Part shown: positions 1-64,000 of the stretch, piece by piece
Position numbering within the stretch: the stretch's first letter is position 1
How the letters are laid out: each line of letters starts with the position of its first letter
IMG/VR virus record: IMGVR_UViG_3300021959_007301
Location: 23,243 to 87,242 of that record
Origin: a virus
DNA: 64,000 nt
Reading direction: 5' to 3' (one strand)
The notes under the pieces: generated by a model
The model's input: only the letters and a program-made list of their open reading frames with translations
Told to the model about the DNA's origin: nothing
Databases searched by the model: none
Translations under genes and position numbers: made by a program

Positions 1-652
1 ACCTGAAGGTTATATCAACGGTACAGTATATAATAGAAGAACTGCTGGAGAGATTATCGCATTGAACGATAACGTGTTCTTCTCATATCCAAGTGTCGTT
101 GCATCAAGAATCAATGAACAGAATGAGATGTCTTCGAACAGGTCATTTAGATGTGCTTTACAATTAGTGTCAGGTAATTCAAACCTTTCACCAGTTGTAG
201 ACTTAAGTTCATTGGGTGCAATTGCAATTGCAAACAGATTAAACGGATTAAATTCAAGTGATGCAGAAACCATTTCAATCTCAACCGATTCAGAAGGTGA
301 AGATAATGCAATGTGTTACATCACTAAGAAAGTTAACTTGAAAGCACCTGCATCAGGATTAAGGGTGACTGCAGATATCTTTAGACCTGCAACGACAGAC
401 GTTAAGGTCATGTATAAGATTATCAAAAACGATGAAGAATCTGCAATCGATGATATCGGTTTTGAATTCTTCAACAGTGATGGTTCACCTGATACAGTAA
501 TTGATGCAGATGCAAGAAACTTTAAAGAGTATGAATTCAGTGTAGATGACCTACCTGAATTTAGTGGGTTCATCATTAAGATTGTAGGAAGAGGATACAA
601 TACATCAACAGTACCATTGGTATCTGCATTGAGATGTATTGCAGTTGCATAA
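1..652 (+). CDS. C-terminal part of a large baseplate-associated structural protein (VrlC/DUF4815-like), truncated by the window start
   Basis: Open frame ending in EYEF...FIIKIV...VPLVSALRCIAVA, a C-terminus typical of this protein in marine T4-like phages. Confidence 0.65.
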   Translation, partial: PEGYINGTVYNRRTAGEIIALNDNVFFSYPSVVASRINEQNEMSSNRSFRCALQLVSGNSNLSPVVDLSSLGAIAIANRLNGLNSSDAETISISTDSEGEDNAMCYITKKVNLKAPASGLRVTADIFRPATTDVKVMYKIIKNDEESAIDDIGFEFFNSDGSPDTVIDADARNFKEYEFSVDDLPEFSGFIIKIVGRGYNTSTVPLVSALRCIAVA

Positions 653-864
653 TGTCTGATTATATTAAAGTAGAAGGTGCAACACATTTATATAGAGACG
701 ATAGTTCTCAAGCAATCGTGTCTACTGATATTGAACAGTGGAGACTTGCAAAGAAAAGAAAAGAGATTTTTAGGAATCAGGTAAACGAGATAAATACATT
801 AAAAGAAGAGATGGGTGAAATTAAGTCTCTCTTAACTGAACTCATGGGGAAATTAAGTGGCTAG
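652..864 (+). CDS. Small conserved hypothetical protein with coiled-coil C-terminus
   Basis: ATG overlaps the upstream TAA; MSDYIKVEG...LYRD...AIV...EINTLKEEMGEIKSLL. Confidence 0.7.
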   Translation: MSDYIKVEGATHLYRDDSSQAIVSTDIEQWRLAKKRKEIFRNQVNEINTLKEEMGEIKSLLTELMGKLSG

Positions 865-1972
865 AACAGTAGACAATCACAGTACATTAGAAGATTTTAG
901 ACGTAATTATAATGACCTCGCTAATGACGTTGGTGACAGGTCAGGTCTTAGAACTGAAAAACAAAGTACTATCGTAGATGCAATTAATAGTATCGAAGAT
1001 AAGTCGTTCTTCTTTCAGGAGTTTATCTATACTGCTGGAACACATGGTTCTACACTTTCAAGATACGAAGGTGTTGATGCATTCAGCAATACATTATCTT
1101 TTAAACCTAACAGAATTCAAGTCTTTAAAAACACTCAACACTTAATTGAAGGTGATGATTATTCTATTGGGCCTGTGTCAGATGGTCTTGCAGATAGAAT
1201 TGATTTAGTTGTTGCTGCAACTAATGGTGATAAGATTACTGTTTATGCATTCACTGGTTCATACTTAGGTGTTGTCGGTGATGGTGCAACCTCAACATAC
1301 TTTACAGAAACTGCATTAAACACTATTTACAATAATAATGATAACGGTATTATTTTAAATGGTGATGGTGCTGATAAAACCGTTGCACTAGAGACAGGAT
1401 ATACAATTCAATTTGCAGGAAGAGTGTATGGTGAAGATGACCTTACACTTGCAAGTGGAACAACATTCACTTTTGACACTGCAACAAACGGAACACTTAC
1501 TTTAGATGGTGGTGCTATTACAGGTGCAACCTCTATTACATCAACTGCATTTGTTGGTGATGTCACTGGTCAAGTATCAGACATTACTAATCATAGTGTA
1601 AATAGTCTTTCAGACATTAACACCACTGGTGCAACAAACGGTCAGTTATTAATTTATAATGTTTCAACAGGTGATTGGGAAGCAGGTGATGCACCTGCAA
1701 ACTACACAGATGAACAAGCACAAGATGCAGCTGCATCTATGATTACAAGTGCAACTCACAGTAACATAACTGTTACTTATGATGATAATGCAGGAACATT
1801 ATCATTTTCTGCTGCTGCTCAATATGGTGACTCTGATGTAGATGCACACTTAAGTGGTAGTAACGGTGTTAGTTACAGTTCAGGTAGTATTAGTTTAGAT
1901 TATGAGACCACATCTACTGCACCTTCAGGTGTAGGTAGTACTGCAACTGGTCATTTATGGTTTGTGATATGA
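857..1972 (+). CDS. Baseplate/tail fibre-like structural protein
   Basis: N-terminal TLEDFRRNYN motif, G/S/T-rich fibre repeats, C-terminal TAPSG...GHLWF motif. Confidence 0.7.
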   Translation: MARTVDNHSTLEDFRRNYNDLANDVGDRSGLRTEKQSTIVDAINSIEDKSFFFQEFIYTAGTHGSTLSRYEGVDAFSNTLSFKPNRIQVFKNTQHLIEGDDYSIGPVSDGLADRIDLVVAATNGDKITVYAFTGSYLGVVGDGATSTYFTETALNTIYNNNDNGIILNGDGADKTVALETGYTIQFAGRVYGEDDLTLASGTTFTFDTATNGTLTLDGGAITGATSITSTAFVGDVTGQVSDITNHSVNSLSDINTTGATNGQLLIYNVSTGDWEAGDAPANYTDEQAQDAAASMITSATHSNITVTYDDNAGTLSFSAAAQYGDSDVDAHLSGSNGVSYSSGSISLDYETTSTAPSGVGSTATGHLWFVI

Positions 1973-1973
1973 T

Positions 1974-3188
1974 ATGGCTGATGAAATCTATATAAACACA
2001 GGGTCGAGTTTTCAACAACCGTACCAAGGTCAATCTGTAAGAAATGCTCAATCGCTAGAAGTCAGACAGACTCCTGCACAGACTCCTGCAAACGCAAGAC
2101 AACCTAGTACGTATCAAAACAGACAACCGTTTACCTACAGAAGTCCTGTAAATGCACAGACACCATTTATAAGAAACGCTCAGCAACCCTTTACATACCA
2201 AAACCAAGGTAGAACACCTTTTACCTATAACTATCGTTCTCCGTTCACGTATGCACGTCAGGGACAGACTCCTTTCACGTATGCAAGACAGGGTAGAACA
2301 CCATATGTTGCAAATGCACAACAACCGTATCCTTATATCGCAAATAGTCAGACTCCATACATTGCTAATGCTCAACAACCCTATCCGTACATAGCAAACA
2401 AACAGAGTCCATACATTGCAAATGGTCAGAGTCCATACATTGCAAATGCTCAGTCACCTTATATTGCAAACGCTCAACAACCGTATCCGTACATTGCATC
2501 GTATCAAAGTCCGTTTACCTATAATCATAGACAACCGTTTACCTATGCAAGACAGGGTAGGTCACCATTTACGTATAGTAATCAACAACCTTACCCATAT
2601 ATTGCACAGACACCTTATACGTTTAATGCAACTGGAACACAAAGCATCAGTCCTCTAGACCAATCTTGGGGCCCATCAGGTGCAAGTCCATGGGTTCCTC
2701 GTCAAAGTGTTAACTCTTCAGGATTCCCTGAAGCATTCGCAACAATGGGGTTTAGTTTAGACACTACAAATAACCAAGTCGATGTTAGCTGGAAAGCTGG
2801 TACTTCAGCACAAATGGCAACAGTGTATACCGACTCAATTAATTATCAGTCTCCAGTAACAGATTCTTCAACATTTGAATGTAAATATACAGTATCTCAG
2901 CAATCGTGTTCAGGTAATTGTATGAGTGGTGCATTTGGGCCCACACCAGTTACCGATGGGTATAATTCAGGAACATATTATTCACTCACAACATTTGGTT
3001 GGATGGCAAAGGTTAATCCAAACTATGGTTCGTCCTTTTCAAGGGTTGAAACTGGTATTGGTGGCACATATGGTGTAACATTTACAGTCCGTGCAACTCC
3101 TTCAGGAAGTAGTGACAGTTATATTACAACTTATACTTCAGGTGGAATAGAACTGATTGCATCTACAGGACAGTTTAACGAGAACTAA
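1974..3188 (+). CDS. P/Q/Y/T-rich repeat protein A1 with ~190-aa C-terminal globular domain (putative fibre strand plus tip domain)
   Basis: Tandem QQPYPYIANA / RQPFTY / ARQGQTP units followed by a non-repetitive domain. Confidence 0.8.
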   Translation: MADEIYINTGSSFQQPYQGQSVRNAQSLEVRQTPAQTPANARQPSTYQNRQPFTYRSPVNAQTPFIRNAQQPFTYQNQGRTPFTYNYRSPFTYARQGQTPFTYARQGRTPYVANAQQPYPYIANSQTPYIANAQQPYPYIANKQSPYIANGQSPYIANAQSPYIANAQQPYPYIASYQSPFTYNHRQPFTYARQGRSPFTYSNQQPYPYIAQTPYTFNATGTQSISPLDQSWGPSGASPWVPRQSVNSSGFPEAFATMGFSLDTTNNQVDVSWKAGTSAQMATVYTDSINYQSPVTDSSTFECKYTVSQQSCSGNCMSGAFGPTPVTDGYNSGTYYSLTTFGWMAKVNPNYGSSFSRVETGIGGTYGVTFTVRATPSGSSDSYITTYTSGGIELIASTGQFNEN

Positions 3189-3190
3189 AA

Positions 3191-4006
3191 ATGGCAGAGT
3201 TGCAAACCACACAACAACCGTATCCTTATATTGCACAAGGTCAAACACCTTATGCATTGCAGGGTAGAACGCCTTATATTGCTAATGCACAGCAACCGTA
3301 TCCTTATATTGCGAATGCACAAAGTCCATATATTGCTAATGCAAGACAACCTGTAACCTATGCAAGACAGGGTCAAACACCGTTTACGTATCAGAGTAGA
3401 CAACCATTTACTTATCAGAACAGACAACCGTTTACATATCAAAATAGACAACCTGTTACCTATGCACGTCAAGGTCAAACACCATTTACCTATAGTAACA
3501 GACAACCTGCAACGTATGCTAGACAAGGTAGAACACCTTTCACGTATAACAATCAACAACCTTATCCGTACATTGCAAATGCTCAACAACCCTATCCGTA
3601 CATTGCAAATGCACAGGAACCAAATATTAGGTCTGCACAACAGGCATATCCTTACATTGCAAATGCAAGGAATCCGTTTACCTATCAACATAGGTCACCT
3701 TCTACATATAGAAACCCTGTAAATGCACAGAGTCCGTATATTGCAAATAGTCAAACACCATTTACCTATCAAGTTGCATATCAGATTCCTTATACTATAA
3801 GGTCACCATTTACCTATCAAGTATCCTACCCAACTACAAGAACCGTTGGGCCAGTTGCAAAGGTTAAAGGTGTTTTTGTGAATGATAGTGGAACACTTAG
3901 AAAACTTGATGAAGTATATGTAAACGATGGTGGAACATTAGAAAAAATTCACCAGTCCGTTCCTACTGCAAGATTCTCTAAGAATCCAAGTAACACGAGT
4001 GTATAA
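3191..4006 (+). CDS. P/Q/Y/T-rich repeat protein B1 with C-terminal VFVNDSGT/VYVNDGGT adaptor-like motif
   Basis: Same repeat vocabulary as A1, in mirrored order. Confidence 0.8.
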   Translation: MAELQTTQQPYPYIAQGQTPYALQGRTPYIANAQQPYPYIANAQSPYIANARQPVTYARQGQTPFTYQSRQPFTYQNRQPFTYQNRQPVTYARQGQTPFTYSNRQPATYARQGRTPFTYNNQQPYPYIANAQQPYPYIANAQEPNIRSAQQAYPYIANARNPFTYQHRSPSTYRNPVNAQSPYIANSQTPFTYQVAYQIPYTIRSPFTYQVSYPTTRTVGPVAKVKGVFVNDSGTLRKLDEVYVNDGGTLEKIHQSVPTARFSKNPSNTSV

Positions 4007-4009
4007 ATA
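4002..4009 (+). promoter_or_regulatory. T4-type late promoter TATAAATA
   Basis: Exact T4 gp55 late consensus just upstream of ATG 4015. The TAAATA core recurs before many genes (about 5475, 8375, 9240, 12924, 17412, 17692, 23147, 25730, 28394, 31187, 31462, 36039, 39755, 50695, 51612, 59120). Confidence 0.75.
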
Positions 4010-4014
4010 GTATT

Positions 4015-4347
4015 ATGGCGATAATTGCAAACATATACATAGACCAAGGTACTGATTTTTCCATTACTGTAGACGTTACAGATTCTGCAGGGGAAGTTTT
4101 AGAATTAAGTGGTTACACTGCAACTGCACAAGTGAGAAGAACTTATACCTCATCTACAGTTGCTGCAACCTTTGATACGTCTATTGCAGAATTAGCAGGA
4201 CAGGTGACTATCTCGTTAACCGATACTGTAACTGCAGGACTGGAAGGTGGAAGATACGTGTATGACCTAAATATTGAAAGCAGTGCTGGTCAGAAAACTC
4301 GTGTTATAGAAGGACAAGCAATTGTCACACCAGGCGTAACGAGGTAA
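4015..4347 (+). CDS. Small Ig-like virion protein (BppU N-terminal-like fibre anchor)
   Basis: NIYIDQGTDF...GRYVYDL...RVIEGQAIVTPGVT, a common motif pattern in T4-like fibre regions. Confidence 0.7.
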   Translation: MAIIANIYIDQGTDFSITVDVTDSAGEVLELSGYTATAQVRRTYTSSTVAATFDTSIAELAGQVTISLTDTVTAGLEGGRYVYDLNIESSAGQKTRVIEGQAIVTPGVTR

Positions 4348-4351
4348 TAAA

Positions 4352-4570
4352 ATGGCAGGAAATATTAAAGCAAGAGTATTAACAAACAATACAATTCGTG
4401 CAAAACAGGTTGCAGTTGGTAACTCATCAACTAATGTAAACTTGTCTGCAAAATCTATTAACGAACTTGCAGATGTTAACGTAATTGAAACAGATGAAGG
4501 TGTATTGAAGTATAACGCTACTACAGACAAGTGGGAAACCTCTAATGTTTTAGATGGTGGAACTTTTTAG
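4352..4570 (+). CDS. Small structural linker protein ending in LDGGTF
   Basis: ORF with RBS; LADV...GVLKYN...KW fibre motif. Confidence 0.65.
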   Translation: MAGNIKARVLTNNTIRAKQVAVGNSSTNVNLSAKSINELADVNVIETDEGVLKYNATTDKWETSNVLDGGTF

Positions 4571-4586
4571 ATAATTTAAAAAATTT

Positions 4587-5468
4587 ATGTTATGTTCACG
4601 TGACGAGTGGTCTCCACTACGTGAGATTGTTGTAGGGACACTCAAAGGATTTCAAAAACAAGACAATTATTCAGAGTATCATACTACTGAATTCATATAC
4701 GATATATTTGTTGAGGCAGAAGAAGGACTTAACAAATTTGTTAATATTCTAGAATCCAATAATGTAAAGGTTTACAGACCTAATGGAATGTGTTATAATG
4801 TTAGGGATTGTGCTGTCGTCATAGATGATGTTATAGTTGAAGGGTCTATGCGATATGAAAAAGAGTACGGAAATCTATCTACACTTAAAAAAATATTTTT
4901 TGAAAAATGGTCTGAAGGATACACATGGATATCAGGCCCCAAACCTTCTTGGAATTCAGAATTTGATATTATTTTTGATGGTGCAAATATCTGTAGACTG
5001 GGAGATAATCTACTCATTGCAACAAACGAAACTGCAAATCGATATGGAAGATTGTGGTTAGAAAAACAATTTCCTAATAAAAATATTGATTACATTTCTC
5101 TAAGAGATAACATATCACACATAGACACAACTATTGTTCCCATATCAGAGGGTACAGTTATGATTAATGCTAACAGAGTCAACAAAGACAATGTACCAGT
5201 ATTTTTTAAAGATTGGGACATTATTTGGATACATGATGAGGATATCGTAGAGGAGAGACCTGTCATTAAAGACGAGATAGCAGGAAAAATGATTGGTATG
5301 AATACTCTTTCTCTTAATCATAATACACTGTTTGTGAATGAAAGTCAAGTAAAATTAATGGATAAATTGGGTAAGAAAGGATTTAATTGTATACCTGTAC
5401 CTCTAAGATACACACGTGAGTTATCAGGTGGACTACATTGTTGCACTTTAGACCTCGTTAGAGGTTAA
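4587..5468 (+). CDS. Amidinotransferase (glycine / inosamine-phosphate amidinotransferase family)
   Basis: EWSPLREIVVG start, RD, FDGAN, HIDTT and GGLHCCTLD motifs (Asp-His-Cys triad). Confidence 0.85.
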   Translation: MLCSRDEWSPLREIVVGTLKGFQKQDNYSEYHTTEFIYDIFVEAEEGLNKFVNILESNNVKVYRPNGMCYNVRDCAVVIDDVIVEGSMRYEKEYGNLSTLKKIFFEKWSEGYTWISGPKPSWNSEFDIIFDGANICRLGDNLLIATNETANRYGRLWLEKQFPNKNIDYISLRDNISHIDTTIVPISEGTVMINANRVNKDNVPVFFKDWDIIWIHDEDIVEERPVIKDEIAGKMIGMNTLSLNHNTLFVNESQVKLMDKLGKKGFNCIPVPLRYTRELSGGLHCCTLDLVRG

Positions 5469-5497
5469 AGATGTTATAAATACTAGTACAAATCAAG

Positions 5498-5574
5498 GTG
5501 TCATTCAGTGAGACACGACCCACATGGTGAGTGGACAGGTATATAATGGTCTTCTAGGGATATGTGAACTAGAA
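5498..5574 (+). ncRNA. Candidate structured 5' leader RNA ahead of the fibre gene
   Basis: Stems GTGTC/GACAC, GACC/GGTC (or CCAC/GTGG) and TTCTAG/CTAGAA between late promoter 5475 and RBS. Confidence 0.35.
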
Positions 5575-5613
5575 TAAGCTTATTTAAATTAAACACATTT
5601 TAGGAGAAATAAA

Positions 5614-7029
5614 ATGGCAACAGTAATTCAAATTAAAAGAAGTACTGGGGTTTCTGCACCTACTACGTCAGACCTTTCAGAAGGAGAATTGGCGTATATT
5701 CAGGACAGAAGTAACAGTGGTGCTGGTGCAAAACTTTTCATAGAATCAGTTGACTCCGACAATAGTACTCCATTAATCCATGCGATTGGTGGTAAGTTCT
5801 ATACCGATATTATTGATGGTTCATCTGCTACACCAGCAGATTTCAAAGTCGGTAACGGTTCAACATCAGGTGGTTCTGTAAAGTTTTACGAAGATTCGGA
5901 CAATGGTGTTCACTTCGTTGCACTTAAGTCGCCAGACTCAGTCGCTTCAGACTTAACTTTTGTACTTCCAGCATCAGATGGTAGTGCAAACCAAGTATTA
6001 GGAACAGACGGTTCAGGTAACCTATCTTTCCTTTCAACAACATCAACACTTGCAGGTGCATCTGACTCAGATATCTCTACTCCATCATCAGGACAAATCC
6101 TTGTTCATGACGGTTCAGATTCATTTGACAACGTAACACTAAGTGGAGACGTGACACTTGCATCTAATGGTGCAGTCACAATCGCTTCTAACGCAGTTGA
6201 AGTCGGTATGATTGACTTCTTAGTTGACGAAGATGACATGAACTCTGATTCAGATGTCAAAGTCCCTTCACAACAATCTGTTAAAGCATACGTTGATTCA
6301 CAAGTAACTGCTCAAGATTTAGACGTTGCTGGTGATTCAGGAACAGGTGCAATTGATTTAGATTCACAATCATTAACGATTGCTGGTACATCTAATGAGA
6401 TTGAAACATCTGCTTCAGGACAAACAATAACAATCGGTTTACCTAATGACGTAACAGTAGGAAATGACCTAACAGTTACAGGAAACTTAACAGTTTCAGG
6501 AACAACCACAACTGTAGACTCAACAACAGTATCAATTGCAGACCCTGTATTTGAAATTGGTGACGATTCTGCAGACGACAACCTCGATAGAGGTATTAAA
6601 TTCAAATATAACGATGGATCTGCTAAAGTAGGTTTCTTCGGTATGGACGAATCTAATGAGAAGTTCGTAGCATTACATGATGCAACAGACAGTTCTTCAG
6701 TATTCACAGGTACAGCAATGGATGCAGTATTTGGTGGATTAGAAGCAACAGGTCTTGCATTATCAGGTTCAATTACTTCAGTCGATGGTGCAGCTCCAAC
6801 TGCAGGTCAATTATTAATTGGTAACGGTTCTAACGGAGACATGGAACTTGCAGCTCTAACTGCAGGCTCTAACGGTGTAACAATCACCAACGCAGACGGT
6901 TCTATAACTATTGAAAATGCGATTGCTTCTACATCACAAGTTGGTGTGGCATCATTTGCTTCTTCAGAGTTCTCAGTAACTGGTGCTGGTGAAGTTTCTA
7001 TCTCCAACATAGACGGTGGTTCATTCTAA
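5614..7029 (+). CDS. Tail fibre-like protein
   Basis: IQIKRS...GELA N-terminal module, GNLTVSGTTTTV repeats, C-terminal IDGGSF. Confidence 0.8.
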   Translation: MATVIQIKRSTGVSAPTTSDLSEGELAYIQDRSNSGAGAKLFIESVDSDNSTPLIHAIGGKFYTDIIDGSSATPADFKVGNGSTSGGSVKFYEDSDNGVHFVALKSPDSVASDLTFVLPASDGSANQVLGTDGSGNLSFLSTTSTLAGASDSDISTPSSGQILVHDGSDSFDNVTLSGDVTLASNGAVTIASNAVEVGMIDFLVDEDDMNSDSDVKVPSQQSVKAYVDSQVTAQDLDVAGDSGTGAIDLDSQSLTIAGTSNEIETSASGQTITIGLPNDVTVGNDLTVTGNLTVSGTTTTVDSTTVSIADPVFEIGDDSADDNLDRGIKFKYNDGSAKVGFFGMDESNEKFVALHDATDSSSVFTGTAMDAVFGGLEATGLALSGSITSVDGAAPTAGQLLIGNGSNGDMELAALTAGSNGVTITNADGSITIENAIASTSQVGVASFASSEFSVTGAGEVSISNIDGGSF

Positions 7030-7058
7030 CAATAATTAATCGTTTATAGGAGTAGCAA

Positions 7059-7883
7059 ATGGCAACAGTAATTCAATTTAAGAGAAGTTCGACTCAAGGT
7101 TCTTCGCCGACCACTGGTGATTTATCACTCGGTGAATTAGCGATTAATACATATCATGGTAGGGTCTATACTGAGGCAGATAATGGAACAGCTTCTATTG
7201 TAGAAGTTGGTTCAAATCCTGCAACTCTTACTGTTAACGATGCGTACTCTTTTCCAACAAGTGATGGTAACTCTAACGAAGCATTAACAACTGATGGTTC
7301 AGGACAGTTAAGTTTCACTGCACTTCCTTCATCAGGAATTGAAACTTTCACCTATTCAATCACATCTACTGGTACAGGTATCAGTGGTGCAGATGATAAT
7401 TCAAACACACTTCAGTACCAAGTAGGTTCTGAACAAGTTTTTATTAATGGTGTTAAGTTAATAAGTGGTTCAGACTATACTGCAACTTCATCAACCGTAA
7501 TAACCCTTGCAGAAAATGCTGTAAATGGTGATACAGTTGAAGTCGTTGCAATAACCGACACACAAAATCTTGTGCAAGGTTATTATACGGCTAACACTTT
7601 CAGTGCAACAACTGCTGACCAAGTTTTATCATCCAATGGAGTCGCAAACAAAGCGATTAAGTATGTTATAAATGCAACTCACGCCTCTGCAGGAACACAT
7701 GCTGCAGAAGTATTGTTGATTAACGATGGTACGAATGCATATTTCATCCAATACGGTGACGTGTATTCATCATCATCATTGTTCTCACTTAGTTCAGATG
7801 TGAATTCAGGTAACATGAGACTTCTCATTACACCTGCAAACACTGACACTACAGTTGATACTTTCCAAATTAGGCATTCATAG
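7059..7883 (+). CDS. Fibre/virion structural protein
   Basis: IQFKRS...GELA N-terminus; C-terminal KY...DGTNAY...QYG...RLLITPA domain. Confidence 0.75.
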   Translation: MATVIQFKRSSTQGSSPTTGDLSLGELAINTYHGRVYTEADNGTASIVEVGSNPATLTVNDAYSFPTSDGNSNEALTTDGSGQLSFTALPSSGIETFTYSITSTGTGISGADDNSNTLQYQVGSEQVFINGVKLISGSDYTATSSTVITLAENAVNGDTVEVVAITDTQNLVQGYYTANTFSATTADQVLSSNGVANKAIKYVINATHASAGTHAAEVLLINDGTNAYFIQYGDVYSSSSLFSLSSDVNSGNMRLLITPANTDTTVDTFQIRHS

Positions 7884-7896
7884 GAGGAGATGAATA

Positions 7897-8307
7897 ATGG
7901 CAAAGACAAAAGCATTTGAAATTGCAGAATTGATTAGACACCTTCGATATGATGCTGATACAGACGAGATTGTAACTGATAAGGTAACTCAAGACAAAAA
8001 CAAAAAGAGGGGTAATGCAACAAAAACCTCTACTGACGAATTTGCTCTTGATACTTTTGCAAAATCAGATTACAGAGCTGGACGATATATCGTTGCAATG
8101 TCTGAAGGATCAAAGTATCACTCAACTGAAATCGTGTTAGTTCACGATGGAAGTAGTGTAACAATGACACAATATGGCACACTTAAATCACACTCGTTAG
8201 CAACCTTTGATGCAGACATTTCAGGATCAGACGTAAGACTGCTCGTGACACCTGCATCCACAAGTTCTACAGTGATTAAATTCGATAGAACAGTAGTCGA
8301 AGCATAA
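7897..8307 (+). CDS. Virion structural protein with the shared C-terminal beta domain
   Basis: LDTF...YR...TEIVLVHDG...QYG...DISGSDVRLLVTPAS. Confidence 0.7.
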   Translation: MAKTKAFEIAELIRHLRYDADTDEIVTDKVTQDKNKKRGNATKTSTDEFALDTFAKSDYRAGRYIVAMSEGSKYHSTEIVLVHDGSSVTMTQYGTLKSHSLATFDADISGSDVRLLVTPASTSSTVIKFDRTVVEA

Positions 8308-8329
8308 AATCAAAAAATGCAATCTAGAT

Positions 8330-8355
8330 GGGGGACTTTATGTCCCCCTTCTTTT
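8330..8355 (+). terminator. Intrinsic terminator
   Basis: GGGGGAC-TTTAT-GTCCCCC followed by a T-rich run. Confidence 0.75.
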
Positions 8356-8386
8356 ATATGCACGGTAAAAATGACTAAATAGTATA

Positions 8387-9220
8387 ATGGCAACGAAACA
8401 TAAACTTATTGCAGACTTGGGACTTGCAACTAACGGTGACTTGAGTGTTGATGGAAACGCAACAATTACAGGAAACTTAACGGTTAATGGTACGACAATT
8501 ACCATTAACTCTACTACCACATCAGTTGAAGACAGTTTATTAGAACTTGCAAATCAGAACACTTCTAGTGACACTATAGATATTGGTTTCTATGGTAACT
8601 ATGATGATGGTTTATCAGATGATGCAAGTGAGTATACAGGTCTATTCAGAGATGCATCAGATTCCACATGGAAACTCTTTGATGGTCTAGAAGTCGAGCC
8701 AGGAACAACGGTAGACACTACAGGTTCAGGATATGCAAAGGCAGCACTAGAAGTTGGTGATTTAACTGCAACGACACTCAATGTATCAAACAGTATCACT
8801 GGTGCAAGTATATCATACCCAACATCAGACGGAACAAGCGGACAGGTTCTTACAACCAATGGCAGTGGAACATTAACATTTCAAGATGCAGGAAGTGGAC
8901 TTAGTGAAGGTAGTGTAACAACTACATCAACTTCTGAAACAAATTTAGATACATGGTCTTCTTCAACGTATCGATCCGTTAAATATACTATATCAATTTC
9001 AGATAGTACTGCAGGTGATTACGAAATGACTGAGATACATGTACTACACGATGGTACAAATGCATATTTCTCTCAATTCGGTACTGTACTTGCAGGAACC
9101 ACGAGTGAATTAGTATCTTTTGGTGTTGATATCAGTGGTGGGGATGTGAGATTAAGAATTACACCTGCTTCTACAAACTCTACTGCAATAAAGTTTAAAA
9201 AAATTGAAATTGGGGTGTAG
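8387..9220 (+). CDS. Fibre/virion structural protein
   Basis: GNLTVNGTTITINS repeats; same C-terminal domain as 7059 and 7897. Confidence 0.75.
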   Translation: MATKHKLIADLGLATNGDLSVDGNATITGNLTVNGTTITINSTTTSVEDSLLELANQNTSSDTIDIGFYGNYDDGLSDDASEYTGLFRDASDSTWKLFDGLEVEPGTTVDTTGSGYAKAALEVGDLTATTLNVSNSITGASISYPTSDGTSGQVLTTNGSGTLTFQDAGSGLSEGSVTTTSTSETNLDTWSSSTYRSVKYTISISDSTAGDYEMTEIHVLHDGTNAYFSQFGTVLAGTTSELVSFGVDISGGDVRLRITPASTNSTAIKFKKIEIGV

Positions 9221-9289
9221 TTTAAACATCACAAACTCATAAATACAAGTGTTAAACCACACTTTTAAGTTTTATAGGACACACAAAAC

Positions 9290-9550
9290 ATGGCAACACA
9301 GAATACATTTGTTATAGAGTACGGATTGACAGTGGGTTCTACAGAGGTTATCAATAGTTCAGGTAAACTACAGGCAACTGCATTATCAGAATTAGACACA
9401 GATAGTCTTTCAGAAGGTTCCACGAATCAATACTTTTCAAACACAAGAGCAAGAGGTTCTATATCACTTGCTACTGGAGAATCAAATTTAAGTTATAATT
9501 CATCTACTGGTGAACTTTCATTACCAACAGTTGATGGGGGTAGTATCTAA
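9290..9550 (+). CDS. Small fibre linker protein ending in VDGGSI
   Basis: DTDSLSEGSTNQYF..RARG fibre motif; N-terminus similar to the next gene. Confidence 0.65.
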   Translation: MATQNTFVIEYGLTVGSTEVINSSGKLQATALSELDTDSLSEGSTNQYFSNTRARGSISLATGESNLSYNSSTGELSLPTVDGGSI

Positions 9551-11067
9551 TGGCAGGGGAAAAGAATTTTATAATCAAGAATGGTCTGACCGTTGGTAAC
9601 GTAGAGGTTATCGATAGTTCAGGTAACATCACTGCAAGTGGTGTTGGTGCTGCCGTTCAAGAAGCAATCGCAGACAAAATCGGTGGTATTATTCAGGGTT
9701 CAGGTTCAACCACAGTAACCTATGATGATACAAACGATACTATCACGATTTCATCAACTGGTAAGACAGAAGAAGAGATTCAAGATATAGTTGGTGGTCA
9801 ATTAGTAACCAACGGTTCACATACAAACATTACTGCATCTTACGATGATGCAGGAGACGGTGCAGTTGACCTTGTAATTTCAGATGCAACAATTCAATCT
9901 AAAATTACTGCTGGAACTGGTGTTTCAGTTTCAAGTGGTGAAGTTAGTATCGGTCAGGCAGTAGGAACTTCAGATTCACCTTCATTTGCAGGTATGACAC
10001 TTACAGGTGCATCAACAGTTTCAGGACATATTCTTCCAAGTGCAGATGTTACCTACGACTTAGGTTCAGCATCGTATCAATGGAGAGACGTATATGTCGG
10101 GTCAGGGTCACTTTATGTTAACGGACAAAAAGTATTAGAAGATAGTTCAGGAACAATCGTTGTTTCTGCTGACAGTGACCAAAACCTTCAAATGAAAACT
10201 GCTGGTAGTGGTGACATTGAGTTCAACCCATCAGGTACAGGTATCATTCAAGCAAAAGGTACACTTCAAATGTTGGATGGTGAAACAATCACCAACAGTG
10301 CAGGTAACGATGTAGAGTTTGGAAACAATATCAGTGTAAACCAAATTGCATCAAGAAGTGCAGATACTAACTTAGTATTAAGTGGTAATGGAACAGGTAA
10401 TGTTACACTTAACGATACAGTTGTAATTACTGGAGACCTTACAGTTTCAGGTACAACAACTACTGTTAACTCAGAAACAATCAACCTTGCAGATAACATT
10501 CTAAATTTAAACTCTGATTTCACATCAGGTTCACCTACTCAAGATGCTGGTTTAAGTATCTCAAGAGGTGGTTCAGCTGCAAAAACATTCTTATGGGATG
10601 AGACCAACGATAGATGGACAGTCGGTTCAGAGTCTATGGTTGCAGCAACATTTATTGGTAACTTAACTGGAGATGTAACTGGAACAGTTTCAGATATTTC
10701 AAACCATGATACAGACGATGTTTCTGAAGGCTCAACCAATTTATATCATACTACTGCAAGAGCAAGAGGTTCAATCTCTGCTGGTGGTGATTTATCATAC
10801 AACAGTTCAACTGGTGTAGTATCATTTACTGAAAGAACAGATTCAGAAGTACAAGGATTAATCACTGCAGGAACTGGTGTTTCAGTTTCTTCAGGTCAGG
10901 TAAGTATCGGACAGGCAGTTTCAACATCATCAAACGTAGAGTTTACACAAATTAGTACAAACTATGCCAACAATAGTGGTGCTGTTGCAAGGAATATACA
11001 TCAATCAACTTCTACACCTTCATCAGGTGATGGTGCAGTTGGTGACTTGTGGATTTACTACGCATAA
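9550..11067 (+). CDS. Tail fibre-like protein
   Basis: GHILPSADVTYDLGS...WRDVY, GDLTVSGTTTTV, C-terminal TPSSGDGAVGDLWI. Confidence 0.8.
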   Translation: MAGEKNFIIKNGLTVGNVEVIDSSGNITASGVGAAVQEAIADKIGGIIQGSGSTTVTYDDTNDTITISSTGKTEEEIQDIVGGQLVTNGSHTNITASYDDAGDGAVDLVISDATIQSKITAGTGVSVSSGEVSIGQAVGTSDSPSFAGMTLTGASTVSGHILPSADVTYDLGSASYQWRDVYVGSGSLYVNGQKVLEDSSGTIVVSADSDQNLQMKTAGSGDIEFNPSGTGIIQAKGTLQMLDGETITNSAGNDVEFGNNISVNQIASRSADTNLVLSGNGTGNVTLNDTVVITGDLTVSGTTTTVNSETINLADNILNLNSDFTSGSPTQDAGLSISRGGSAAKTFLWDETNDRWTVGSESMVAATFIGNLTGDVTGTVSDISNHDTDDVSEGSTNLYHTTARARGSISAGGDLSYNSSTGVVSFTERTDSEVQGLITAGTGVSVSSGQVSIGQAVSTSSNVEFTQISTNYANNSGAVARNIHQSTSTPSSGDGAVGDLWIYYA

Positions 11068-11101
11068 ATAATTGCGTAGATTAGTGAGGATAAAAACATA
11101 A

Positions 11102-12073
11102 ATGGCGTCAGGTAATCAAAGCGTAAAAACACCTACAGGGTGGAGTGCTACAAGAGGTGCATGGGTAAAAACTGCACAAGGTACTTGGAGTGCTGTAAAA
11201 CAAATTTACATCAAAACTCCTACTGGTTGGAATGACGCTTCAGGTCAAGAGTTAACTCAACAACCTTATCCGTACATTGCAAATGGTCAGTATCCATATA
11301 TTGCTAATGCACAACAACCTTATCCGTACATTGCAAATGGACAAACACCATATATTGCAGATGCACAACAACCTTATCCTTATATAGCAAATGCACAATC
11401 ACCATATATTGCTGATGCACAACAACCTTATCCTTACATTGCAAATGCACAGTCACCTTATATTGCAAATGGTCAGACACCATTTACGTATCAACATAGA
11501 CAACCATTTACATATGCTAGACAAGGTCAGACACCATTTACGTATCAACATAGACAACCTGTAACATATGCTAGACAAGGACAAACTCCTTTCACATATC
11601 AAAACAGACAACCGTTTACCTATCAACATAGGTCACCGTTTACCTATCAACATAGGTCACCGTTTACATACAACCATAGGTCTCCATTTACATACAGAAA
11701 CCCTGTGTCTGCACAAGAACCTAATATTAGAAATGGTCAAACACCGTTCACTTATAGTGCAAGGTATCCTGCAAATGCTCGATATCCAGCAAACGGTCAA
11801 ACACCGTTCACTTATAGTGCAAGGTATCCTGCAAATGCAAGACAACCAGTAGCATTTAGGTCACCGTTTACATATCGTGTACCTTATATTGCTAATGCAA
11901 GACAACCAAACAGTGCAAGGAACCCATTTACCTATCGTGTGCCTTATATTGCAAACGCAAGACAACCAAGTACAGCACAACAACCGTATACGTATAACTT
12001 CAGACAGAATGTTGTATACTTCTACGGTGGTGGTGGCGGCGGTGGCGGTTTCTTCCCACAACAATTGAAATAA
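11102..12073 (+). CDS. P/Q/Y/T-rich repeat protein A2 with N-terminal VKT..GW adaptor-like motif and C-terminal Gly8
   Basis: Translation; repeat units of 6, 8 and 10 aa. Confidence 0.8.
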   Translation: MASGNQSVKTPTGWSATRGAWVKTAQGTWSAVKQIYIKTPTGWNDASGQELTQQPYPYIANGQYPYIANAQQPYPYIANGQTPYIADAQQPYPYIANAQSPYIADAQQPYPYIANAQSPYIANGQTPFTYQHRQPFTYARQGQTPFTYQHRQPVTYARQGQTPFTYQNRQPFTYQHRSPFTYQHRSPFTYNHRSPFTYRNPVSAQEPNIRNGQTPFTYSARYPANARYPANGQTPFTYSARYPANARQPVAFRSPFTYRVPYIANARQPNSARNPFTYRVPYIANARQPSTAQQPYTYNFRQNVVYFYGGGGGGGGFFPQQLK

Positions 12074-12091
12074 TGAGGATTATAAAGTAAA

Positions 12092-12919
12092 ATGGCAACA
12101 GGTTTTTATAGGACGATAACAACAGGAAATGCGAGAAGCACGATAAACGTGCAGACTCCGTTTACCTATAATGCTAGGTATCCTGCATCAGCACAACAAC
12201 CGTTTACGTTCCAAAACCCATTTACGTATTCCAATAGATATCCTGCATCAGCACAACAACCTGTAACTTATCGGTCACCGTTTACATATCGTGTGCCTTA
12301 TATTGCTAATGCAAGACAACCGTTTACCTATAGAGTACCATTTACATATAGGGTTCCTTATATTGCTAATGCAAGACAACCGTTTACATACAACTATAGG
12401 TCACCATTTACCTATAGAAACCCTGTGTCTGCACAAGAACCAAATATAAGGTCTGCACAAGAACCAAATATAAGGTCAGCACAAGAACCTAACATTAGAA
12501 ATGCACAAAGTCCATATATTGCATCAGCACAACAACCGTACCCATATATTGCAAATGCACAATCGCCTTATATTGCTAATGCACAACAACCGTATCCTTA
12601 CATTGCAAATGGACAATACCCATATATTGCTAGTGCAAGACAACCGTTTACATATCAACATAGACAACCAGTGACATATGCAAGACAGGGTCAAACACCT
12701 TTCACCTATCAGCATAGACAACCAGTGACATATGCAAGACAGGGTCAAACACCTTTCACCTATCAAAATAGACAACCATTTACTTATGCACGTCAAGGTC
12801 AAACACCATTTACCTATCAACATAGACAACCGTTTACCTATGCAAGACAGGGTAGAACTCCAGTTGCAAGATGGGATGGTGAATTATCACAACAGTGGCC
12901 TGCAACACCTATTTCCTAG
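12092..12919 (+). CDS. P/Q/Y/T-rich repeat protein B2
   Basis: Repeat units are the reverse-order counterpart of A2. Confidence 0.8.
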   Translation: MATGFYRTITTGNARSTINVQTPFTYNARYPASAQQPFTFQNPFTYSNRYPASAQQPVTYRSPFTYRVPYIANARQPFTYRVPFTYRVPYIANARQPFTYNYRSPFTYRNPVSAQEPNIRSAQEPNIRSAQEPNIRNAQSPYIASAQQPYPYIANAQSPYIANAQQPYPYIANGQYPYIASARQPFTYQHRQPVTYARQGQTPFTYQHRQPVTYARQGQTPFTYQNRQPFTYARQGQTPFTYQHRQPFTYARQGRTPVARWDGELSQQWPATPIS

Positions 12920-12958
12920 TGACTAAATACTAGTAAGTTTAACAATTCGGTTTATATT

Positions 12959-14512
12959 ATGTTTATTGATTTAAAGGAATACGATATTGCAAAAGAAATC
13001 CTCTCAAAGGTTGAGGATTTCAGTGGTAAGTATTATCATCTAGGACAAATTGACATAGACAGAGATTACTCTGAAAAAGAATCGTATAAGATTCTGAAGT
13101 ATGTCATGGAAGAAATCATTCCACCAATTAAGATTTTTAAATGGGGTGATTTTGAAAAGGAACGCAAATCATCTAAGTGGTCACTGTTCAACGGTCTCAA
13201 AAATGAAGCACCATGTTATCATAAATTCCTACCTTTAGGATACACCACCAAACCAAGAAATGAAGAGAAAGGTGTCGCAGGTATGGACACCATTACACTT
13301 GATGGTGAGTACATAGATATTGAAAACGAAGTCACATGGAATGATGGATACACTCCTACAGAAAGTGATGCAGAGTCATTACATTCAATGTATTACCATG
13401 CTGCAAAAGCACACTGGTTAACTCAAAGTATTCAAAAAGAAGGTCTTTGGGCACCAATTCAAGGTAAAGTGGTAGAACTTGTTAAAGATAGCAGATATCA
13501 ATTAAGAATACATCCAGGCTCTGTTAGGTCAGGAGTATTTGAAGAAATGGGTGACCCTGATATGGAGTTATGTATCATAGATAAGTATGATGCAATCGAT
13601 TCCCCTGCTGTTACTGTAGATGAACTTATAGAGTATTGGAAAACCAAACTTGATGCAAGACCTGAATTAAATAAAGACAATGGACACTATAATGTTTCCT
13701 TTACACTTATTGAAGGTGCATTAGAGTATAATACAAACTTAATGAACGTAGGTATGTTTCGTCCAGTTGTATATGAATTCAATAAAAAGGTTACAGAACT
13801 TGCAAAAGGTAAACCATTCAATATCTATATTGGATACGACAGTAGACACAGAGACCTGCCTGAGATTGCAAAAAAATCTATATTAGACACCATCGAAAAG
13901 GACACTGGTAATGGTCACTGTATTGAACAGGTAAAATTTAAACCTGAAGTTAAGTTCTTAGATGTTTCAAAGATACCTGAATACACTAGAGAGTATGCAA
14001 ATCAATCAACTGAGTTTACTTACAGTAGATTTTTAATTCCATACTTAGAGAACTATGAAGGATTCAGTATGTTCATTGATGATGACTTCATCTTTCAAAA
14101 AAGTTTATTACCTATGTTCTATTATTTAAATCCTGATGATGCTGTTGCATGTATTCAGTATCCACAATACAAACATGATGGCACTAAGTTTAAAGGTGAG
14201 GTAAATATCGATTACCCCAAAAAACTGTGGTCAAGTCTAATGATATTTAACAATGGACATGAAGATTGTAAAAAATTAACACCTGAAGTGGTTAACACTT
14301 GGACAGGAAAACAACTCCATCAATTTGAATGGACGGACAAAATCAGTAAGATTCCTGAACGATATATATTTACAGAAGGGTATGATGACCCTGAAACTAA
14401 ATGGGATTTCAACGGTATTCATTACACAAGGGGTGGGCCTTGGGTAGAAAGTATGGATTATTCCCACATAAATAATTTAGATATTTACAAAAGATGGGAA
14501 ATTTTAGTTTGA
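12959..14512 (+). CDS. Two-domain protein: unknown N-terminal domain plus C-terminal GT-A glycosyltransferase
   Basis: IYIGYDSR...STEFTYSRFLIPYL...FIDDDF...YPKKLWSSLM...HYTRGGPW. Confidence 0.75.
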   Translation: MFIDLKEYDIAKEILSKVEDFSGKYYHLGQIDIDRDYSEKESYKILKYVMEEIIPPIKIFKWGDFEKERKSSKWSLFNGLKNEAPCYHKFLPLGYTTKPRNEEKGVAGMDTITLDGEYIDIENEVTWNDGYTPTESDAESLHSMYYHAAKAHWLTQSIQKEGLWAPIQGKVVELVKDSRYQLRIHPGSVRSGVFEEMGDPDMELCIIDKYDAIDSPAVTVDELIEYWKTKLDARPELNKDNGHYNVSFTLIEGALEYNTNLMNVGMFRPVVYEFNKKVTELAKGKPFNIYIGYDSRHRDLPEIAKKSILDTIEKDTGNGHCIEQVKFKPEVKFLDVSKIPEYTREYANQSTEFTYSRFLIPYLENYEGFSMFIDDDFIFQKSLLPMFYYLNPDDAVACIQYPQYKHDGTKFKGEVNIDYPKKLWSSLMIFNNGHEDCKKLTPEVVNTWTGKQLHQFEWTDKISKIPERYIFTEGYDDPETKWDFNGIHYTRGGPWVESMDYSHINNLDIYKRWEILV

Positions 14513-14537
14513 CAAATCCCACATTATAGTTTATAAT
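14509..14537 (+). promoter_or_regulatory. Sigma70-type promoter
   Basis: Perfect TTGACA-N17-TATAAT. Confidence 0.8.
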
Positions 14538-14553
14538 ATGAAAGAGGTAACTT

Positions 14554-15120
14554 ATGAAAAGTGAATTAATATATACAGAAAATGGTGAATTGAGAATCAC
14601 CAAACCTAATGGTCTCTCATACAGTTTTGAAAATGTAGATGCACCTGAGTTAGGTTTTGAATATGACATGCTGGTGTATTCAGACATCGAAGTCAAGGTT
14701 CTTAAATGGGACGATAGTTTAGGGTTTGATAGTCAAGACCACATAAAACTTAATGACGAAGAGAAAGATGCTATTGAGTTATACATAGAAAACTCTGAAC
14801 CTCCTATAGGTTATTCTTTAAACAACCAATTCCTAAAACGTCTTAATGACATGTGTCATGAAAATGTTAATAATCAATGTAATGCATATGGTTTTGATAA
14901 TGAAGTTGAAGTTCTTATTGCAGGTAGAGAGGGTTCAGCACATCCTGCAAGGTCACCTGCAAGACGTGTTTTAGAGTACATAGATGCCCTTTGGTGTTGT
15001 TATCAACAAGTAGAAGAAGAGATTTTAAATACTAGAGAAGACTTCTTAAAAGACTTCGAAGAGTATCTTAGTGTAATTCCACAACCTTTACAGGCACCTG
15101 ATAGTCAAGCCAGGACTTAG
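14554..15120 (+). CDS. Hypothetical protein
   Basis: 188-aa ORF with GAGG RBS. Confidence 0.7.
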   Translation: MKSELIYTENGELRITKPNGLSYSFENVDAPELGFEYDMLVYSDIEVKVLKWDDSLGFDSQDHIKLNDEEKDAIELYIENSEPPIGYSLNNQFLKRLNDMCHENVNNQCNAYGFDNEVEVLIAGREGSAHPARSPARRVLEYIDALWCCYQQVEEEILNTREDFLKDFEEYLSVIPQPLQAPDSQART

Positions 15121-15121
15121 T

Positions 15122-15844
15122 ATGTCTGATTTTGATATTGTGTACTTGGATGAACCATTCAAGGTCACAGAACTACCACTTAAAAAAATCTATGTAATTG
15201 ATGACTATCTATGTACAGAATTACATCATCATATAGATAAAATTTTAACCAATAGTTCTATATGGTCTAAGACCAATCAAGTAAGCAGTAGAAATCCCAC
15301 AGGATTACCACATCATAGTTTTTGGGGTGCAAGTTTTCTTAGAGAGGATGAAAGATTAGAACAAGGTCAAGATGAATATCACTCCTATATACCTTTATGG
15401 TTTAACCGAAGAATCCAAACTGACTTTCAATTTAAGTGGATTAGATTTCAATACATGGGATTGAATAGTCAGACACAAGGATTACATGGAACCACTCACT
15501 CTGATTGTGCTGACCATGATGAATGGAATCTATCTTTTTTATATTACTATAATAGATTTTGGAACAAGGAGTGGGGTGGAAATTTAAGATTTTATGATGA
15601 ACCACAGTTTGGACTTCAAGGTAGAGACGAACACATTAAAAACCATCAGATAGGTGAAGTTGAATTCAAACCTAATAGGTTATTAATGTTTGATGGTAGA
15701 ATACCACATGGTGCAGATGCACCAACACCTAAAGCAAAATATGTAGACAGAAGGTCAATTGTTCTTAGAGGTGACGAGGTTCAATTAATAGATAGTGAGG
15801 AAATGTTTAGTGCCAACGATAGAGTTCACAACATACGATACTGA
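15122..15844 (+). CDS. 2OG-Fe(II) oxygenase
   Basis: HSD...W..EWGG.L...FKPNRLLMFDGRIPH...R. Confidence 0.8.
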   Translation: MSDFDIVYLDEPFKVTELPLKKIYVIDDYLCTELHHHIDKILTNSSIWSKTNQVSSRNPTGLPHHSFWGASFLREDERLEQGQDEYHSYIPLWFNRRIQTDFQFKWIRFQYMGLNSQTQGLHGTTHSDCADHDEWNLSFLYYYNRFWNKEWGGNLRFYDEPQFGLQGRDEHIKNHQIGEVEFKPNRLLMFDGRIPHGADAPTPKAKYVDRRSIVLRGDEVQLIDSEEMFSANDRVHNIRY

Positions 15845-16712
15845 AACAACAAAAAACTTTAGACCTGTTTTAGCAAGAAAATACCAACCACATTGGTGGA
15901 AACGTGCTAAAGTTGGAATGGACGTTAGAAATAAGAAGACGACTACTATTCGTGCATGTCCTGCTATGGATGATTGGTTAAAGAGTGGGTGGTATTTAAT
16001 TGCAAATAGAGATTTGCATGTTAAGTTTGGAAGAACTCCTGAAACTAATGATGACCATTCTAGAGGTCATGTTGTAGATAATGGTGATTATGCATCACCT
16101 TCGCACCCCTCAGAACAAATGGCAGGTGCATTTCAATACTTAGATAATGAAGGCCCGATTAAAGATGCCTTTAAAATGAGAAATCCATGGAACGTAGTTA
16201 CACCTCCAGGCTATTCTTGTTTTTACTTAGACCCCTTTCTTTTTCAAAATAGATACTTTGCAACTTGGCAAGGAATTATAGATACCGATAAATTCAATAA
16301 GAATATGGACAATGCACAGATAATCTTTTATCCAAAGGTGAATCATTCATTTACTATAAAAGAAGGAACTCCTTTGTGTCAAGTGATTCCATATAAAAGA
16401 GAAGAGTGGAATGCAAGTTATATTCAATACGACCACAAATCATTCACAGAAAATAGGTCATCCGTTACATCACATCATTCACAAGAAGATGGAACAGGTG
16501 CAACAATGGATGAGTGGGTTAGAAAACCAGGCCTATCTGAATCAGATAGAGCAGAAAATTTAACTAGTGGTGGATATAGAAAAGGTGAATATTGGACACC
16601 TAAAGGCAAGTTTTATAAAGAAGAATCTCCACCACCTGAGTGTCCATTTCATGTAAGCGAAAACGATGATAGTGGAGAACATCAACTGGAGTTAGATTTA
16701 GATGGCAGTTAG
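15810..16712 (+). CDS. Hypothetical protein (DUF6065-like, often found beside phage oxygenases)
   Basis: RACPAM.D...GW, NPWNVVTPPGYS...GIIDTD...GTPLCQVIP; GTG start after GAGG. Confidence 0.65.
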   Translation: MPTIEFTTYDTETTKNFRPVLARKYQPHWWKRAKVGMDVRNKKTTTIRACPAMDDWLKSGWYLIANRDLHVKFGRTPETNDDHSRGHVVDNGDYASPSHPSEQMAGAFQYLDNEGPIKDAFKMRNPWNVVTPPGYSCFYLDPFLFQNRYFATWQGIIDTDKFNKNMDNAQIIFYPKVNHSFTIKEGTPLCQVIPYKREEWNASYIQYDHKSFTENRSSVTSHHSQEDGTGATMDEWVRKPGLSESDRAENLTSGGYRKGEYWTPKGKFYKEESPPPECPFHVSENDDSGEHQLELDLDGS

Positions 16713-17406
16713 ATTACTATTTCCTAATTTTGTATTTGAAAGAAACTTATTAGACCCAAACTTGGATAAAAGAAGAGGAATAACTAATGAGTATCTTCAA
16801 CAGTGTGTAGATGCAATAGATGGTATGAGAAGAAAAGACCCTGAAGGTAGAAGAGTATCTAATGCATATACTGGTTGGCAATCAAACGATGGGTGTGAAT
16901 CAAATCCAATTTTACAACAGTTAATGAGAAAAATAGAACAACTTTTTAAAGATGAAGTATTTCCTTTTCATGGATTAGACCAAACAAAAACATCGATACA
17001 TATTGGTAACTCTTGGGCTAACGTAAACGATTTCTCTGCATGGAATAAACCACATATGCATAATGGATGTTGGTATAGTGGTGTGTTTTATATAAAGGGA
17101 GACGGTGATGAAGGTTGCATAGATATGGTCGATAAAGATGTTAAGGTTGTGTCTGATTTTCCACATTCACCTCGGGCGCCAGGTTCTATGAGTTATGCAC
17201 CCACATCAGGTATGTTAATTTTATTTCCTAGTGGATTGATGCATATGGTAGAACCCAACATGACAGATAAAGACCGATACAGCATTTCATTCAATATGGT
17301 AGTTAAATACCATGGTGATGGAGGTCAATTTGGTGAACCACAAAACTACCATCCTGATGAATTTCTTTTTGAAATAGACGAAAACGGTGACCCTATAATG
17401 GGTTGA
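16702..17406 (+). CDS. Putative 2OG-Fe(II) oxygenase (TIGR02466-like)
   Basis: SN..GWQS, WANVN...HMH...SGVFY, LILFPSGLMH.V...RYSISFN. Confidence 0.8.
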   Translation: MAVRLLFPNFVFERNLLDPNLDKRRGITNEYLQQCVDAIDGMRRKDPEGRRVSNAYTGWQSNDGCESNPILQQLMRKIEQLFKDEVFPFHGLDQTKTSIHIGNSWANVNDFSAWNKPHMHNGCWYSGVFYIKGDGDEGCIDMVDKDVKVVSDFPHSPRAPGSMSYAPTSGMLILFPSGLMHMVEPNMTDKDRYSISFNMVVKYHGDGGQFGEPQNYHPDEFLFEIDENGDPIMG

Positions 17407-17423
17407 TTTTCATAAATACTCGT

Positions 17424-17684
17424 ATGGAAATCACAGTAGACCCAACCTTTCTTTGGAACTTCTTTATAACAGTGGTGTTAGTGCCATTGGGATTCTTAGT
17501 ACGTTCAGTTTTATCTGAACAAAAAAGAATTGATATTCTTCTCAATAAAACACGTGAAGAGATAGCAAAAGATTATGTTACAAGAGAACAAATCGAAGCA
17601 GATTTCCAACGTTTAATGAATACAATTGAACGTATCGATGAAAAGATAGACAGATTACAGTCTAGAACTTACTTCCAAGATTAA
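17424..17684 (+). CDS. Small membrane / coiled-coil protein
   Basis: One TM segment then LLNKTREEIAKDYVT...IDEKID; late promoter upstream. Confidence 0.65.
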   Translation: MEITVDPTFLWNFFITVVLVPLGFLVRSVLSEQKRIDILLNKTREEIAKDYVTREQIEADFQRLMNTIERIDEKIDRLQSRTYFQD

Positions 17685-17729
17685 AATTCACATAAATAGT
17701 AGTAGAACATTTATTAATGGAACACTACT

Positions 17730-18545
17730 ATGGCAGAACCAAATTCAAAAGCATCATTAAAAGAGTATATCAAACGTAAGTTAGGGGCGCCTGTTCTCGA
17801 AATTAACGTGGATGATGACCAATTTGATGACAGAATCGATGAAGCACTTCAGTACTTCAGAGAGTATCACTATGATGGTTCAATCAAAACATATCTAAAA
17901 CACAGAATAACTGATGCTAAAAAGACTGCAATGAAAACAAATGAGTCTTTTACAGAGAGTGCAGCTGGTACACATGCATATGACGATGAGGTTGTATATC
18001 AACAACAGAATTACATCGTGTTACCTGAACATGTCCTTGCAGTTATAAACATATTCCCATTTAATGATAAACATAACATGAATATGTTTGACCTTAGATA
18101 TCAATTAAGATTGAATGATTTATGGGATTTAACATCAACAAACATCTTATACTACGAACAAGTACAACAACACATCAACTTACTAGACAACATTTTAGTG
18201 GGTAGAACTCCTATCAGATACAACACACACATGAATAGATTGTATCTAGATATGGATGTGGATTCAATCTATGACAATGAGTATATTCTCATTGAGTGTT
18301 ATAGAAAATTAGACCCAACAGATTTCACAGATATTTACAACGACATGTGGTTGAAAAAGTATGCAACCTCATTAGTGAAGTATCAATGGGGAGAAAACTT
18401 ATCTAAGTTCTCAGGTATTCAATTGCCAGGCGGTGTAACACTTGATGGTTCTGCAATGAAACAAGAAGCACAGGAAGAGATACGTAGATTAGAAGAAGAG
18501 TCTCGATTGAACTTTGAAATGCCTGTGATGGATATGATAGGTTAA
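17730..18545 (+). CDS. gp13: Neck protein gp13
   Basis: LGAPVLEINV, WLKKYATSLVKYQWGENLSKF...LPGGVTLDG. Confidence 0.93.
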   Translation: MAEPNSKASLKEYIKRKLGAPVLEINVDDDQFDDRIDEALQYFREYHYDGSIKTYLKHRITDAKKTAMKTNESFTESAAGTHAYDDEVVYQQQNYIVLPEHVLAVINIFPFNDKHNMNMFDLRYQLRLNDLWDLTSTNILYYEQVQQHINLLDNILVGRTPIRYNTHMNRLYLDMDVDSIYDNEYILIECYRKLDPTDFTDIYNDMWLKKYATSLVKYQWGENLSKFSGIQLPGGVTLDGSAMKQEAQEEIRRLEEESRLNFEMPVMDMIG

Positions 18546-18547
18546 TT

Positions 18548-19402
18548 ATGCCAACAAATGTATATTTCAATCATGCAGTATCGACTGAACAACATCTATA
18601 CGAAGATTTAGTTGTTGAGTCTTTACGATTCTATGGGCATGAATGTTTCTATTTACCTAGAGAGATAGTCGAAGAAGACAGTATCTTAGGTGAAGACATT
18701 CAGTCTACATTTGGTGATGCATACAGTGTTGAAATGTACATTGAAAACACAGAAGGTTTTGAAGGAGAGGGAGACCTCTTCAGTAAGTTTGGTGTTCAAG
18801 TAAGAGACCAAGCAACATTTGTTTTATCACTGAGAAGTTGGGAAAGATTTATTTCGTTAGACAGCAACCTTGCAACAAGTCTAAGACCAAATGAGGGTGA
18901 TCTCATATATTTCCCACTTTCAGGTTCTTTATTTGAAATCAAATTTGTTGAACACGAAAACCCATTCTATCAAGTTGGTAAACTCTTTGTATTCAAGATG
19001 CAGTGTGAACTGTTTGAATACAGTGGTGAAGACTTTGATACAGATATCACTAACATTGACTTGGTTGAAGACCAACAAGCATATACTATTGAATTAACAA
19101 TGGCAGATGGTGGAAGTGGTCAATACTATGTTAATGAAAATGTGTCATTAAACGAAACCGTAGTTGGTGAAGTGGTTTCATGGGATGGTGGTGCAAATAG
19201 AAAACTTACCATTAAAGATAACACTACTACACTTCAAGTCGGTGATACACTGGTTGGTGCAAACGGTGCCTCTTATGACATTGCATCAATCACAGATATA
19301 CTTACATTTGCAAACGATGGTAATGCACAGAACAAAGAGTTTGAAGATTCTGAAACATCATACCTAGACTTCAGTGAAACTAATCCATTTGGAGAACCCT
19401 AA
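18548..19402 (+). CDS. gp14: Neck protein gp14
   Basis: EQHLYEDLVVESL, RPNEGDLIYFP, DFSETNPFG; synteny. Confidence 0.92.
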   Translation: MPTNVYFNHAVSTEQHLYEDLVVESLRFYGHECFYLPREIVEEDSILGEDIQSTFGDAYSVEMYIENTEGFEGEGDLFSKFGVQVRDQATFVLSLRSWERFISLDSNLATSLRPNEGDLIYFPLSGSLFEIKFVEHENPFYQVGKLFVFKMQCELFEYSGEDFDTDITNIDLVEDQQAYTIELTMADGGSGQYYVNENVSLNETVVGEVVSWDGGANRKLTIKDNTTTLQVGDTLVGANGASYDIASITDILTFANDGNAQNKEFEDSETSYLDFSETNPFGEP

Positions 19403-20448
19403 TGTTTGGTACATATTTTTATAATGAGACAATCAAAAGGTCAATATCAATCTTTGGTACACTCTTCAATAATCTGACTGTAAAGAAGACTAAGTCAGAC
19501 GGTACAGTATTGTCATCACAAAAGGTTCCGATTTCATATGGCCCAAAACAAAAGTTTCTACAGAGACTTGCAGAAGAACCTAATCTAACAGATGGAAACA
19601 GAACTGCAATCTCTCTACCACGTATGACATTCCAGTTAAGTGGTTTTGAATACGATGCAACAAGACAACAGAATAAAATTATTCGTCATTCTAAGACAGT
19701 ATTAGAAGACGGTAATCTAACAAGAGGTTATCAGTATCAACCTGCACCTTACAATCTAAACTTTACATTGAGTGTTCTTGCAAAGAACGCTGCTGATGGT
19801 TTACAGATTGTAGAACAGATAATACCATATTTCCAACCTGAATACACAGTCACAATGAAGATGATTGATGATATGTCAGATGTAAGAGATGTTCCTATTA
19901 CACTTACTAGTGTCACAATGGATGACCAGTTTGAAGGAACATTCGAAGAACGTAGAGTGCTCGAATATACACTAGAGTTTTCTATGAAGATATACTTCTT
20001 CGGGCCTGTGTCTACTGGAAATGTTATCAAGAATGTTATTGAAAGAGACTATATCAGTGACAGTACAGGACAGTTTACCTCAACACAAATCGATGGTGCA
20101 GGTCTTATCAAAGAAGTTAAACACTATGAACCTGCATTCGGTGAGACTGCAAACGCAGTATCTAACTCAACATCAGTGACATTTGCCACTGCAATAAATA
20201 GTAAGATAAGTGTGGGAGATGAAGTATTTGGAACAAATTTATCAACAAATCCAACTATCTCATCTATTGCATCAGATAGATTAGCAATCGTATTAAGTAA
20301 TGCAATTACTATCGATGCAAACACTACACTCAAGTTTGTTGGTTCAGTAGACCCATCAGATTCATTTGTAATTGCAGAGACAGTTACATTCTATGATGAC
20401 GGCACTACATCAACATTTGAAGAAGATAAAACAAGTGATGCAAGTTAA
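19402..20448 (+). CDS. gp15: Tail sheath stabiliser / terminator gp15
   Basis: YFYNETIKR...FGTLFN, VPISYGPKQKFL, QIVEQIIPYFQP. Confidence 0.92.
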   Translation: MFGTYFYNETIKRSISIFGTLFNNLTVKKTKSDGTVLSSQKVPISYGPKQKFLQRLAEEPNLTDGNRTAISLPRMTFQLSGFEYDATRQQNKIIRHSKTVLEDGNLTRGYQYQPAPYNLNFTLSVLAKNAADGLQIVEQIIPYFQPEYTVTMKMIDDMSDVRDVPITLTSVTMDDQFEGTFEERRVLEYTLEFSMKIYFFGPVSTGNVIKNVIERDYISDSTGQFTSTQIDGAGLIKEVKHYEPAFGETANAVSNSTSVTFATAINSKISVGDEVFGTNLSTNPTISSIASDRLAIVLSNAITIDANTTLKFVGSVDPSDSFVIAETVTFYDDGTTSTFEEDKTSDAS

Positions 20449-20450
20449 TT

Positions 20451-20843
20451 ATGACAGACAAAGTAGACCAACAGTTAAATGACCTGTTAGATATTAGTAC
20501 AGATATAAAGAAGGAGACTGATATAGTAAAACTTCCTTCTCGTTCTGATAATATCGAAACAGATTACAAATATGCCCGTGAGAACCTCTACAACCTCGTA
20601 GAACGAGGACAAGATGCAATCGATGGTATCCTTGAACTTTCCAAAGAAACCGAACACCCACGTGCCTACGAAGTCGCAGGACAGTTAATTAAAACTGTGG
20701 GGGAGACTGCAGAAAAACTAATTGACTTACAAAACAAACTTAAAAAATTAGAAGGTGAAGATGCACCTAAGACTCAACACAATCATTTATATGTGGGGTC
20801 AACTTCGGAATTACAGAAGTTTTTGAAAAAAAATAAAGACTAA
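20451..20843 (+). CDS. gp16: Terminase small subunit gp16
   Basis: DYKYARENLY...HPRAYEVAGQLIK...VGSTSELQK. Confidence 0.92.
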   Translation: MTDKVDQQLNDLLDISTDIKKETDIVKLPSRSDNIETDYKYARENLYNLVERGQDAIDGILELSKETEHPRAYEVAGQLIKTVGETAEKLIDLQNKLKKLEGEDAPKTQHNHLYVGSTSELQKFLKKNKD

Positions 20844-20846
20844 ATT

Positions 20847-21554
20847 ATGGACAAATTTGGTTACACACACTTAATGTGTGCATATGACTATTATAGGACT
20901 AATGCATATGAGAGTTGGATTCGTGACAATGTGAAAGATAAAGTCGTCTGTGACTTAGGTGCAGGGACTGGAATCTTAATGTGGCTTGCATACATAAATG
21001 GTGCAAAAAAGGTCATTGGTATAGAAAGAGAAGTGGAGACTTTGAAACTACTACATTATCGTTTCGATAACATACCTGAGATGGAGATTATTGAAGGAGA
21101 CATCCATGAGATGGATTATCCTGAGAGTGACATCTACCTACAGGAAAATATAGGAGCACAGTTTATACAAGAGCGTGTTGATTTGCTCTTTGAAAACTGC
21201 AGAAGACAAGGTATTATAGATAAAGTATACCCAAACAGGTATAAAATTTTAGAGGGTATATGCGAAGAAGAAACCTTTATTCGAATAGAATCTGATAAAA
21301 ATTTTATGGAAGGGGGTAAAGATTTTTTTAGAAAGCACAATTTAACACCAAAACAGACATTGGTAGACAGTAAGACTAAAGTGTTAAATACTAAACATGA
21401 AGGACACATATCAGAATTTAAGGTGGAGATGTTAAAAGGAGATGCTAATCATATGTTATGGGAAATGAGTTTTGATGGTGATTTTGTAATATCTAACTAT
21501 CTAACTCCATCTCATTGGAAAGCAAGTTGGGGGTTTTTAGATGGTACAACCTAA
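20847..21554 (+). CDS. Class I SAM-dependent methyltransferase, PRMT-like
   Basis: D..RT.AY, KDKVVCDLGAGTGIL, KKVIGIE, QENIGAQFIQE (double-E-like), SHWK (THW-like). Confidence 0.75.
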   Translation: MDKFGYTHLMCAYDYYRTNAYESWIRDNVKDKVVCDLGAGTGILMWLAYINGAKKVIGIEREVETLKLLHYRFDNIPEMEIIEGDIHEMDYPESDIYLQENIGAQFIQERVDLLFENCRRQGIIDKVYPNRYKILEGICEEETFIRIESDKNFMEGGKDFFRKHNLTPKQTLVDSKTKVLNTKHEGHISEFKVEMLKGDANHMLWEMSFDGDFVISNYLTPSHWKASWGFLDGTT

Positions 21555-23121
21555 AAACGAAGGTTACTTAGGTAACACACTCATTAAACGTGCTGGTATA
21601 GACCACCAGTACGATGAAAAAGAGTTAAAAGAATACATAAAGTGTTCCAAAGACCCCTGTTACTTTATCGAATCTTACACTCAAATTATCTCACTTGACG
21701 AAGGCTTAGTTCCATTTAAACTACGTGGTTATCAGTCAGGACTAATAGAACACTACAATGCAAATAGATTTAATGTAGTACTTGCATCACGTCAGAGTGG
21801 TAAGTCCATCACATCCTGTGCATATTTACTGTGGTTTTTACTCTTTCATCCTGAAGTAAACGTTGCTATCCTTGCAAACAAAGGTGCAATTGCAAGAGAG
21901 ATGATTGCACGTCTCGTAACTATGTTAGAGTCTGTACCATTCTTTTTACAGCCTGGAGTTAAGATTCTTAACAAAGGTTCAATTGAATTTGCAAACGATT
22001 CTAAAGTCGTTGCAGCTGCAACATCTTCATCATCCATTCGTGGTATGTCAATCAACCTACTATACCTCGATGAGTTTGCATTCGTTGAAGGTGCAGAAGA
22101 GTTCTACACATCAACATATCCTGTGGTAACCTCAGGTAAAGATTCTAAGGTTATTATTACCTCAACTGCAAACGGTGTGGGTAATATGTTTCATAAGATA
22201 TACGAAAGTGCAGTACATAGTCAATCAGAGTACAAACACTTCACTATTAACTGGTATGATGTCCCTGATAGAGATGAAGAATGGAAGAAAATGACCATTG
22301 CAAACACCTCAGAGGCACAGTTTGAACAGGAATATGGTAATAGTTTCTTAGGTACTGGTTCTACACTTATCAACTCAGATACCCTACTAGGAATGCGTGC
22401 TGTGGACTGTGAGTGGGGTCGTGACGGTGTTTCTGTCTATGAACTACCCCAACCTGACCACAACTATGTATGCACCGTAGACGTGTCCTCAGGACGTGGA
22501 TTAGACTATTCATCGTTCACTGTTATAGACGTATCAGTCAAACCATTTAGACAAGTGCTATGTTATAGGGACAATATGATATCAAGTATGTTGTTACCTG
22601 ACATAATTAATAAATACGTTAGACCTTACAACGAAGCATTAGTTATTATTGAAAATAATGCAGAAGGTTCCATGGTTGCAACACAATTACACTATGATAT
22701 AGAGTATCCAAATGTGTTTGCACAAGGGTTACAAAAGGCGTCTGATATAGGTGTAACTATGAACAGACGTATTAAAAGAGTTGGTTGTTCTACTCTCAAA
22801 GAATTATTAGAAGAGAATAGACTATCAATAGTTGACCGTGCAACTATAACTGAATTGATGACGTTTGTTATCAAAGGAAACAGTTATGAAGCAGACCGTG
22901 GATATAATGATGACACTGTTATGAATCTAGTGTTGTTTAGTTGGTTTGTGACAACAGAACAGTTCACATACCTTACAGACCGTGCAGTAAAGGATTTATT
23001 GTATGCAGAACAACAAAAAATGATTGAAGACGACCTTTTACCTCCAGGCTTCTTCCACCAAGAAGAAGAAAGTACAAGTTTTGTAGACCCTAATGGAGAT
23101 AGATGGTTCATTGAACAATAA
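21541..23121 (+). CDS. gp17: Terminase large subunit gp17
   Basis: SRQSGKS Walker A, LYLDEFAF, TSTANG, C-terminal nuclease Asp residues. Confidence 0.96.
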   Translation: MVQPKNEGYLGNTLIKRAGIDHQYDEKELKEYIKCSKDPCYFIESYTQIISLDEGLVPFKLRGYQSGLIEHYNANRFNVVLASRQSGKSITSCAYLLWFLLFHPEVNVAILANKGAIAREMIARLVTMLESVPFFLQPGVKILNKGSIEFANDSKVVAAATSSSSIRGMSINLLYLDEFAFVEGAEEFYTSTYPVVTSGKDSKVIITSTANGVGNMFHKIYESAVHSQSEYKHFTINWYDVPDRDEEWKKMTIANTSEAQFEQEYGNSFLGTGSTLINSDTLLGMRAVDCEWGRDGVSVYELPQPDHNYVCTVDVSSGRGLDYSSFTVIDVSVKPFRQVLCYRDNMISSMLLPDIINKYVRPYNEALVIIENNAEGSMVATQLHYDIEYPNVFAQGLQKASDIGVTMNRRIKRVGCSTLKELLEENRLSIVDRATITELMTFVIKGNSYEADRGYNDDTVMNLVLFSWFVTTEQFTYLTDRAVKDLLYAEQQKMIEDDLLPPGFFHQEEESTSFVDPNGDRWFIEQ

Positions 23122-23194
23122 ATAACGATGTTAAAAGTATTAAACTTATAAATAAAACTGTAAGAAAACTTTTTACATTAACAGGAGAAAAAGT

Positions 23195-25192
23195 ATGGCA
23201 TTTCAAGTATCACCAGGCGTACAGGTCTCAGAGATAGACCTTACAAATGTTGTGCCAGCAGTTTCATCTACTACAGGTGCATTCGCTGGTTCATTTCAAT
23301 GGGGCCCTGTTGATGAAGTAGTAACAGTTTCAGATGCGAAAAGTTTAGTCGATACATTCTACGAACCTGAAAATAGTGACGCTGGAGCTGAAGACTTTTA
23401 TTCAGCAGAGTCGTTCCTAAGATATGGTTCGTCACTTCGAGTAGTGAGAGTAAACAAATCAGGTTTACTAAACGCTAACCAAAGTGGTGGGACTCAACTA
23501 ATCAAAAATGAATCTAATTACCAAGATATTGCAAGAGATGGTTCTCTAAACGGTACAATCGGTAAATGGGCAGCAAGATATGCTGGTGCTTTAGGTAATT
23601 CACTTAAAGTTTCAGTATGTGCTAGTTCAGACGCTTACTTTAATGATAGCGAGACAACTGTTTCCTCAGAAGAGGTTTCAGGTCAAACTACAATTTCAAT
23701 GACTTCATCCGATGGGTTTGCAGTCAGAGATATCATTAAGTTCGCAAACCATAGTACTAGTTATAGAGTAACTTCAGTTGATACAGATGCAGACACAGTT
23801 GTTGTCGAAGCATTAAATCAACCTGCAGGAACAGGTCTAACAGAGACAGTACCTGCATTAACATCTGTTGACAGATATTGGGAGTTCTACAGATTATTCA
23901 ACAAAGCTCCAGGCAAATCTGCATCTGCCCTCGCAGCAGGTGGTTCAGATGACGAGATTCATGTAGTCGTAGTTGACGAAGACGGAAGTATTTCAGGAAC
24001 TGCAAACACAGTCTTAGAAACATTTGGTTTCGTATCACTCGCATCGGATTCAAAAGATTCAAACGGTAACTCAAATTACTATAGAGATGTAATCGAAAGA
24101 TTGTCTCAATGGGTATGGTGGTCAGGTCATTCAACTGCAATGGTCACAACCGCTAACGAACATAGAACACACTTAGTTTCAGCAACAACTGCATTCTTAA
24201 GACCTTCAACACCTGAAAACTCATCATTGAGTGCTGGTTCAGATGGTAGTGCAATGACTGCTGGAGAAAAATATGGTGCATGGCAAGACCACTTTGAGGA
24301 TGCAGAGTCAGTAGACATCTCATTCTTGATTATGGGTTCAGTTGCAGGTGACACACTTGCAGATTGGACATCAATTGTCAACCAAGGTATCTTAGTATGT
24401 GAAAACAGAAAAGATTGTATGTTAGTTGCATCACCTTTAAGAAAGGACTGCATCGGAACTGCAAATGGTGAAACTAATCACTTTGCACCAACTTCAGAGT
24501 CTAATAGAAATACTAACGTTGTAGAAACAGTAAATACTGCAAGTTCATCATCTTATGTTGTGTTTGACTCAACATGGGTGTATCAGTACGATAGATTCAA
24601 CGATAGATACGTATGGATTCCTGCAAACCCCCATACTGCAGGTATTATGTCAAGATCAGACCTTCTTAGAGACCCATGGTTCTCACCTGCAGGTTTCTCA
24701 AGAGGACAGTATCTAGGAATTACAAAACTTGCTCACAATCCAAAACAAGCATCAAGAGATGACCTATACCGTGCAAGGGTTAACCCTGTGGTTACATTCC
24801 CTGGCCAAGGTACAGTGTTATTTGGTGACAAAACTGGATTAACAACAACAAGTGCATTTGACAGAATTAACGTCAGAAGATTATTCATTGTACTTGAGAA
24901 AGCAATTGCAACTGCTGCTAAAGCACAACTCTTTGAATTCAACGATGCATTCACAAGAGCACAATTTAGAAGTGCAGTAGAACCTTTCTTAAGAGACGTG
25001 AAGAATAGAAGAGGACTAGTAGATTACTCAGTAGTTTGTGACGAAACAAACAACACTGATTCAGTGATTGATAGAAACGAATTTGTTTGTTCAATCTTTG
25101 TGAAACCTGCTAAGTCTATTAACTTTGTAACTTTAAACTTTGTTGCCACAAGAAGTGGTGTACAGTTTGAAGAAGTATACAGTGCAGTTTAA
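23195..25192 (+). CDS. gp18: Tail sheath protein gp18
   Basis: SPGVQVSEIDL, WGPV, PWFSPAG..RG, FDRINVRRLF. Confidence 0.96.
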   Translation: MAFQVSPGVQVSEIDLTNVVPAVSSTTGAFAGSFQWGPVDEVVTVSDAKSLVDTFYEPENSDAGAEDFYSAESFLRYGSSLRVVRVNKSGLLNANQSGGTQLIKNESNYQDIARDGSLNGTIGKWAARYAGALGNSLKVSVCASSDAYFNDSETTVSSEEVSGQTTISMTSSDGFAVRDIIKFANHSTSYRVTSVDTDADTVVVEALNQPAGTGLTETVPALTSVDRYWEFYRLFNKAPGKSASALAAGGSDDEIHVVVVDEDGSISGTANTVLETFGFVSLASDSKDSNGNSNYYRDVIERLSQWVWWSGHSTAMVTTANEHRTHLVSATTAFLRPSTPENSSLSAGSDGSAMTAGEKYGAWQDHFEDAESVDISFLIMGSVAGDTLADWTSIVNQGILVCENRKDCMLVASPLRKDCIGTANGETNHFAPTSESNRNTNVVETVNTASSSSYVVFDSTWVYQYDRFNDRYVWIPANPHTAGIMSRSDLLRDPWFSPAGFSRGQYLGITKLAHNPKQASRDDLYRARVNPVVTFPGQGTVLFGDKTGLTTTSAFDRINVRRLFIVLEKAIATAAKAQLFEFNDAFTRAQFRSAVEPFLRDVKNRRGLVDYSVVCDETNNTDSVIDRNEFVCSIFVKPAKSINFVTLNFVATRSGVQFEEVYSAV

Positions 25193-25203
25193 GGGAGAAA
25201 TAA

Positions 25204-25701
25204 ATGGCAACTATAGACCAATTTAAAGCACAATTAATCGGAGGTGGCCCACGTGCTAACCGATTTAGAGTGTTCTTACCTCGTGCAGGTAATAAGATAG
25301 AATTCCTGTGTAAAGCTGCACAAATACCACCTGCAACAATCGGAGTAGTACCTGTAAACTTTAGAGGTCACATTCTGAAACTTGCTGGAGATAGAACCTT
25401 CGAACCATGGAGTGTTACTATCATCAATGACGTTGAGTTCTCTGCAAGAACTGCTCTTGAAGCATGGCAAACAGAAATTCAAGCATTAGATAGTGGTGAA
25501 GGTGCAACAGACACTGATTACTTATTATCACGTGCATACGTAGAACAATTAAACAAAGACGATTCAGTCCTAGCGAGATATGAGTTCTTCAACATGTTCC
25601 CAACTTCAATTGGTGCAATCGAACTTTCTTACGAGACAGTAGATGCATTAGAAGAGTTTACAGTTGATTTTGAATTCTCTCACTGGGAAAGAGTAGTCTA
25701 A
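25204..25701 (+). CDS. gp19: Tail tube protein gp19
   Basis: GGPRANRF, GDRTFEPWSVTIIND. Confidence 0.94.
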   Translation: MATIDQFKAQLIGGGPRANRFRVFLPRAGNKIEFLCKAAQIPPATIGVVPVNFRGHILKLAGDRTFEPWSVTIINDVEFSARTALEAWQTEIQALDSGEGATDTDYLLSRAYVEQLNKDDSVLARYEFFNMFPTSIGAIELSYETVDALEEFTVDFEFSHWERVV

Positions 25702-25742
25702 AAAGTGAATAACATCTCTTTTGGGGTGTTATAAATATCAGT

Positions 25743-27272
25743 ATGGAATTATTTGGGTTTGAAATATCTCGTAAGAAAGACGAGTTAAGAACAACGGAGG
25801 TCAAAGGGCCTTCGTTTGTTCCACCTGTAGACGATGACGGAACACCTGTCATACAGACACAACCAGGCGGTTTTATCACTGGTGGTGCCTATGGGTCTTT
25901 TGTAGATTTTGATGGCAACATTAGGAATGAGGCAGAACTCATTCGTAGGTACAGAGAAGTCTCATTAGTACCTGAGTGTGACTCTGCCATCGAAGACATT
26001 ATTAATGAGTGTATCACATCTGATTCAGCCGATAGGATTGTTTCACTCGATCTCAGAGATGTTAAACTCTCTGATGGTATCAAGAGAAAGATACAAGACG
26101 AGTTTGCTTACATCCTATCCTTAATGAAGTTCAATCAGAACTCTCATGAAATTTTCAGAAAGTGGTACGTTGACGGAAGAATCTATCTGCATAAGGTAGT
26201 GAATTCGTCACGTGAGAAAGCTGGTATTGTAGATTTACGAATCATTGACCCTTTAAAAATTAAAAAGGTTCGTAACGTAGAGAAAGAAAAAGACAAAAAG
26301 GGTATAGAAAAGATTACGAAGATTGAAGAGTACTTCATCTTCAACGACAAAGGTTTTGACAAAACAGGGAGTGCAGGTGAAGGTGCAACCCTGAAAATTG
26401 CACCTGAGGCAGTAACATATACGACTTCAGGTCTGTTAGATTACACTAAGAATGTTGTAATCGGATACCTTCACAAAGCATTGAAGACTGCAAACCAGTT
26501 ATCAATGATGGAAGATGCACTTGTTATCTATAGGATTTCAAGGGCACCTGAAAGAAGAATTTTCTACATTGATGTAGGTAACCTTCCAAAGGCAAAGGCA
26601 GAACAATATCTTGCTGATGTTATGAACAAGTACAGAAACAAACTTGTTTATAATGCACAAACAGGTGAGATAAAAGATGACCGTAAACATATGTCTATGA
26701 TGGAAGACTTTTGGTTACCACGTAGAGAAGGTGGAAGAGGTACAGAAATTAGTACACTTCCAGGCGGACAGAATCTTTCAGAGATTGAAGATATAGAATA
26801 CTTCAAGAAGAAACTATATCAGTCTCTGAATGTTCCTAGAAGTCGAATGGAGGCAGACAATGGTTTTAACATGGGTCGTGCTTCTGAGATATCTAGGGAC
26901 GAATTGAAGTTTAATAAGTTTACGAATAGACTTCAAAAGAAATTTGCAAGAGTGTTTATTGATGTATTAAAAACACAACTTGTACTTAAAGAGATAGTCT
27001 CTGCAGAAGAATTTGATACAATCAAAGACTTCATGCAGTTTGATTATGCAACTGACAACCACTTTACAGAGTTGAAAGATGCAGAAATCATGAGAGAAAG
27101 ACTAGATACTTTAAGTCAAGCACAAGAATACATTGGTAAATACTTTAGTCATGAGTATGTACGTAAATACATACTTAGACAAACAGAAGATGAAATGATC
27201 GTCCTCAATAAACAGATTGAAACTGAAAAAGAGGAAGGTGGTGATGACGAAGATGACTTCGGAGGATTTTAA
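25743..27272 (+). CDS. gp20: Portal protein gp20
   Basis: YRISRAPERRIFYIDVGNLP, EDFWLPRREGGRGTEI. Confidence 0.97.
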   Translation: MELFGFEISRKKDELRTTEVKGPSFVPPVDDDGTPVIQTQPGGFITGGAYGSFVDFDGNIRNEAELIRRYREVSLVPECDSAIEDIINECITSDSADRIVSLDLRDVKLSDGIKRKIQDEFAYILSLMKFNQNSHEIFRKWYVDGRIYLHKVVNSSREKAGIVDLRIIDPLKIKKVRNVEKEKDKKGIEKITKIEEYFIFNDKGFDKTGSAGEGATLKIAPEAVTYTTSGLLDYTKNVVIGYLHKALKTANQLSMMEDALVIYRISRAPERRIFYIDVGNLPKAKAEQYLADVMNKYRNKLVYNAQTGEIKDDRKHMSMMEDFWLPRREGGRGTEISTLPGGQNLSEIEDIEYFKKKLYQSLNVPRSRMEADNGFNMGRASEISRDELKFNKFTNRLQKKFARVFIDVLKTQLVLKEIVSAEEFDTIKDFMQFDYATDNHFTELKDAEIMRERLDTLSQAQEYIGKYFSHEYVRKYILRQTEDEMIVLNKQIETEKEEGGDDEDDFGGF

Positions 27273-27275
27273 TAA

Positions 27276-27455
27276 ATGAACGATGTAAGTAGAAAAGTTG
27301 TAGACCAAATCGAACAAGGTCAATGGAACGATGCAAAGGAAACTGCTTTTGATGGTATCAAACAGAAAGCTGCAGAAGTTGTTGACATGAAAAGAGTTGA
27401 AATGCAACTAGATTGGATAAACAATCCAACACAAATAGGTGACGATTCCGAATGA
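27276..27455 (+). CDS. Small prohead core protein (gp67-position), 59 aa
   Basis: Read manually: MNDVSRKVVDQIEQG...DDSE*; syntenic position. Confidence 0.55.
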   Translation: MNDVSRKVVDQIEQGQWNDAKETAFDGIKQKAAEVVDMKRVEMQLDWINNPTQIGDDSE

Positions 27456-27760
27456 AAACGTTTGCATCAATGTCAAAAGAGTTGAACGAATCAAAGTTCA
27501 AAGCACCTCGTGACCAAAAAGAGGTTAAGAGAGACATTGAGAAAGTCGGTGGAAAGAAGATTGAAATAGTCTTCACACAAGACAAGAAAGGGAAGATTCA
27601 TGTCTACCTAAACGGTGATGATTTCACTGGAGGTAACCCTTATAAAGACATGAAACAGGCAGAAAAAGAAACAAAGGACATGAAGAAAATTATGTTACAA
27701 ATGTCCTATGATGGAATCAATACTGGAGATATATTAGATGAAATTAATATCAGAATTTAA
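27452..27760 (+). CDS. Hypothetical protein (gp68-position)
   Basis: ORF coupled to both neighbours. Confidence 0.55.
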   Translation: MKTFASMSKELNESKFKAPRDQKEVKRDIEKVGGKKIEIVFTQDKKGKIHVYLNGDDFTGGNPYKDMKQAEKETKDMKKIMLQMSYDGINTGDILDEINIRI

Positions 27761-28391
27761 CGATTACGCTGTATCACCTATTATCGTTGAAGAAAACGAA
27801 GATGGTAAAAAGGATTACTTCATCGAAGGTATCTTCATGCAGTCTGAAATAAAGAACAGAAATGGACGTGTTTACCCTAAAGATGTAATGGAAAAAGAGG
27901 TAAAACGTTACGTAAAAGAATTCGTTGAGAAAGGTAGAGCATTTGGTGAGTTGGGACATCCTGACGGGCCAACTATCAATCTTGACAAAGTGTCACACTT
28001 AATTACCAAGTTAGAAGCTGACGGTAATAATTATGTGGGGCGTGCAAAAATTTTAAGTACACCAAACGGTCAAATCGTAAGAAATTTAATCGATGATGGT
28101 GCAAAATTGGGTGTTTCTTCTAGAGGTCTAGGTTCACTAGAACAAAAGGGTGGCGCTCAATACGTGAAAAGTGACTTCCAACTTGCAACTGCAGGTGATA
28201 TTGTTGCTGACCCATCCGCTCCTGAGGCATTTGTCGAAGGTATTATGGAAGGTGTTGAATGGATATATGAAAATGGTATCCTGAAAGCACGTGAAGTAGA
28301 AGAGATGAGAGAAACAATTAAGTCTGCAAAACTCAATAAATTGCAGGAAGTTAAATTAAATGCATGGAAAAGGTTTGTTGAAAACCTTTAA
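27738..28391 (+). CDS. gp21: Prohead protease gp21
   Basis: NRNGRVYP, GELGHP, GVSSRGLGS, DPSAPEAFV. Confidence 0.95.
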   Translation: MKLISEFNDYAVSPIIVEENEDGKKDYFIEGIFMQSEIKNRNGRVYPKDVMEKEVKRYVKEFVEKGRAFGELGHPDGPTINLDKVSHLITKLEADGNNYVGRAKILSTPNGQIVRNLIDDGAKLGVSSRGLGSLEQKGGAQYVKSDFQLATAGDIVADPSAPEAFVEGIMEGVEWIYENGILKAREVEEMRETIKSAKLNKLQEVKLNAWKRFVENL

Positions 28392-28431
28392 CATATAAAT
28401 AAATAATATAAAACTCAAACAGGAGAAAAGA

Positions 28432-29796
28432 ATGGCAGAGTTAGATAAAAACCTAGAAACAGTTGAAGAAACTGTGGAGGCTATTGAGGAAGGTCAACAA
28501 CCTGATTCAAAAGCAGAAAAGGGTGACAAAGCGCCTGTAAAACAAGGTTCATCTGATGCCGCTAAAATAGAAAGTGGTAAAGGTGAAGTCGTCAAACCTG
28601 AAGAAAATCCTGTTGACAAAGCAGTTGCATCCGTCAAGTCTGCTGAGAAAGGTACTAAAGAAGTTAGTAATGATTCTCAACAGAAAGGTGAGGGTAAACC
28701 TGATGCACAACCTAAATTGAAAAAAGTTTCAGAGGGCGAAGATTCTGAAAAGGATTCACCATCTAAGATGGAAACAATTAAGGCAATGGTCAACGCAATG
28801 AAGGGTATGGATAAAGAAAAACTTCAGGCAATGTTCTCTAAAGTCAAGGATGACGAAGAGGAAGTTGACGAATCCTTAACAAAGGCAGAAATCGCTCGAA
28901 ACATCGTTGAACTTATGAAAAAGAAAGAAGACGATGATGTTAAAAAAGTTATGTCTGAAATGGAAGATGAAGACGAAGTCGAAGACGAAGATGATGAGGA
29001 AGAAAAAGTAGATGAGCAATTGTCTGCTGACCTCGAATCAGAGTTAGTAGAGATGGAAATAGATGACGACCTATCTGCAATCTCAGAAGCTCTTGACTTA
29101 TCAGAAGAAAACACTGAAAAAGCAAGAACTATCTTTAAAGCTGCAGTGTCTTCTAAAGTCTCAGAAATCAAGACAGAACTTGAAGAACAATACAACGAAC
29201 AACTAAAAACCTCGACAGAAGAAGTCAAGAACGACCTTGCAGAAGCAGTGGACAAGTACATGACTTATTGTGCAGAAGAGTGGACGAAAGAAAACGAACT
29301 TGCAATCGAAAGAGGTTTGAGGTCAGAAATGACAGAAAACTTTATTGAAGGTCTAAAAACATTATTCGTAGAACACTACGTTGATGTTCCTGAAGACAAG
29401 TACGATGTCATTGACGAACTCGCAAATCGTCTCGATGAGATGGAAGCAAAACTTGACAGTGAAGTCCAAAAAAATATGGAAATAGCTGAAGAGAATGATT
29501 CACTCAAGAGAAGTAACGTGATCAGAGAAGCCTGCAAAGACTTAACTGAATCACAAAAAGAGAAGATGGTTTCATTATCAAATGGTGTAGACTTCACAGA
29601 TATCGAAGACTTTAGTGATAAAGTTAACGAACTCAAAGAAGCATACTTTCCAGTTGAAGGTGAAACAATTGCAGAAGAAACAAGGGTAGAGGAAGGAACA
29701 GGAACTTTAGAAGAAGAAGCATCTTCAGATAAAGTCACTAACCCAACAATGTCTAAGTATGCTACTGCAATATCTAAATTAAAACCATTAGGTTAA
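28432..29796 (+). CDS. gp22: Prohead core scaffold gp22
   Basis: Acidic coiled coil, EEWTKENELAIERG...LFVEHYVDVPE. Confidence 0.9.
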   Translation: MAELDKNLETVEETVEAIEEGQQPDSKAEKGDKAPVKQGSSDAAKIESGKGEVVKPEENPVDKAVASVKSAEKGTKEVSNDSQQKGEGKPDAQPKLKKVSEGEDSEKDSPSKMETIKAMVNAMKGMDKEKLQAMFSKVKDDEEEVDESLTKAEIARNIVELMKKKEDDDVKKVMSEMEDEDEVEDEDDEEEKVDEQLSADLESELVEMEIDDDLSAISEALDLSEENTEKARTIFKAAVSSKVSEIKTELEEQYNEQLKTSTEEVKNDLAEAVDKYMTYCAEEWTKENELAIERGLRSEMTENFIEGLKTLFVEHYVDVPEDKYDVIDELANRLDEMEAKLDSEVQKNMEIAEENDSLKRSNVIREACKDLTESQKEKMVSLSNGVDFTDIEDFSDKVNELKEAYFPVEGETIAEETRVEEGTGTLEEEASSDKVTNPTMSKYATAISKLKPLG

Positions 29797-29817
29797 TTTA
29801 AAGGGGAAACTTAAAAA

Positions 29818-31122
29818 ATGTTTTTATCAGAAAACTTACAAGAAAAGTGGCAGCCGATTCTAGAACACTCTGATCTTCCTGAGATCAAAGACAACTACAA
29901 GAAAGCAGTCACAGCAGTAATCCTTGAAAACCAAGAGAAAGCTCTAAACGAAGATAGAGCATCTCTTCAAGAAGCTGCACCTTTAAATGCTACTGGTAGT
30001 TCTGCAATTTCTAACTGGGATCCAATCTTGATCTCATTAGTACGTAGAGCTATGCCAAATCTCGTTGCTTACGACATTTGTGGTGTTCAACCAATGACAG
30101 GCCCAACAGGTCTTATCTTTGCCATGAAGGCAAGATATAATGACTATCCTTCTGCTGGAAGAGAAAGTCAATCTGAAGCTATGGGTATCAACGAAGTTAG
30201 AACTGGGAACTCCGCTACAAACGGCCCAAATAGTTCAGCTGGTGTTGATGCTGATCCATCAAACGACCCATTCGCAGGTGGATATGATACAGATACAGTC
30301 GGTGGTATGAGTACTGCAACTGCAGAAGCATTAGGTGATTCATCATCTAACGCATTCAACGAGATGTCATTCACAATTGAAAAAGCAACTGTGACTGCCA
30401 AATCCAGAGCATTAAAAGCAGAGTACACACTCGAACTTGCACAAGACCTTAAAGCAATCCACGGTCTAGATGCAGAATCAGAACTTGCAAACATTCTTTC
30501 ATCAGAAATCCTTGCAGAAATCAACAGAGAAGTTGTTAGAGAAGTAAACCTTCAAGCTAAAACAGGTGCCTCAGGTACTGCTTCAGCTGGTACTTTCAAC
30601 TTAGACGTTGATGCAAACGGTAGATGGTCAGTAGAGAAGTTTAAAGGATTGTTATTCCAAATCGAAAGAGAATCAAACGTAATCGCTAAAGAATCAAGAA
30701 GAGGTAAAGGTAACTTTATCCTTTGTTCTTCAGACGTAGCGTCTGCTCTTTCAATGGCTGGTGTATTAGATTACGCACCTGCATTATCAACTAACTTAAA
30801 CGTTGACGACACAGGCAATACTTTTGCTGGTGTATTAAACGGTAGAGTTAAAGTATACATCGACCCATATGCTGGTGTTGATTACTTAACAGTTGGTTAC
30901 AGAGGGTCTAACCCTTATGATGCTGGTATGTTCTATTGCCCATACGTTCCATTACAAATGGTACGTGCCGTTGGTGAGAATACATTCCAACCAAAAATTG
31001 GTTTCAAAACAAGATACGGTATGGTGTCTAATCCATTCGTGGGTTCAACTCCAACAAGCGGTCTTGCTACCAATGGGACAAACTTCTACTACAGAAAGAT
31101 GGCAGTGTCCAACATTCTGTAA
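29818..31122 (+). CDS. gp23: Major capsid protein gp23
   Basis: GVQPMTGPTGLIFAM, ELAQDLKAIHGLDAE, FQPKIGFKTRYG. Confidence 0.98.
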   Translation: MFLSENLQEKWQPILEHSDLPEIKDNYKKAVTAVILENQEKALNEDRASLQEAAPLNATGSSAISNWDPILISLVRRAMPNLVAYDICGVQPMTGPTGLIFAMKARYNDYPSAGRESQSEAMGINEVRTGNSATNGPNSSAGVDADPSNDPFAGGYDTDTVGGMSTATAEALGDSSSNAFNEMSFTIEKATVTAKSRALKAEYTLELAQDLKAIHGLDAESELANILSSEILAEINREVVREVNLQAKTGASGTASAGTFNLDVDANGRWSVEKFKGLLFQIERESNVIAKESRRGKGNFILCSSDVASALSMAGVLDYAPALSTNLNVDDTGNTFAGVLNGRVKVYIDPYAGVDYLTVGYRGSNPYDAGMFYCPYVPLQMVRAVGENTFQPKIGFKTRYGMVSNPFVGSTPTSGLATNGTNFYYRKMAVSNIL

Positions 31123-31153
31123 GACGAAAGTCTCGTTCCTTAATCGGAACACT

Positions 31154-31182
31154 AAAAAGGTCTCTCACGAGACCTTTTTTTT
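31154..31182 (+). terminator. Intrinsic terminator after gp23
   Basis: AAAAAGGTCTC-TCAC-GAGACCTTTTTTTT. Confidence 0.85.
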
Positions 31183-31242
31183 GACCTAAATAAAAGTGTA
31201 TCCAAGTGGATACAATTACACATACACACACAGGAGAAAAAT

Positions 31243-31458
31243 ATGAGTAATACTAAATCAGGGTACGAAATCCGTGCCGACCTATTATCTCTCGCAGAGG
31301 GAATCATCATCAACAACATCGAAAATGAAAGACAGACCATTCATTCGTGGAATGATAATCATGCTGAATCTAAAAAGGAATTGCCTTTAAGGACTTATTC
31401 AGTGCAAGATGTTATTGACAATGCAAAACAATTAAACGATTTTGTAAACGAGAAATAA
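31243..31458 (+). CDS. Hypothetical protein
   Basis: AGGAG RBS; GYEIRADLL..A...A.QLNDFV. Confidence 0.7.
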   Translation: MSNTKSGYEIRADLLSLAEGIIINNIENERQTIHSWNDNHAESKKELPLRTYSVQDVIDNAKQLNDFVNEK

Positions 31459-31510
31459 CATAAATAGTATTATGGGGTAGATTTACTACCCCATTTTCAG
31501 AGGAATAATT

Positions 31511-31735
31511 ATGTCAGAATATGCAAAAAATGTGAAAGTGTTAGAAGGCCCATGGGAGAGAGAAGCATTCCCTGATGGTGTCGAAACAACCAATGTATTG
31601 AGTAGAACTATTACTACAACATACATTCAAGATGGGTATCTTTGTGAAAAGATTGTTACTAGAGAATATCGTGGTGACGACTATCAAGATACAACATCGA
31701 CAAAAAGGATTATAAAACTTGGCAACAATCAATAA
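31511..31735 (+). CDS. Hypothetical protein
   Basis: GAGGA RBS; late promoter and hairpin upstream. Confidence 0.65.
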   Translation: MSEYAKNVKVLEGPWEREAFPDGVETTNVLSRTITTTYIQDGYLCEKIVTREYRGDDYQDTTSTKRIIKLGNNQ

Positions 31736-32255
31736 GTCTATACTCAACAAGAACAATTTTAGATTGTTAGTAGACAAAGTACCCACAGTGGAGTACTATG
31801 TAAAGTCTGTTAACATTCCAGGCATGTCATTCTCAGAAACTACATCTGCTGCAGGTGTGGGTTTGGATGCATATTTTCCTGGCGACAAAGTGTCATTCGA
31901 TACACTTGATGTCACGTTCTTGGTAGACGAAGACTTAGAAAACTTTAAAGAAATCTACGATTGGATGGATGCAATTGTTCCTATTGCAAATCCTGAAGCA
32001 TACTCTGCATACGTAGATTCCATCAAAACTGGTTCAGGTACTTACAGTTCAGTAGAAAATGACCTAAACCAATACAGTGACATTACACTAGTAATGAACA
32101 CTAACAAAAACGTTCCCAATAGATTCTTCAGATTCCATGACTGTTTCCCTATCTCATTAGGTGCATTAGAATTGGAATCAGGTGCAGAAGCAGAAGCAGT
32201 ATCGACCACAGTGTCATTCAGATTCACATATTACGAGATAGAATCCACTTCCTAA
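31719..32255 (+). CDS. gp3: Tail completion / tube terminator gp3
   Basis: VNIPG, PGDKVSF..L.VTFLVDEDLENFKEIYDWM, FPISLG. Confidence 0.85.
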   Translation: MATINKSILNKNNFRLLVDKVPTVEYYVKSVNIPGMSFSETTSAAGVGLDAYFPGDKVSFDTLDVTFLVDEDLENFKEIYDWMDAIVPIANPEAYSAYVDSIKTGSGTYSSVENDLNQYSDITLVMNTNKNVPNRFFRFHDCFPISLGALELESGAEAEAVSTTVSFRFTYYEIESTS

Positions 32256-32309
32256 AACACCATAAATATGGTATAATAGTAGAAAATACTACTATTGGAT
32301 TTTTATATT

Positions 32310-32753
32310 ATGAATTTAGATGAAATTAAAGAGATGTGGAAAGTCGATTGTGAAATCGATGATATTGAATTAGATAAGTCCTCACTAGAAGTCCCAAGAC
32401 TTCATGCAAAATACTCAGACTTACTATCCAGTAAGCTCATACTCTTAAAACAATATCAGATGAAATACGATACACTACTTAAAGATAAGTGGTTATGGTA
32501 TAACGGAAAGATGGATGAGAATCGTATCAAAGAACTGGGATGGAATCCTGACCCATTTGATGGACTCAAAGTCATGAAGAATGACATGAACATTTTTTAC
32601 AATTCTGATGAAGATTTACAAAAACTAAACGTCAAACTTGAATACCTTAAAATTACCATTGAGTTTCTAAAAGAGTGTATGCAAAACATCACATGGAGAC
32701 ATCAAACTATTAAGAATACAATTGATTGGCGTAAATTTATGAGTGGTGCATAA
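32310..32753 (+). CDS. uvsY: Recombination mediator UvsY
   Basis: W..DCEIDDIELD..SL..P.LHAKY...IKNTIDWRKF. Confidence 0.9.
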   Translation: MNLDEIKEMWKVDCEIDDIELDKSSLEVPRLHAKYSDLLSSKLILLKQYQMKYDTLLKDKWLWYNGKMDENRIKELGWNPDPFDGLKVMKNDMNIFYNSDEDLQKLNVKLEYLKITIEFLKECMQNITWRHQTIKNTIDWRKFMSGA

Positions 32754-33433
32754 TGATATTAAATAACTACTGTACATTTATAACAGAATTCTTCACAGAT
32801 GAAGAAGTTGCTCTAATTCACAAATCTGCAGATAAGATACCTGTAGATTACGGTAGAGTTGGTTTTGCAGAAAGTGACCCTGATGGTCTTGAAGAAGATT
32901 TCAATGTTAAAAATGAAATACGTCAATCTGAAATCAAATGGTTTGGTAAAAATGGACATGAAATGCCTGAATCTATAGTAAACAAAATTCATGAAGGTGT
33001 TGGAGTGATGGTACAAGATGCAGGGTGGAGTAATTGGGAATATGATTACTTAGAACCCCTTCAATACACAATCTATAAACACAGACCTGATGCACCTACA
33101 GGAGACTTTTACACATGGCACACAGATGCAGGGCCTGAAGTGTATAGAGAAGGTGGAATGAGAAAGTTGAGTTTTAGTATTCAGTTATCTCATCCTGATG
33201 ATTATGAGGGTGGTCATTTTGAATATATTGATTCAAAACGTGCTTTTGATACATTGAAATTAAATCAACAAACAATTGATGTTGATAACATCATTCAACC
33301 TTTGCCATTCTCTGCAAAGGAAAAGGGTAGCATGATTGTATTCCCCTCATTCGTACATCACCAAGTCAAACCTGTTACAAGTGGTACACGAATCTCATTA
33401 GTAGGATGGTTAGTAGGTAAACCATACGTTTAA
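32753..33433 (+). CDS. 2OG-Fe(II) oxygenase
   Basis: YTWHTD, RKLS, YEGG, FPSFVHHQVKPVTSGTRISLVGW. Confidence 0.88.
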   Translation: MILNNYCTFITEFFTDEEVALIHKSADKIPVDYGRVGFAESDPDGLEEDFNVKNEIRQSEIKWFGKNGHEMPESIVNKIHEGVGVMVQDAGWSNWEYDYLEPLQYTIYKHRPDAPTGDFYTWHTDAGPEVYREGGMRKLSFSIQLSHPDDYEGGHFEYIDSKRAFDTLKLNQQTIDVDNIIQPLPFSAKEKGSMIVFPSFVHHQVKPVTSGTRISLVGWLVGKPYV

Positions 33434-33434
33434 T

Positions 33435-34895
33435 ATGGAAAGAGTAACGGTTCGTAAAGTCGATGATGTCTTTATGCAAGTTAATTGTGATGACTCTCTT
33501 GCACGTGACCTTTACGACTTCTTTTCTTTTACAGTGCCAGGCGCAAAGTTTATGCCGTCCTATAAAAATAAATTTTGGGATGGTAAGGTACGACTCTTCT
33601 CTCTAAAAACTAAAAAGATTTATATCGGACTACTACCATACGTTGATGAGTTCTGCAGAGAACGTGGATTTGAGTTTGGTGGTATTGAAGATGTCATAGG
33701 TGAAAAGACACTCCTTACAGATGAGGATGTTGATTTCTTTATTAACGGTGATGACCTAATTCCAGGCTTGGGTCTTCCATTTGAACCACGTGATTATCAA
33801 ATAGATGCATTTAAAACTGCAGTGCAATATGGTAGACAACTTCTACTATCACCAACTGCAAGTGGTAAATCACTTATTATATACATGTTGTGTAGGTGGT
33901 TTGAGGGAGAAATGTCTTTACCTAACTGTAAGACCGTTATAATCGTTCCTACGACATCTCTAGTGGAACAGATGAGTAAAGACTTTGAGGAGTATGGATA
34001 CAAAGAAAAAATTTGTAAGATATACCATGGACAAGAAGTGTTTGATGCACCTATTACCATTACCACATGGCAGAGTTTCGCTAAAGCACCTAAAGAAACA
34101 TTACAGTCATTCGATGTAGTCATCGGAGACGAAGCACACTTATTCAAAGCACAAACACTTAAGAGTATACTAGAGAAGATGTCTTCCACTGGTTTCCGTA
34201 TAGGTACTACAGGTACACTTGATGGAACTGAAGTTCATAGACTACAACTTGAAGGATTATTTGGGCCTGTCAAAAAAGTTATATCAACTGCAAAACTAAT
34301 TGAAGACGGAACGATTGCAAATCTTTCTATCGATTGTGTCATACTTCGTCATACTAAACAGAAAAAAATGTCGTATCAAGATGAGATGGATTACTTAGTA
34401 TCTCATGAAAAACGTAATGAATTCATCTGTAATCTAGTGTACAGTTTAAAAGGCAATACACTTGTACTTTTTCAATATGTCGAAAAACATGGAGTTCTTC
34501 TACACGATAAAATGTCATGTCGATTGGGTGAACAATTACACTATGTCTATGGTGGAACCGATACCAAGGATAGGGAGAACGTAAGGGAAATCGTTGAGAA
34601 AGCAAATGACAACGTCATACTGGCGTCATACGGTACCTTTTCAACTGGTGTTAACATTAAGAAGATTGATAATGTAGTCTTTGCATCTCCTTCCAAATCA
34701 CGAATAAGAAACCTACAGTCTATTGGTAGGGGTTTACGTAAGACTGAAGGGAAGGATAAAATGAGATTATTTGATATTGCCGATGATCTACAATGTGAGA
34801 ACTTTACGTTGAGTCACCTCAAAGAAAGAATAAATATATACAATGAGGAACAATTTCCATATGAGATTCAACAGTTCGAACTGAAAGATGACTAG
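33435..34895 (+). CDS. uvsW: Helicase UvsW
   Basis: PTASGKS, DEAH, TTGT, LQSIGRGLR. Confidence 0.95.
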   Translation: MERVTVRKVDDVFMQVNCDDSLARDLYDFFSFTVPGAKFMPSYKNKFWDGKVRLFSLKTKKIYIGLLPYVDEFCRERGFEFGGIEDVIGEKTLLTDEDVDFFINGDDLIPGLGLPFEPRDYQIDAFKTAVQYGRQLLLSPTASGKSLIIYMLCRWFEGEMSLPNCKTVIIVPTTSLVEQMSKDFEEYGYKEKICKIYHGQEVFDAPITITTWQSFAKAPKETLQSFDVVIGDEAHLFKAQTLKSILEKMSSTGFRIGTTGTLDGTEVHRLQLEGLFGPVKKVISTAKLIEDGTIANLSIDCVILRHTKQKKMSYQDEMDYLVSHEKRNEFICNLVYSLKGNTLVLFQYVEKHGVLLHDKMSCRLGEQLHYVYGGTDTKDRENVREIVEKANDNVILASYGTFSTGVNIKKIDNVVFASPSKSRIRNLQSIGRGLRKTEGKDKMRLFDIADDLQCENFTLSHLKERINIYNEEQFPYEIQQFELKDD

Positions 34896-35427
34896 CCCAA
34901 GAGATTTAAGTCTAATCCCAACAAAGTATGAAATACTTCGTCTTGATACAGGTCAAGAAGTGATAGGTATGACTCGACAAAATGGTAACATTGTTGAAGT
35001 AACTCTACCTATGATTTGTCATTTATCAGTAACAATGAGAGGTAAAACTCTTGCAACATTCTATCCATACTCACCTCTAACCTCAGATACAGTTGTAAAA
35101 ATTCCTGAAGAAATGATTCTTCATAGAAACAAAGTTAATCCTCAAGTTGTGCCGTTGTATGACAATGCATCCACCAGTTGGTTAACTATGTTAGAAAACA
35201 AAAGTATACCACTTGCAAATAAGTTATCAAAAGATGATAACGTAGATGTACGAAACAATGTAGACGAACTTTTAAGACAACTCTATGAAGATAAACATAT
35301 GGCAACAGAAGAGGAGTTTTTAGAAATGATGGAACAGGAATTTCTCAATAGTGAAAAAGACTCTGAAGACCCATATAAGAAATTTAAAAGATTGACTCCA
35401 CCAAAAGACAAGAAAAAAATTCACTAA
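34888..35427 (+). CDS. Conserved hypothetical protein downstream of uvsW (Sm-like N-terminus)
   Basis: ILRLDTGQEVIG; synteny. Confidence 0.65.
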   Translation: MTSPRDLSLIPTKYEILRLDTGQEVIGMTRQNGNIVEVTLPMICHLSVTMRGKTLATFYPYSPLTSDTVVKIPEEMILHRNKVNPQVVPLYDNASTSWLTMLENKSIPLANKLSKDDNVDVRNNVDELLRQLYEDKHMATEEEFLEMMEQEFLNSEKDSEDPYKKFKRLTPPKDKKKIH

Positions 35428-35515
35428 ACTATTTTGTTAGAACTGAAAGTTTTATAAATATCCACGTGTATAACTTGGTGTTATACCATATTATTAATGG
35501 AGTTTATAAAAGAAA

Positions 35516-35638
35516 GTGACCGAGTTAGTCAAAAAATTAAAAAAAGTAGATGGTCAAACAATTGTGGAGGGAATGGAAATAGGTATTCTCGTATCTGTAT
35601 TTTTTATCTGTACAATGGCAATTGCACCTATCGTATAA
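35516..35638 (+). CDS. Small membrane protein, 40 aa
   Basis: Read manually: GTG start, MTELVKKLKK...GILVSVFFICTMAIAPIV*. Confidence 0.4.
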   Translation: MTELVKKLKKVDGQTIVEGMEIGILVSVFFICTMAIAPIV

Positions 35639-35639
35639 C

Positions 35640-35795
35640 ATGGAAGAAATAGCAATATCAGTTTTATCGATAATCGTTAGTTATTTTTATTTGAAGTATG
35701 CGCCTATGAATGATATCAGAGGTGCAATTTATTATGCAGAACACATTGCAAATCAGAAACACAAAAATGAATCAGTTGGAAATACCACTAAATAA
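35640..35795 (+). CDS. Small membrane protein, 51 aa
   Basis: Read manually: MEEIAISVLSIIVSYFYLKYAP... Confidence 0.45.
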   Translation: MEEIAISVLSIIVSYFYLKYAPMNDIRGAIYYAEHIANQKHKNESVGNTTK

Positions 35796-35964
35796 ACCAA
35801 AGGATGCAACTCCTGAAGAGGTTGTAGAATGGAGGGAAACGGATTTCTTTTCAAAAGGTGATTTCGATGTCATGAAACTGTTTGTCGTCATTCCTGCTGT
35901 TGTTCAGGTTGTCATGTTTAGTTTCATGTTAGGTGTATTTTATATAAACAATCTCTTTATATAA
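35767..35964 (+). CDS. Small membrane protein
   Basis: C-terminal hydrophobic helix. Confidence 0.55.
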   Translation: MNQLEIPLNKPKDATPEEVVEWRETDFFSKGDFDVMKLFVVIPAVVQVVMFSFMLGVFYINNLFI

Positions 35965-36052
35965 TATATTCCCTGTGGGACATAATCATTTTATCATAGA
36001 TTTCTGAAAACACAAGGGGTTTTTTAAAAAAACTTCATATAAATACTAGATA

Positions 36053-36376
36053 ATGGTAGAACTCAGCAACGAAGCAATTACTCAAATTTTGTCGTTACAA
36101 GAAAAGGATGCATTTAATTACATCAGAGTTGGTGTTACTGGTGGTGGTTGTGCTGGTTTTGAATACATCTTTGATAGCAGTTTAGATGCTAACTTAGATG
36201 ATACAGTAATTGATTATGGAAAATTCTCTATCCTAATTGATAATCATAGTGTACAATATATAGAAGGGATGACACTAGATTATGTCAAAGAAGGACTGAA
36301 CTCTTTCTTCAAATTCATAAACCCTAAAGAGGCAGCATCATGTGGATGTGGGGTTTCAGTAAACTTTAATATTTGA
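36053..36376 (+). CDS. A-type Fe-S carrier (IscA/SufA/ErpA family)
   Basis: GGGCAGFEY...LDY...NP...SCGCGVS. Confidence 0.92.
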   Translation: MVELSNEAITQILSLQEKDAFNYIRVGVTGGGCAGFEYIFDSSLDANLDDTVIDYGKFSILIDNHSVQYIEGMTLDYVKEGLNSFFKFINPKEAASCGCGVSVNFNI

Positions 36377-36420
36377 AAAAACCCCTTGTAGAATGGGGGG
36401 TTATGGTGTATAGTATACGT

Positions 36421-36978
36421 ATGACTACGAAAAAACAATCTGAACACTACGTTAATAACAAAGAGTTCACACAAGCAGTCTCCGATTATAACGAATCCGT
36501 TAGACTCGCAGAATCAAAGGGGAAAACCCCACCAAAGATGACAGAGTACATAGGGGAGTGCATTTATAAGATTGCTACTCGTTTATCTACACGTCCAAAC
36601 TTTATCAACTATACGTACAGAGACGAAATGATTTGTGATGCAATCGAAAATTGCATTCAGTATATTCGTAATTTCAATGCAGAAAAATCTAACAATGCAT
36701 TCGCATATATCACACAGATTTGTTACTATGCATTCCTAAGGCGTATTCAAAAGGAAAAGAAACAAGTTTTCATCAAACAACAAGCTATCGATGCAACAAA
36801 CATTACTATGGATGCATACGATACAATTGATGGTGTTCACAACCCTGAATTCACTAATACAAACATTGAGTGGATGCAAGAGAACATGAACAGGGTTGCA
36901 TACGAACCAAGAAAATCAAAGAGAACGAAAACAACAACTACAACCAAAAAATCATCATTAGATAAATTTACTGAATGA
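36421..36978 (+). CDS. gp55: Late transcription sigma factor gp55
   Basis: HYVNNKEF, NFINYTYRDEMICDAIENC, AFAYITQICYYAFLRRIQKEK. Confidence 0.95.
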   Translation: MTTKKQSEHYVNNKEFTQAVSDYNESVRLAESKGKTPPKMTEYIGECIYKIATRLSTRPNFINYTYRDEMICDAIENCIQYIRNFNAEKSNNAFAYITQICYYAFLRRIQKEKKQVFIKQQAIDATNITMDAYDTIDGVHNPEFTNTNIEWMQENMNRVAYEPRKSKRTKTTTTTKKSSLDKFTE

Positions 36979-38042
36979 AAATAGCACTATTGAACGATAC
37001 CCACTGTGGTGTTCGTGGTGACATGATTGAAATGTCCAAATACCAAGGACGCTTCTATAACGAAGTGTTCTTTCCATACTTAGATAAACATGATATTAAA
37101 CACATCATCCATCTAGGGGATTACTTTGACCGAAGAAAGTACATCAACTTTGCTTCGATGAAAGCAAACATCAAACATTTTATTGAACCTATGAATGAAC
37201 GTGGTATCACCATGGACTTAATCATTGGTAATCACGACACTTATTATAAGAACACTAACGAAGTAAATGCACCTGAGTTATTACTCTACAATCAACCTAA
37301 TGTCAATGTGATTTCCGAATGTGAAGTCAAAGAGTACGATGGGTTCAACATTGCATTGGTTCCTTGGATTAACTCTGAGAACTATGCTGATTCAGTAGAG
37401 TTTTTACAATCTGCAAATGCAAGTTGGTGTATGGGTCACTTTGAATTTGAAGGTGCATTGATGATGCCAGGCATGACATGTCAACACGGACTTGACCATT
37501 CATACGTCAAACGATTTGACAAAGTATTGAGTGGACACTTCCATCAGAAGTCAGAGTTTGCAAACATCAGATACCTTGGTTCACAAATGCAGTTCACATG
37601 GTCAGATTATGGTGATGGAAAACACTTCCACATCTTTGATACTGAGAAGGTTGAATTACTTCCAGTACATAATCCAATCACCATGTTTGAGAAAGCATTC
37701 TATGATGATACTAAAGAAACCTTTGAGACAATTAGTAATGCTGATTATAGTAAGTATGATGGAAAGTTCACAAAGATTGTAGTAGTTAATAAAGAAAATC
37801 CATATTGGTTTGATACCTTCTTAGATAAGATTCATGGAGTCAATCCATTACATGTATCAGTAGTCGATGACAACAAGCACATGGACTTTATGGATGACGA
37901 AGATATGGGGGATGTTGAAGATACTTTAACAATCCTAACAAACTATATCGAAGGTCTTGACATTCAAGGGAAGAAAAAACCCCTTACAGAATTGATGACC
38001 TCATTATATAATGAAGCACTTGACCAACATAACTATCTATGA
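36975..38042 (+). CDS. gp47: Recombination endonuclease subunit gp47 (Mre11-like)
   Basis: DTHCG, LGDYFD, GNHD, SGHFH. Confidence 0.95.
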   Translation: MKIALLNDTHCGVRGDMIEMSKYQGRFYNEVFFPYLDKHDIKHIIHLGDYFDRRKYINFASMKANIKHFIEPMNERGITMDLIIGNHDTYYKNTNEVNAPELLLYNQPNVNVISECEVKEYDGFNIALVPWINSENYADSVEFLQSANASWCMGHFEFEGALMMPGMTCQHGLDHSYVKRFDKVLSGHFHQKSEFANIRYLGSQMQFTWSDYGDGKHFHIFDTEKVELLPVHNPITMFEKAFYDDTKETFETISNADYSKYDGKFTKIVVVNKENPYWFDTFLDKIHGVNPLHVSVVDDNKHMDFMDDEDMGDVEDTLTILTNYIEGLDIQGKKKPLTELMTSLYNEALDQHNYL

Positions 38043-39754
38043 TTATATTTAAGAAAGTAAGATATAAAAATTTATTATCATCAGGTAACAAGTTTACCGA
38101 AATTCAATTAGATTCCCACCAAACAACTTTGATTTTGGGAGAGAATGGTGCAGGTAAGTCTACCTTATTAGATGCACTGTGCTTTGGACTCTATGGTAAA
38201 GGGTTCAGAAATCTTAAGAAAGACCTTCTTATAAACTCTATCAATGGACGTGACCTTATAGTTGAGGTTGAGTTTGATATTGGTAGGAAATCATATAAAG
38301 TAATTCGTGGTGCAAAACCAAATAAGTTTGAGTTGTACGTCAATGACACACTCATTAATCAAGATGCAACCATGAAGGACTATCAAGAACACTTAGAGAA
38401 GAACGTACTCAAAATGAGTTACCGTTCCTTTACTCAAGTTGCAATTTTAGGTTCTGCAAACTTTACACCTTTTATGCAGTTAAAGGCAGTAGAAAGACGT
38501 AAACTCGTAGAAGACCTATTGGATATCTCTATCTTTACAACTATGTCTGACATATTAAAGACGAAGATTTCCGAACATAAGATTGACGTGAATGAAAATA
38601 ATCATGAAATTGAAATACTAGAAGAACGTATCAACGGATTGAATGGACAACTTAATGCACTTCGTGAAAATCGTGAAAAGAAAATAAAACAATATGAATC
38701 CACCGTTGATGAAACTCAAACAAACATCGACAAACTTTTAGGAGAGGTGGATGAAAAGACGGAAAATGTGGTGGAGAAAAAATCCACCATCAAGGATAAA
38801 GACCCTCAGGGCGATAGACTCAAAAAAGCAACAGAACTGGAGAGACAGTTGCAAGATGCTAGAAGGAAAGCAATTAAGGATGTCGAATTCTATGAGGAAA
38901 ATGATGACTGTCCAACATGTAAACAGGGATTAGATGATGAACATAAAAAGAAACACATTGCAGAAAGACAAGCTAAAGCAGATGAAATCAGGACTGCTTT
39001 GGTTGAAATTGAGAAGACAATCAACGAGTCCAATGGAAGACTTGAAGAAATCTCCAAGGTACAATCCGAAATCGATGATATTCAGAGAGGAATTGGTCTT
39101 CTTCAAGCAGAAGTGGTTTCAAATCAAAAATTCATTAAAAAGATTCAGGGAGAGATTACTAAGTTAGAACAGGAACAGACTAGTAATAATAATGTTCAAG
39201 AACTCATTGACAGTGAAGAGGATACATTAGACATTCTCCATACAAAAAAAGGAACACTTGTTGAACAGAAACATTATCATGACATTGCTGTGACACTACT
39301 ACGAGACCAAGGTGTCAGACAAAAGATTATCAAACAGTATGTTCCAGTCATGAATAAATTAATCAACAAGTATCTTGCACAACTTGAATTCTATGTTGGG
39401 TTTGAACTTAACGAATCTTTTGAAGAAACAATCAAGTCACGATTCAGAGACGTATTCAAATACGATAACTTCTCACAAGGTGAAAAGATGAGAATCGATT
39501 TATCATTATTATTTACTTGGAGAAGTGTAGCACGTATGAAGAACTCAGTGAATACCAATCTACTCATACTAGACGAAGTGTTTGACAGTTCATTAGACAC
39601 TAATGGTACAGATGACTTCCTAAAATTATTAAATACCTTGACAGAAAAGACAAATGCATTTATCATATCTCATAAAGGAGACGTGCTTTACGACAAGTTT
39701 GAAAATGTTATTCGATTTGAGAAACATAAAAACTTCAGTCGCATTGCAGAATAG
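38039..39754 (+). CDS. gp46: Recombination ATPase gp46 (Rad50-like)
   Basis: GENGAGKST, CPTC hook, FSQGEK, LDEVFD. Confidence 0.96.
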   Translation: MIIFKKVRYKNLLSSGNKFTEIQLDSHQTTLILGENGAGKSTLLDALCFGLYGKGFRNLKKDLLINSINGRDLIVEVEFDIGRKSYKVIRGAKPNKFELYVNDTLINQDATMKDYQEHLEKNVLKMSYRSFTQVAILGSANFTPFMQLKAVERRKLVEDLLDISIFTTMSDILKTKISEHKIDVNENNHEIEILEERINGLNGQLNALRENREKKIKQYESTVDETQTNIDKLLGEVDEKTENVVEKKSTIKDKDPQGDRLKKATELERQLQDARRKAIKDVEFYEENDDCPTCKQGLDDEHKKKHIAERQAKADEIRTALVEIEKTINESNGRLEEISKVQSEIDDIQRGIGLLQAEVVSNQKFIKKIQGEITKLEQEQTSNNNVQELIDSEEDTLDILHTKKGTLVEQKHYHDIAVTLLRDQGVRQKIIKQYVPVMNKLINKYLAQLEFYVGFELNESFEETIKSRFRDVFKYDNFSQGEKMRIDLSLLFTWRSVARMKNSVNTNLLILDEVFDSSLDTNGTDDFLKLLNTLTEKTNAFIISHKGDVLYDKFENVIRFEKHKNFSRIAE

Positions 39755-39766
39755 ATAAATAGTATT

Positions 39767-41164
39767 ATGAAAAGTTTTTCAGAGTTCACAGGATTAGACA
39801 CTACAACGAACACTAAGAGAGTTATCTCTGAGTTAACTGTGAGTCCTGATTATCAACGAAAGGGTGTATTTAATCCCTATTATGTTTTAGATACTAAGAT
39901 GGAACCCATCACTAATATAGTAGGTGATGGTGAAATCAAATTCAAGTGTACCAACACCCCAGCAGGAGAAGAGTTACTTACATTAGGTAATGGTAAATTC
40001 TTTTTCCAAATCGAGAAGGATGGGGTAGACCAACCCTATTATATAAGAACAACTAAGTCTGCAGTTAAAGACCACCTCGGTGGGGGTACACGTAAAAACT
40101 CTACCGCTTCATCTAACGTAAATGAATTCTTATCTCTTTACTTTGTTGCACATCCTGAAGAAGGAAACATGGACAGTGTAGACTGGGAGAAAGAGGTTGG
40201 TGGACGTACAGGTAAGACTGGAGTTTTTGATGGTGAAGGAAATGCAGTTACATACGAAGACCTAGTTGCATTATTAGATGCAGACGAAACTGCACAACGT
40301 GATATCAAGATTGGTATGGCAAACGGAGTTGCAGTAAGGAATGACCTCAAAGGCAGAAAGATTAAAAAACTCTACTGGACACCAAGAGGTAAACCTGCAG
40401 GAATCAGTGGTAGGAATCCATCAGACGTGATAGTAGAACTAGACGATGGTTTTATAGGATACTCTAATAAAATTTCTTCAGGTAAAGATGCAACGCCAAA
40501 GATGAATTCATCTATTACTGCACAATATAAAAAACTTGGAGACTCAAAACAACTTAAAACAGTAATGGGATTTATTGATAAATCTTTAAAACATGCATTT
40601 GATTCTATCAACAATTCTGAACTCAAAAAGACAATTACACCACTATTAAAAAAAGTTGCAAAGGACGATTACACAGAAGGTGGTTCGAAATCTTCTTTCC
40701 CTAAAATTGCAAGAGAGTTTAACAAACATGCACTGAATTTTTATCAAGATGGGTTTTATTATCCTTTTAGAAATAAACTTATTAACTTTTTCAAAAATCA
40801 TCTTGGAAAGAGAGACGGAAAAAACTTACAGTACATGTTAAACACTATGGGGTACTACACTTACCCTGATGCTGACTCAACACCATGTCCATACAAGATG
40901 TTAATTGGTGCAGAGTCCAAGTCTGTTGTTAAAGACATTGCAGATAACATAGAATTAAAATCTATCGTATTAGAAAAAACCCCTAGTAATTATACAGGAA
41001 TTAAAGTAGAATATAAGGAAGGTCAACAATCGTTTAAGGTACATTTCAAATATAAACCATTAAACAAGAATTGCACTTTACCGATTACGTTGAGAACAAG
41101 AGCATCAGGAGGTTGGCAAGGCAAATCACTTTATATGTCATCCTCAGGTTTAATAGTAAAATAA
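39767..41164 (+). CDS. Hypothetical protein, possible PD-(D/E)xK nuclease fold
   Basis: NE..., NPSDVIV...IGYSNK motif; late promoter upstream. Confidence 0.5.
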   Translation: MKSFSEFTGLDTTTNTKRVISELTVSPDYQRKGVFNPYYVLDTKMEPITNIVGDGEIKFKCTNTPAGEELLTLGNGKFFFQIEKDGVDQPYYIRTTKSAVKDHLGGGTRKNSTASSNVNEFLSLYFVAHPEEGNMDSVDWEKEVGGRTGKTGVFDGEGNAVTYEDLVALLDADETAQRDIKIGMANGVAVRNDLKGRKIKKLYWTPRGKPAGISGRNPSDVIVELDDGFIGYSNKISSGKDATPKMNSSITAQYKKLGDSKQLKTVMGFIDKSLKHAFDSINNSELKKTITPLLKKVAKDDYTEGGSKSSFPKIAREFNKHALNFYQDGFYYPFRNKLINFFKNHLGKRDGKNLQYMLNTMGYYTYPDADSTPCPYKMLIGAESKSVVKDIADNIELKSIVLEKTPSNYTGIKVEYKEGQQSFKVHFKYKPLNKNCTLPITLRTRASGGWQGKSLYMSSSGLIVK

Positions 41165-41165
41165 T

Positions 41166-41804
41166 ATGTATCAATTAATAGACGAAGCATCAAAGGTGTT
41201 AAGAACACCTCCACTACCTTTTGATTTTGAAAACCCACCACACGACCCTAAAGAACTTGAGAAGTTACTTGCAGAGGCAATGGAAAAGTTTGGTGGTATC
41301 GGTCTTTCTGCAAACCAAGTAGGAGTAGATGCAAGAGTTTTTGTAATGAGAACAGCAGATTCAGGTATTGTTGCATTCTTCAATCCTGAACTCACCAAGG
41401 TCTCACAAGAAACAGATTTAATGAAAGAGGGGTGTTTATCATTCCCTGACCTTTATTTAATGATTAAAAGGTCTAAAGTAGTAGAACTAAAATATCAAGA
41501 CAGTGATGGTGAAGAACATATCATTACACTAGATGGATTAGGTGCAAGATGTGTCCAACATGAAATCGACCACTTAAACGGAATAGTATTCTTACAACGT
41601 GCATCTAGATTGAAACTTGAACGTGCTCTCAAGTCTAGACCAAAAGAGAGACAACGGAGAATTAACTATGAACGAAATCAAGCCATTGCAAGAGCAATCA
41701 AAGATTTACAGTCCAAAAAAGATTCCGAATCTACTGGAGAAACCAGTAGCGAAGGACTTGATACTGTGGATGAAAGAACACACACACTTGAGAACAGTGG
41801 GTGA
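41166..41804 (+). CDS. def: Peptide deformylase
   Basis: GIGLSANQVG, EGCLS, QHEIDHLNG. Confidence 0.95.
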   Translation: MYQLIDEASKVLRTPPLPFDFENPPHDPKELEKLLAEAMEKFGGIGLSANQVGVDARVFVMRTADSGIVAFFNPELTKVSQETDLMKEGCLSFPDLYLMIKRSKVVELKYQDSDGEEHIITLDGLGARCVQHEIDHLNGIVFLQRASRLKLERALKSRPKERQRRINYERNQAIARAIKDLQSKKDSESTGETSSEGLDTVDERTHTLENSG

Positions 41805-42318
41805 TGGTTCAGATTATACTGCAGTAAATAAAGTACACATTCACAAACAAAGTGTCAGAGACTGTCTCAATGCAATTGAGTATAATCTAGTTGGTGAGAT
41901 TCGTAAAATCTGTGATGCAGTTGTATTCCCTGAAATGACCATTCTCACTGAATGGGCGATTGGTTCTCTACAAGAACCTCATGTTGACCTTTACAGTAAT
42001 CATGATGTTAAAGTAGGAGACGATGCTCCAAGTTTTTCTAGAGGGTGGACATGTATCATCAATCTAAATGATGACTTCAGGGATGGACGTACATACTTCC
42101 CACCATCTGAACACAATCCTAAATTAATAGAAGTTCAACCTGAAGTTGGAGCTGGTCTTCTGTTTCAAGGTATTCACCATTTACATGGGGTTGAAAAAAT
42201 TAGAGGTTGTCCACGATACACTATTGCAATATGGTTTACCACAGACTTAGGTAAAATCATGTACGATTCCCCCATCAAAGACCTCAACATAGACCACGTA
42301 CAGGCTAGACTTACGTAG
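41668..42318 (+). CDS. 2OG-Fe(II) oxygenase (prolyl-hydroxylase-like)
   Basis: HVD, LNDDF.DG.TYF, HGVEKI...RYTIAIW. Confidence 0.82.
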   Translation: MNEIKPLQEQSKIYSPKKIPNLLEKPVAKDLILWMKEHTHLRTVGDGSDYTAVNKVHIHKQSVRDCLNAIEYNLVGEIRKICDAVVFPEMTILTEWAIGSLQEPHVDLYSNHDVKVGDDAPSFSRGWTCIINLNDDFRDGRTYFPPSEHNPKLIEVQPEVGAGLLFQGIHHLHGVEKIRGCPRYTIAIWFTTDLGKIMYDSPIKDLNIDHVQARLT

Positions 42319-42351
42319 GCCTTGACAATGCCCCCAACTTTTTGATACACT
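42306..42351 (+). promoter_or_regulatory. Early sigma70-type promoter, copy 1 of a repeated element
   Basis: TAGACTTACGTAGG..TTGACA-N18-TACACT. Confidence 0.65.
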
Positions 42352-42374
42352 AGTATCATCAATTGGAGGTAAAT

Positions 42375-42566
42375 ATGTCAATTAAGTACCTGAAAGAAAT
42401 CACCAAGTGGGATGGGGATATCCCCAACCACACTTATATGGTGGATGAAAAAGGTAACCTTGTTGGTTACATCAAAACTGGAACTAAGGAGGAGATTATC
42501 TTTAAATCTCCAATGAAACAGTTCTCCAAATCTCATAGAAAATTCATAGACTTACGTAGGGGTTGA
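42375..42566 (+). CDS. Small early hypothetical protein
   Basis: GGAGG RBS; LKEITKW...PNHTY...FSKSHRKF. Confidence 0.7.
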   Translation: MSIKYLKEITKWDGDIPNHTYMVDEKGNLVGYIKTGTKEEIIFKSPMKQFSKSHRKFIDLRRG

Positions 42567-42592
42567 CAAAGCCCCTCACTTTTTGATACCAT
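42547..42592 (+). promoter_or_regulatory. Early sigma70-type promoter, copy 2
   Basis: TAGACTTACGTAGG..TTGACAAAGCCCCTCACTTTTTGATACCAT; ATG follows a few nt later, so possibly a leaderless transcript. Confidence 0.65.
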
Positions 42593-42598
42593 ATACAC

Positions 42599-44929
42599 AT
42601 GACTGAGAAATTAAGAACCCAAAAAGACACTCTTGCGAAACTGATGGCTACTGAAGACATCACTGTTGTTCATAAGAGAATTCCAACTGCATACTTTGAT
42701 GTTAAGAACAGGATTCTTGCCTGTCCTATTTTCAAAGAAGATATCTCACCTGAACTCTATGACTTGTTCATGGGTCATGAGGTGGGTCATGCATTAAACA
42801 CACCTTACGAAGGACTACACTCCACTCTTAAAGAGAACAGAACTCTTAAGGGTTACCTTAACGTTATCGAAGACGTGAGGATTGAGTCTGCAATTAAAAA
42901 CAAATACCAAGGACTAAGAAAGTCTTTCTTCAAAGCATACAATGAGTTGATGGAAAAAGACTTCTTTGGTATCAGTAAAAGAAACTTACAAGAACTTTCA
43001 TTGATTGACAAAATCAACTTGATTACTAAAGTTGGTTCAAGGGTCAACATCAAACTGACTGATGAAGAAGAATCATTCCTTGACATGGCATATGCATGTA
43101 AGACTTGGGATGATGTTGTGGTTTGTGCTCAATCAATCTACGACTGGTCTAAAGAGAATGAGACTAGGGATGAGAATGATGAATCTATCGTTCCTTCTTC
43201 TTATCAGTATGAAGAGTCAGACTTTGAAGATGAAGACTTCGATGACTTTGGTGGTGATGAAGGTGAGTACGAAGACGAAGATGGTGACCACGGTGACGAA
43301 AGTGGGTCTGAAGAGTCTGAAGACACTCTTCCTGATTTAGAAACAGTAGAGGGTGATAAACCTGCTGATGCAATCTCTTCAGAAGAATCTGAAGAAGAGG
43401 ATGATGACACTAAAGACACTGGTACTAAAGTTGCTGGTAGAAACGGTGGTGGTTCTTACGATGATGAAAACGGTGCAAGGGAGTCAATTACTGAACACAA
43501 TGCACACAACAACGAAGACCAATATCTTTCTGATGCAAACATTATCAAAACTCAGTTCACTCCTCCTATCAAAGAATTGACCACTGACGAAATGCTAGTG
43601 TCATGGTCTCAGGTTAAAAAAGACTGGACTGAATATCTTTCAACGAAAGATACACCTAAAGCAGAATTGATGGGTGAACACACTGCAAAGAAACTAGAAC
43701 AAAAGTCTAGGAAGATTGTCTCTCACATGGCAAAAGAATTTGACATGAGACAGACTGCACAAAGAAGTAAACATGCATTCACTGGTAAGACTGGTAAGTT
43801 GGATATGAATAGACTTGCCAAGTATCAGATTGTTGATGATGTTTTCAAAAGAGCAGTCTACCTTCCTGAAGGTAAGAACCATGGTCTAAACGTAATGTTA
43901 GACTGGTCAGGTTCTATTGCTAATGAAGTGAAGGACTTGTTAGAACAGTCTCTAATTCTTGCAGAGTTTTGTAGAAAAGTTCAAATCCCTTACAGGGTTT
44001 ACCTGTTCTCAGACTCTTATGGAAGAGACGGTTGGGACAGTAGGGATGCTAGACTGATTGAGTTGTTGTCTAATGAACAATCAAACAGAGACCACAAACT
44101 TGCATGTAAGTACATCGGATGTATCTACAATGAGTATTTCCTAAGAGAGTTTTCATTTAGAAATTATGAGAAAGCAGAAAAAGCATACAACGAATGGTTC
44201 TCACCTATTGATGAACACTTTGGTGGTTACCTTTACATGCCTTCTTCCGCTCCAAATGGTTATGGTTTAGGTGGTACACCACTTGACCAAACACTAGGAT
44301 ACATGAGAGTGTTGCTTCCTGCTTTCAACAAGAAGTATGGTATTGAGAAATCAATCCTCACTGTCATCACTGATGGATACTCTCACACTGGTAACTTGTA
44401 TGATAAATCAGTTTCTGAACATGACGACTGGGACAAACAATGGAAGTCGATTGAAGAAGATAATGAGTATGTCTATAGAAGTGGTGTGACTCAGTCAAGA
44501 GAATTGATTGACCCTTTCACTAAAAAGGTTTACACTTTCGCCATTGAAAAGGGTTGGGATAGAAATGAGTTCAAAAGAACTCAGAACATTCTCAACTGGA
44601 TTGCTGACACTACAGGTGTCATAGTCACTGGTTACTTTGTTGTTGGAAAGAAACACGAAGCAATGAATGTCCTTCATGATGCAACTGGAAAACATCATGA
44701 CGAAGATTGGGCAGAAATCAGAAAGACTGGTAAGGTTTACTCAGTCCACGGATATAACAAATTGTTCATCACTTCATCGAATGCATTAAGAGTCGATGGA
44801 ACTGATGAACTTGACGAAGAACTTGTCGATGCAAAGAAGGTTAGAATCTTGGCTGCATTCAAGAAAAATCAGAAATCTAAAACTACTTCTAGATTTCTAA
44901 CTAATGAATTTATTAAGGAGATAGCATAA
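42599..44929 (+). CDS. CobT-like protein (HExxH metallopeptidase-like N-terminus, acidic linker, vWA domain)
   Basis: HEVGH, LNVIEDVRIE, LDWSGS MIDAS, GGTPL, ITDG. Confidence 0.85.
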   Translation: MTEKLRTQKDTLAKLMATEDITVVHKRIPTAYFDVKNRILACPIFKEDISPELYDLFMGHEVGHALNTPYEGLHSTLKENRTLKGYLNVIEDVRIESAIKNKYQGLRKSFFKAYNELMEKDFFGISKRNLQELSLIDKINLITKVGSRVNIKLTDEEESFLDMAYACKTWDDVVVCAQSIYDWSKENETRDENDESIVPSSYQYEESDFEDEDFDDFGGDEGEYEDEDGDHGDESGSEESEDTLPDLETVEGDKPADAISSEESEEEDDDTKDTGTKVAGRNGGGSYDDENGARESITEHNAHNNEDQYLSDANIIKTQFTPPIKELTTDEMLVSWSQVKKDWTEYLSTKDTPKAELMGEHTAKKLEQKSRKIVSHMAKEFDMRQTAQRSKHAFTGKTGKLDMNRLAKYQIVDDVFKRAVYLPEGKNHGLNVMLDWSGSIANEVKDLLEQSLILAEFCRKVQIPYRVYLFSDSYGRDGWDSRDARLIELLSNEQSNRDHKLACKYIGCIYNEYFLREFSFRNYEKAEKAYNEWFSPIDEHFGGYLYMPSSAPNGYGLGGTPLDQTLGYMRVLLPAFNKKYGIEKSILTVITDGYSHTGNLYDKSVSEHDDWDKQWKSIEEDNEYVYRSGVTQSRELIDPFTKKVYTFAIEKGWDRNEFKRTQNILNWIADTTGVIVTGYFVVGKKHEAMNVLHDATGKHHDEDWAEIRKTGKVYSVHGYNKLFITSSNALRVDGTDELDEELVDAKKVRILAAFKKNQKSKTTSRFLTNEFIKEIA

Positions 44930-45201
44930 TGGAACCATTGAAAATTGATGAACAATTCTATTGGGGTACTATGAACACTAGTCCAATGTCTAAACTTGCT
45001 GATGCAATTATGGAGATTGGGCCTTCACCCTGCATGAAGTTTGAATGTGAGAGGAAAGACTTATGTGCCACAGAAGGTGTTGAGTGTAAGGCATTCAGAT
45101 TTTGGGTGAACAACGGTGCAATGGAAACTTGGTCTAAGAAGGAAGGCAAAATGGTTTCCATTGAAAAGGATGTGACTAGAATTTTAAGGATTATAGAATA
45201 A
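44929..45201 (+). CDS. Hypothetical Cys-containing protein
   Basis: SPC...C....C......C..F. Confidence 0.6.
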   Translation: MEPLKIDEQFYWGTMNTSPMSKLADAIMEIGPSPCMKFECERKDLCATEGVECKAFRFWVNNGAMETWSKKEGKMVSIEKDVTRILRIIE

Positions 45202-45206
45202 TGGGG

Positions 45207-45236
45207 TTGACAAAGCCCCTCACTTTTTTATATAAT
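45207..45236 (+). promoter_or_regulatory. Early sigma70-type promoter, copy 3
   Basis: TTGACAAAGCCCCTCACTTTTTTATATAAT. Confidence 0.7.
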
Positions 45237-45264
45237 ATAAACTGATGATGAATAAGGAGACTAC

Positions 45265-46509
45265 ATGAATAAAAGATCATATGACAGGTCAGAGTCAATT
45301 TCGATTGACGGCAAACCCTTCCACTTTACCCCTGACAGGAAGGAATTTTTGGACTCACTTCAGAAGAAGTATCCAAATCAAACCTCTTTTACTAAAGAGG
45401 ATTTCGAGAATCTAGGACATTTCCCCTACTGGGTGAAACATACTAGGTATAACTTTAAACAAGGTTCGGTGTTTAATCTCCAACCTATTTTGGGTGGTGG
45501 TTCCACTGCTAAGGTTGTTGAAATGAAAACTCCAACTCCTGCACCTCAGGTGACAGTCATGCCGACACAACAAGTGTCAAACATGCCAGTTGCTGCTGCA
45601 ACTGAGTCTGTCAATTCTGACAACTTCAAAATCATTCCTGAGAAAATGTCGAACTATGTTCCCTTTGGACACTTCAAAGATGTTGAGAACATCATCAAGT
45701 CCAAAATCTTCTTTCCAGTATTTGTGACTGGTCTTTCAGGTAATGGTAAAACATTGATGATTGAACAAGTGTGTGCAAAACTGAAGAGAGAACTCTTCAG
45801 AGTTAACATCACCATCGAAACCGATGAAGATGATTTGATGGGTGGACATACTTTAGTCAATGGTAACATTGTCTTCAGAGAAGGCCCTGTCATCAAGGCA
45901 ATGAGGAAAGGTGCTGTCCTTCTTCTTGACGAAGTTGACTTGGGTTCTAACAAGATGATGTGTCTGCAATCAGTTCTTGAAGGTAAAGGATACCTTATCA
46001 AGAAAACTGGTGAGTGGGTGACACCTGCAGAAGGTTTCACAGTTCTTGCAACTGCAAACACTAAAGGACAGGGTTCAGAAGATGGAAAGTTCATTGGAAC
46101 TCAAATCATGAACGAGGCAATGTTAGAAAGATTTGCAATCACTATGCAACAGGAATATCCTCCAGTGACTACTGAGAGAAAAATCCTTGCAAAGGAAATG
46201 GAATTGACTGGTTCGGTTGACCAAGAATTCGTTGAGAAACTTGTCGACTGGGCAGACGTTATCAGAAAGACTTTCTACGAAGGTGCAATCGATGATGTCA
46301 TCACTACTAGAAGGTTAGTTCACATCGTGAATGCCTACAGAATGTTTGGTGACAAACTCAAGTCCATTCAAATGTGTATCTCTAGGTTCGATGAAGAAAC
46401 TAGGAATGCAGTTCTTGACCTCTACACTAAGATTGATGCAGGGGTCAGTTTGACTGATGAAGATAATTCTGAAAACCCCATTGACGAATCAGGTACTGAA
46501 GAGGTATAA
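45265..46509 (+). CDS. CobS/MoxR-like AAA+ ATPase
   Basis: GLSGNGKT, LLLDEVD, ATANTKG, LERF. Confidence 0.9.
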   Translation: MNKRSYDRSESISIDGKPFHFTPDRKEFLDSLQKKYPNQTSFTKEDFENLGHFPYWVKHTRYNFKQGSVFNLQPILGGGSTAKVVEMKTPTPAPQVTVMPTQQVSNMPVAAATESVNSDNFKIIPEKMSNYVPFGHFKDVENIIKSKIFFPVFVTGLSGNGKTLMIEQVCAKLKRELFRVNITIETDEDDLMGGHTLVNGNIVFREGPVIKAMRKGAVLLLDEVDLGSNKMMCLQSVLEGKGYLIKKTGEWVTPAEGFTVLATANTKGQGSEDGKFIGTQIMNEAMLERFAITMQQEYPPVTTERKILAKEMELTGSVDQEFVEKLVDWADVIRKTFYEGAIDDVITTRRLVHIVNAYRMFGDKLKSIQMCISRFDEETRNAVLDLYTKIDAGVSLTDEDNSENPIDESGTEEV

Positions 46510-46805
46510 TGGTGTCAATGTTTGGTAAAAAGATTAACTACAAGTACAACGAGGGTGAACTCCTAAAGGAGTTTGCCCAGTACATCGACAAAACGTATGA
46601 CCAACATTACAGTTTGAACAAATACCAATCCACTGAATTTATTATTGACAGTGGACATGGTGAAGGTTTTTGTATCGGAAATATTTTAAAGTATGCACAA
46701 CGATACGGAAAAAAAGATGGGAAGAATAGGGCAGACATCCTTAAAGTGTTGCACTATGCTTTGTTTATGTTATATGTGCATGATAAGGAGACTAAATCAA
46801 AATGA
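46509..46805 (+). CDS. DUF3310-like protein
   Basis: YIDKTYDQHY...GFCIGNILKYAQRYGKKDG. Confidence 0.8.
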   Translation: MVSMFGKKINYKYNEGELLKEFAQYIDKTYDQHYSLNKYQSTEFIIDSGHGEGFCIGNILKYAQRYGKKDGKNRADILKVLHYALFMLYVHDKETKSK

Positions 46806-47473
46806 TGAAAATAAGTGATAATACGAGGAGCATCCTCAAAAACTTTGCTACCATTAACAGTGGTATTAAAGTTGGAACTGGAAACCAACTGAAGACTATT
46901 TCAAATATGAAAAATATTCTTGCAGTTGCAACTGTGAATGAATCCTTTCCTAAGGATTTTTCAATCTACAATCTACCTGAGTTCTTAGGTGCAACTTCCT
47001 TATTGGATGACCCTGAGTTTAACTTTGGTGATGCAAGTCTGACGATTGCAGACACGAATACAACCATGTCTTACTTCTATGCAAGTGAGGGAATGGTAAA
47101 CTCACCTGAGAAAATGGTGACAATGCCTGATGCAGAAATCAAAATTGATTTATCATCTACACTTCTTTCTGAGTTGCAGAAAGCATCAAGTGTATTGGGT
47201 GTGAATGACTTGGTACTTGAATCAGATGGTACTAAGATTACACTTACTGTAAAGGATAAAAAGAATGCTACCTCTAATACATTCTCAAGAACTGTAGGAG
47301 AGAACACTACAGGTGTTAAGTATTCAATGAACTTCAAGATTGAGAACTTGAAAGTTCTAGATGGGAACTACGAAGTATTTGTTTCTTCGAAGGGTATTTC
47401 AAACTTCAAGAACAAAGATGTAGACTTAGAGTATTTTATTGCACTGGAACCTGATTCAAAATACAATGTTTGA
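46802..47473 (+). CDS. gp45: Sliding clamp gp45
   Basis: LKNFATIN, FSIYNLPEFL, YFIALEPDS. Confidence 0.93.
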   Translation: MMKISDNTRSILKNFATINSGIKVGTGNQLKTISNMKNILAVATVNESFPKDFSIYNLPEFLGATSLLDDPEFNFGDASLTIADTNTTMSYFYASEGMVNSPEKMVTMPDAEIKIDLSSTLLSELQKASSVLGVNDLVLESDGTKITLTVKDKKNATSNTFSRTVGENTTGVKYSMNFKIENLKVLDGNYEVFVSSKGISNFKNKDVDLEYFIALEPDSKYNV

Positions 47474-47484
47474 CCTATATATTG

Positions 47485-47586
47485 ATGTGAGGATTGTGCC
47501 AGTCTCTGCAAATCTCACGGGAGCTTTCCAATCTCATCATCCTTCAAGGGTGGAAGGCACTGTGAACTCGGTGGGGGGTTCACACC
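47485..47586 (+). ncRNA. Candidate structured leader upstream of gp44
   Basis: Three GC-richer hairpins filling the gp45-gp44 intergenic space. Confidence 0.4.
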
Positions 47587-47587
47587 T

Positions 47588-48529
47588 ATGAAAGAAGAAT
47601 TTCTTTATGTAGAAAAGTATCGTCCTCAAACCATTGAGGATACGATACTTCCTGCAAGACTTAAAAAAACTTTCCAAGAATTTGTAAAAAACGGTGAGAT
47701 TCCAAATCTCATGTTATGTGGTTCTGCAGGTATCGGTAAGACCACAGTTGCAAAAGCACTCTGTAATGAAATGGGTGCAGACTTCATTGTCATCAATGGT
47801 TCGGATGAAGGAAGATTAATTGATACACTCAGAACCAAAATCAAAAACTTTGCATCTACAGTGTCACTTAGTGGTGGTGCAAAGGTTGTTATACTTGATG
47901 AGGCAGATTACATTTCTGCAGAGTCAGTTCAACCTGCATTGAGAAACTTCATCGAAGAGTTCTCTTCTAACTGTAGATTCATTTTCACCTGTAACTATAA
48001 GAACAGGATTATTCCACCACTACATTCAAGAACAACTGTTATAGATTTTTCACTAACACCAACTGACAAGCAGAAACTTGCTGGTATCTTTCATAAGAGA
48101 CTATGTGATATCTGTGATGCAGAGAACATCAAGTACGACACTAAAGTGTTGGTTGAACTTATTGTTAAGTTCTTCCCTGACTTCAGACGTTGTCTGAACG
48201 AAGTACAACGATATGGTGTCGGTGGTGAAATCGATAGTGGTCTTCTCTCTACACTTAATGAAGAGAAACTCACACCATTGATTGATATGCTACAAGACAA
48301 GAACTGGGGTGGAATGAGAAAGTGGGTTGGTCAGAACTCTGACAACGACTTCAACACTCTGTATAGAAAACTATTCAATACACTTGAGGTGAGGTTAGAA
48401 CCAACTTCGATTCCTGCTGCAGTCTTGTTAATCGCAGACTATCAATACAAGTCTGCATTTGCAATGGATAGTGAGATTAACTTTGTTGCATGTCTCACTG
48501 AAATAATGTCGGAGTGTAAATTCAAATGA
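47588..48529 (+). CDS. gp44: Clamp loader large subunit gp44
   Basis: EKYRP, GSAGIGKTT, ILDEAD, LHSR. Confidence 0.95.
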   Translation: MKEEFLYVEKYRPQTIEDTILPARLKKTFQEFVKNGEIPNLMLCGSAGIGKTTVAKALCNEMGADFIVINGSDEGRLIDTLRTKIKNFASTVSLSGGAKVVILDEADYISAESVQPALRNFIEEFSSNCRFIFTCNYKNRIIPPLHSRTTVIDFSLTPTDKQKLAGIFHKRLCDICDAENIKYDTKVLVELIVKFFPDFRRCLNEVQRYGVGGEIDSGLLSTLNEEKLTPLIDMLQDKNWGGMRKWVGQNSDNDFNTLYRKLFNTLEVRLEPTSIPAAVLLIADYQYKSAFAMDSEINFVACLTEIMSECKFK

Positions 48530-48606
48530 AAATTAATAGACTAAGAGTTTTAACCATGATGTTTTGTTGGTTCGTCATTGGATTTTGGGTTGGTGCAACA
48601 TTATAA
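48526..48606 (+). CDS. Possible 26-aa membrane peptide
   Basis: Read manually: MKINRLRVLTMMFCWFVIGFWVGATL*; start and stop overlap both neighbours. Confidence 0.4.
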   Translation: MKINRLRVLTMMFCWFVIGFWVGATL

Positions 48607-48731
48607 TGGGTAAGATTAGACAATGGATAGCAAGATGGTTTGATTACCATTTAGAGAGAAGTCTACAAAGACAAGCAGACAAACTGTTCATGAAACATCA
48701 AGCCAAAACTACAGACGGAGATAATACTTGA
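48606..48731 (+). CDS. Small hypothetical protein, 41 aa
   Basis: Read manually: MGKIRQWIARWFDYHLERSLQRQADKLF... Confidence 0.45.
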   Translation: MGKIRQWIARWFDYHLERSLQRQADKLFMKHQAKTTDGDNT

Positions 48732-49606
48732 GAGAAAAGGAGTACAATCAATTGCTTCCTTTTGACCCAAATAAAAAGGTATTAGACCAATTTGGTTGGA
48801 ACCCTGTATCAGTTATAAAACCAACTAAGTCATCTAAAAAGATGTGGAGTCGTGCCTATCTAGACAATGTCGAATATAGAAGAGGGGAAGACATTGAGTA
48901 TCTTGCAGGATTAAAGTTTAGTGAATTTCATGCTGGTATGGCAGAAAACATTATTCACTATTGGTCAATGAAAGGTGCAAAAGTTGTCGACCCATTTGCA
49001 GGAAGACTAACACGTGCATATGTAACTTCAAGTCTCGGTAGAACTTATGAAGGGTACGATGTCGTTCAAAGAACCGTAGATGAATCTAATAAAGTTTTAA
49101 CTGAAGACAACTTAAATGGAATCATCCATGTTGGAAATGGATGTGTCATGGAAAAGACTGAATCAGAAACTGCAGACTTAGTGTTCACTTGCCCACCTTA
49201 TCATCAATTAGAAAAATATGAATCTGTCGATTCCCAATTATCAGACATAGGAAGTTATGATGATTTTCTAACTGAGATAGAGTTATGTGCAGAAAACTGT
49301 CACAGAGTGATGAAAGAAGGTGCATTTTGTGTATGGGTTGTAGGTGATTGGAGAGAGAAAGGTATTTACAGGTCTTTCCACTCTGACCTTATTACTATCA
49401 TGCAAAATAAAAAACTAAAACATCATGACACTATAATTATGGAGAACCAGTCACCCTTTGCATCCCTTCAACTAGGAAAGGTTGCAGCCAATCGTTATAC
49501 AAGTAAGATACATGAATTCATACTTGTATTTAAAAAAGAGGGTGTACTAAACCCTGTATCCTATGATATAATGGATACTATAACTTTGGAGGATTTTTTA
49601 TCATAA
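48728..49606 (+). CDS. DNA amino-methyltransferase (m4C/m6A type)
   Basis: VVDPFAG (motif I), LVFTCPPY (motif IV), HEFILVFKK. Confidence 0.85.
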   Translation: MREKEYNQLLPFDPNKKVLDQFGWNPVSVIKPTKSSKKMWSRAYLDNVEYRRGEDIEYLAGLKFSEFHAGMAENIIHYWSMKGAKVVDPFAGRLTRAYVTSSLGRTYEGYDVVQRTVDESNKVLTEDNLNGIIHVGNGCVMEKTESETADLVFTCPPYHQLEKYESVDSQLSDIGSYDDFLTEIELCAENCHRVMKEGAFCVWVVGDWREKGIYRSFHSDLITIMQNKKLKHHDTIIMENQSPFASLQLGKVAANRYTSKIHEFILVFKKEGVLNPVSYDIMDTITLEDFLS

Positions 49607-49905
49607 TGGGACAATATAAAGATAAAGTAGAGAGACAAAGACTTTTGTTGGAAGCAGAGAAATGGGCAGAGGGTATTAAAGATATCCACATACATTCAAT
49701 GAGCAGTATGTGGTATGATGATAAACCTGAAGACACTACAAACAACAAAAACGTAACTGACACTACATACAACAATGGTCTTATCAAAAGAGAACAGGAT
49801 GGTAAAGTTCTCAGATACTTTGGTGAACAACTTACAGGTGATGCTCTTATAGATGACTATGTTAGAAAAGTTTCACCCTCTGTTACACAATCCATTCTTA
49901 GTTAA
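49606..49905 (+). CDS. Hypothetical protein
   Basis: ORF coupled to neighbours. Confidence 0.6.
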   Translation: MGQYKDKVERQRLLLEAEKWAEGIKDIHIHSMSSMWYDDKPEDTTNNKNVTDTTYNNGLIKREQDGKVLRYFGEQLTGDALIDDYVRKVSPSVTQSILS

Positions 49906-50294
49906 TGACTAAAACCAATCCATTTGATTTTGTTAAATCAGTCTCGTCTACCAAAAAAGATATCATGGTGGATGAGATTGATGAGAAGTCATACCAACCA
50001 TATCTTGCAAACAAATCACTATCTTACCACCAAGATGCGATTCTGCTTACTAATGAAATGAACCTTAAGCACGGTCTCGACAACCGTCTTCAGTACCTTT
50101 TTTTCCTAAATACTCTTAGGAAAAGACAACGGTTTTCTAAATGGGAGAAACCCAACATTAGTAAAAAACTCGATGTCGTAAAAGAGTATTATCAGATATC
50201 AACTAAAGAAGCACAGGAATATGTCAAACTTCTATCTGATAAACAACTACGTGAGTTGAAAAACAGAATGAACATTGGTGGTACAAATGGATGA
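49905..50294 (+). CDS. gp62: Clamp loader small subunit gp62
   Basis: PFDFVKS, Y.PYLANKSLS, NEMN, LRKRQRFSKW. Confidence 0.92.
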   Translation: MTKTNPFDFVKSVSSTKKDIMVDEIDEKSYQPYLANKSLSYHQDAILLTNEMNLKHGLDNRLQYLFFLNTLRKRQRFSKWEKPNISKKLDVVKEYYQISTKEAQEYVKLLSDKQLRELKNRMNIGGTNG

Positions 50295-50697
50295 ATTAGA
50301 ACATATAACAAAAGACCTAGTAGAGGTCACATTCCCTCAAAAAGACGATTTCTTAAAGATACGTGAAACACTTTCACGTATTGGTGTTGCTTCACGAAAA
50401 GAACAAGAATTATTCCAGTCATGTCATATACTTCATAAAAGAGGTAAATACTATATCGTACATTTTAAAGAATTGTTTCGGTTAGATGGGAAACCAACTA
50501 ACTTTGATGAATCGGATGTTGCAAGACGTAACACCATTATTGATTTATTAAAACAATGGAACTTATTGAGTGTTGTTGACACTTCCAAAATTGAGGAACC
50601 TAAGGCTCCTCTATCTCAAATTAAGGTGATTCCTTTTAAGGAAAAATCGGAGTGGAAATTGACAACTAAATACTCAATTGGTAGTTCAAATACCTAA
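50287..50697 (+). CDS. regA: Translational repressor RegA
   Basis: DDFLKIRETLSRIGVAS, QSCHILHKRGKYYIVHFKELF. Confidence 0.96.
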   Translation: MDELEHITKDLVEVTFPQKDDFLKIRETLSRIGVASRKEQELFQSCHILHKRGKYYIVHFKELFRLDGKPTNFDESDVARRNTIIDLLKQWNLLSVVDTSKIEEPKAPLSQIKVIPFKEKSEWKLTTKYSIGSSNT

Positions 50698-50731
50698 ATA
50701 CTATCGTTAAATAAACTAACGGAGGAAAGCT

Positions 50732-50938
50732 ATGTTCTCAGGAATTATAGACTTTGTTATGGGAATTTGGAACCTATTGATGATTGTCCCTGTGATAATC
50801 TCAATTTGTAGTGTTGTAGTAGCACTTACACCAACACCTGCTGACGATAAGTTGTGGGCAAAAGTGTATAAATACTTGGAGGTTCTTGCTCTTGCAATTG
50901 GTAAGGCAAAGGACAAAAATCCATTATTGGATAAATAA
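50732..50938 (+). CDS. Small membrane protein (possibly holin-like)
   Basis: Hydrophobic N-terminus, ALTPTPADD motif. Confidence 0.6.
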   Translation: MFSGIIDFVMGIWNLLMIVPVIISICSVVVALTPTPADDKLWAKVYKYLEVLALAIGKAKDKNPLLDK

Positions 50939-50962
50939 CTAATATATTAGTAGGAGTAAATT

Positions 50963-51238
50963 ATGGAAATTTTTGTGATAGCACTAGTTGTATTAGGTGT
51001 CGCATTTTTCGTTTTGGAAAAGAGAAAAGGTGGTAACACTTCTTCTTCAACTTCCAGTCCTGCACCAGCACCTGCTCCAGTAGCAGATGCAAATGGTAAT
51101 GGTGTCACTTCTAAAGCAGAGCTTAAGAAGTTAACCAAAAACCAACTGATTGAATTTGCTGAAAAGAGAAATCTTAAAGTGAAGAAGTCAGGTACTAAGG
51201 CTGCAGTGATTAACGAAATCCACACACAGTTAAAATAA
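50963..51238 (+). CDS. Membrane-anchored small protein with C-terminal Rho-N/SAP-like helical motif
   Basis: TM segment, AP-rich linker, LKKLTKNQL...G.TKA.VI. Confidence 0.65.
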   Translation: MEIFVIALVVLGVAFFVLEKRKGGNTSSSTSSPAPAPAPVADANGNGVTSKAELKKLTKNQLIEFAEKRNLKVKKSGTKAAVINEIHTQLK

Positions 51239-51264
51239 GTACAAACAATAATAACAATTGTTAG

Positions 51265-51291
51265 AAGGGGTCTTACGACCCCTTTTTTTTT
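51265..51291. terminator. Intrinsic terminator between converging genes
   Basis: AAGGGGTC-TTAC-GACCCCTTTTTTTTT. Confidence 0.8.
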
Positions 51292-51294
51292 ATC

Positions 51295-51444
51295 TTAAGG
51301 ATAGAAAGGATTCTCTCTGATATAATGAGGTAATTCTATTTTCTTATTTTCCCTTACAGTGTTCTTGACACTAGATGTAAGGTGTTTTTCCCTAAGAGAT
51401 TTTTTGACTGCTCTTATAAAGAGCAAAGTTTGATATTTAGTCAT
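51295..51444 (-). CDS. 49-aa basic peptide downstream of the tandem glutamine riboswitch-like RNAs
   Basis: Read manually: MTKYQTLLFIRAVKKSLREKHLTSSVKNTVRENKKIELPHYIRENPFYP*; GGAGA RBS at 51450-51454. Confidence 0.7.
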   Translation of the reverse strand: MTKYQTLLFIRAVKKSLREKHLTSSVKNTVRENKKIELPHYIRENPFYP

Positions 51445-51463
51445 GTCAATCTCCGAAAAGATT

Positions 51464-51512
51464 GCGTTCCTTCAGCACCATTGCCTACTTCCGTCTATTA
51501 CTAGATGAACGT
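51464..51512 (-). ncRNA. glnA-motif (glutamine-I) riboswitch aptamer, proximal copy
   Basis: ACGUUC-AUCUA-GUAA-UAGAC-GGAAGUA-GGCA-AUGG-UGCU-GAAG-GAACGC: P1/P2/P3 three-way junction with loop-E. Confidence 0.8.
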
Positions 51513-51518
51513 AACAAT

Positions 51519-51579
51519 GCGTTCCTTCGTCACAATTGACTACTTCCGTCTATACTTCAGATAAAGTATAAATGAACGT
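51519..51579 (-). ncRNA. glnA-motif (glutamine-I) riboswitch aptamer, distal copy
   Basis: ACGUUC-AUUUAUACUUU-AUCU-GAAGUAUAGAC-GGAAGUA-GUCA-AUUG-UGAC-GAAG-GAACGC; stems covary with the other copy. Confidence 0.8.
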
Positions 51580-51623
51580 ACAATTATTTAGGTTACAACC
51601 AGTCCATTTCCATAAATAAGTGT

Positions 51624-51917
51624 ATGGATTTCTTTGAATTTATAGGCGATGTCGGAACACCAATCGCAGGTGCGATAGTGATGGGTATTTTTATCTTCAT
51701 CGTTCTAAAACAGATTCTTGAGGGTATAGTGGATAACATTAAAACCCTGACAACATTCTGTTCCTCATTAGAGAACAGAGCAAGAACTATGTCAAATGAA
51801 ATGATAAAAATTGATTTGTTAGTATCAAGCGCACTAGACTTGAGACCTGACATCGAAAGAATCTCTCGTGCAGAAAACTTTATCGAAGACGGTAAACTGG
51901 ATGTGAGGAGAGACTAG
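51624..51917 (+). CDS. Membrane protein at the start of the curli-like operon
   Basis: One TM segment plus coiled coil; resembles the next ORF. Confidence 0.7.
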   Translation: MDFFEFIGDVGTPIAGAIVMGIFIFIVLKQILEGIVDNIKTLTTFCSSLENRARTMSNEMIKIDLLVSSALDLRPDIERISRAENFIEDGKLDVRRD

Positions 51918-51937
51918 CGGAGAGGACACAAAAGACA

Positions 51938-52249
51938 ATGGATTTTACTGAAATCGCACAAGTAGTCAAGGACTATGGATTTCCAGTTGTTATGAGTGTC
52001 GGTATGGGATACTTCATATACTTTATATGGAGTTTTATTTCTAATCAAATAGAACCTGAAATTGAGAAAATGCATATGGCGTTGATACGTGTTATTGACC
52101 AAACTCGTATGTTAGATCAGGACATGATTAGATTACAACAAAAAGTGAACGTGGTTCTTGAGTACAGAAAACGTGATGAATTGATTGAAGAGGCAAAAGA
52201 AGACGAATTACTCAAGGAATATAAACAAAGGGAACATACACATGAATGA
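51938..52249 (+). CDS. Membrane protein, paralog of the previous ORF
   Basis: YGFPVVMSVGMGYFIYFIW...LIRVIDQTRMLDQDMIRLQQKV. Confidence 0.7.
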   Translation: MDFTEIAQVVKDYGFPVVMSVGMGYFIYFIWSFISNQIEPEIEKMHMALIRVIDQTRMLDQDMIRLQQKVNVVLEYRKRDELIEEAKEDELLKEYKQREHTHE

Positions 52250-52739
52250 CAGAGATTGGAAAGTAGTGTTATTTACACTTCTTTTGTCAATGAATGCAAA
52301 TGCAACTGAGATAGTACATAAGTTTAAAAACCCATCCTTTAGTGGGATAGGTACTGGTTCTCATTATCTCACGATTGAGAACCAAGAACATTCTCGTAAG
52401 AAAGCGATAGAGGATGCTTTGGAGGCAGCACGTAAAGCTGCAGAACGTGAGGCAGATAACACTACACTTGCAAAGTTTATTAGAAACTTGGAGAGTAGAA
52501 TTTATGCACAGATGGCAAAACAACTGGTAGAGTCAATGTTTCAAAATGACAATCCAGTAAGGTTTGGTTCATTTGTGTTAGAAGGTTCAACGATAACGTA
52601 TGAAGTGATTACCAACGAAGACGGTACAGAGTATATTAAGATGACGATTGTTGCAGAAGATGGTTCAACAACAGAAATACAGATTCCAATTGGAACAGGA
52701 TACTTTGGTAGTGACTATGGCACGAACCCTGACGGTTAG
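52242..52739 (+). CDS. csgF: CsgF-like curli assembly protein
   Basis: Signal peptide then EIVHKFKNPSFSG, F..NLESRIYAQMAKQLV...G. Confidence 0.8.
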   Translation: MNDRDWKVVLFTLLLSMNANATEIVHKFKNPSFSGIGTGSHYLTIENQEHSRKKAIEDALEAARKAAEREADNTTLAKFIRNLESRIYAQMAKQLVESMFQNDNPVRFGSFVLEGSTITYEVITNEDGTEYIKMTIVAEDGSTTEIQIPIGTGYFGSDYGTNPDG

Positions 52740-53610
52740 TCTAATATTTGGATTGTTATTAACATCATGTGCATCAGTCCCACAGTGGTCTGATGATCCT
52801 GCTGATTGCGCTTATGAAACTGGAAGGTTTGATGAGGGTTTCGGTAGAGATGTAGTTACAGGTGTTGCAAAACAAGTTACACGAAATTATATTTGTGTTG
52901 AGAGTCCACACGTAGTAGACCTACCATCTTATTTACAATTATTAGATTTACCGCCTGCAGAAACAAAACCTGTAGTTGCAGTGTACAACTTTGCAGACTT
53001 AACAGGACAAAGAAAGTACAGAGAGAATCTTGCAGATTTCTCAACTGCAGTTACACAAGGTAGTACTGCAATGTTAATCGATGCATTGAAAACTGCAGGA
53101 GGTGGAACTTGGTTTAGAGTCGTAGAAAGACAAGGACTTGATAACCTAGTAAGAGAAAGACAGATTATTCGTTCTGCAAGACAAGAATATGCAGACGAAG
53201 AGTCACAAGGAATTGCACCCATGTTATTCGCAGGAATGATTATTGAGGGTGGAATAATTGGTTATGATACTAACATTGAATCAGGTGGACGAGGCGCACG
53301 GACACTTGGAATCGGATTTAGTAAACAGTATCGACAAGATATTGTTACAGTCTCAATCAGAGCAGTTTCTGTTTTGACTGGGGAGATATTATTAAACGTC
53401 CAAACTACTAAAACAATTTTGTCATATGGTAGTGGGGGTGATGTGTTCAGGTTCATTGAACAGGGAACACAATTGGTTGAATATGAAGACGGTGTGGGAA
53501 AAAACGAGTCTGTCACTTATGCAGTGAGAACTGCAATAGAGGCAGGAGTATTAGAAATAATTAATCAAGGCCACTCACGTGGTTATTGGAAAATAGAGGG
53601 AAGAGAATAA
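52717..53610 (+). CDS. csgG: CsgG-like curli secretion channel lipoprotein
   Basis: Lipobox LTSC; VAVYNFADLTGQRK, FSTAVTQG, WFRVVERQGLDNL..ERQIIR, EGGIIGYDTN. Confidence 0.9.
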   Translation: MARTLTVSLIFGLLLTSCASVPQWSDDPADCAYETGRFDEGFGRDVVTGVAKQVTRNYICVESPHVVDLPSYLQLLDLPPAETKPVVAVYNFADLTGQRKYRENLADFSTAVTQGSTAMLIDALKTAGGGTWFRVVERQGLDNLVRERQIIRSARQEYADEESQGIAPMLFAGMIIEGGIIGYDTNIESGGRGARTLGIGFSKQYRQDIVTVSIRAVSVLTGEILLNVQTTKTILSYGSGGDVFRFIEQGTQLVEYEDGVGKNESVTYAVRTAIEAGVLEIINQGHSRGYWKIEGRE

Positions 53611-54335
53611 TGTTAAAATATTTATTAGGCCTAAGCATGTTATTTTCGTCTTTCATGTTCGCACAAGCGTCTGACGATAATGAAATTAATATTAGTCAAA
53701 CTGGTGACACTTTGACACTATACATCGACCAAGTCGGTTATGGTAACAAAATAGGGTTGAATGACTTTTCATCAAGTTCATCGGCAATGCCTATCACTGG
53801 TACTAGTTTAACTTTTGATATCGATCAGATTGGTAATAGTAATTTACTATATGGTACCCTTACTGCAAACTCCTCAACATATAACATGTTGTTTACTGGA
53901 GATTCAAACGTATGGGATTGGTTGATAGGGGACACAGGAAGTTCTGACAGTTCTGCATTTGATGTTGACATCACAGGTAGTTCTAACACAATGGATTTAG
54001 ATCAAGGAAGTTTGTTCCAAGCAGAAAGACTGGATTTTGATTTAACAGTTATAGGTGATTCAAACGTATTTGATGTTGACGTAGAAGCAGACGATGTTAT
54101 TTGGAACTTTGATATTACAGGTGGTTCAAATAACATTAACACTTTACAAAAAGATGGTGCATATCAAGAAATCAATTTCACATTGAGTGGTGATAGTGCA
54201 GACGTAGACATAAACCAATTAAGTGGTACATGTCCTACAAACGTGTCTTCATGTAAAGGTATAATCACTTTGGATGTAACAAGTGACAATGCAACTATTC
54301 AAATCAATCAGAAAGACTCAAATAACGATTCTTAG
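53610..54335 (+). CDS. Secreted curlin-like beta-repeat protein 1
   Basis: Signal peptide; DNEINISQTG, IDQVGYGN, IDQIGNSN, ITGSSN repeats. Confidence 0.65.
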   Translation: MLKYLLGLSMLFSSFMFAQASDDNEINISQTGDTLTLYIDQVGYGNKIGLNDFSSSSSAMPITGTSLTFDIDQIGNSNLLYGTLTANSSTYNMLFTGDSNVWDWLIGDTGSSDSSAFDVDITGSSNTMDLDQGSLFQAERLDFDLTVIGDSNVFDVDVEADDVIWNFDITGGSNNINTLQKDGAYQEINFTLSGDSADVDINQLSGTCPTNVSSCKGIITLDVTSDNATIQINQKDSNNDS

Positions 54336-55434
54336 TATTGTACTTCTATCGGTGTCTGTTCATGCAGACACCATAGGAGACATAGTAGAGTCCACTGGAG
54401 TCGGTGCAATCTTTCGTTCAAACGAAGAGATACCCTCATCCACCAATTTAGGAATCAACCTATACGATGAGGCAAAAACACAAAACGGTAGAATGCTCAT
54501 TGAGTTTCTCGATGAAGAGGAACTTGCATTAACTGAACACACTATAGTGTACATCGATGAGGCATACTACGACCCTGACCCATCGAAATCCAAAATGGCA
54601 ATTCGAATGGCAAGGGGAACTGCACGATTCGCTTCAGGTGCAGGAAACAAAATCAAAAAAAGAAACATAAGTGTCACAACACCTACGGCACAAATTGCAA
54701 TCAACGGAACAGATTTTACAACAACCATAGATGAACTTGGACGTTCACTTGTGGTACTTTTGCCAGATGCATTTGGTGATGCATCAGGTGAAATAGTAGT
54801 GTCAAATGAAGGTGGTCAAGTGACACTTACAGAAGCATATTCTGCAACAATGGTATCGTCATTAGCAACACCACCTACACCAACAGTCACAATACAAAAT
54901 GTAACCCCCTCAATGATTGATAATATGTTCATTGTAAACCCCCCTAAGGAGGTCTCAGATGCGATACAAGAACAGGCACAGGATGACTTAGACCAAGACC
55001 AAGGGTTATTGGATGTAGATTTTTTAGAATTTAATGATTTAGAACAAGATGCATTAGAAGATACTGGAAGAGACTTAGAATACTCTGCATTAGATGTAGA
55101 TTTCTTAGATGTAGACTTCCTTGTTGACTTACTAGATGTAGTGGAAGAACTTATAAAAACCACAAAACAACTTGCTGACCAACAAGAAACTTCAGGTGGT
55201 TCAGGTGAGTTTGTTATCAAAGGTGCAAACTTTGGTAAGAACGATAATTCACAGTATAACATCTTCATCGAAGATGGTGGTATTGTCTTTTATCGTGATG
55301 TTAACGGTGTGATATCGTTAAAATTTGCAGCTGGTGCCAATATAACACTAGATACAATAGTTGATGGATATGAAGGTATCATCACCACAAATAGTGGAGA
55401 TAGTATAGATGTTCGGATACGTCAAGTTAACTAA
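54289..55434 (+). CDS. Secreted FecR-domain protein with acidic C-terminal region
   Basis: Signal peptide; KT.NGRM.IEFLD...LTEHT..., G.ARFASG, VTTPTAQIAINGTDF. Confidence 0.8.
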   Translation: MQLFKSIRKTQITILSIVLLSVSVHADTIGDIVESTGVGAIFRSNEEIPSSTNLGINLYDEAKTQNGRMLIEFLDEEELALTEHTIVYIDEAYYDPDPSKSKMAIRMARGTARFASGAGNKIKKRNISVTTPTAQIAINGTDFTTTIDELGRSLVVLLPDAFGDASGEIVVSNEGGQVTLTEAYSATMVSSLATPPTPTVTIQNVTPSMIDNMFIVNPPKEVSDAIQEQAQDDLDQDQGLLDVDFLEFNDLEQDALEDTGRDLEYSALDVDFLDVDFLVDLLDVVEELIKTTKQLADQQETSGGSGEFVIKGANFGKNDNSQYNIFIEDGGIVFYRDVNGVISLKFAAGANITLDTIVDGYEGIITTNSGDSIDVRIRQVN

Positions 55435-55466
55435 ATATAATACCTAACCAATATGGAGGAAAAGGT

Positions 55467-55616
55467 ATGTTAAAACACCTAGAAAAACTCCGTGACTGGC
55501 ATGAGGACAGATTGTTCTCACTGCAGAAGTCACTAAGACTGGATGACTACCACATGTTGTGGATTTCATTCGGAGAAGGAGTTCTAGTCGGTATGTTTTT
55601 GCTATGGATATTTTAA
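55467..55616 (+). CDS. Small membrane protein, 49 aa
   Basis: Read manually; GGAGG RBS; MLKHLEKLRDWHE...GVLVGMFLLWIF*. Confidence 0.55.
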   Translation: MLKHLEKLRDWHEDRLFSLQKSLRLDDYHMLWISFGEGVLVGMFLLWIF

Positions 55617-56341
55617 ATAATAAAAAAACTAAGGATAAACCACTCTTAATCATAGGGTGGTTAATCCTACTTTCATATTGTTCAGTTGCATTCGCAGACA
55701 ATGAAATTACCATTGACCAAACTGGTGGGGATAACTTCAATCTCACAATCAATCAATTTGGTGCAAACAATGTTATCAAGATGTATGATGCATATTCTTA
55801 TGTCAATGGTGCAGATATGACTCTTACACTCATTCAGCAAAATGATACAACTACAAATAATGTTATAGAACTATGGCATCTTGATGGACAAGACAACATT
55901 GTCCGTTGGGGTCAAGGTGTTGCATGGGATGGTGCAACATCTACTACATACTCATATGATGGTGACGAAGGTGGTGGTCATTATGCAAGATTAGATATAC
56001 ATGGTGACAATAATCATATGCAAGGTCATCAAACAAATCAAGGAAGCACTAGTGGTCATACATTCACAAGTATTATCTATAGTGATTATAATGATATTTG
56101 GGTGAGACAACAACATGACGGTGCAAAGACAATCAATCTAACAACATGGGTAGATGGTAATGACATCACACTCAGACAAAAAGGTAGTGGCGCTAACCAT
56201 ACTGCATACATCTCATTATCAGGTTCAGACCCAACCACATTAAATCTTTTACAACAAGGTACAACTACACAATCATATTCACTTTCACAAAACTGTGTTA
56301 CAGTTGGTGGTTGTTCAGTCACAGTAACACAAGGTAACTAA
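55604..56341 (+). CDS. Secreted curlin-like beta-repeat protein 2
   Basis: Signal peptide ending AFA-DNEITIDQTG; INQFGANN, LRQKG, LLQQG; C-terminal CVTVGGC. Confidence 0.65.
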   Translation: MDILNNKKTKDKPLLIIGWLILLSYCSVAFADNEITIDQTGGDNFNLTINQFGANNVIKMYDAYSYVNGADMTLTLIQQNDTTTNNVIELWHLDGQDNIVRWGQGVAWDGATSTTYSYDGDEGGGHYARLDIHGDNNHMQGHQTNQGSTSGHTFTSIIYSDYNDIWVRQQHDGAKTINLTTWVDGNDITLRQKGSGANHTAYISLSGSDPTTLNLLQQGTTTQSYSLSQNCVTVGGCSVTVTQGN

Positions 56342-56739
56342 TGCCATATTCACAAAAAGTAATCGATAGATTCGAAGGTGTTCTCAATGCACCTGAACAA
56401 TTCTCAGTTGGTAGATTCGACCCCAACGACCCAAACGTTGCAACAGGAATGACAGGAGCACCTGCTTGTGGTGATGTAATGAAACTGCAACTTAAACTTG
56501 ACGAGAACGAAATGATAGTAGACGTGAAGTTTAAGACTTATGGTTGTGGAAGTGCAATCGCAAGTAGTTCACTATTCGTAGATTTACTCAAAGGTAAAAC
56601 CATAGAAGAAGCAAAACAAATTAAAGATAAAGAGATTGCAGAAATTTTAGAACTACCACCAATCAAATTACACTGCTCAGTTCTTGCAGAAGACTCAATC
56701 AGAAAGGCAATAGAGGATTGGGAATCAAAACGTGTATAG
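56341..56739 (+). CDS. iscU: Fe-S scaffold IscU
   Basis: GAPACGDVM, FKTYGCGSAIASS, LPPIKLHCS. Confidence 0.95.
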   Translation: MPYSQKVIDRFEGVLNAPEQFSVGRFDPNDPNVATGMTGAPACGDVMKLQLKLDENEMIVDVKFKTYGCGSAIASSSLFVDLLKGKTIEEAKQIKDKEIAEILELPPIKLHCSVLAEDSIRKAIEDWESKRV

Positions 56740-58573
56740 TTGGAAAACAGTCTTAGTAACTATTGCGTTACTAGTCGGACTCAAAGTTTGGAATCCATAC
56801 ATCGTAGAAAACATTCAGTGGTCATGGTTCGATTTCTTACACCAACAACAAGAAAAGATTCACAGTAATGATATTGTCTTAGTAGACATAGACGAAAGGT
56901 CACTAGAAGAGTTCGGACAATATCCATTCAAGAGAGGTATCTACACTGATTTACTTCTCAACTCTCATTACACTAACACTCATGTGTTTACACAACTCTT
57001 TGCAAAACCTGATAGACAACCTGAGGAAGATTTAAAACTTGCAGAGGGACTAATCAACAGACTTACAATTTTATCTGCAGCTCCATCTGCACAAATACAA
57101 AAAGGTTCTGCGCCATTTGTTAACACTTCAGTGTTCGGTGGTGGAGACATAAAAAATTCTGCGTGGAATTTTACAGGAATCGTTGCACCTCTTCCTATCT
57201 TACAAGAGAACACATACGGTGTAGGAGTCACAACTGCAACTCCACCATTTAGTGGTACACCAAACTTTGACGGAACGGTGCGTAGTGCGCCGTTGATTGT
57301 TACTGCAAACGATGAGATTTACCCATCGATAGTGTTAGAAGTGTTACGTGCATATTACGACCAACCAAATTATCAGACAAGAGTCACAGAAGACGTAGGT
57401 ATTGAATGGATTCGTATGGGGAGAGAAGACCCTATAGAAACGACTCCAACAGGAGACATATTAATCTCCTATTGGAATCACTTTGAGAGAATCTCAGCAG
57501 TTGACCTTACGCAGTCAGATATTCAGGATAAGATTCTAATTTGGGGTCTAACGGCAGAGGGTCTGAATAATCCAGTTTCAACTCCAGTGGGTACAATGTA
57601 TCCCCACGAAGTTCAAGCCTCAATTCTCCAAACCGTCTTACAAGAAGTTCAAATACAACAATCCTACTATCTTGAATTTTTAGAAATTGTTCTTCTTCTG
57701 TCAGTCCTTCTAATAACGTTGGTAATGGTCTACAAACTTCCCACAACTCTTGGGGTGTTAGGTTGTCTAAGTGTTGTAGGATTTCAGGTGGGTGGGGGTT
57801 TATATTTGTGGACTTCAAGTCTCGTTCTTTTCGATACCTTCTACTCATCTATCGCCTCCTTGATAGTTTTCGGTCACGCATCATATAATCAATACTATAA
57901 GACTTATCAACTCAAGGAACAGATTAGAAAACAGTTCCAAAAGTATTTATCTCCTGACATGGTCAAACAATTACAAGACAACCCTGACATGTTAGTGTTA
58001 GGTGGACAAAGAAAGGAGATGACATTCTTGTTCATGGACATCTGTGGGTTTACTCCAGTGTCAGAATACTACAAAAACAACAATGACCCTGAAGGTTTAG
58101 TCGAACTTATTAATAAATACTTAGACACAATGACCAAAATTATACTTGCAAACGGTGGAACCATCGACAAGTATATGGGAGATTGTATCATGGCGTTTTG
58201 GAATGCTCCCTTAGACTGTGAAAATCACGCAGGTATGGCAGTTAAATCTGCAAGGGAAATTTCAGAAAAAGCAGATGAACTTATTACAGAACTTGAAGAG
58301 ATGGGTCTTCCTAGGATTGATGTTGGTATCGGTATCAACACAGGCGAATGCATTGTCGGAAACATGGGGTCAGAACTTAGATTTGACTATTCCGTCATTG
58401 GAGACGCCGTCAACTTGGCATCTAGACTCGAAGGACAGACTCGCAATTACGAGGGGGTACGAGTGTTGCTATCATCCACAACTGCTGGAAAGTGTCAAGA
58501 TGGATTCTTTACAAGAGTCGATTCGATTAAAGTTAAAGGAAAATCCGAATCAATTGAGGTCTATACCCTTTGA
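56732..58573 (+). CDS. CHASE2-domain membrane adenylate/guanylate cyclase
   Basis: IVLVDIDERSL...GQYP, DGTVR, three TM segments, FMDICGFT, DKYMGDCIMAFWNAP, GDAVNLASRLEG. Confidence 0.92.
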   Translation: MYSWKTVLVTIALLVGLKVWNPYIVENIQWSWFDFLHQQQEKIHSNDIVLVDIDERSLEEFGQYPFKRGIYTDLLLNSHYTNTHVFTQLFAKPDRQPEEDLKLAEGLINRLTILSAAPSAQIQKGSAPFVNTSVFGGGDIKNSAWNFTGIVAPLPILQENTYGVGVTTATPPFSGTPNFDGTVRSAPLIVTANDEIYPSIVLEVLRAYYDQPNYQTRVTEDVGIEWIRMGREDPIETTPTGDILISYWNHFERISAVDLTQSDIQDKILIWGLTAEGLNNPVSTPVGTMYPHEVQASILQTVLQEVQIQQSYYLEFLEIVLLLSVLLITLVMVYKLPTTLGVLGCLSVVGFQVGGGLYLWTSSLVLFDTFYSSIASLIVFGHASYNQYYKTYQLKEQIRKQFQKYLSPDMVKQLQDNPDMLVLGGQRKEMTFLFMDICGFTPVSEYYKNNNDPEGLVELINKYLDTMTKIILANGGTIDKYMGDCIMAFWNAPLDCENHAGMAVKSAREISEKADELITELEEMGLPRIDVGIGINTGECIVGNMGSELRFDYSVIGDAVNLASRLEGQTRNYEGVRVLLSSTTAGKCQDGFFTRVDSIKVKGKSESIEVYTL

Positions 58574-58883
58574 TTCAAGACCACGTGTAGACACATACAC
58601 AATGTCTGCATTTTGGTTATTACAATTTGCAGATGTTTGGACAACTGACAGAGGGATGGATTATGATTGTGTCTTTGAAGCAAATCCCCTTTTACCTGAA
58701 GTACCTAGTTTTGATAGACTGATATTACACAAGACATTATTTTTATCACCATTCTATACTCTAGAGGAAGAAGACTCACTTACATATGGAGATATGGTTC
58801 TGCCCTTTGTATTGACTGCATACGTAGTACATAACAACTTACAGGTAATTGACCGTGCATCACAACGTTGTAAAAAACGATAA
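58500..58883 (+). CDS. Membrane protein (DUF5658-like); start uncertain
   Basis: ADVWTT..G.....EANPLL motif; frame stays open upstream to 58218. Confidence 0.55.
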   Translation: MDSLQESIRLKLKENPNQLRSIPFDSRPRVDTYTMSAFWLLQFADVWTTDRGMDYDCVFEANPLLPEVPSFDRLILHKTLFLSPFYTLEEEDSLTYGDMVLPFVLTAYVVHNNLQVIDRASQRCKKR

Positions 58884-58915
58884 ATAAAATCATAATAATA
58901 ATAATGGAGTAAATC

Positions 58916-59122
58916 ATGCCCGTGAAATTTGGAAAAACTACTATACAGATTGATAGAAACACAAAAAAGAAATCTATCTCTCATGAATACATGAAGCAGA
59001 AAACAATTGATGAGTTAGTTGAGTTCTACAATGAGAACAAAAAACCTAAACTCAGACGTAAAGTAAAAATAGAAATCGAAAGAAGAAACAAACTTGGAAA
59101 ATCAAACATAGTATTCTCCTAA
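58916..59122 (+). CDS. Small basic hypothetical protein
   Basis: GGAG RBS; ORF. Confidence 0.65.
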   Translation: MPVKFGKTTIQIDRNTKKKSISHEYMKQKTIDELVEFYNENKKPKLRRKVKIEIERRNKLGKSNIVFS

Positions 59123-59126
59123 ATAG

Positions 59127-59205
59127 TATTGTTACAATTATGTGACAGTTCAATGACAAGTAGGTCACAACCGAAGAAGTCAAAGAATCACAGAACGTAA
59201 CAATA
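59127..59205 (+). ncRNA. Candidate structured leader RNA with loop-E-like motif
   Basis: Nested stems TATTGTTAC/GTAACAATA, TGTGA/TCACA, GAC/GTC, and AGTA-GGT-caca-ACC-GAA. Confidence 0.4.
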
Positions 59206-59220
59206 ACATAGGAGATTAAA

Positions 59221-59343
59221 ATGCAAAATTTAGCATCATGGTCTGCCAATGTGGGACACTTTCTCATTGACAGATTCAAAGCATACGACAAGCTAATGAA
59301 ACGGAATCAGTTTCATAAAGTTTGTAATAGATTTTTAAAATAA
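59221..59343 (+). CDS. 40-aa peptide
   Basis: Read manually; AGGAGA RBS; MQNLASWSANVGHFLIDRFKAYDKLMKRNQFHKVCNRFLK*. Confidence 0.55.
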   Translation: MQNLASWSANVGHFLIDRFKAYDKLMKRNQFHKVCNRFLK

Positions 59344-59450
59344 TTTAAAAAAACCACTTGAAAAAATAGTATTTGATACTATATAATAGTAGTGCATATG
59401 CGAATAATCGGTATGCACTATTTTAACTTGCTTAATAAAGGAGAAAAGTA

Positions 59451-59870
59451 ATGACTATCTTTGATGATATCTATGGGAGATCATTCCCATTCGCAATTGG
59501 GTTCGACAGAACTCTTCAACTGTTAGAGAAGGCTGCAACAGTCCCATCTAATGTTTCCTATCCACCTTACAACATTGTTAAGATTGACGATGAATCTTAC
59601 AGTGTAGAACTTGCAGTCGCAGGATTCAAGAGGGACGAAATCTCAATCTCAAAAGAGGCAGAGACTTTGACTATTGAAGGTAAGGTAGATTCTAAGGAAG
59701 AAAAGGAGTTCGTTCATAAAGGACTTGCTTCTCGTGCATTCAAGAGAACTTTCACACTCGCAGAAGAAATTGTTGTAGAGGGTGCAAAACTTGAGGATGG
59801 TATTTTAAGTGTTTCACTTAAGAGAGTAATTCCTGAAGAAAAGAAACCAGTTTCTATCGAAATTTCTTAA
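59451..59870 (+). CDS. Small heat shock protein Hsp20 (IbpA-like)
   Basis: YPPYNI, ELAVAGF, HKGLASRAFKRTFTLA, LEDGIL. Confidence 0.95.
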   Translation: MTIFDDIYGRSFPFAIGFDRTLQLLEKAATVPSNVSYPPYNIVKIDDESYSVELAVAGFKRDEISISKEAETLTIEGKVDSKEEKEFVHKGLASRAFKRTFTLAEEIVVEGAKLEDGILSVSLKRVIPEEKKPVSIEIS

Positions 59871-59939
59871 AAACCCCTAGACAGGACGTTACCCCTTGTT
59901 GTATAATGAGGGGTAACATAAATCTAGGAGAATTATATT

Positions 59940-60443
59940 ATGTTTAACCCTGAAATAGGTACACAAGTACCTGACGTTATTCTACCTATCAGAGTTGCAG
60001 GTGAGTGGCAGAATCTGAGTACTGGTGCCCAGTTTGCAGGAAAAAGAGTAGTGTTGTTTGGATTGCCAGGCGCATTTACCCCAACCTGTTCAACTAACCA
60101 AGTACCAGCATTTGATAAACTTGCTGACCAATTCTTTGCAAAAGGTATTAATGAAATTTATTGTGTATCAGTAAATGATACATTTGCAATGAACAAGTGG
60201 TTTGAAGATTTAAAAGTTCAGAACATCTTCCCATTACCTGATGGTAACGGAGAGTTCACAGAACTATTTGGTGCATCCGTAGAGAAAGCAAATCTAGGAT
60301 TTGGTATCAGGTCTTGGAGATATGCAGTTGTACTGAATGATGGTAAAGTAGAGAAAGTATTCTCAGAGGAAGGTTTTGGTGATAACATCGAGACTGACCC
60401 ATATGAGGTATCTACACCTGAGAATGTATTAGCAAATCTCTAA
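59940..60443 (+). CDS. Peroxiredoxin (Prx5-type)
   Basis: LPGAFTPTCS, SVNDTFAM, RSWRY. Confidence 0.92.
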   Translation: MFNPEIGTQVPDVILPIRVAGEWQNLSTGAQFAGKRVVLFGLPGAFTPTCSTNQVPAFDKLADQFFAKGINEIYCVSVNDTFAMNKWFEDLKVQNIFPLPDGNGEFTELFGASVEKANLGFGIRSWRYAVVLNDGKVEKVFSEEGFGDNIETDPYEVSTPENVLANL

Positions 60444-60506
60444 AAACCCACTTACCTAAACCACTCTTTTATAGTATAATGAAAGAGTGGTTTTTTTTGA
60501 GCATTT

Positions 60507-61619
60507 ATGGAACTAACTAAACAAGACACAATTCAAGTTGCAACGAAAGTTATGGAATACTTCCATGACTTTAATCGTATTGATGATTATTTTCGTGTAA
60601 GAAAAATTGAAAGGGTGAAAGACTTACCTGCACCATTGCTTGGTTTTGGACTTGAAGATGACATGTTCCAACAACATAATATGCATCCTATGGACATGAA
60701 TTTCGAAGTTGCAAAACTTCCTAATGAAACCTTTGATGCAATGATTGAAAAGGTTGCATCATTTTCACCTGATGAAAATCCAGGCAAGACTTTAAAACTT
60801 GTGGTGAAAGAAACCAACACTAATACTGTAGTTGGGTTCATTCGTTTTGGTTCACCACTAATTAACTCAAAACCACGTAATGTCTATCTTGGTCAGACAC
60901 CTGACTTAGATATCTTCAACAAACGTGCAATCATGGGATTTAATATTGTCCCTGTACAACCATTCGGATTTAATTATCTTGGTGGTAAACTTCTTGCGGC
61001 TGTGTGTTGTTCTCATGCAAGTCGTAGAATGTTAAATGAGAAATATAATACAGAGTTTTGTTTATTTGAAACTACATCTTTGTATGGTAACATCAAAGGT
61101 GCAAGTATGTACGATGGTATGAGACCGTATCTAAGATATAAAGGAGATACACAAAGTCAATTTCTTCTGACACTTGGCGAAGAAATATACTTTGAATTAA
61201 GAGATTGGTTTGAAACACGAAATGATAGCGAACCATTGATTCATAAAGGTGCATCATCACGTAAACTTAAAATGCAGACCAAGATGGTGGGTATTATTAA
61301 GTCAAATCTTAAAAAATATGACACTACTGCATATGAACACTTTTGTAAAGTGATGAATACTGCACAAGATGTAACGACACAGAAACGATTCTACATGTCA
61401 GAGTATGGTTACACAAATGTACGTGATGTATTATTGGGTAAAACAGAAACGCTAAATAAAGCTGAGAACTTTGATAGATTTGAATTTGAAAATGTCATTG
61501 CATGGTGGAAGAAACATGCATCGAAAAGATATGACAATGTTAAACAACAAGGTAGACTGAGAACAGAGTTAGAAGTATGGAATCAGGAAACCATGAACAA
61601 GATAGATATAATAAGATGA
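60507..61619 (+). CDS. Conserved phage protein, DUF4338/DruA-like motifs
   Basis: VGFIRFGSP....R, LGGKLLA, ETTSLYG. Confidence 0.55.
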   Translation: MELTKQDTIQVATKVMEYFHDFNRIDDYFRVRKIERVKDLPAPLLGFGLEDDMFQQHNMHPMDMNFEVAKLPNETFDAMIEKVASFSPDENPGKTLKLVVKETNTNTVVGFIRFGSPLINSKPRNVYLGQTPDLDIFNKRAIMGFNIVPVQPFGFNYLGGKLLAAVCCSHASRRMLNEKYNTEFCLFETTSLYGNIKGASMYDGMRPYLRYKGDTQSQFLLTLGEEIYFELRDWFETRNDSEPLIHKGASSRKLKMQTKMVGIIKSNLKKYDTTAYEHFCKVMNTAQDVTTQKRFYMSEYGYTNVRDVLLGKTETLNKAENFDRFEFENVIAWWKKHASKRYDNVKQQGRLRTELEVWNQETMNKIDIIR

Positions 61620-62008
61620 CAATAGGATTTACATGTGGTGCATTTGACCTCTTACATGCAGGTCATGTGGTTATGTTAAAACAGGCAAAAGAAAACTGTG
61701 ACCATCTTATTGTAGGATTACAGACAGACCCATCTATCGACAGACAAGAAAAGAATCAACCAGTACAATCTGTCTACGAGAGATTTGTACAATTAAATGC
61801 AGTGAAATATGTAGACGAAGTGATACCATATGACACTGAACAAAGTCTATTAGACTTGCTTGAGTCGACACCTATAGATGTTAGATTTGTAGGTGAAGAC
61901 TATAAAGACAAACACTTCACAGGTGAGGAACTACCGATTAAAGTGTTCTACACTAACAGAAAACATTCATTTTCAACATCATCGTTGAGGGATAGAATTA
62001 AGTTATAA
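61616..62008 (+). CDS. Cytidylyltransferase (TagD-like)
   Basis: GAFDLLHAGH, LIVGLQTDP, ER...VKYVDEV, R.HSFSTS. Confidence 0.9.
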   Translation: MTIGFTCGAFDLLHAGHVVMLKQAKENCDHLIVGLQTDPSIDRQEKNQPVQSVYERFVQLNAVKYVDEVIPYDTEQSLLDLLESTPIDVRFVGEDYKDKHFTGEELPIKVFYTNRKHSFSTSSLRDRIKL

Positions 62009-62083
62009 GCGGATATAGTATAACGGTTATTACTCCTGTTTACCAAACAGGGAATGTGAGTTCGATTCTCACTATCCGCTCCA
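62009..62083 (+). tRNA. tRNA-Gly with anticodon ACC
   Basis: Acceptor GCGGATA/TATCCGC, U73, encoded CCA; anticodon arm CCTGT-TTACCAA-ACAGG; T arm GTGAG-TTCGATT-CTCAC. Confidence 0.88.
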
Positions 62084-62090
62084 TTTTATT

Positions 62091-63431
62091 ATGCTAGATA
62101 AATTTTATACAGACCAAGAGATTGCAAAAACAATTAGGATTTTAGTGTATCCTAACATCACATGGCAGAAAGATTTGGAAAAAGATTCTTACGTTCAAGT
62201 GTTAAAGAATATGATTCGTGAAACACAAGGACATAATTTCTTTTGGCATATTATTTCTCCTGAGTATATTGATGGGTTGACCTTCGACAACACAGAACAA
62301 ATGTTTGCATCTTTACCGACTTATCCTCCTGCAATGAGAAGTCATTTTGATGTAATGCACATGAAAACTTTGCTTAGTCATGATAAAGATTTTGATATCG
62401 TGATGTCGCATTTACCTGAACATACACATCAACTAGTTAACACAATGTATAATCTAACACATCATACACCTAAGGTTATGGGGTATTCTCATTGGTTTGA
62501 CTTTGACCATATTGTTGCATGGTTTAAGGGCGCATTTAATCAGAATATGCTTGGTCTCTTAGAATACGAGAAGTGTTACATCAACACACAAGAACAAAAG
62601 AGGATGGTACTAGAACAAGCAAAACAAAGGTTTAATGAGTCTACAATAACTGATTTGGATAAGATACTACAAGTACAGCATCTAGGTGTTAGAGAAGAGG
62701 AGATTGTAGAACCAAATGACTCACCTGACAGGGTTATTGTATTCAATCATAGATGTGAAGCATACAAACACTTTGACCATTTTGTCTCATTGATGGATAA
62801 ACTATATACACAAAGACAAGACTTTAAAGTGTGGATACCTTTGTTTGAAGGTGATGTACCACGTGAGTACATGACAAATGAAAAGTTTGACAAAAGAGGA
62901 TACTATAACAAACTTAGAAATTGTTTGGTTGGATTTGCACCACAACAAAAGTATGGTGGTTGGAGTGTAGCTGCAACTGATGGTTTGATGAATGGGTGCC
63001 CTTATATTTTTTATGATGGTGCTTATTACCATGAACTACAGGGTAATGCAGAATTTTTTACAACAGATGAAGACGCCTTAACACTACTCAACAAACACTT
63101 GGATGATGGACAACATAGAAATGAACGTTCACGAATAGGTCAACAATGGTTAAAGGACAATCTATTATATAAGAATGAAATGGAAAAGATGATTGAAGAT
63201 ATTGAAATTATTGTTGACGACACTCATAGAATGAGTGAAACTGAAAAACTAGAAGAACTTATTGAAATTGTAAAAACACATGGTTCTATAACCAAATCAG
63301 AACTTTTTGGACATATGGGATGGGGTAGAGGAATTAAATGGACTCCTTACAGAAGTGCTTTAATGTCACACCCAAACATATTTGACTCTACCACATCTGA
63401 ACCTACTTATATTTGGAGAGAAATCCTATGA
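62091..63431 (+). CDS. GT-B fold glycosyltransferase-like protein
   Basis: IVFNHR...YK, YGGWSVAATDGLMNGCP resembling the GT4 nucleotide-sugar motif. Confidence 0.65.
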   Translation: MLDKFYTDQEIAKTIRILVYPNITWQKDLEKDSYVQVLKNMIRETQGHNFFWHIISPEYIDGLTFDNTEQMFASLPTYPPAMRSHFDVMHMKTLLSHDKDFDIVMSHLPEHTHQLVNTMYNLTHHTPKVMGYSHWFDFDHIVAWFKGAFNQNMLGLLEYEKCYINTQEQKRMVLEQAKQRFNESTITDLDKILQVQHLGVREEEIVEPNDSPDRVIVFNHRCEAYKHFDHFVSLMDKLYTQRQDFKVWIPLFEGDVPREYMTNEKFDKRGYYNKLRNCLVGFAPQQKYGGWSVAATDGLMNGCPYIFYDGAYYHELQGNAEFFTTDEDALTLLNKHLDDGQHRNERSRIGQQWLKDNLLYKNEMEKMIEDIEIIVDDTHRMSETEKLEELIEIVKTHGSITKSELFGHMGWGRGIKWTPYRSALMSHPNIFDSTTSEPTYIWREIL

Positions 63432-63739
63432 CCGAATTATTTGACACTGGAGTGTACAGAGTTGTCGACAATGATAAACTCAACATGACAGGAATAGAAA
63501 TCACACAGGCACCCTACGAGGGTGTCATTTTTGTATATGGTAAAGTTCAATTTGTTGAAGGTAAACAACATTTAAATTTTCAACGAAACATTGTTAAAGC
63601 GCCAGAAAGTGCAGACATAGATGAACTAAATAAAGATGCAAACTTACAAAAACTTATGGGTGACATTTTAGTGGAACTCATACAACATCAAGTGGAGAAA
63701 GATGATGCAGGAACAAGTGCAGATAACATGGACGATTGA
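63428..63739 (+). CDS. Conserved hypothetical protein
   Basis: IEI...PYEGVIFVYGKVQF...LMGDILVELI. Confidence 0.65.
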   Translation: MTELFDTGVYRVVDNDKLNMTGIEITQAPYEGVIFVYGKVQFVEGKQHLNFQRNIVKAPESADIDELNKDANLQKLMGDILVELIQHQVEKDDAGTSADNMDD

Positions 63740-63839
63740 TGGGGAAGAATTTTCCGAATGGACGATTATTGAGTATTCTTCAGAAGAAGATAAAGCGTCT
63801 AAAATCCAAGAACAAATCGATTTACGACAAGGAAGTTAA
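63702..63839 (+). CDS. Small hypothetical protein, 45 aa
   Basis: Read manually; GGAGA RBS. Confidence 0.4.
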   Translation: MMQEQVQITWTIDGEEFSEWTIIEYSSEEDKASKIQEQIDLRQGS

Positions 63840-63840
63840 C

Positions 63841-64000
63841 ATGAACAGAGAAGCAGTATTCGAACAACTTAAAATAGATGAGGGAGTAGTAAATGAAATC
63901 TACCTTGACCACCTCGGTTACCCAACATTTGGAGTTGGTCACCTTGTCCTCGAAAGTGACGAGGAACATGGACAACCAGTGGGAACTCCAGTCAATGAAG
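63841..64000 (+). CDS. T4-type lysozyme (endolysin), N-terminal part
   Basis: QLKIDEG....IYLDHLGYPTFGVGHL, matching the T4 lysozyme E11/D20/T26 region. Confidence 0.88.
   Translation, partial: MNREAVFEQLKIDEGVVNEIYLDHLGYPTFGVGHLVLESDEEHGQPVGTPVNE

What the first reader, a model, noticed from the sequence alone, without database searches (positions are those of the whole stretch)
1974..4006. Second, independent mirror-image repeat pair (A1/B1) using the same code but a different unit order
Seen: B1 (3191) units run 10,8,8,10,8,8,8,10,8,10,10,10,8,10,8, and A1 (1974) read backwards gives the same 15-unit series. All seven 10-mers obey the rule QQPYP/QQAYP opposite ARQG/QNQG, and QEPNIR lies opposite YRSP. 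The same boundary shift at the 8-to-6 transition occurs as in pair 2. The order differs from pair 2, so each pair has its own barcode. Inference: the barcode keeps A1 with B1 and A2 with B2 and sets the length (about 176 repeat residues, roughly 55-60 nm if extended). Replication in two loci argues against chance.
Basis: partly seen in the sequence, partly recalled or inferred. Interest (0 to 1): 0.9.

Follow-up and report, generated by a model that had tools for sequence, protein, structure and literature searches.

The report
Mirror-coded two-protein phage fibre stalk
Two neighbouring genes of an uncultured marine T4-like phage encode repeat proteins that match unit for unit when one is read backwards, which points to a two-chain antiparallel fibre stalk held in register by a pairing code that I could not find described.

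Summary
Cutting A1 (1974-3188) and B1 (3191-4006) before each repeat proline gives units of 6, 8 or 10 residues. A1 read N->C equals B1 read C->N for 20 consecutive units, reached by 0 of 20,000 shuffles. PFTY-type units always face PYIA/PNIR-type units.

The rule holds across the family:
- All 49 of 49 distinct adjacent gene pairs score far above unit-order shuffles, z 10-41.
- Thirteen internal unit changes between related pairs are each matched at the mirrored place in the partner.
- Residue covariation lies on the anti-diagonal.
- Eight natural single-chain fusions carry both arms around a middle domain.

Best reading: an antiparallel two-chain stalk, most likely beta-type, about 160 residues long. 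It has a conserved docking end and a variable beta-sandwich tip.

No physical test was possible: the complex predictor was unavailable, and AlphaFold2 failed on a fusion. I found no paper describing this. The scan had already noted the same design in other genomes.

The parts
857..1972 (+). Upstream fibre-like gene (371 aa). Its stop codon lies 1 nt before the A1 start.
   Evidence: ORF and junction. A homologue lies upstream of the A gene in 57 of 80 related loci. Pfam gives no hit; one weak PHROG hit of unknown function.
1974..3188 (+). A1 gene (404 aa): conserved N-terminus, repeat arm, C-terminal tip domain.
   Evidence: No Pfam or PHROG family.
1974..2084 (+). A1 N-terminal non-repeat part (aa 1-37), the conserved end.
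   Evidence: The first 20 aa have a median identity of 55% over 29 relatives, against 23% for the C-terminal domain.
2103..2588 (+). A1 repeat arm that mirrors B1 (aa 44-205; 19 class-complementary units, 20 by length alone).
2646..3185 (+). A1 C-terminal 180-aa domain, the variable tip. Predicted as an all-beta sandwich.
   Evidence: AlphaFold2 with 23 sequences: pLDDT 85.9, pTM 0.82. No PDB match at E<=0.001. Best BFVD match is an uncharacterised Caudovirales protein, E 5.9e-6.
3191..4006 (+). B1 gene (271 aa): short N-terminus, repeat arm, conserved C-terminal motif. Its start lies 2 nt after the A1 stop.
3272..3757 (+). B1 repeat arm that mirrors A1 (aa 28-189).
3848..4003 (+). B1 C-terminal 52 aa, the conserved end, carrying a duplicated short beta-hairpin-like motif.
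   Evidence: Median identity of 63% over 29 relatives. Matches phrog_13729 at aa 223-256, E 4.6e-6, function unknown.
4015..4347 (+). LtfC-like beta-sandwich gene (110 aa) directly after B1. Likely belongs to the same fibre module.
   Evidence: phrog_3304 'L-shaped tail fiber protein assembly', E 5e-23. PF23926 at E 0.0011, below its cut-off. Found directly after the B gene in 62 of 80 loci.
4352..4570 (+). Conserved 72-aa ORF that follows the LtfC-like gene.
   Evidence: Present in 61 of 80 loci.
11102..12073 (+). A2, first chain of the second mirror pair in the same window.
12092..12919 (+). B2, partner of A2 (30 mirrored units, 234 residues per chain).

Best explanation
A1 and B1 are the two chains of one thin fibre stalk of a T4-like marine myovirus. 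Their repeat arms lie side by side in opposite directions, unit against unit.

What the sequences show:
- Every PFTY-type unit (6, 8 or 10 residues) faces a PYIA/PNIR/PxxAxx-type unit of the same length.
- Within a unit pair of length L, position i of one chain faces position L-i of the other. Large aromatics (F, Y) face small residues (A, G, V). Q faces T/S, E faces S, H faces N, R faces Q, and Pro faces R/Q.
- All prolines sit on one parity.

What I infer:
- The chains are extended beta-type strands forming a two-stranded antiparallel ribbon, or a bundle of such ribbons (for example three hairpin-like AB pairs).
- The arm would be about 55 nm long for pair 1 if fully extended.
- The order of unit lengths and types works as a barcode. 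It fixes the register, sets the length, and lets A1 find B1 rather than B2.
- The end holding the A N-terminus and the B C-terminal motif is conserved and probably docks on the virion.
- The other end carries the variable A1 beta-sandwich and probably meets the host.
- The genes are adjacent and probably translationally coupled, which would give equal amounts of both chains.
For: (1) Mirror order. 20 units in pair 1 and 30 in pair 2 have equal length antiparallel, reached by 0 of 20,000 shuffles each. Types are complementary in 19 of 20 and 30 of 30.

(2) Family-wide rule. 243 IMG/VR loci encode relatives and 80 were fetched. In 49 of 49 distinct adjacent pairs the antiparallel contact score exceeds all 100 unit-order shuffles, z 10.4-40.6. 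The matrix was trained only on pairs less than 0.5 similar. Parallel scores are 12-30. One pair (L055) has 68 of 68 units of equal length, 500 residues per chain.

(3) Compensatory change. In five comparisons of related pairs, 13 internal unit insertions, deletions or replacements in A are each matched by a complementary change at the mirrored place in B. No internal change is unmatched. This includes two changes between the window's pair 1 and its relative L004.

(4) Residue covariation lies on the anti-diagonal, i+j = L, for L = 6, 8 and 10. The tables are clean: F faces A/G in 169 of 169 cases listed, A/G faces S in 17 of 18, N or A faces Y in 124 of 124, and R faces R in only 8 of 112.

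(5) Eight natural single-chain proteins join an A-type N-terminus to a B-type C-terminus. Their two arms have equal length (104-150 aa) and pair antiparallel at z 9-18 under a matrix learned from two-gene pairs only. A middle of 126-155 aa stays unpaired.

(6) Pro-Pro spacing is even in 3,050 of 3,069 cases over 90 proteins, against 47.8% after shuffling. This fits a 2-residue beta repeat, not a 3-residue polyproline helix.

(7) Polarity. Median identity is 55% for the A N-terminus and 63% for the B C-terminus, against 23% for the A C-terminal domain.

(8) Context. The genes lie among fibre genes, with 1-2 nt junctions. An LtfC-like gene follows B in 62 of 80 loci.
Against: - There is no physical evidence of binding, of the fold, of the stoichiometry or of presence in virions.
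- The complex predictor was not available.
- AlphaFold2 gave no usable model of a natural fusion: pLDDT 30.9.
- I designed the unit parser and the class labels after seeing the data. With simple parsers, only 18-21 of 40 A proteins ranked their own neighbour first. The divergent subfamilies became clear only with the residue-level contact matrix.
- The mutual-information values are inflated by shared ancestry and by unit subtypes.
- Many of the 49 pairs are related to one another, so independent lineages are fewer than 49.
- An isolated two-stranded ribbon of 160-500 residues would be unusual, so a higher-order bundle is likely but undefined.
- The parser mildly favours even units, which may slightly raise the 99.4% figure.
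Confidence: 0.75

Rival explanations
1. The arms pair antiparallel as proposed, but not as a beta ribbon. They would use another extended conformation, such as polyproline-II-like strands or a mixed stalk like the streptococcal antigen I/II A/P stalk.
For: Both arms are about 14% Pro. AlphaFold2 predicted no strands in the arms. A hairpin stalk built from two different repeat types, with a variable head at the tip, exists in antigen I/II proteins (passages seen in PMC3178794).
Against: Pro-Pro spacing is even in 99.4% of cases and units are 6, 8 or 10 residues long. This is a period of 2, not 3. Covariation links positions of the same parity on both faces. There is no Ala-rich helical arm.
Confidence: 0.15
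2. A and B do not touch each other. Each lines up along a third component, or they form separate homo-oligomers, and the mirrored order reflects a symmetric template or a shared ruler.
For: No binding data exist. Known phage fibres are usually parallel homotrimers (my own knowledge).
Against: - A template would not need complementary unit types or residue-level size and charge compensation between A and B.
- A template would not predict compensatory indels at mirrored places.
- A template would not predict single-chain fusions whose two arms have equal length.
Confidence: 0.07
3. The mirror is a by-product of low-complexity sequence, chance or a DNA-level inverted duplication. It has no structural meaning.
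For: The arrays are low-complexity, and the antisense frames are open over them.
Against: - 0 of 20,000 shuffles reach the observed run in either pair.
- No inverted DNA repeat exceeds 16 nt.
- The antisense translation bears no likeness to the partner.
- The rule holds in 49 of 49 pairs with different unit orders.
Confidence: 0.01

Closest known systems
Needle domain of the T4 long-tail-fibre tip, gp37
   Same: A thin phage fibre part made of antiparallel beta strands in which chains run out to a head and come back. [quoted passage not shown] 2010). Three AB pairs, or three fused hairpins, could give the same strand count.
   Different: - gp37 is one protein forming a homotrimer, whereas here two different chains (or a fused hairpin) carry complementary repeat codes.
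- No sequence likeness: the PDB sequence searches found no relative, with B1 giving no match at E<=1 and A1 four weak matches to unrelated proteins.
- No HxH motifs in the arms (0 in all four). That HxH iron sites are a gp37 feature is recalled, not from a call.
- The arms here are far longer, at 162-500 residues.
Streptococcal antigen I/II stalk (A region with P region)
   Same: Two different repeat regions associate into a long stalk that projects a variable head away from the anchor (passages seen in PMC3178794). This is the topology of the eight fused forms found here.
   Different: - Antigen I/II is a single bacterial surface protein whose stalk pairs an alpha-helix with a polyproline helix.
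- Here both arms are Pro-punctuated with period 2, and they sit on two genes in most cases.
- Here the unit order varies and is matched unit by unit.
Repeat shafts of phage and virus fibres (T4 gp5 C-terminal beta-helix with 8-residue repeats; adenovirus triple beta-spiral)
   Same: Short sequence repeats build a long thin beta-structured shaft of a virion appendage.
   Different: - Those shafts are parallel homotrimers with one repeat type and no partner chain. This is my own knowledge; of PMC3004832 I saw only the search listing.
- No Pfam family matches the four proteins.
Heterodimeric coiled-coil zippers and heterotrimeric collagens
   Same: Partner choice and register are written in a periodic sequence code, and different pairs in one cell avoid cross-pairing.
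   Different: - The conformation differs. Pro every 6-10 residues excludes long alpha-helices.
- Gly is 5-7 per arm with no third-residue phase, which excludes collagen.
- The code here uses unit length as well as unit type and is read antiparallel.

Membership tests
T4 gp37-type fibre needle | Sequence relationship to gp37 tip domains | tested here: not met
   phmmer of A1 and B1 against all PDB chain sequences gave no relative. B1 had no match at E<=1; A1 had four weak matches (E 0.1-0.87) to unrelated proteins. No Pfam hit.
T4 gp37-type fibre needle | HxH metal-binding motifs along the needle (feature recalled from memory) | tested here: not met
   0 HxH motifs in the repeat regions of A1, B1, A2 and B2.
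T4 gp37-type fibre needle | Out-and-back chain topology giving antiparallel strands, in a trimer | not testable with these tools
   Out-and-back topology is implied by the mirror and by the 8 fusions. Oligomer state is unknown. The complex predictor was unavailable.
Antigen I/II-type stalk | An Ala-rich alpha-helical repeat region pairing with a Pro-rich polyproline-II region in one chain | tested here: not met
   Both arms have about 14% Pro and 11-12% Ala with Pro at even spacing. There is no helical Ala-rich arm and no Pfam hit.
Collagen-like triple helix | Gly at every third residue | tested here: not met
   5-7 Gly per arm, with at most 4 in one phase of three.
Coiled-coil zipper | Heptad repeats in long alpha-helices | tested here: not met
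   Pro occurs every 2-10 residues through the arms. This is incompatible with long helices (established knowledge).
Known Pfam repeat or beta-solenoid families (pentapeptide, Gp5_C and others) | A match to the family profile | tested here: not met
   0 Pfam families at E<=0.1 for all four proteins.
Phage tail-fibre module (as a location, not a fold family) | Lies among fibre and fibre-assembly genes of a tailed phage | tested here: met
   - The window carries T4-like neck, terminase and sheath genes. The sheath is 51% identical to that of Pelagibacter phage Mosig.
- Flanking ORFs are fibre-like.
- The downstream gene matches phrog_3304, a tail-fibre assembly family, and follows B in 62 of 80 loci.

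The most novel reading that the evidence does not exclude
This would be a natural protein counterpart of nucleic-acid strand complementarity. A modular code has two unit types and three unit lengths, plus residue rules: aromatic-small, Q-T/S, E-S, H-N and R-Q. It programmes two polypeptides to form an antiparallel duplex of defined register, length (about 50 to 165 nm) and partner specificity. The code evolves by compensatory unit insertions and deletions. One phage can carry several orthogonal duplex fibres, and tips can be swapped by recombination because the distal halves of both arms are contiguous in the DNA.
Probability: 0.55. Interest if true: 0.93.

Novelty: categorically new. Interest (0 to 1): 0.88.

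Why it matters
If the two chains do zip together as the sequences imply, this is a new way for nature to build a long thin fibre. It would use two different chains running in opposite directions, with register, length and partner choice written in a readable repeat code, rather than the parallel homotrimer that is usual for phage fibres.

It would explain how abundant uncultured marine T4-like phages carry several fibres of tunable length without mispairing. It would also explain how host-recognition tips can be exchanged.

It offers protein engineers a set of natural, apparently orthogonal and length-programmable heterodimer modules. The hundreds of natural variants already provide a covariation table that can be tested directly at the bench.

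Tried and rejected
Structure
- AlphaFold2 of a natural fusion (P0139, with an 8-sequence alignment) gave pLDDT 30.9 and no information.
- The tip-domain model found no PDB fold at E<=0.001. In BFVD it matched only uncharacterised phage proteins, so the tip's function stays open.

Named relatives
- tblastn against 50,697 GenBank phage records found nothing for B1, for the A1 tip domain or for the B1 C-terminal 64 aa. The low-complexity filter weakens the first of these.
- megablast of window 1-8000 found nothing.
- Pelagibacter phage Mosig has no relative.
- The ESM Atlas gave only viral hypothetical clusters scoring below 0.9.
- Prokaryote genomes gave 2 loci, both on short contigs of one Verrucomicrobiales MAG. 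They are probably viral DNA.

Simple parsers
- Ungapped Pro coincidence ranked the true neighbour first for 21 of 40 A proteins.
- A Pro-only gapped alignment ranked it first for 18 of 40.
- A unit-level alignment ranked it first for 21 of 40.
- Divergent subfamilies break the Pro-start parse, so I replaced these methods with a residue contact matrix.

Hairpins
- A self-hairpin scan of long ORFs in the loci first flagged 719-aa proteins. These proved to be long A2-type chains with periodic units, not fusions.
- P0017 (164 aa) matched the fusion pattern but lacks an A arm. It looks like a deletion or an assembly artefact.

Rejected ideas
- A DNA inverted repeat or an mRNA hairpin as the cause of the mirror.
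- A specific link to the 2OG oxygenases: Mosig has the oxygenase cluster without these proteins.
- A Hint domain in L058's A protein, which I suspected by eye: no Pfam hit.

Literature
- Six searches found nothing on such proteins.
- Passages of PMC7029224 and PMC13730344 were also negative. The 'two-protein chain-like fibre' in the latter is unrelated.
The gene-cluster tables of PMC7029224 might list these proteins.
Full report
**What is there**

The window is part of an 87-kb IMG/VR virus record. It carries T4-like neck, terminase and sheath genes. The sheath protein is 51% identical to that of Pelagibacter phage Mosig, the nearest cultured relative.

Four + strand ORFs carry Pro-punctuated repeats:
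- A1 1974-3188, 404 aa.
- B1 3191-4006, 271 aa.
- A2 11102-12073, 323 aa.
- B2 12092-12919, 275 aa.

None of them matches a Pfam family at E<=0.1. PHROGs matches only short terminal pieces of unknown function. The genes are packed. The upstream fibre-like ORF stops 1 nt before A1, and A1 stops 2 nt before B1. Promoter-like and terminator-like sites are no more frequent than in shuffles.

**Checking the observation**

A script cut the proteins before each unit-initial Pro into units of 6, 8 or 10 residues.

| Comparison | Longest run of equal unit lengths | Shuffles reaching it (of 20,000) |
|---|---|---|
| A1 N->C vs B1 C->N | 20 | 0 (best 18) |
| A2 vs B2, antiparallel | 30 | 0 (best 13) |
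| A1/B1 and A2/B2, parallel | 11 each | not tested |
| A1/B2, antiparallel | 8 | 817 |
| A2/B1, antiparallel | 7 | 7,190 |

Unit types are complementary throughout. PFTY-type units face PYIA-, PNIR- or PxxAxx-type units. All seven 10-mers of pair 1 pair the ..ARQG.. type with the PYPY type.

The 'boundary shift' it reported disappears when units are cut before the first Pro. The matched arms are A1 aa 44-205 and B1 aa 28-189. That is 162 residues each, about 53-57 nm if extended. No DNA inverted repeat longer than 16 nt exists in 1974-4006, so the mirror is not a nucleic-acid feature.

**Relatives**

- IMG/VR holds 243 loci that encode relatives of B1, and 80 were fetched.
- The large protein collection holds 306 relatives of similar length at E<=1e-5 and 140 longer ones at E<=1e-10. 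None has an informative name.
- tblastn with B1, the A1 tip domain and the B1 C-terminus found no relative among 50,697 GenBank phage records, and a search of the Mosig record with B1 found none.
- Prokaryote genomes gave only two short contigs of one MAG.
- The family therefore looks confined to uncultured marine phages.

**Does the mirror hold elsewhere?**

Simple parsers gave a partial answer. Among 38 distinct adjacent pairs, antiparallel Pro coincidence exceeded parallel in 36 and equalled it in 2. The true neighbour ranked first for only 18-21 of 40 A proteins, because Pro is less conserved in divergent subfamilies.

I then derived a residue contact matrix from well-parsed pairs, using position i against position L-i, and scored A against reversed B.
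- The neighbour ranked first for 36 of 40 A proteins.
- Among the 13 pairs not used for training, it ranked first for 9 and second for the other 4.

In a stricter test, each of 49 distinct adjacent pairs was scored with a matrix trained only on pairs less than 0.5 similar.
- All 49 exceeded every one of 100 unit-order shuffles, with z from 10.4 to 40.6.
- Parallel scores were 12-30.
- Many of the 49 are related to each other, so independent lineages are fewer.

The longest case, L055 (719 and 543 aa), has 68 of 68 consecutive units of equal length, 500 residues per chain.

**Compensatory change**

Comparing related pairs unit by unit gave these matched changes:
- Window pair 1 against L004: a deleted PYPY 10-mer and a 10-to-8 change in A are matched by a deleted ..ARQG.. 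10-mer and a 10-to-8 change in B, at the mirrored places.
- L055 against L069: a 6+6 block replaced by 10+8+10 in A is matched by the complementary replacement in B.
- L039 against L073: 2 matched changes.
- L008 against L017: 3 matched changes.
- Window pair 2 against L039: 5 matched changes.

In all, 13 internal changes are matched and none is unmatched. Only units at the very ends differ singly. This is the protein analogue of compensatory base changes in an RNA helix.

**Residue code**

Mutual information between aligned unit pairs lies on the anti-diagonal, at i+j = L and L+2, for units of 6, 8 and 10 residues. It mostly links positions of the same parity. The contingency tables are sharp:
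- F faces A or G; A or G faces S.
- N or A faces Y; H faces N.
- Q faces T/S; S faces E or Q; Y faces V.
- R faces Q and almost never R.

Pro-Pro spacing is even in 3,050 of 3,069 cases over 90 proteins, against 47.8% after residue shuffling. My parser favours even units slightly. A period of two residues fits beta strands, with all prolines on one edge or face. It does not fit a polyproline helix.

**Natural fusions**

Among the 240 fetched proteins, 8 (446-520 aa) join the A-type N-terminus to the B-type C-terminus. Their first arm (from about aa 18) pairs antiparallel with a second arm of the same length (104-150 aa) at z 9-18. A middle of 126-155 aa stays unpaired. The matrix used for this had seen no fusion. 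So the two arms belong to one structure, and the out-and-back topology is natural.

**Polarity and context**

Over 29 pair-1-type relatives, median identities are as follows:
- A N-terminal 20 aa: 55%.
- B C-terminal 52 aa: 63%.
- A C-terminal domain: 23%.

In the antiparallel arrangement the two conserved parts meet at one end and the variable domain sits at the other. That domain folds confidently as a beta sandwich (pLDDT 85.9) with no clear known relative. An LtfC-like gene follows B in 62 of 80 loci.

I read this as a fibre with a docking end and a host-facing tip. This step is inference.

**What could not be shown**

- Binding, fold, stoichiometry and presence in virions all remain untested.
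- AlphaFold2 failed on a fusion, with pLDDT 30.9.

**Comparison with known systems**

The nearest designs are the T4 gp37 needle and the streptococcal antigen I/II stalk.
- The gp37 needle has six antiparallel strands from three out-and-back chains (passage in PMC9659904).
- The antigen I/II stalk has two different repeat regions forming a stalk with a head at the tip (passages in PMC3178794).
- Both leads came from earlier notes of this scan.
- Neither is a relative. There is no sequence match, no HxH motifs, no Ala-rich helix and no Gly periodicity.
- Neither has a variable unit order matched between two chains.

Six literature searches found no description of such proteins.

The scan had already met the same design in other genomes, and the follow-up agents reached the same reading. 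My tests here were made independently of those notes.

**Verdict**

Most likely this is an antiparallel two-chain, beta-type fibre stalk with a pairing barcode (confidence 0.75). It lies far from any described kind of fibre.

Noticed in passing
window 3185-3691 (-), 2055-2378 (-), 12524-12829 (-): Long antisense ORFs (101-168 aa) run across the repeat arrays. Their products are Cys/Ile/Arg/Leu-rich mirror translations of the repeats. They look like by-products of codon composition, not genes.
   Followed up: no
It has no Pfam hit at E<=0.001. It may act on the pair-2 fibre.
   Followed up: partly
window 15122-15844 and 16702-17406: Two 2OG-Fe(II) oxygenases (PF13640, 3.9e-9; PF13759, 1.7e-19) lie close to the Pro-rich pair 2. 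Pro hydroxylation is conceivable. However, Mosig has a similar oxygenase cluster without zipper genes.
   Followed up: partly
L038:993-2750 and many proteins: Many A-type proteins end in a Hint/intein-like domain. In L038, Hom_end_hint matches at E 3.6e-9 over aa 439-492. PF14890, PF14623 and PF01079 are listed for dozens of relatives. Self-cleavage or ligation at the tip end of the stalk is possible.
   Followed up: partly
P0139, P0141, P0154, P0158, P0145, P0157, P0003, P0004: These are single-chain versions of the A+B pair, with a Q/P/Y-rich middle of 126-155 aa in place of the beta-sandwich tip.
   Followed up: yes
L021:4881-6762: In this pair, by eye, the tip-proximal block of A and that of B are parallel homologues of each other with equal total length. 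The rest (12 units) is mirror-complementary. The block may be a self-complementary segment.
   Followed up: no
L007:4588-6720: Two 9-residue units in B face 8-residue units in A (by eye). They would be one-residue bulges, rare exceptions to the even-length rule.
   Followed up: no
L090, L091 (NYWG01000077.1, NYWG01000101.1): These are the only prokaryote-genome hits. They are two short contigs (7.9 and 9.6 kb) binned into a Verrucomicrobiales MAG. They are probably phage DNA, but possibly a host hint.
   Followed up: no
window 11102-11260 and 3848-4003: The N-terminus of A2 and the C-terminus of B1 carry a similar short duplicated motif (G-W/V-K-type beta-hairpin-like). It sits at the conserved end of each pair (sequences).
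   Followed up: partly
window 12020-12073: A2 ends in a run of eight Gly, just before the 18-nt gap to B2. It looks like a flexible turn at the tip end of pair 2, which has no globular tip domain.
   Followed up: no

What the first reader, a model, noticed from the sequence alone, without database searches (positions are those of the whole stretch)
11102..12919. Gene pair encoding mirror-image repeat proteins with a unit-by-unit complementarity code (antiparallel protein zipper), pair 2
Seen: splitting both proteins at the repeat prolines (counting QQPYP as one unit end) gives even-length units only. A2 (11102) reads 10,8,10,8,10,8,10,8,8,8,10,8,10,8,8,8,8,6,6,8,8,6,6,8,6,6,6,8,6,6,8. B2 (12092) read backwards gives 10,8,10,8,10,8,10,8,8,8,10,8,10,8,8,8,6,6,8,8,6,6,8,6,6,6,8,6,6,8. 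These are identical apart from a one-unit boundary shift, and the cumulative register stays within 2 residues over about 234 aa. Opposed units are partners, not copies: QQPYP 10-mers face ARQG 10-mers (6 of 6), YIAN units face FTYQ units, three HRSP face three QEPNIR (and one QEPNIR faces one YRSP), three RYP face three RVP, and two RVP face two RYP. Inference: the two chains form a long antiparallel two-stranded ribbon, like a hairpin split into two genes, with register set by a base-pairing-like code. At about 3.3 A per residue this would be roughly 75-80 nm. I know of no described phage fibre with this logic.
Basis: partly seen in the sequence, partly recalled or inferred. Interest (0 to 1): 0.95.

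Follow-up and report, generated by a model that had tools for sequence, protein, structure and literature searches.

The report
Mirror-complementary two-protein phage fibre
Two neighbouring genes of an uncultured marine T4-like phage encode repeat proteins that complement each other residue block by residue block when one is read backwards, which points to a long two-protein antiparallel fibre held in register by a pairing code that I could not find described.

Summary
A2 (11102-12073) and B2 (12092-12919) consist of Pro-ended units of 6, 8 or 10 residues. The B2 unit lengths read backwards equal the A2 list except for one unit.

New here: one ungapped antiparallel register (A2 residue i opposite B2 residue 312-i, give or take 1) puts 232 of 232 overlapping repeat residues in units of opposite type. 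It also sets 31 prolines opposite prolines. None of 500 shuffles of B2 unit order reaches this score.

The rule holds in relatives. In 49 gene pairs with distinct length patterns from IMG/VR, of 25-70 units, FTY-type units face non-FTY units in 1290 of 1321 classified cells. An alignment-free count rule also holds, with r 0.89-0.96 for 8- and 10-mers.

All 3419 aligned units are even in length, and aromatic residues sit only at the parity opposite to Pro. That is a beta-strand signature.

Best reading: an antiparallel heteromeric beta-fibre shaft in the host-recognition cluster of a pelagimyophage-like phage. The number of strands and presence in virions are open.

The scan already found this design on other genomes. 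Five literature searches found no description.

The parts
9550..11067 (+). Upstream fibre gene (505 aa). N-terminus MAGEKNF.IKNGL.., C-terminal motif ..GDGAVGDLWIYYA. Conserved neighbour of the pair and likely carrier of the A:B shaft.
   Evidence: In 56 of 56 distinct pairs with upstream DNA, an ORF ending in G[DH][LM]W.. stops 1-55 nt before the pair. It hits PHROG 697 'structural protein'. RNA-library contigs bridge 10909-11287.
11102..11272 (+). A2 N-terminal domain (aa 1-57), ..VKTP.GW...WVKT...W.AV.QIYIKTPTGWN... This is the conserved end of A-type chains.
   Evidence: There are 26 invariant columns between M1 and P57 in the 14-sequence alignment. A K[VI]KTP start is present in most of the 58 pairs. 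AF2 gives short strands at pLDDT about 50 only.
11273..11986 (+). A2 repeat shaft (aa 58-295): 31 Pro-ended units of 8, 10 and 6 residues. A YIAN-type array comes first, then an FTY-type array, then mixed 6/6/8 modules.
11987..12073 (+). A2 C-terminal tail (aa 296-323) with a run of eight Gly (nt 12026-12049), then the stop codon. In relatives a Hint domain or a globular domain follows at this end.
12092..12160 (+). B2 N-terminal 23 aa. In the antiparallel model this lies beside the A2 C-terminal tail, at the variable end.
12161..12862 (+). B2 repeat shaft (aa 24-257): 30 units. Read backwards it complements the A2 shaft. A2 residue i faces B2 residue 312-i (Pro on Pro) or 313-i.
   Evidence: 232 of 232 residues lie in units of opposite type. 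In the Pro-on-Pro register there are 31 P/P, 23 A/Y, 22 Q/T and 15 I/R facing pairs.
12863..12919 (+). B2 C-terminal tail ..VARWDGELSQQWPATPIS and stop. This is the conserved end of B-type chains and lies beside the A2 N-terminal domain in the antiparallel model.
   Evidence: R260, W261, D262, G263, Q267, W269, P270 and P273 are invariant in 13 sequences. The RWDG..Q.WP motif is present in most of the 58 pairs.
12959..14512 (+). Conserved downstream gene (517 aa). The C-terminal half is a GT-A glycosyltransferase fold (GT8/GT24-like, with a DxD at D374/D376). The N-terminal half is of unknown function.
   Evidence: An ORF of 499-553 aa starts 21-90 nt after the pair in 47 of 58 distinct pairs. 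The AF2 model has pLDDT 87.5. Foldseek finds WbbM, the UGGT catalytic domain, GlyE, LgtC, PBCV-1 A64R and glycogenin at E 6e-6 to 1e-4. The Pfam GT8 hit is only E 0.0077, below the cut-off.
1974..4006 (+). Pair 1 (A1 1974-3188, B1 3191-4006): a second, orthogonal pair of another subfamily in the same phage.
   Evidence: In the ungapped register 172 of 180 residues are complementary and 24 of 26 Pro lie adjacent to a partner Pro. None of 500 shuffles reaches the score. Cross scores are A2:B1 8 and A1:B2 7, against cognate scores of 26 and 13.

Best explanation
A2 and B2 are the two subunits of one long, thin fibre shaft. The chains lie side by side in opposite directions, in a single continuous register.

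Each chain is an amphipathic beta-strand punctuated by Pro at even spacings. One side-chain row carries all the aromatic and small residues. The other row carries Pro, Arg, Gln, Thr and Asn.

Units come in two kinds. One kind is bulky FTY-type. The other is small-residue YIAN, xxA or NIR-type. A bulky unit always lies opposite a small one: Tyr opposite Ala or Gly, Thr opposite Gln, Arg opposite Ile, Pro opposite Pro.

The order of unit lengths and kinds therefore works like a bar code. It allows only one partner and only one register.

The conserved end (A N-terminal domain plus B C-terminal RWDG..WP tail) probably docks on the conserved C-terminus of the fibre protein encoded just upstream. 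The other end (A C-terminus plus B N-terminus) is the variable, distal end.

Shown: the complementarity, its conservation, its co-variation and the parity pattern. Inferred: physical pairing, beta conformation, docking polarity, and assembly of several A:B ribbons (probably three) that bury the aromatic face.
For: 1. Pair 2: one ungapped antiparallel offset gives 232 of 232 complementary residues, and 32 of 33 A2 prolines lie next to a B2 proline. The forward orientation gives 172 of 216 and 0 of 30. None of 500 shuffles reaches the score.

2. Generality: 75 of 80 IMG/VR loci carry both genes; the other 5 end within 1.3 kb of the retained repeat ORF (locus lengths). Mirror length alignment beats the forward alignment and all shuffles in 58 of 58 distinct pairs. 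In alignments built on length alone, types are complementary in 1290 of 1321 classified cells. Counting every cell as F versus non-F gives 1490 of 1660, against 482 of 1077 in the forward control. Ungapped complementarity has a median of 0.93 and is at least 0.8 in 47 of 49 pairs.

3. Co-variation: shaft lengths of 176-518 aa differ between partners by a median of 2 aa (r 0.84). The number of F-type 10-mers in A tracks the number of non-F 10-mers in B (r 0.96), while same-type counts do not (r -0.19). Module numbers of 2, 3, 4 and 5 (L007, L052, L024, L030) and extra (8,10) units (L010 vs L016, L023 vs L028) change in both genes at mirrored sites.

4. Gene order is swapped in 5 distinct pairs and the rule still holds.

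5. Beta signature: 3419 of 3419 aligned units are even in length. At the parity of Pro, 0% of residues are aromatic. At the other parity, 40% are.

6. Not a nucleic-acid effect: no inverted DNA repeat links the genes, and pN/pS is 0.14 and 0.06.

7. Context: the pair sits in a fibre - A - B - GT cassette, 5.6 kb upstream of neck genes gp14 and gp15. The spacers are tight, carry ribosome-binding sites, and have no terminator between the genes.

8. A2 alone has no confident fold (pLDDT 38).
Against: There is no physical evidence at all: no complex prediction, no structure, no proteomics. No cultured phage with the pair was found.

Some close relatives show uncompensated changes. L008 B has extra units compared with L007. 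L014 A lacks 18 aa with B unchanged.

The chimera test among 13 related locus pairs favoured cognates in only 4, tied in 8 and went against them in 1. The cognate B is strictly the best global partner for only 28 of 48 A chains.

The residue register is known only to within one residue. Size complementarity is strongest two residues away from the Pro-on-Pro register (r -0.39 against -0.14).

A2 carries no recognisable receptor-binding domain, so the role of this particular fibre is unclear.

A low pLDDT for a repeat protein with a 14-sequence alignment is weak evidence of anything.
Confidence: 0.78

Rival explanations
1. A and B do pair antiparallel, but not as a discrete beta-ribbon fibre. 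They could form another conformation (polyproline-II-like or mixed, as in the AgI/II stalk). Or they could form a staggered co-polymer or amyloid-like sheet, perhaps linked to the curli-like genes of this phage.
For: The sequences are rich in Q, N, Y and P. Earlier scan notes report curli-like csgF/csgG genes in this window, and these genes are described for pelagimyophages (PMC7029224, passages). The modular arrays could in principle pair out of register. ESM and AF2 give no confident fold.
Against: Only even unit lengths occur (3419 of 3419), and side-chain classes alternate strictly every second residue. This fits a 2-residue beta repeat, not a 3-residue PPII repeat. The best ungapped offset scores 232 and offsets one residue away drop only to 213 and 211, but these drops follow from the unit labelling; shuffled orders of B units reach at most 168. 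This argues for one discrete register rather than staggered polymers. There is no signal-peptide-like N-terminus. The pair always follows a fibre gene.
Confidence: 0.1
2. Each protein forms its own parallel homo-oligomeric fibre (for example a trimeric beta-helix or beta-spiral). The mirror relation would then reflect a shared constraint, such as both fibres having to span the same distance, rather than contact.
For: Phage fibres are usually parallel homotrimers (general knowledge, recalled). Both proteins sit in a fibre gene cluster.
Against: A shared length constraint explains neither the mirrored order, nor the opposite unit type in about 98% of classified cells, nor the junction-specific tail pairs RSP/QEP, RVP/RYP and RQP/QTP, nor the lack of correlation between same-type counts. 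Self-pairing scores are low: A2:A2 9 and B2:B2 10, against 26 for A2:B2.
Confidence: 0.04
3. The pair is a heavily glycosylated, largely unstructured Pro-rich coat or 'whisker' (extensin- or mucin-like). It would be modified by the adjacent glycosyltransferase and the 2OG-Fe(II) oxygenases, and the complementarity would be secondary.
For: A GT-A enzyme follows the pair in 47 of 58 distinct pairs. Its structural neighbours include protein glycosyltransferases: GlyE, UGGT, glycogenin and PBCV-1 A64R. Two 2OG-Fe(II) oxygenase genes follow in this window. Thr and Tyr recur in every FTY unit. The Atlas structure search lists an extensin-like cluster (a lead only).
Against: Disorder does not predict strict parity, mirrored order or type complementarity. 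No SPPP-type extensin motif is present. Glycosylation and pairing are not exclusive, so this is more an addition than a rival. The pelagimyophage paper relates such glycosyltransferases to host cell-wall synthesis instead (PMC7029224, passages).
Confidence: 0.05

Closest known systems
Needle (domains D10-D11) of the T4 long tail fibre tip protein gp37
   Same: It is a thin phage fibre element in which the polypeptide runs out to the tip and comes back, so strands of opposite direction lie side by side. D10 is built from residues 811-881 and 1010-1026, with the elongated D11 between them. The protein is a trimer (PMC6957217, passages). It lies at the distal end of a T4-type fibre.
   Different: gp37 is one chain folded back on itself. 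Its needle spans about 130 residues. It is held by seven iron ions bound to His (same passages). It has no unit-by-unit complementarity code. In the pair here the outward and return strands are separate gene products of 234-238 repeat residues (up to about 516 in relatives). There are no HxH motifs. There is no sequence match to any PDB chain.
Stalk of streptococcal antigen I/II (Ala-rich repeats wound with Pro-rich repeats)
   Same: Two different repeat regions of complementary character run antiparallel and form one long, thin stalk. This is recalled and was named in an earlier scan note. I did not check it in a paper here.
   Different: It is a single chain, an alpha-helix paired with a polyproline-II helix, with repeats of tens of residues. 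Here there are two chains, both with the 2-residue periodicity of beta-strands and units of 6-10 residues.
Heterodimeric coiled-coil zippers (recalled general knowledge)
   Same: Partner choice and register are written in a short periodic sequence code along two extended chains. Orthogonal pairs can coexist in one cell.
   Different: Coiled coils are alpha-helical with a heptad code and are usually parallel. Here the period is 2 within units of 6, 8 or 10, the chains are antiparallel, and the code is bulky unit against small unit.
Hint / bacterial intein-like domains (Pfam PF14890, PF14623, PF01079), in relatives only
   Same: Of 10 A-type homologues tested, 7 carry a C-terminal Hint domain after a poly-Gly run. 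It starts with Cys and ends in HN.
   Different: A2 itself has only the poly-Gly run and seven more residues, and no Hint family hit. The residue after HN is never Cys, Ser or Thr in the 12 tails read. Canonical splicing is therefore unlikely. Cleavage or another reaction at the distal end is possible but untested.

Membership tests
T4 gp37-type needle / gp37-related fibre domains | Sequence or profile similarity to gp37-type domains | tested here: not met
   Pfam, PHROGs and NCBIfam give 0 families for A2 and B2. The PDB sequence search gives no relevant hit. The Atlas gp37_trimer cluster scores 0.78, below the 0.9 lead level.
T4 gp37-type needle / gp37-related fibre domains | HxH metal-binding motifs along the needle | tested here: not met
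   There are 0 HxH motifs in A1, B1, A2 and B2.
T4 gp37-type needle / gp37-related fibre domains | One chain that runs out and back (hairpin) | tested here: not met
   There are two separate genes in all 58 distinct pairs. Among 240 homologues of 151-2000 aa, none carries both end motifs and none is self-complementary over its whole length.
Collagen-like triple helix | Gly at every third residue over long runs | tested here: not met
   The longest G-x-y run is 3 units, and that is the poly-Gly tail. Unit lengths are 6, 8 and 10, not multiples of 3.
Extensin / hydroxyproline-rich glycoprotein | Ser-Pro(3-5) motifs | tested here: not met
   There are 0 SPPP motifs. Hydroxylation and glycosylation are not testable here.
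Curli / secreted functional amyloid subunit | Sec signal peptide and CsgA-type repeats | tested here: not met
   There is no hydrophobic run longer than 3 residues in the first 35 aa and no Pfam family.
Hint / intein-like domain | Hint fold with N-terminal Cys and C-terminal HN | tested here: not met
   A2 and A1 have no Hint family hit. The feature is met only in relatives: L004, L060 and L079 score above the Pfam cut-off.
Phage tail-fibre cassette of a T4-like (pelagimyophage-like) host recognition cluster | Position among fibre genes, upstream of neck gene gp14 | tested here: met
   Fibre-like neighbours hit PHROGs 697, 17885 and 1699. gp14 lies at 18548-19399 and gp15 at 19402-20445. The tail sheath is 51% identical to that of Pelagibacter phage Mosig. 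The HRC is described as lying between VrlC and gp14 (PMC7029224, passages).
Phage tail-fibre cassette of a T4-like (pelagimyophage-like) host recognition cluster | Presence of the proteins in virions | not testable with these tools
   No cultured phage with the pair was found, and no proteome is at hand.

The most novel reading that the evidence does not exclude
This would be a protein 'duplex': two separately encoded beta-strands hundreds of residues long that recognise each other antiparallel through a digital code of unit length (6, 8 or 10) and unit kind (bulky FTY against small YIAN/NIR), with Pro-on-Pro junctions.

The code would set partner choice, register and fibre length. It would evolve by compensated insertion and deletion of modules. 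It would allow several orthogonal fibres in one virion.

In some relatives a cleavage-type Hint domain at the distal end may process, or even covalently close, the two-chain hairpin.

If true, this is a new, programmable principle of protein-protein recognition and of nanometre-scale length control.
Probability: 0.55. Interest if true: 0.95.

Novelty: categorically new. Interest (0 to 1): 0.9.

Why it matters
Known long protein rods get register and partner choice from coiled-coil heptads, from collagen triplets, or from a single chain folding back on itself. Here sequence statistics from dozens of natural variants point to a different solution. Two beta-strand chains seem to read each other antiparallel like complementary nucleic-acid strands. 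A Chargaff-like count rule holds, modules are gained and lost in both chains together, and orthogonal pairs coexist in one phage.

If confirmed, it would give:
- a new structural class of phage fibre in abundant marine T4-like phages that resemble SAR11 phages;
- a natural example of length control written in two genes;
- a ready set of orthogonal, tunable beta-zippers for protein design.

It also makes the evolution of host-recognition fibres by module insertion directly testable.

Tried and rejected

AF2 of A2 alone gave no usable model (pLDDT 38.1, pTM 0.26). The Atlas model of B2 is also poor (pLDDT 0.54). Neither says anything about geometry.

A DNA- or RNA-level origin of the mirror relation is rejected. 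Only two short, chance-level inverted repeats occur in 11102-12919. Both genes are under purifying selection. The long antisense ORFs have no Pro-unit structure.

A natural fused A-B chain would be a Rosetta-stone hairpin that could be folded as one chain. I found none among 240 homologues.

Cultured relatives were sought and not found:
- tblastn of A2 against the phage collection, with the low-complexity filter on;
- blastn of the pair;
- tblastn of the GT-like neighbour, where only the GT domain matches;
- the Mosig region around its GT, which has no fibre pair.

My first reading was that 'an A-type (8,10) array is 8 residues longer than its partner', based on the gaps. I dropped it after the ungapped analysis.

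The mutual information between positions of facing units and the scan of side-chain volumes did not settle the register. Pro-on-Pro (delta -1) and delta -3 both remain possible.

The chimera test among close relatives was weak (4 better, 8 equal, 1 worse of 13). The normalised local score is confounded by the truncated L017 and by near relatives.

Homology of the A2 N-terminal motif with the B1 C-terminal motif is not established (BLASTP E 0.014, 5 of 20 identical).

RNA-labelled runs hold contigs 90-99% alike over the cassette. These include contigs across the fibre/A2 and A2/B2 junctions. But they are assemblies of relatives, and DNA carry-over is not excluded. I count this only as a hint of expression. 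Bins without cover mean nothing.

Literature: searches returned nothing on such a pair. One search was for gp37. PMC7029224 has 0 occurrences of 'proline'. The library holds open-access papers and bioRxiv only. Supplements were not opened.
Full report
**What is there.**
The window is part of an 87-kb IMG/VR virus record. Its tail sheath is 51% identical to that of Pelagibacter phage Mosig and 46% to HTVC008M. Neck genes gp14 and gp15 lie at 18548-20445. The finding therefore sits in what the pelagimyophage paper calls the host recognition cluster, upstream of gp14 (PMC7029224, passages read with find).

Four co-directional genes form a cassette: a 505-aa fibre gene (9550-11067), A2 (11102-12073), B2 (12092-12919) and a 517-aa protein (12959-14512). 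The spacers are 34, 18 and 39 nt. The spacers before A2 and B2 carry GAGGA ribosome-binding sites, and no plus-strand terminator-like site was found between the genes.

Pfam, PHROGs and NCBIfam know no family for A2 or B2. No PDB chain resembles them by sequence.

**Check of the observation.**
A2 has a 57-aa head ending in ..QQPYP, then 31 units of 8, 10 or 6 residues (aa 58-295), then a 28-aa tail with eight Gly. B2 has a 23-aa head, 30 units (aa 24-257) and an 18-aa tail.

B2 reversed equals A2 except for one extra 8-mer. The stated junction partners (QQPYP with ARQG..TP, HRSP with QEP, RYP with RVP) are present.

Against chance:
- The length-only mirror score is 28. The forward score is 11 and the maximum of 200 shuffles is 17.
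- With type complementarity required, the score is 26, against a maximum of 11 in 1000 shuffles.

Both frames are under purifying selection against the 95%-identical orthologues in L001: pN/pS is 0.14 and 0.06. No inverted DNA repeat links the two genes. The mirror relation is therefore a property of the proteins.

**A simpler and stronger description.**
I labelled every repeat residue only by the kind of its unit. F means the unit starts x-T-[YFW]; everything else is non-F. I then slid reversed B2 along A2 without gaps.

One offset puts 232 of 232 overlapping residues in units of opposite kind. At that offset, 32 of 33 A2 prolines lie next to a B2 proline. The forward orientation reaches 172 of 216, with no adjacent prolines. 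None of 500 shuffles of B2 unit order reaches the score (maximum 168 against 232).

In the (8,10) arrays the two extra residues, YP on the YIAN-type chain and TP on the FTY-type chain, meet at one junction. The 8-residue bodies face each other.

The labels fix the register only to within one residue. Shifting by one gives A2 residue i opposite B2 residue 312-i. The facing pairs are then 31 Pro/Pro, 23 Ala/Tyr, 12 Gly/Tyr, 22 Gln/Thr, 15 Ile/Arg and 13 Phe/Gln.

**Relatives.**
A search of IMG/VR with A2 found 295 matching stretches, of which 80 loci were kept. Of these, 75 carry two adjacent repeat genes. The other five end within 1.3 kb of the retained repeat ORF (locus lengths).

With the window's two pairs this gives 77 pairs. 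Of these, 58 are distinct in sequence and 49 have distinct length patterns, with 25 to 70 units.

- Mirror alignment of unit lengths beats the forward alignment and the maximum of 200 shuffles in 58 of 58.
- In those alignments, which do not use unit kind, F faces A- or N-type in 1290 cells. Like faces like in 31 (F/F 7, A/A 10, A/N 8, N/A 3, N/N 3). A further 339 cells hold an unclassified unit.
- Counting all cells as F versus non-F gives 1490 of 1660 complementary, against 482 of 1077 in the forward control.
- Ungapped residue complementarity has a median of 0.93. It is at least 0.9 in 32 of 49 pairs and at least 0.8 in 47 of 49.
- Of the 1976 A-chain prolines counted, 1849 lie exactly one residue from a partner proline in the block register.

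**Co-variation.**
The longest even-unit run ranges from 176 to 518 aa. It differs between partners by a median of 2 aa (interquartile range -7 to 6; r 0.84, n 49).

An alignment-free count rule holds, much like Chargaff's. The number of F-type 10-mers in A tracks the number of non-F 10-mers in B (r 0.96), and the reverse also holds (r 0.95). For 8-mers the values are 0.89 and 0.90. Same-kind counts do not correlate (r -0.19 to 0.08).

Visible module changes are mirrored:
- 2, 3, 4 or 5 copies of an (8,8,8,8,6,6) module in L007, L052, L024 and L030, in both genes;
- one more (8,10) in both genes of L016 against L010, and of L028 against L023.

In five distinct pairs the gene order is B then A, and the rule still holds.

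Results against the picture are these:
- L008 B has extra units that L007 B lacks, although the A chains are the same.
- L014 A lacks 18 aa with B unchanged.
- Among 13 related locus pairs, cognate combinations beat chimeras in 4, tie in 8 and lose in 1.
- The cognate B is strictly the best global partner for 28 of 48 A chains.

**Orthogonality within the phage.**
Pair 1 (1974-4006) follows the same code, with 172 of 180 residues complementary and no shuffle reaching the score. Its unit order is different. Antiparallel complement scores are A2:B2 26 and A1:B1 13. Cross scores are A2:B1 8 and A1:B2 7. Self scores are at most 10 and parallel scores at most 9.

**Conformation (inference).**
All 3419 units in the aligned regions are even in length, and 3370 of them are 6, 8 or 10.

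In A2 and B2 the positions with the parity of Pro hold no aromatic residue and 39-45% Arg, Lys, Asp, Glu, Asn or Gln. The other parity holds 40% Phe, Tyr, His or Trp and 26-34% Ala, Gly or Ser. A strict 2-residue alternation over more than 230 residues is the signature of an amphipathic beta-strand. It does not fit a polyproline-II helix or an alpha-helix.

Covariation between facing units concentrates on the aromatic-parity positions. Unit tails are most informative about each other at the junction where the two prolines meet: 1.62 bits, against 1.24 for the next best pairing and 0.22 for shuffles. The top tail pairs are RSP/QEP 200, RSP/QQP 145, RQP/QTP 117 and RVP/RYP 104.

Registers that bring the two aromatic rows to the same face include Pro-on-Pro, with 1655 P/P cells and 1076 Ala/Tyr cells. 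A register two residues further gives the strongest size complementarity (r -0.39 against -0.14). I cannot decide between them.

An aromatic face needs burying. Several A:B ribbons probably pack together. Three would match the usual symmetry of phage fibres (recalled), giving a six-stranded rod like the gp37 needle.

**Polarity and neighbours.**
The A N-terminal domain and the B C-terminal RWDG..Q.WP tail are the conserved parts. In the antiparallel model they lie at the same end.

Every pair with upstream DNA (56 of 56) follows a fibre gene that ends in a conserved ..GDGAVGDLW.. motif. The conserved end probably docks there. This is inference.

The other end is variable. A2 has a poly-Gly tail. 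Of 10 tested homologues, 7 have poly-Gly followed by a Hint domain that starts with Cys and ends in HN, never followed by Cys, Ser or Thr in the 12 tails read. Others have a globular domain, with a small ORF of about 95 aa between A and B.

The 517-aa downstream protein is conserved in 47 of 58 distinct pairs. It models well (pLDDT 87.5). Its C-terminal half is a GT-A glycosyltransferase fold, nearest to WbbM, the UGGT catalytic domain, GlyE, LgtC, PBCV-1 A64R and glycogenin. Whether it modifies the fibre is untested.

**Expression.**
The stretch occurs in 24 listed public runs, and 15 of them hold at least half of its sampled words. Contigs from four RNA-labelled libraries, 90-99% alike, cover the cassette. 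Some bridge the fibre/A2 and A2/B2 junctions. Because these are assemblies of relatives and DNA carry-over is possible, this is only a hint.

**What I could not do.**
A2 alone gave no confident fold. No fused natural A-B chain exists among 240 homologues. No cultured phage carries the pair in the collection searched.

**Comparison and novelty.**
The nearest known structure is the gp37 needle of T4. It is one chain running out and back in a trimer, held by iron (PMC6957217, passages). The pair fails its defining features: no homology, no HxH, two chains.

The AgI/II stalk and heterodimeric coiled coils are conceptual analogues. Both are recalled and were not checked here.

Four literature searches for such a pair (one search was a look-up of gp37) and the pelagimyophage paper gave no description of one.

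Earlier agents of this scan reported the same design on other genomes. I treat those notes as leads, not as support. My counts are my own.

Noticed in passing
L004:4001-5302, L021:4001-5614, L036, L060, L067, L078, L079 (A-type genes): Many A-type homologues end in poly-Gly followed by a Hint/intein-like domain. It starts with Cys and ends in HN. The next residue is never Cys, Ser or Thr in the 12 tails read, so it looks cleavage-type rather than splicing-type. It sits at the distal end, beside the N-terminus of B.
   Followed up: partly
window 12026-12049: A2 has a run of eight Gly followed by seven residues. This looks like the poly-Gly linker plus short tail that flank the Hint domain in relatives.
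   Followed up: partly
window 12959-14512: A 517-aa protein is conserved directly downstream of the pair in 47 of 58 distinct pairs. Its C-terminal half is a GT-A (GT8/GT24-like) fold with a DxD motif. Its structural neighbours include protein glycosyltransferases. The N-terminal half (about 280 aa) is unexplained.
   Followed up: partly
window 15122-15844 and 16702-17406: Two 2OG-Fe(II) oxygenase genes (PF13640; PF13759/TIGR02466) lie shortly after the Pro-rich pair. Proline hydroxylation of the fibre is conceivable but untested.
   Followed up: no
L019, L022, L045, L050, L058: The gene order is inverted, with the B-type gene first and the A-type gene second. The mirror complementarity is kept.
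   Followed up: yes
L023:5432-5747, L043:5636-5964, L066:5819-6347, L070:6161-6443: Where A ends in a globular domain rather than poly-Gly or Hint, one or two small ORFs of about 95 aa lie between A and B. They may be fibre-assembly chaperones.
   Followed up: no
L008 vs L007; L014 vs L010: These are uncompensated differences between close relatives. L008 B has about 44 more repeat residues with the same A. L014 A lacks one (8,10) module with the same B. They may be natural mismatches, recombinants or assembly errors in repeats.
   Followed up: partly
window 11213-11233 (A2 aa 38-44) and 12896-12910 (B2 aa 269-273): The invariant motifs K-T-P-T-G-W-N of A and W-P-A-T-P of B lie opposite each other, within one residue, in the same ungapped register that was fitted on the repeats alone. 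They read as near mirror images.
   Followed up: no
window 11568-12068 and 12524-12926, other frames and minus strand: Long ORFs in other frames and on the antisense strand of the repeat genes (62-101 aa) have no Pro-unit structure. They look like by-products of the repeat composition.
   Followed up: partly
window 9550-14512: Near-identical DNA occurs in runs labelled estuary, marine, freshwater and 'soil' metagenomes. RNA-labelled seawater and estuary libraries hold contigs of relatives.
   Followed up: partly
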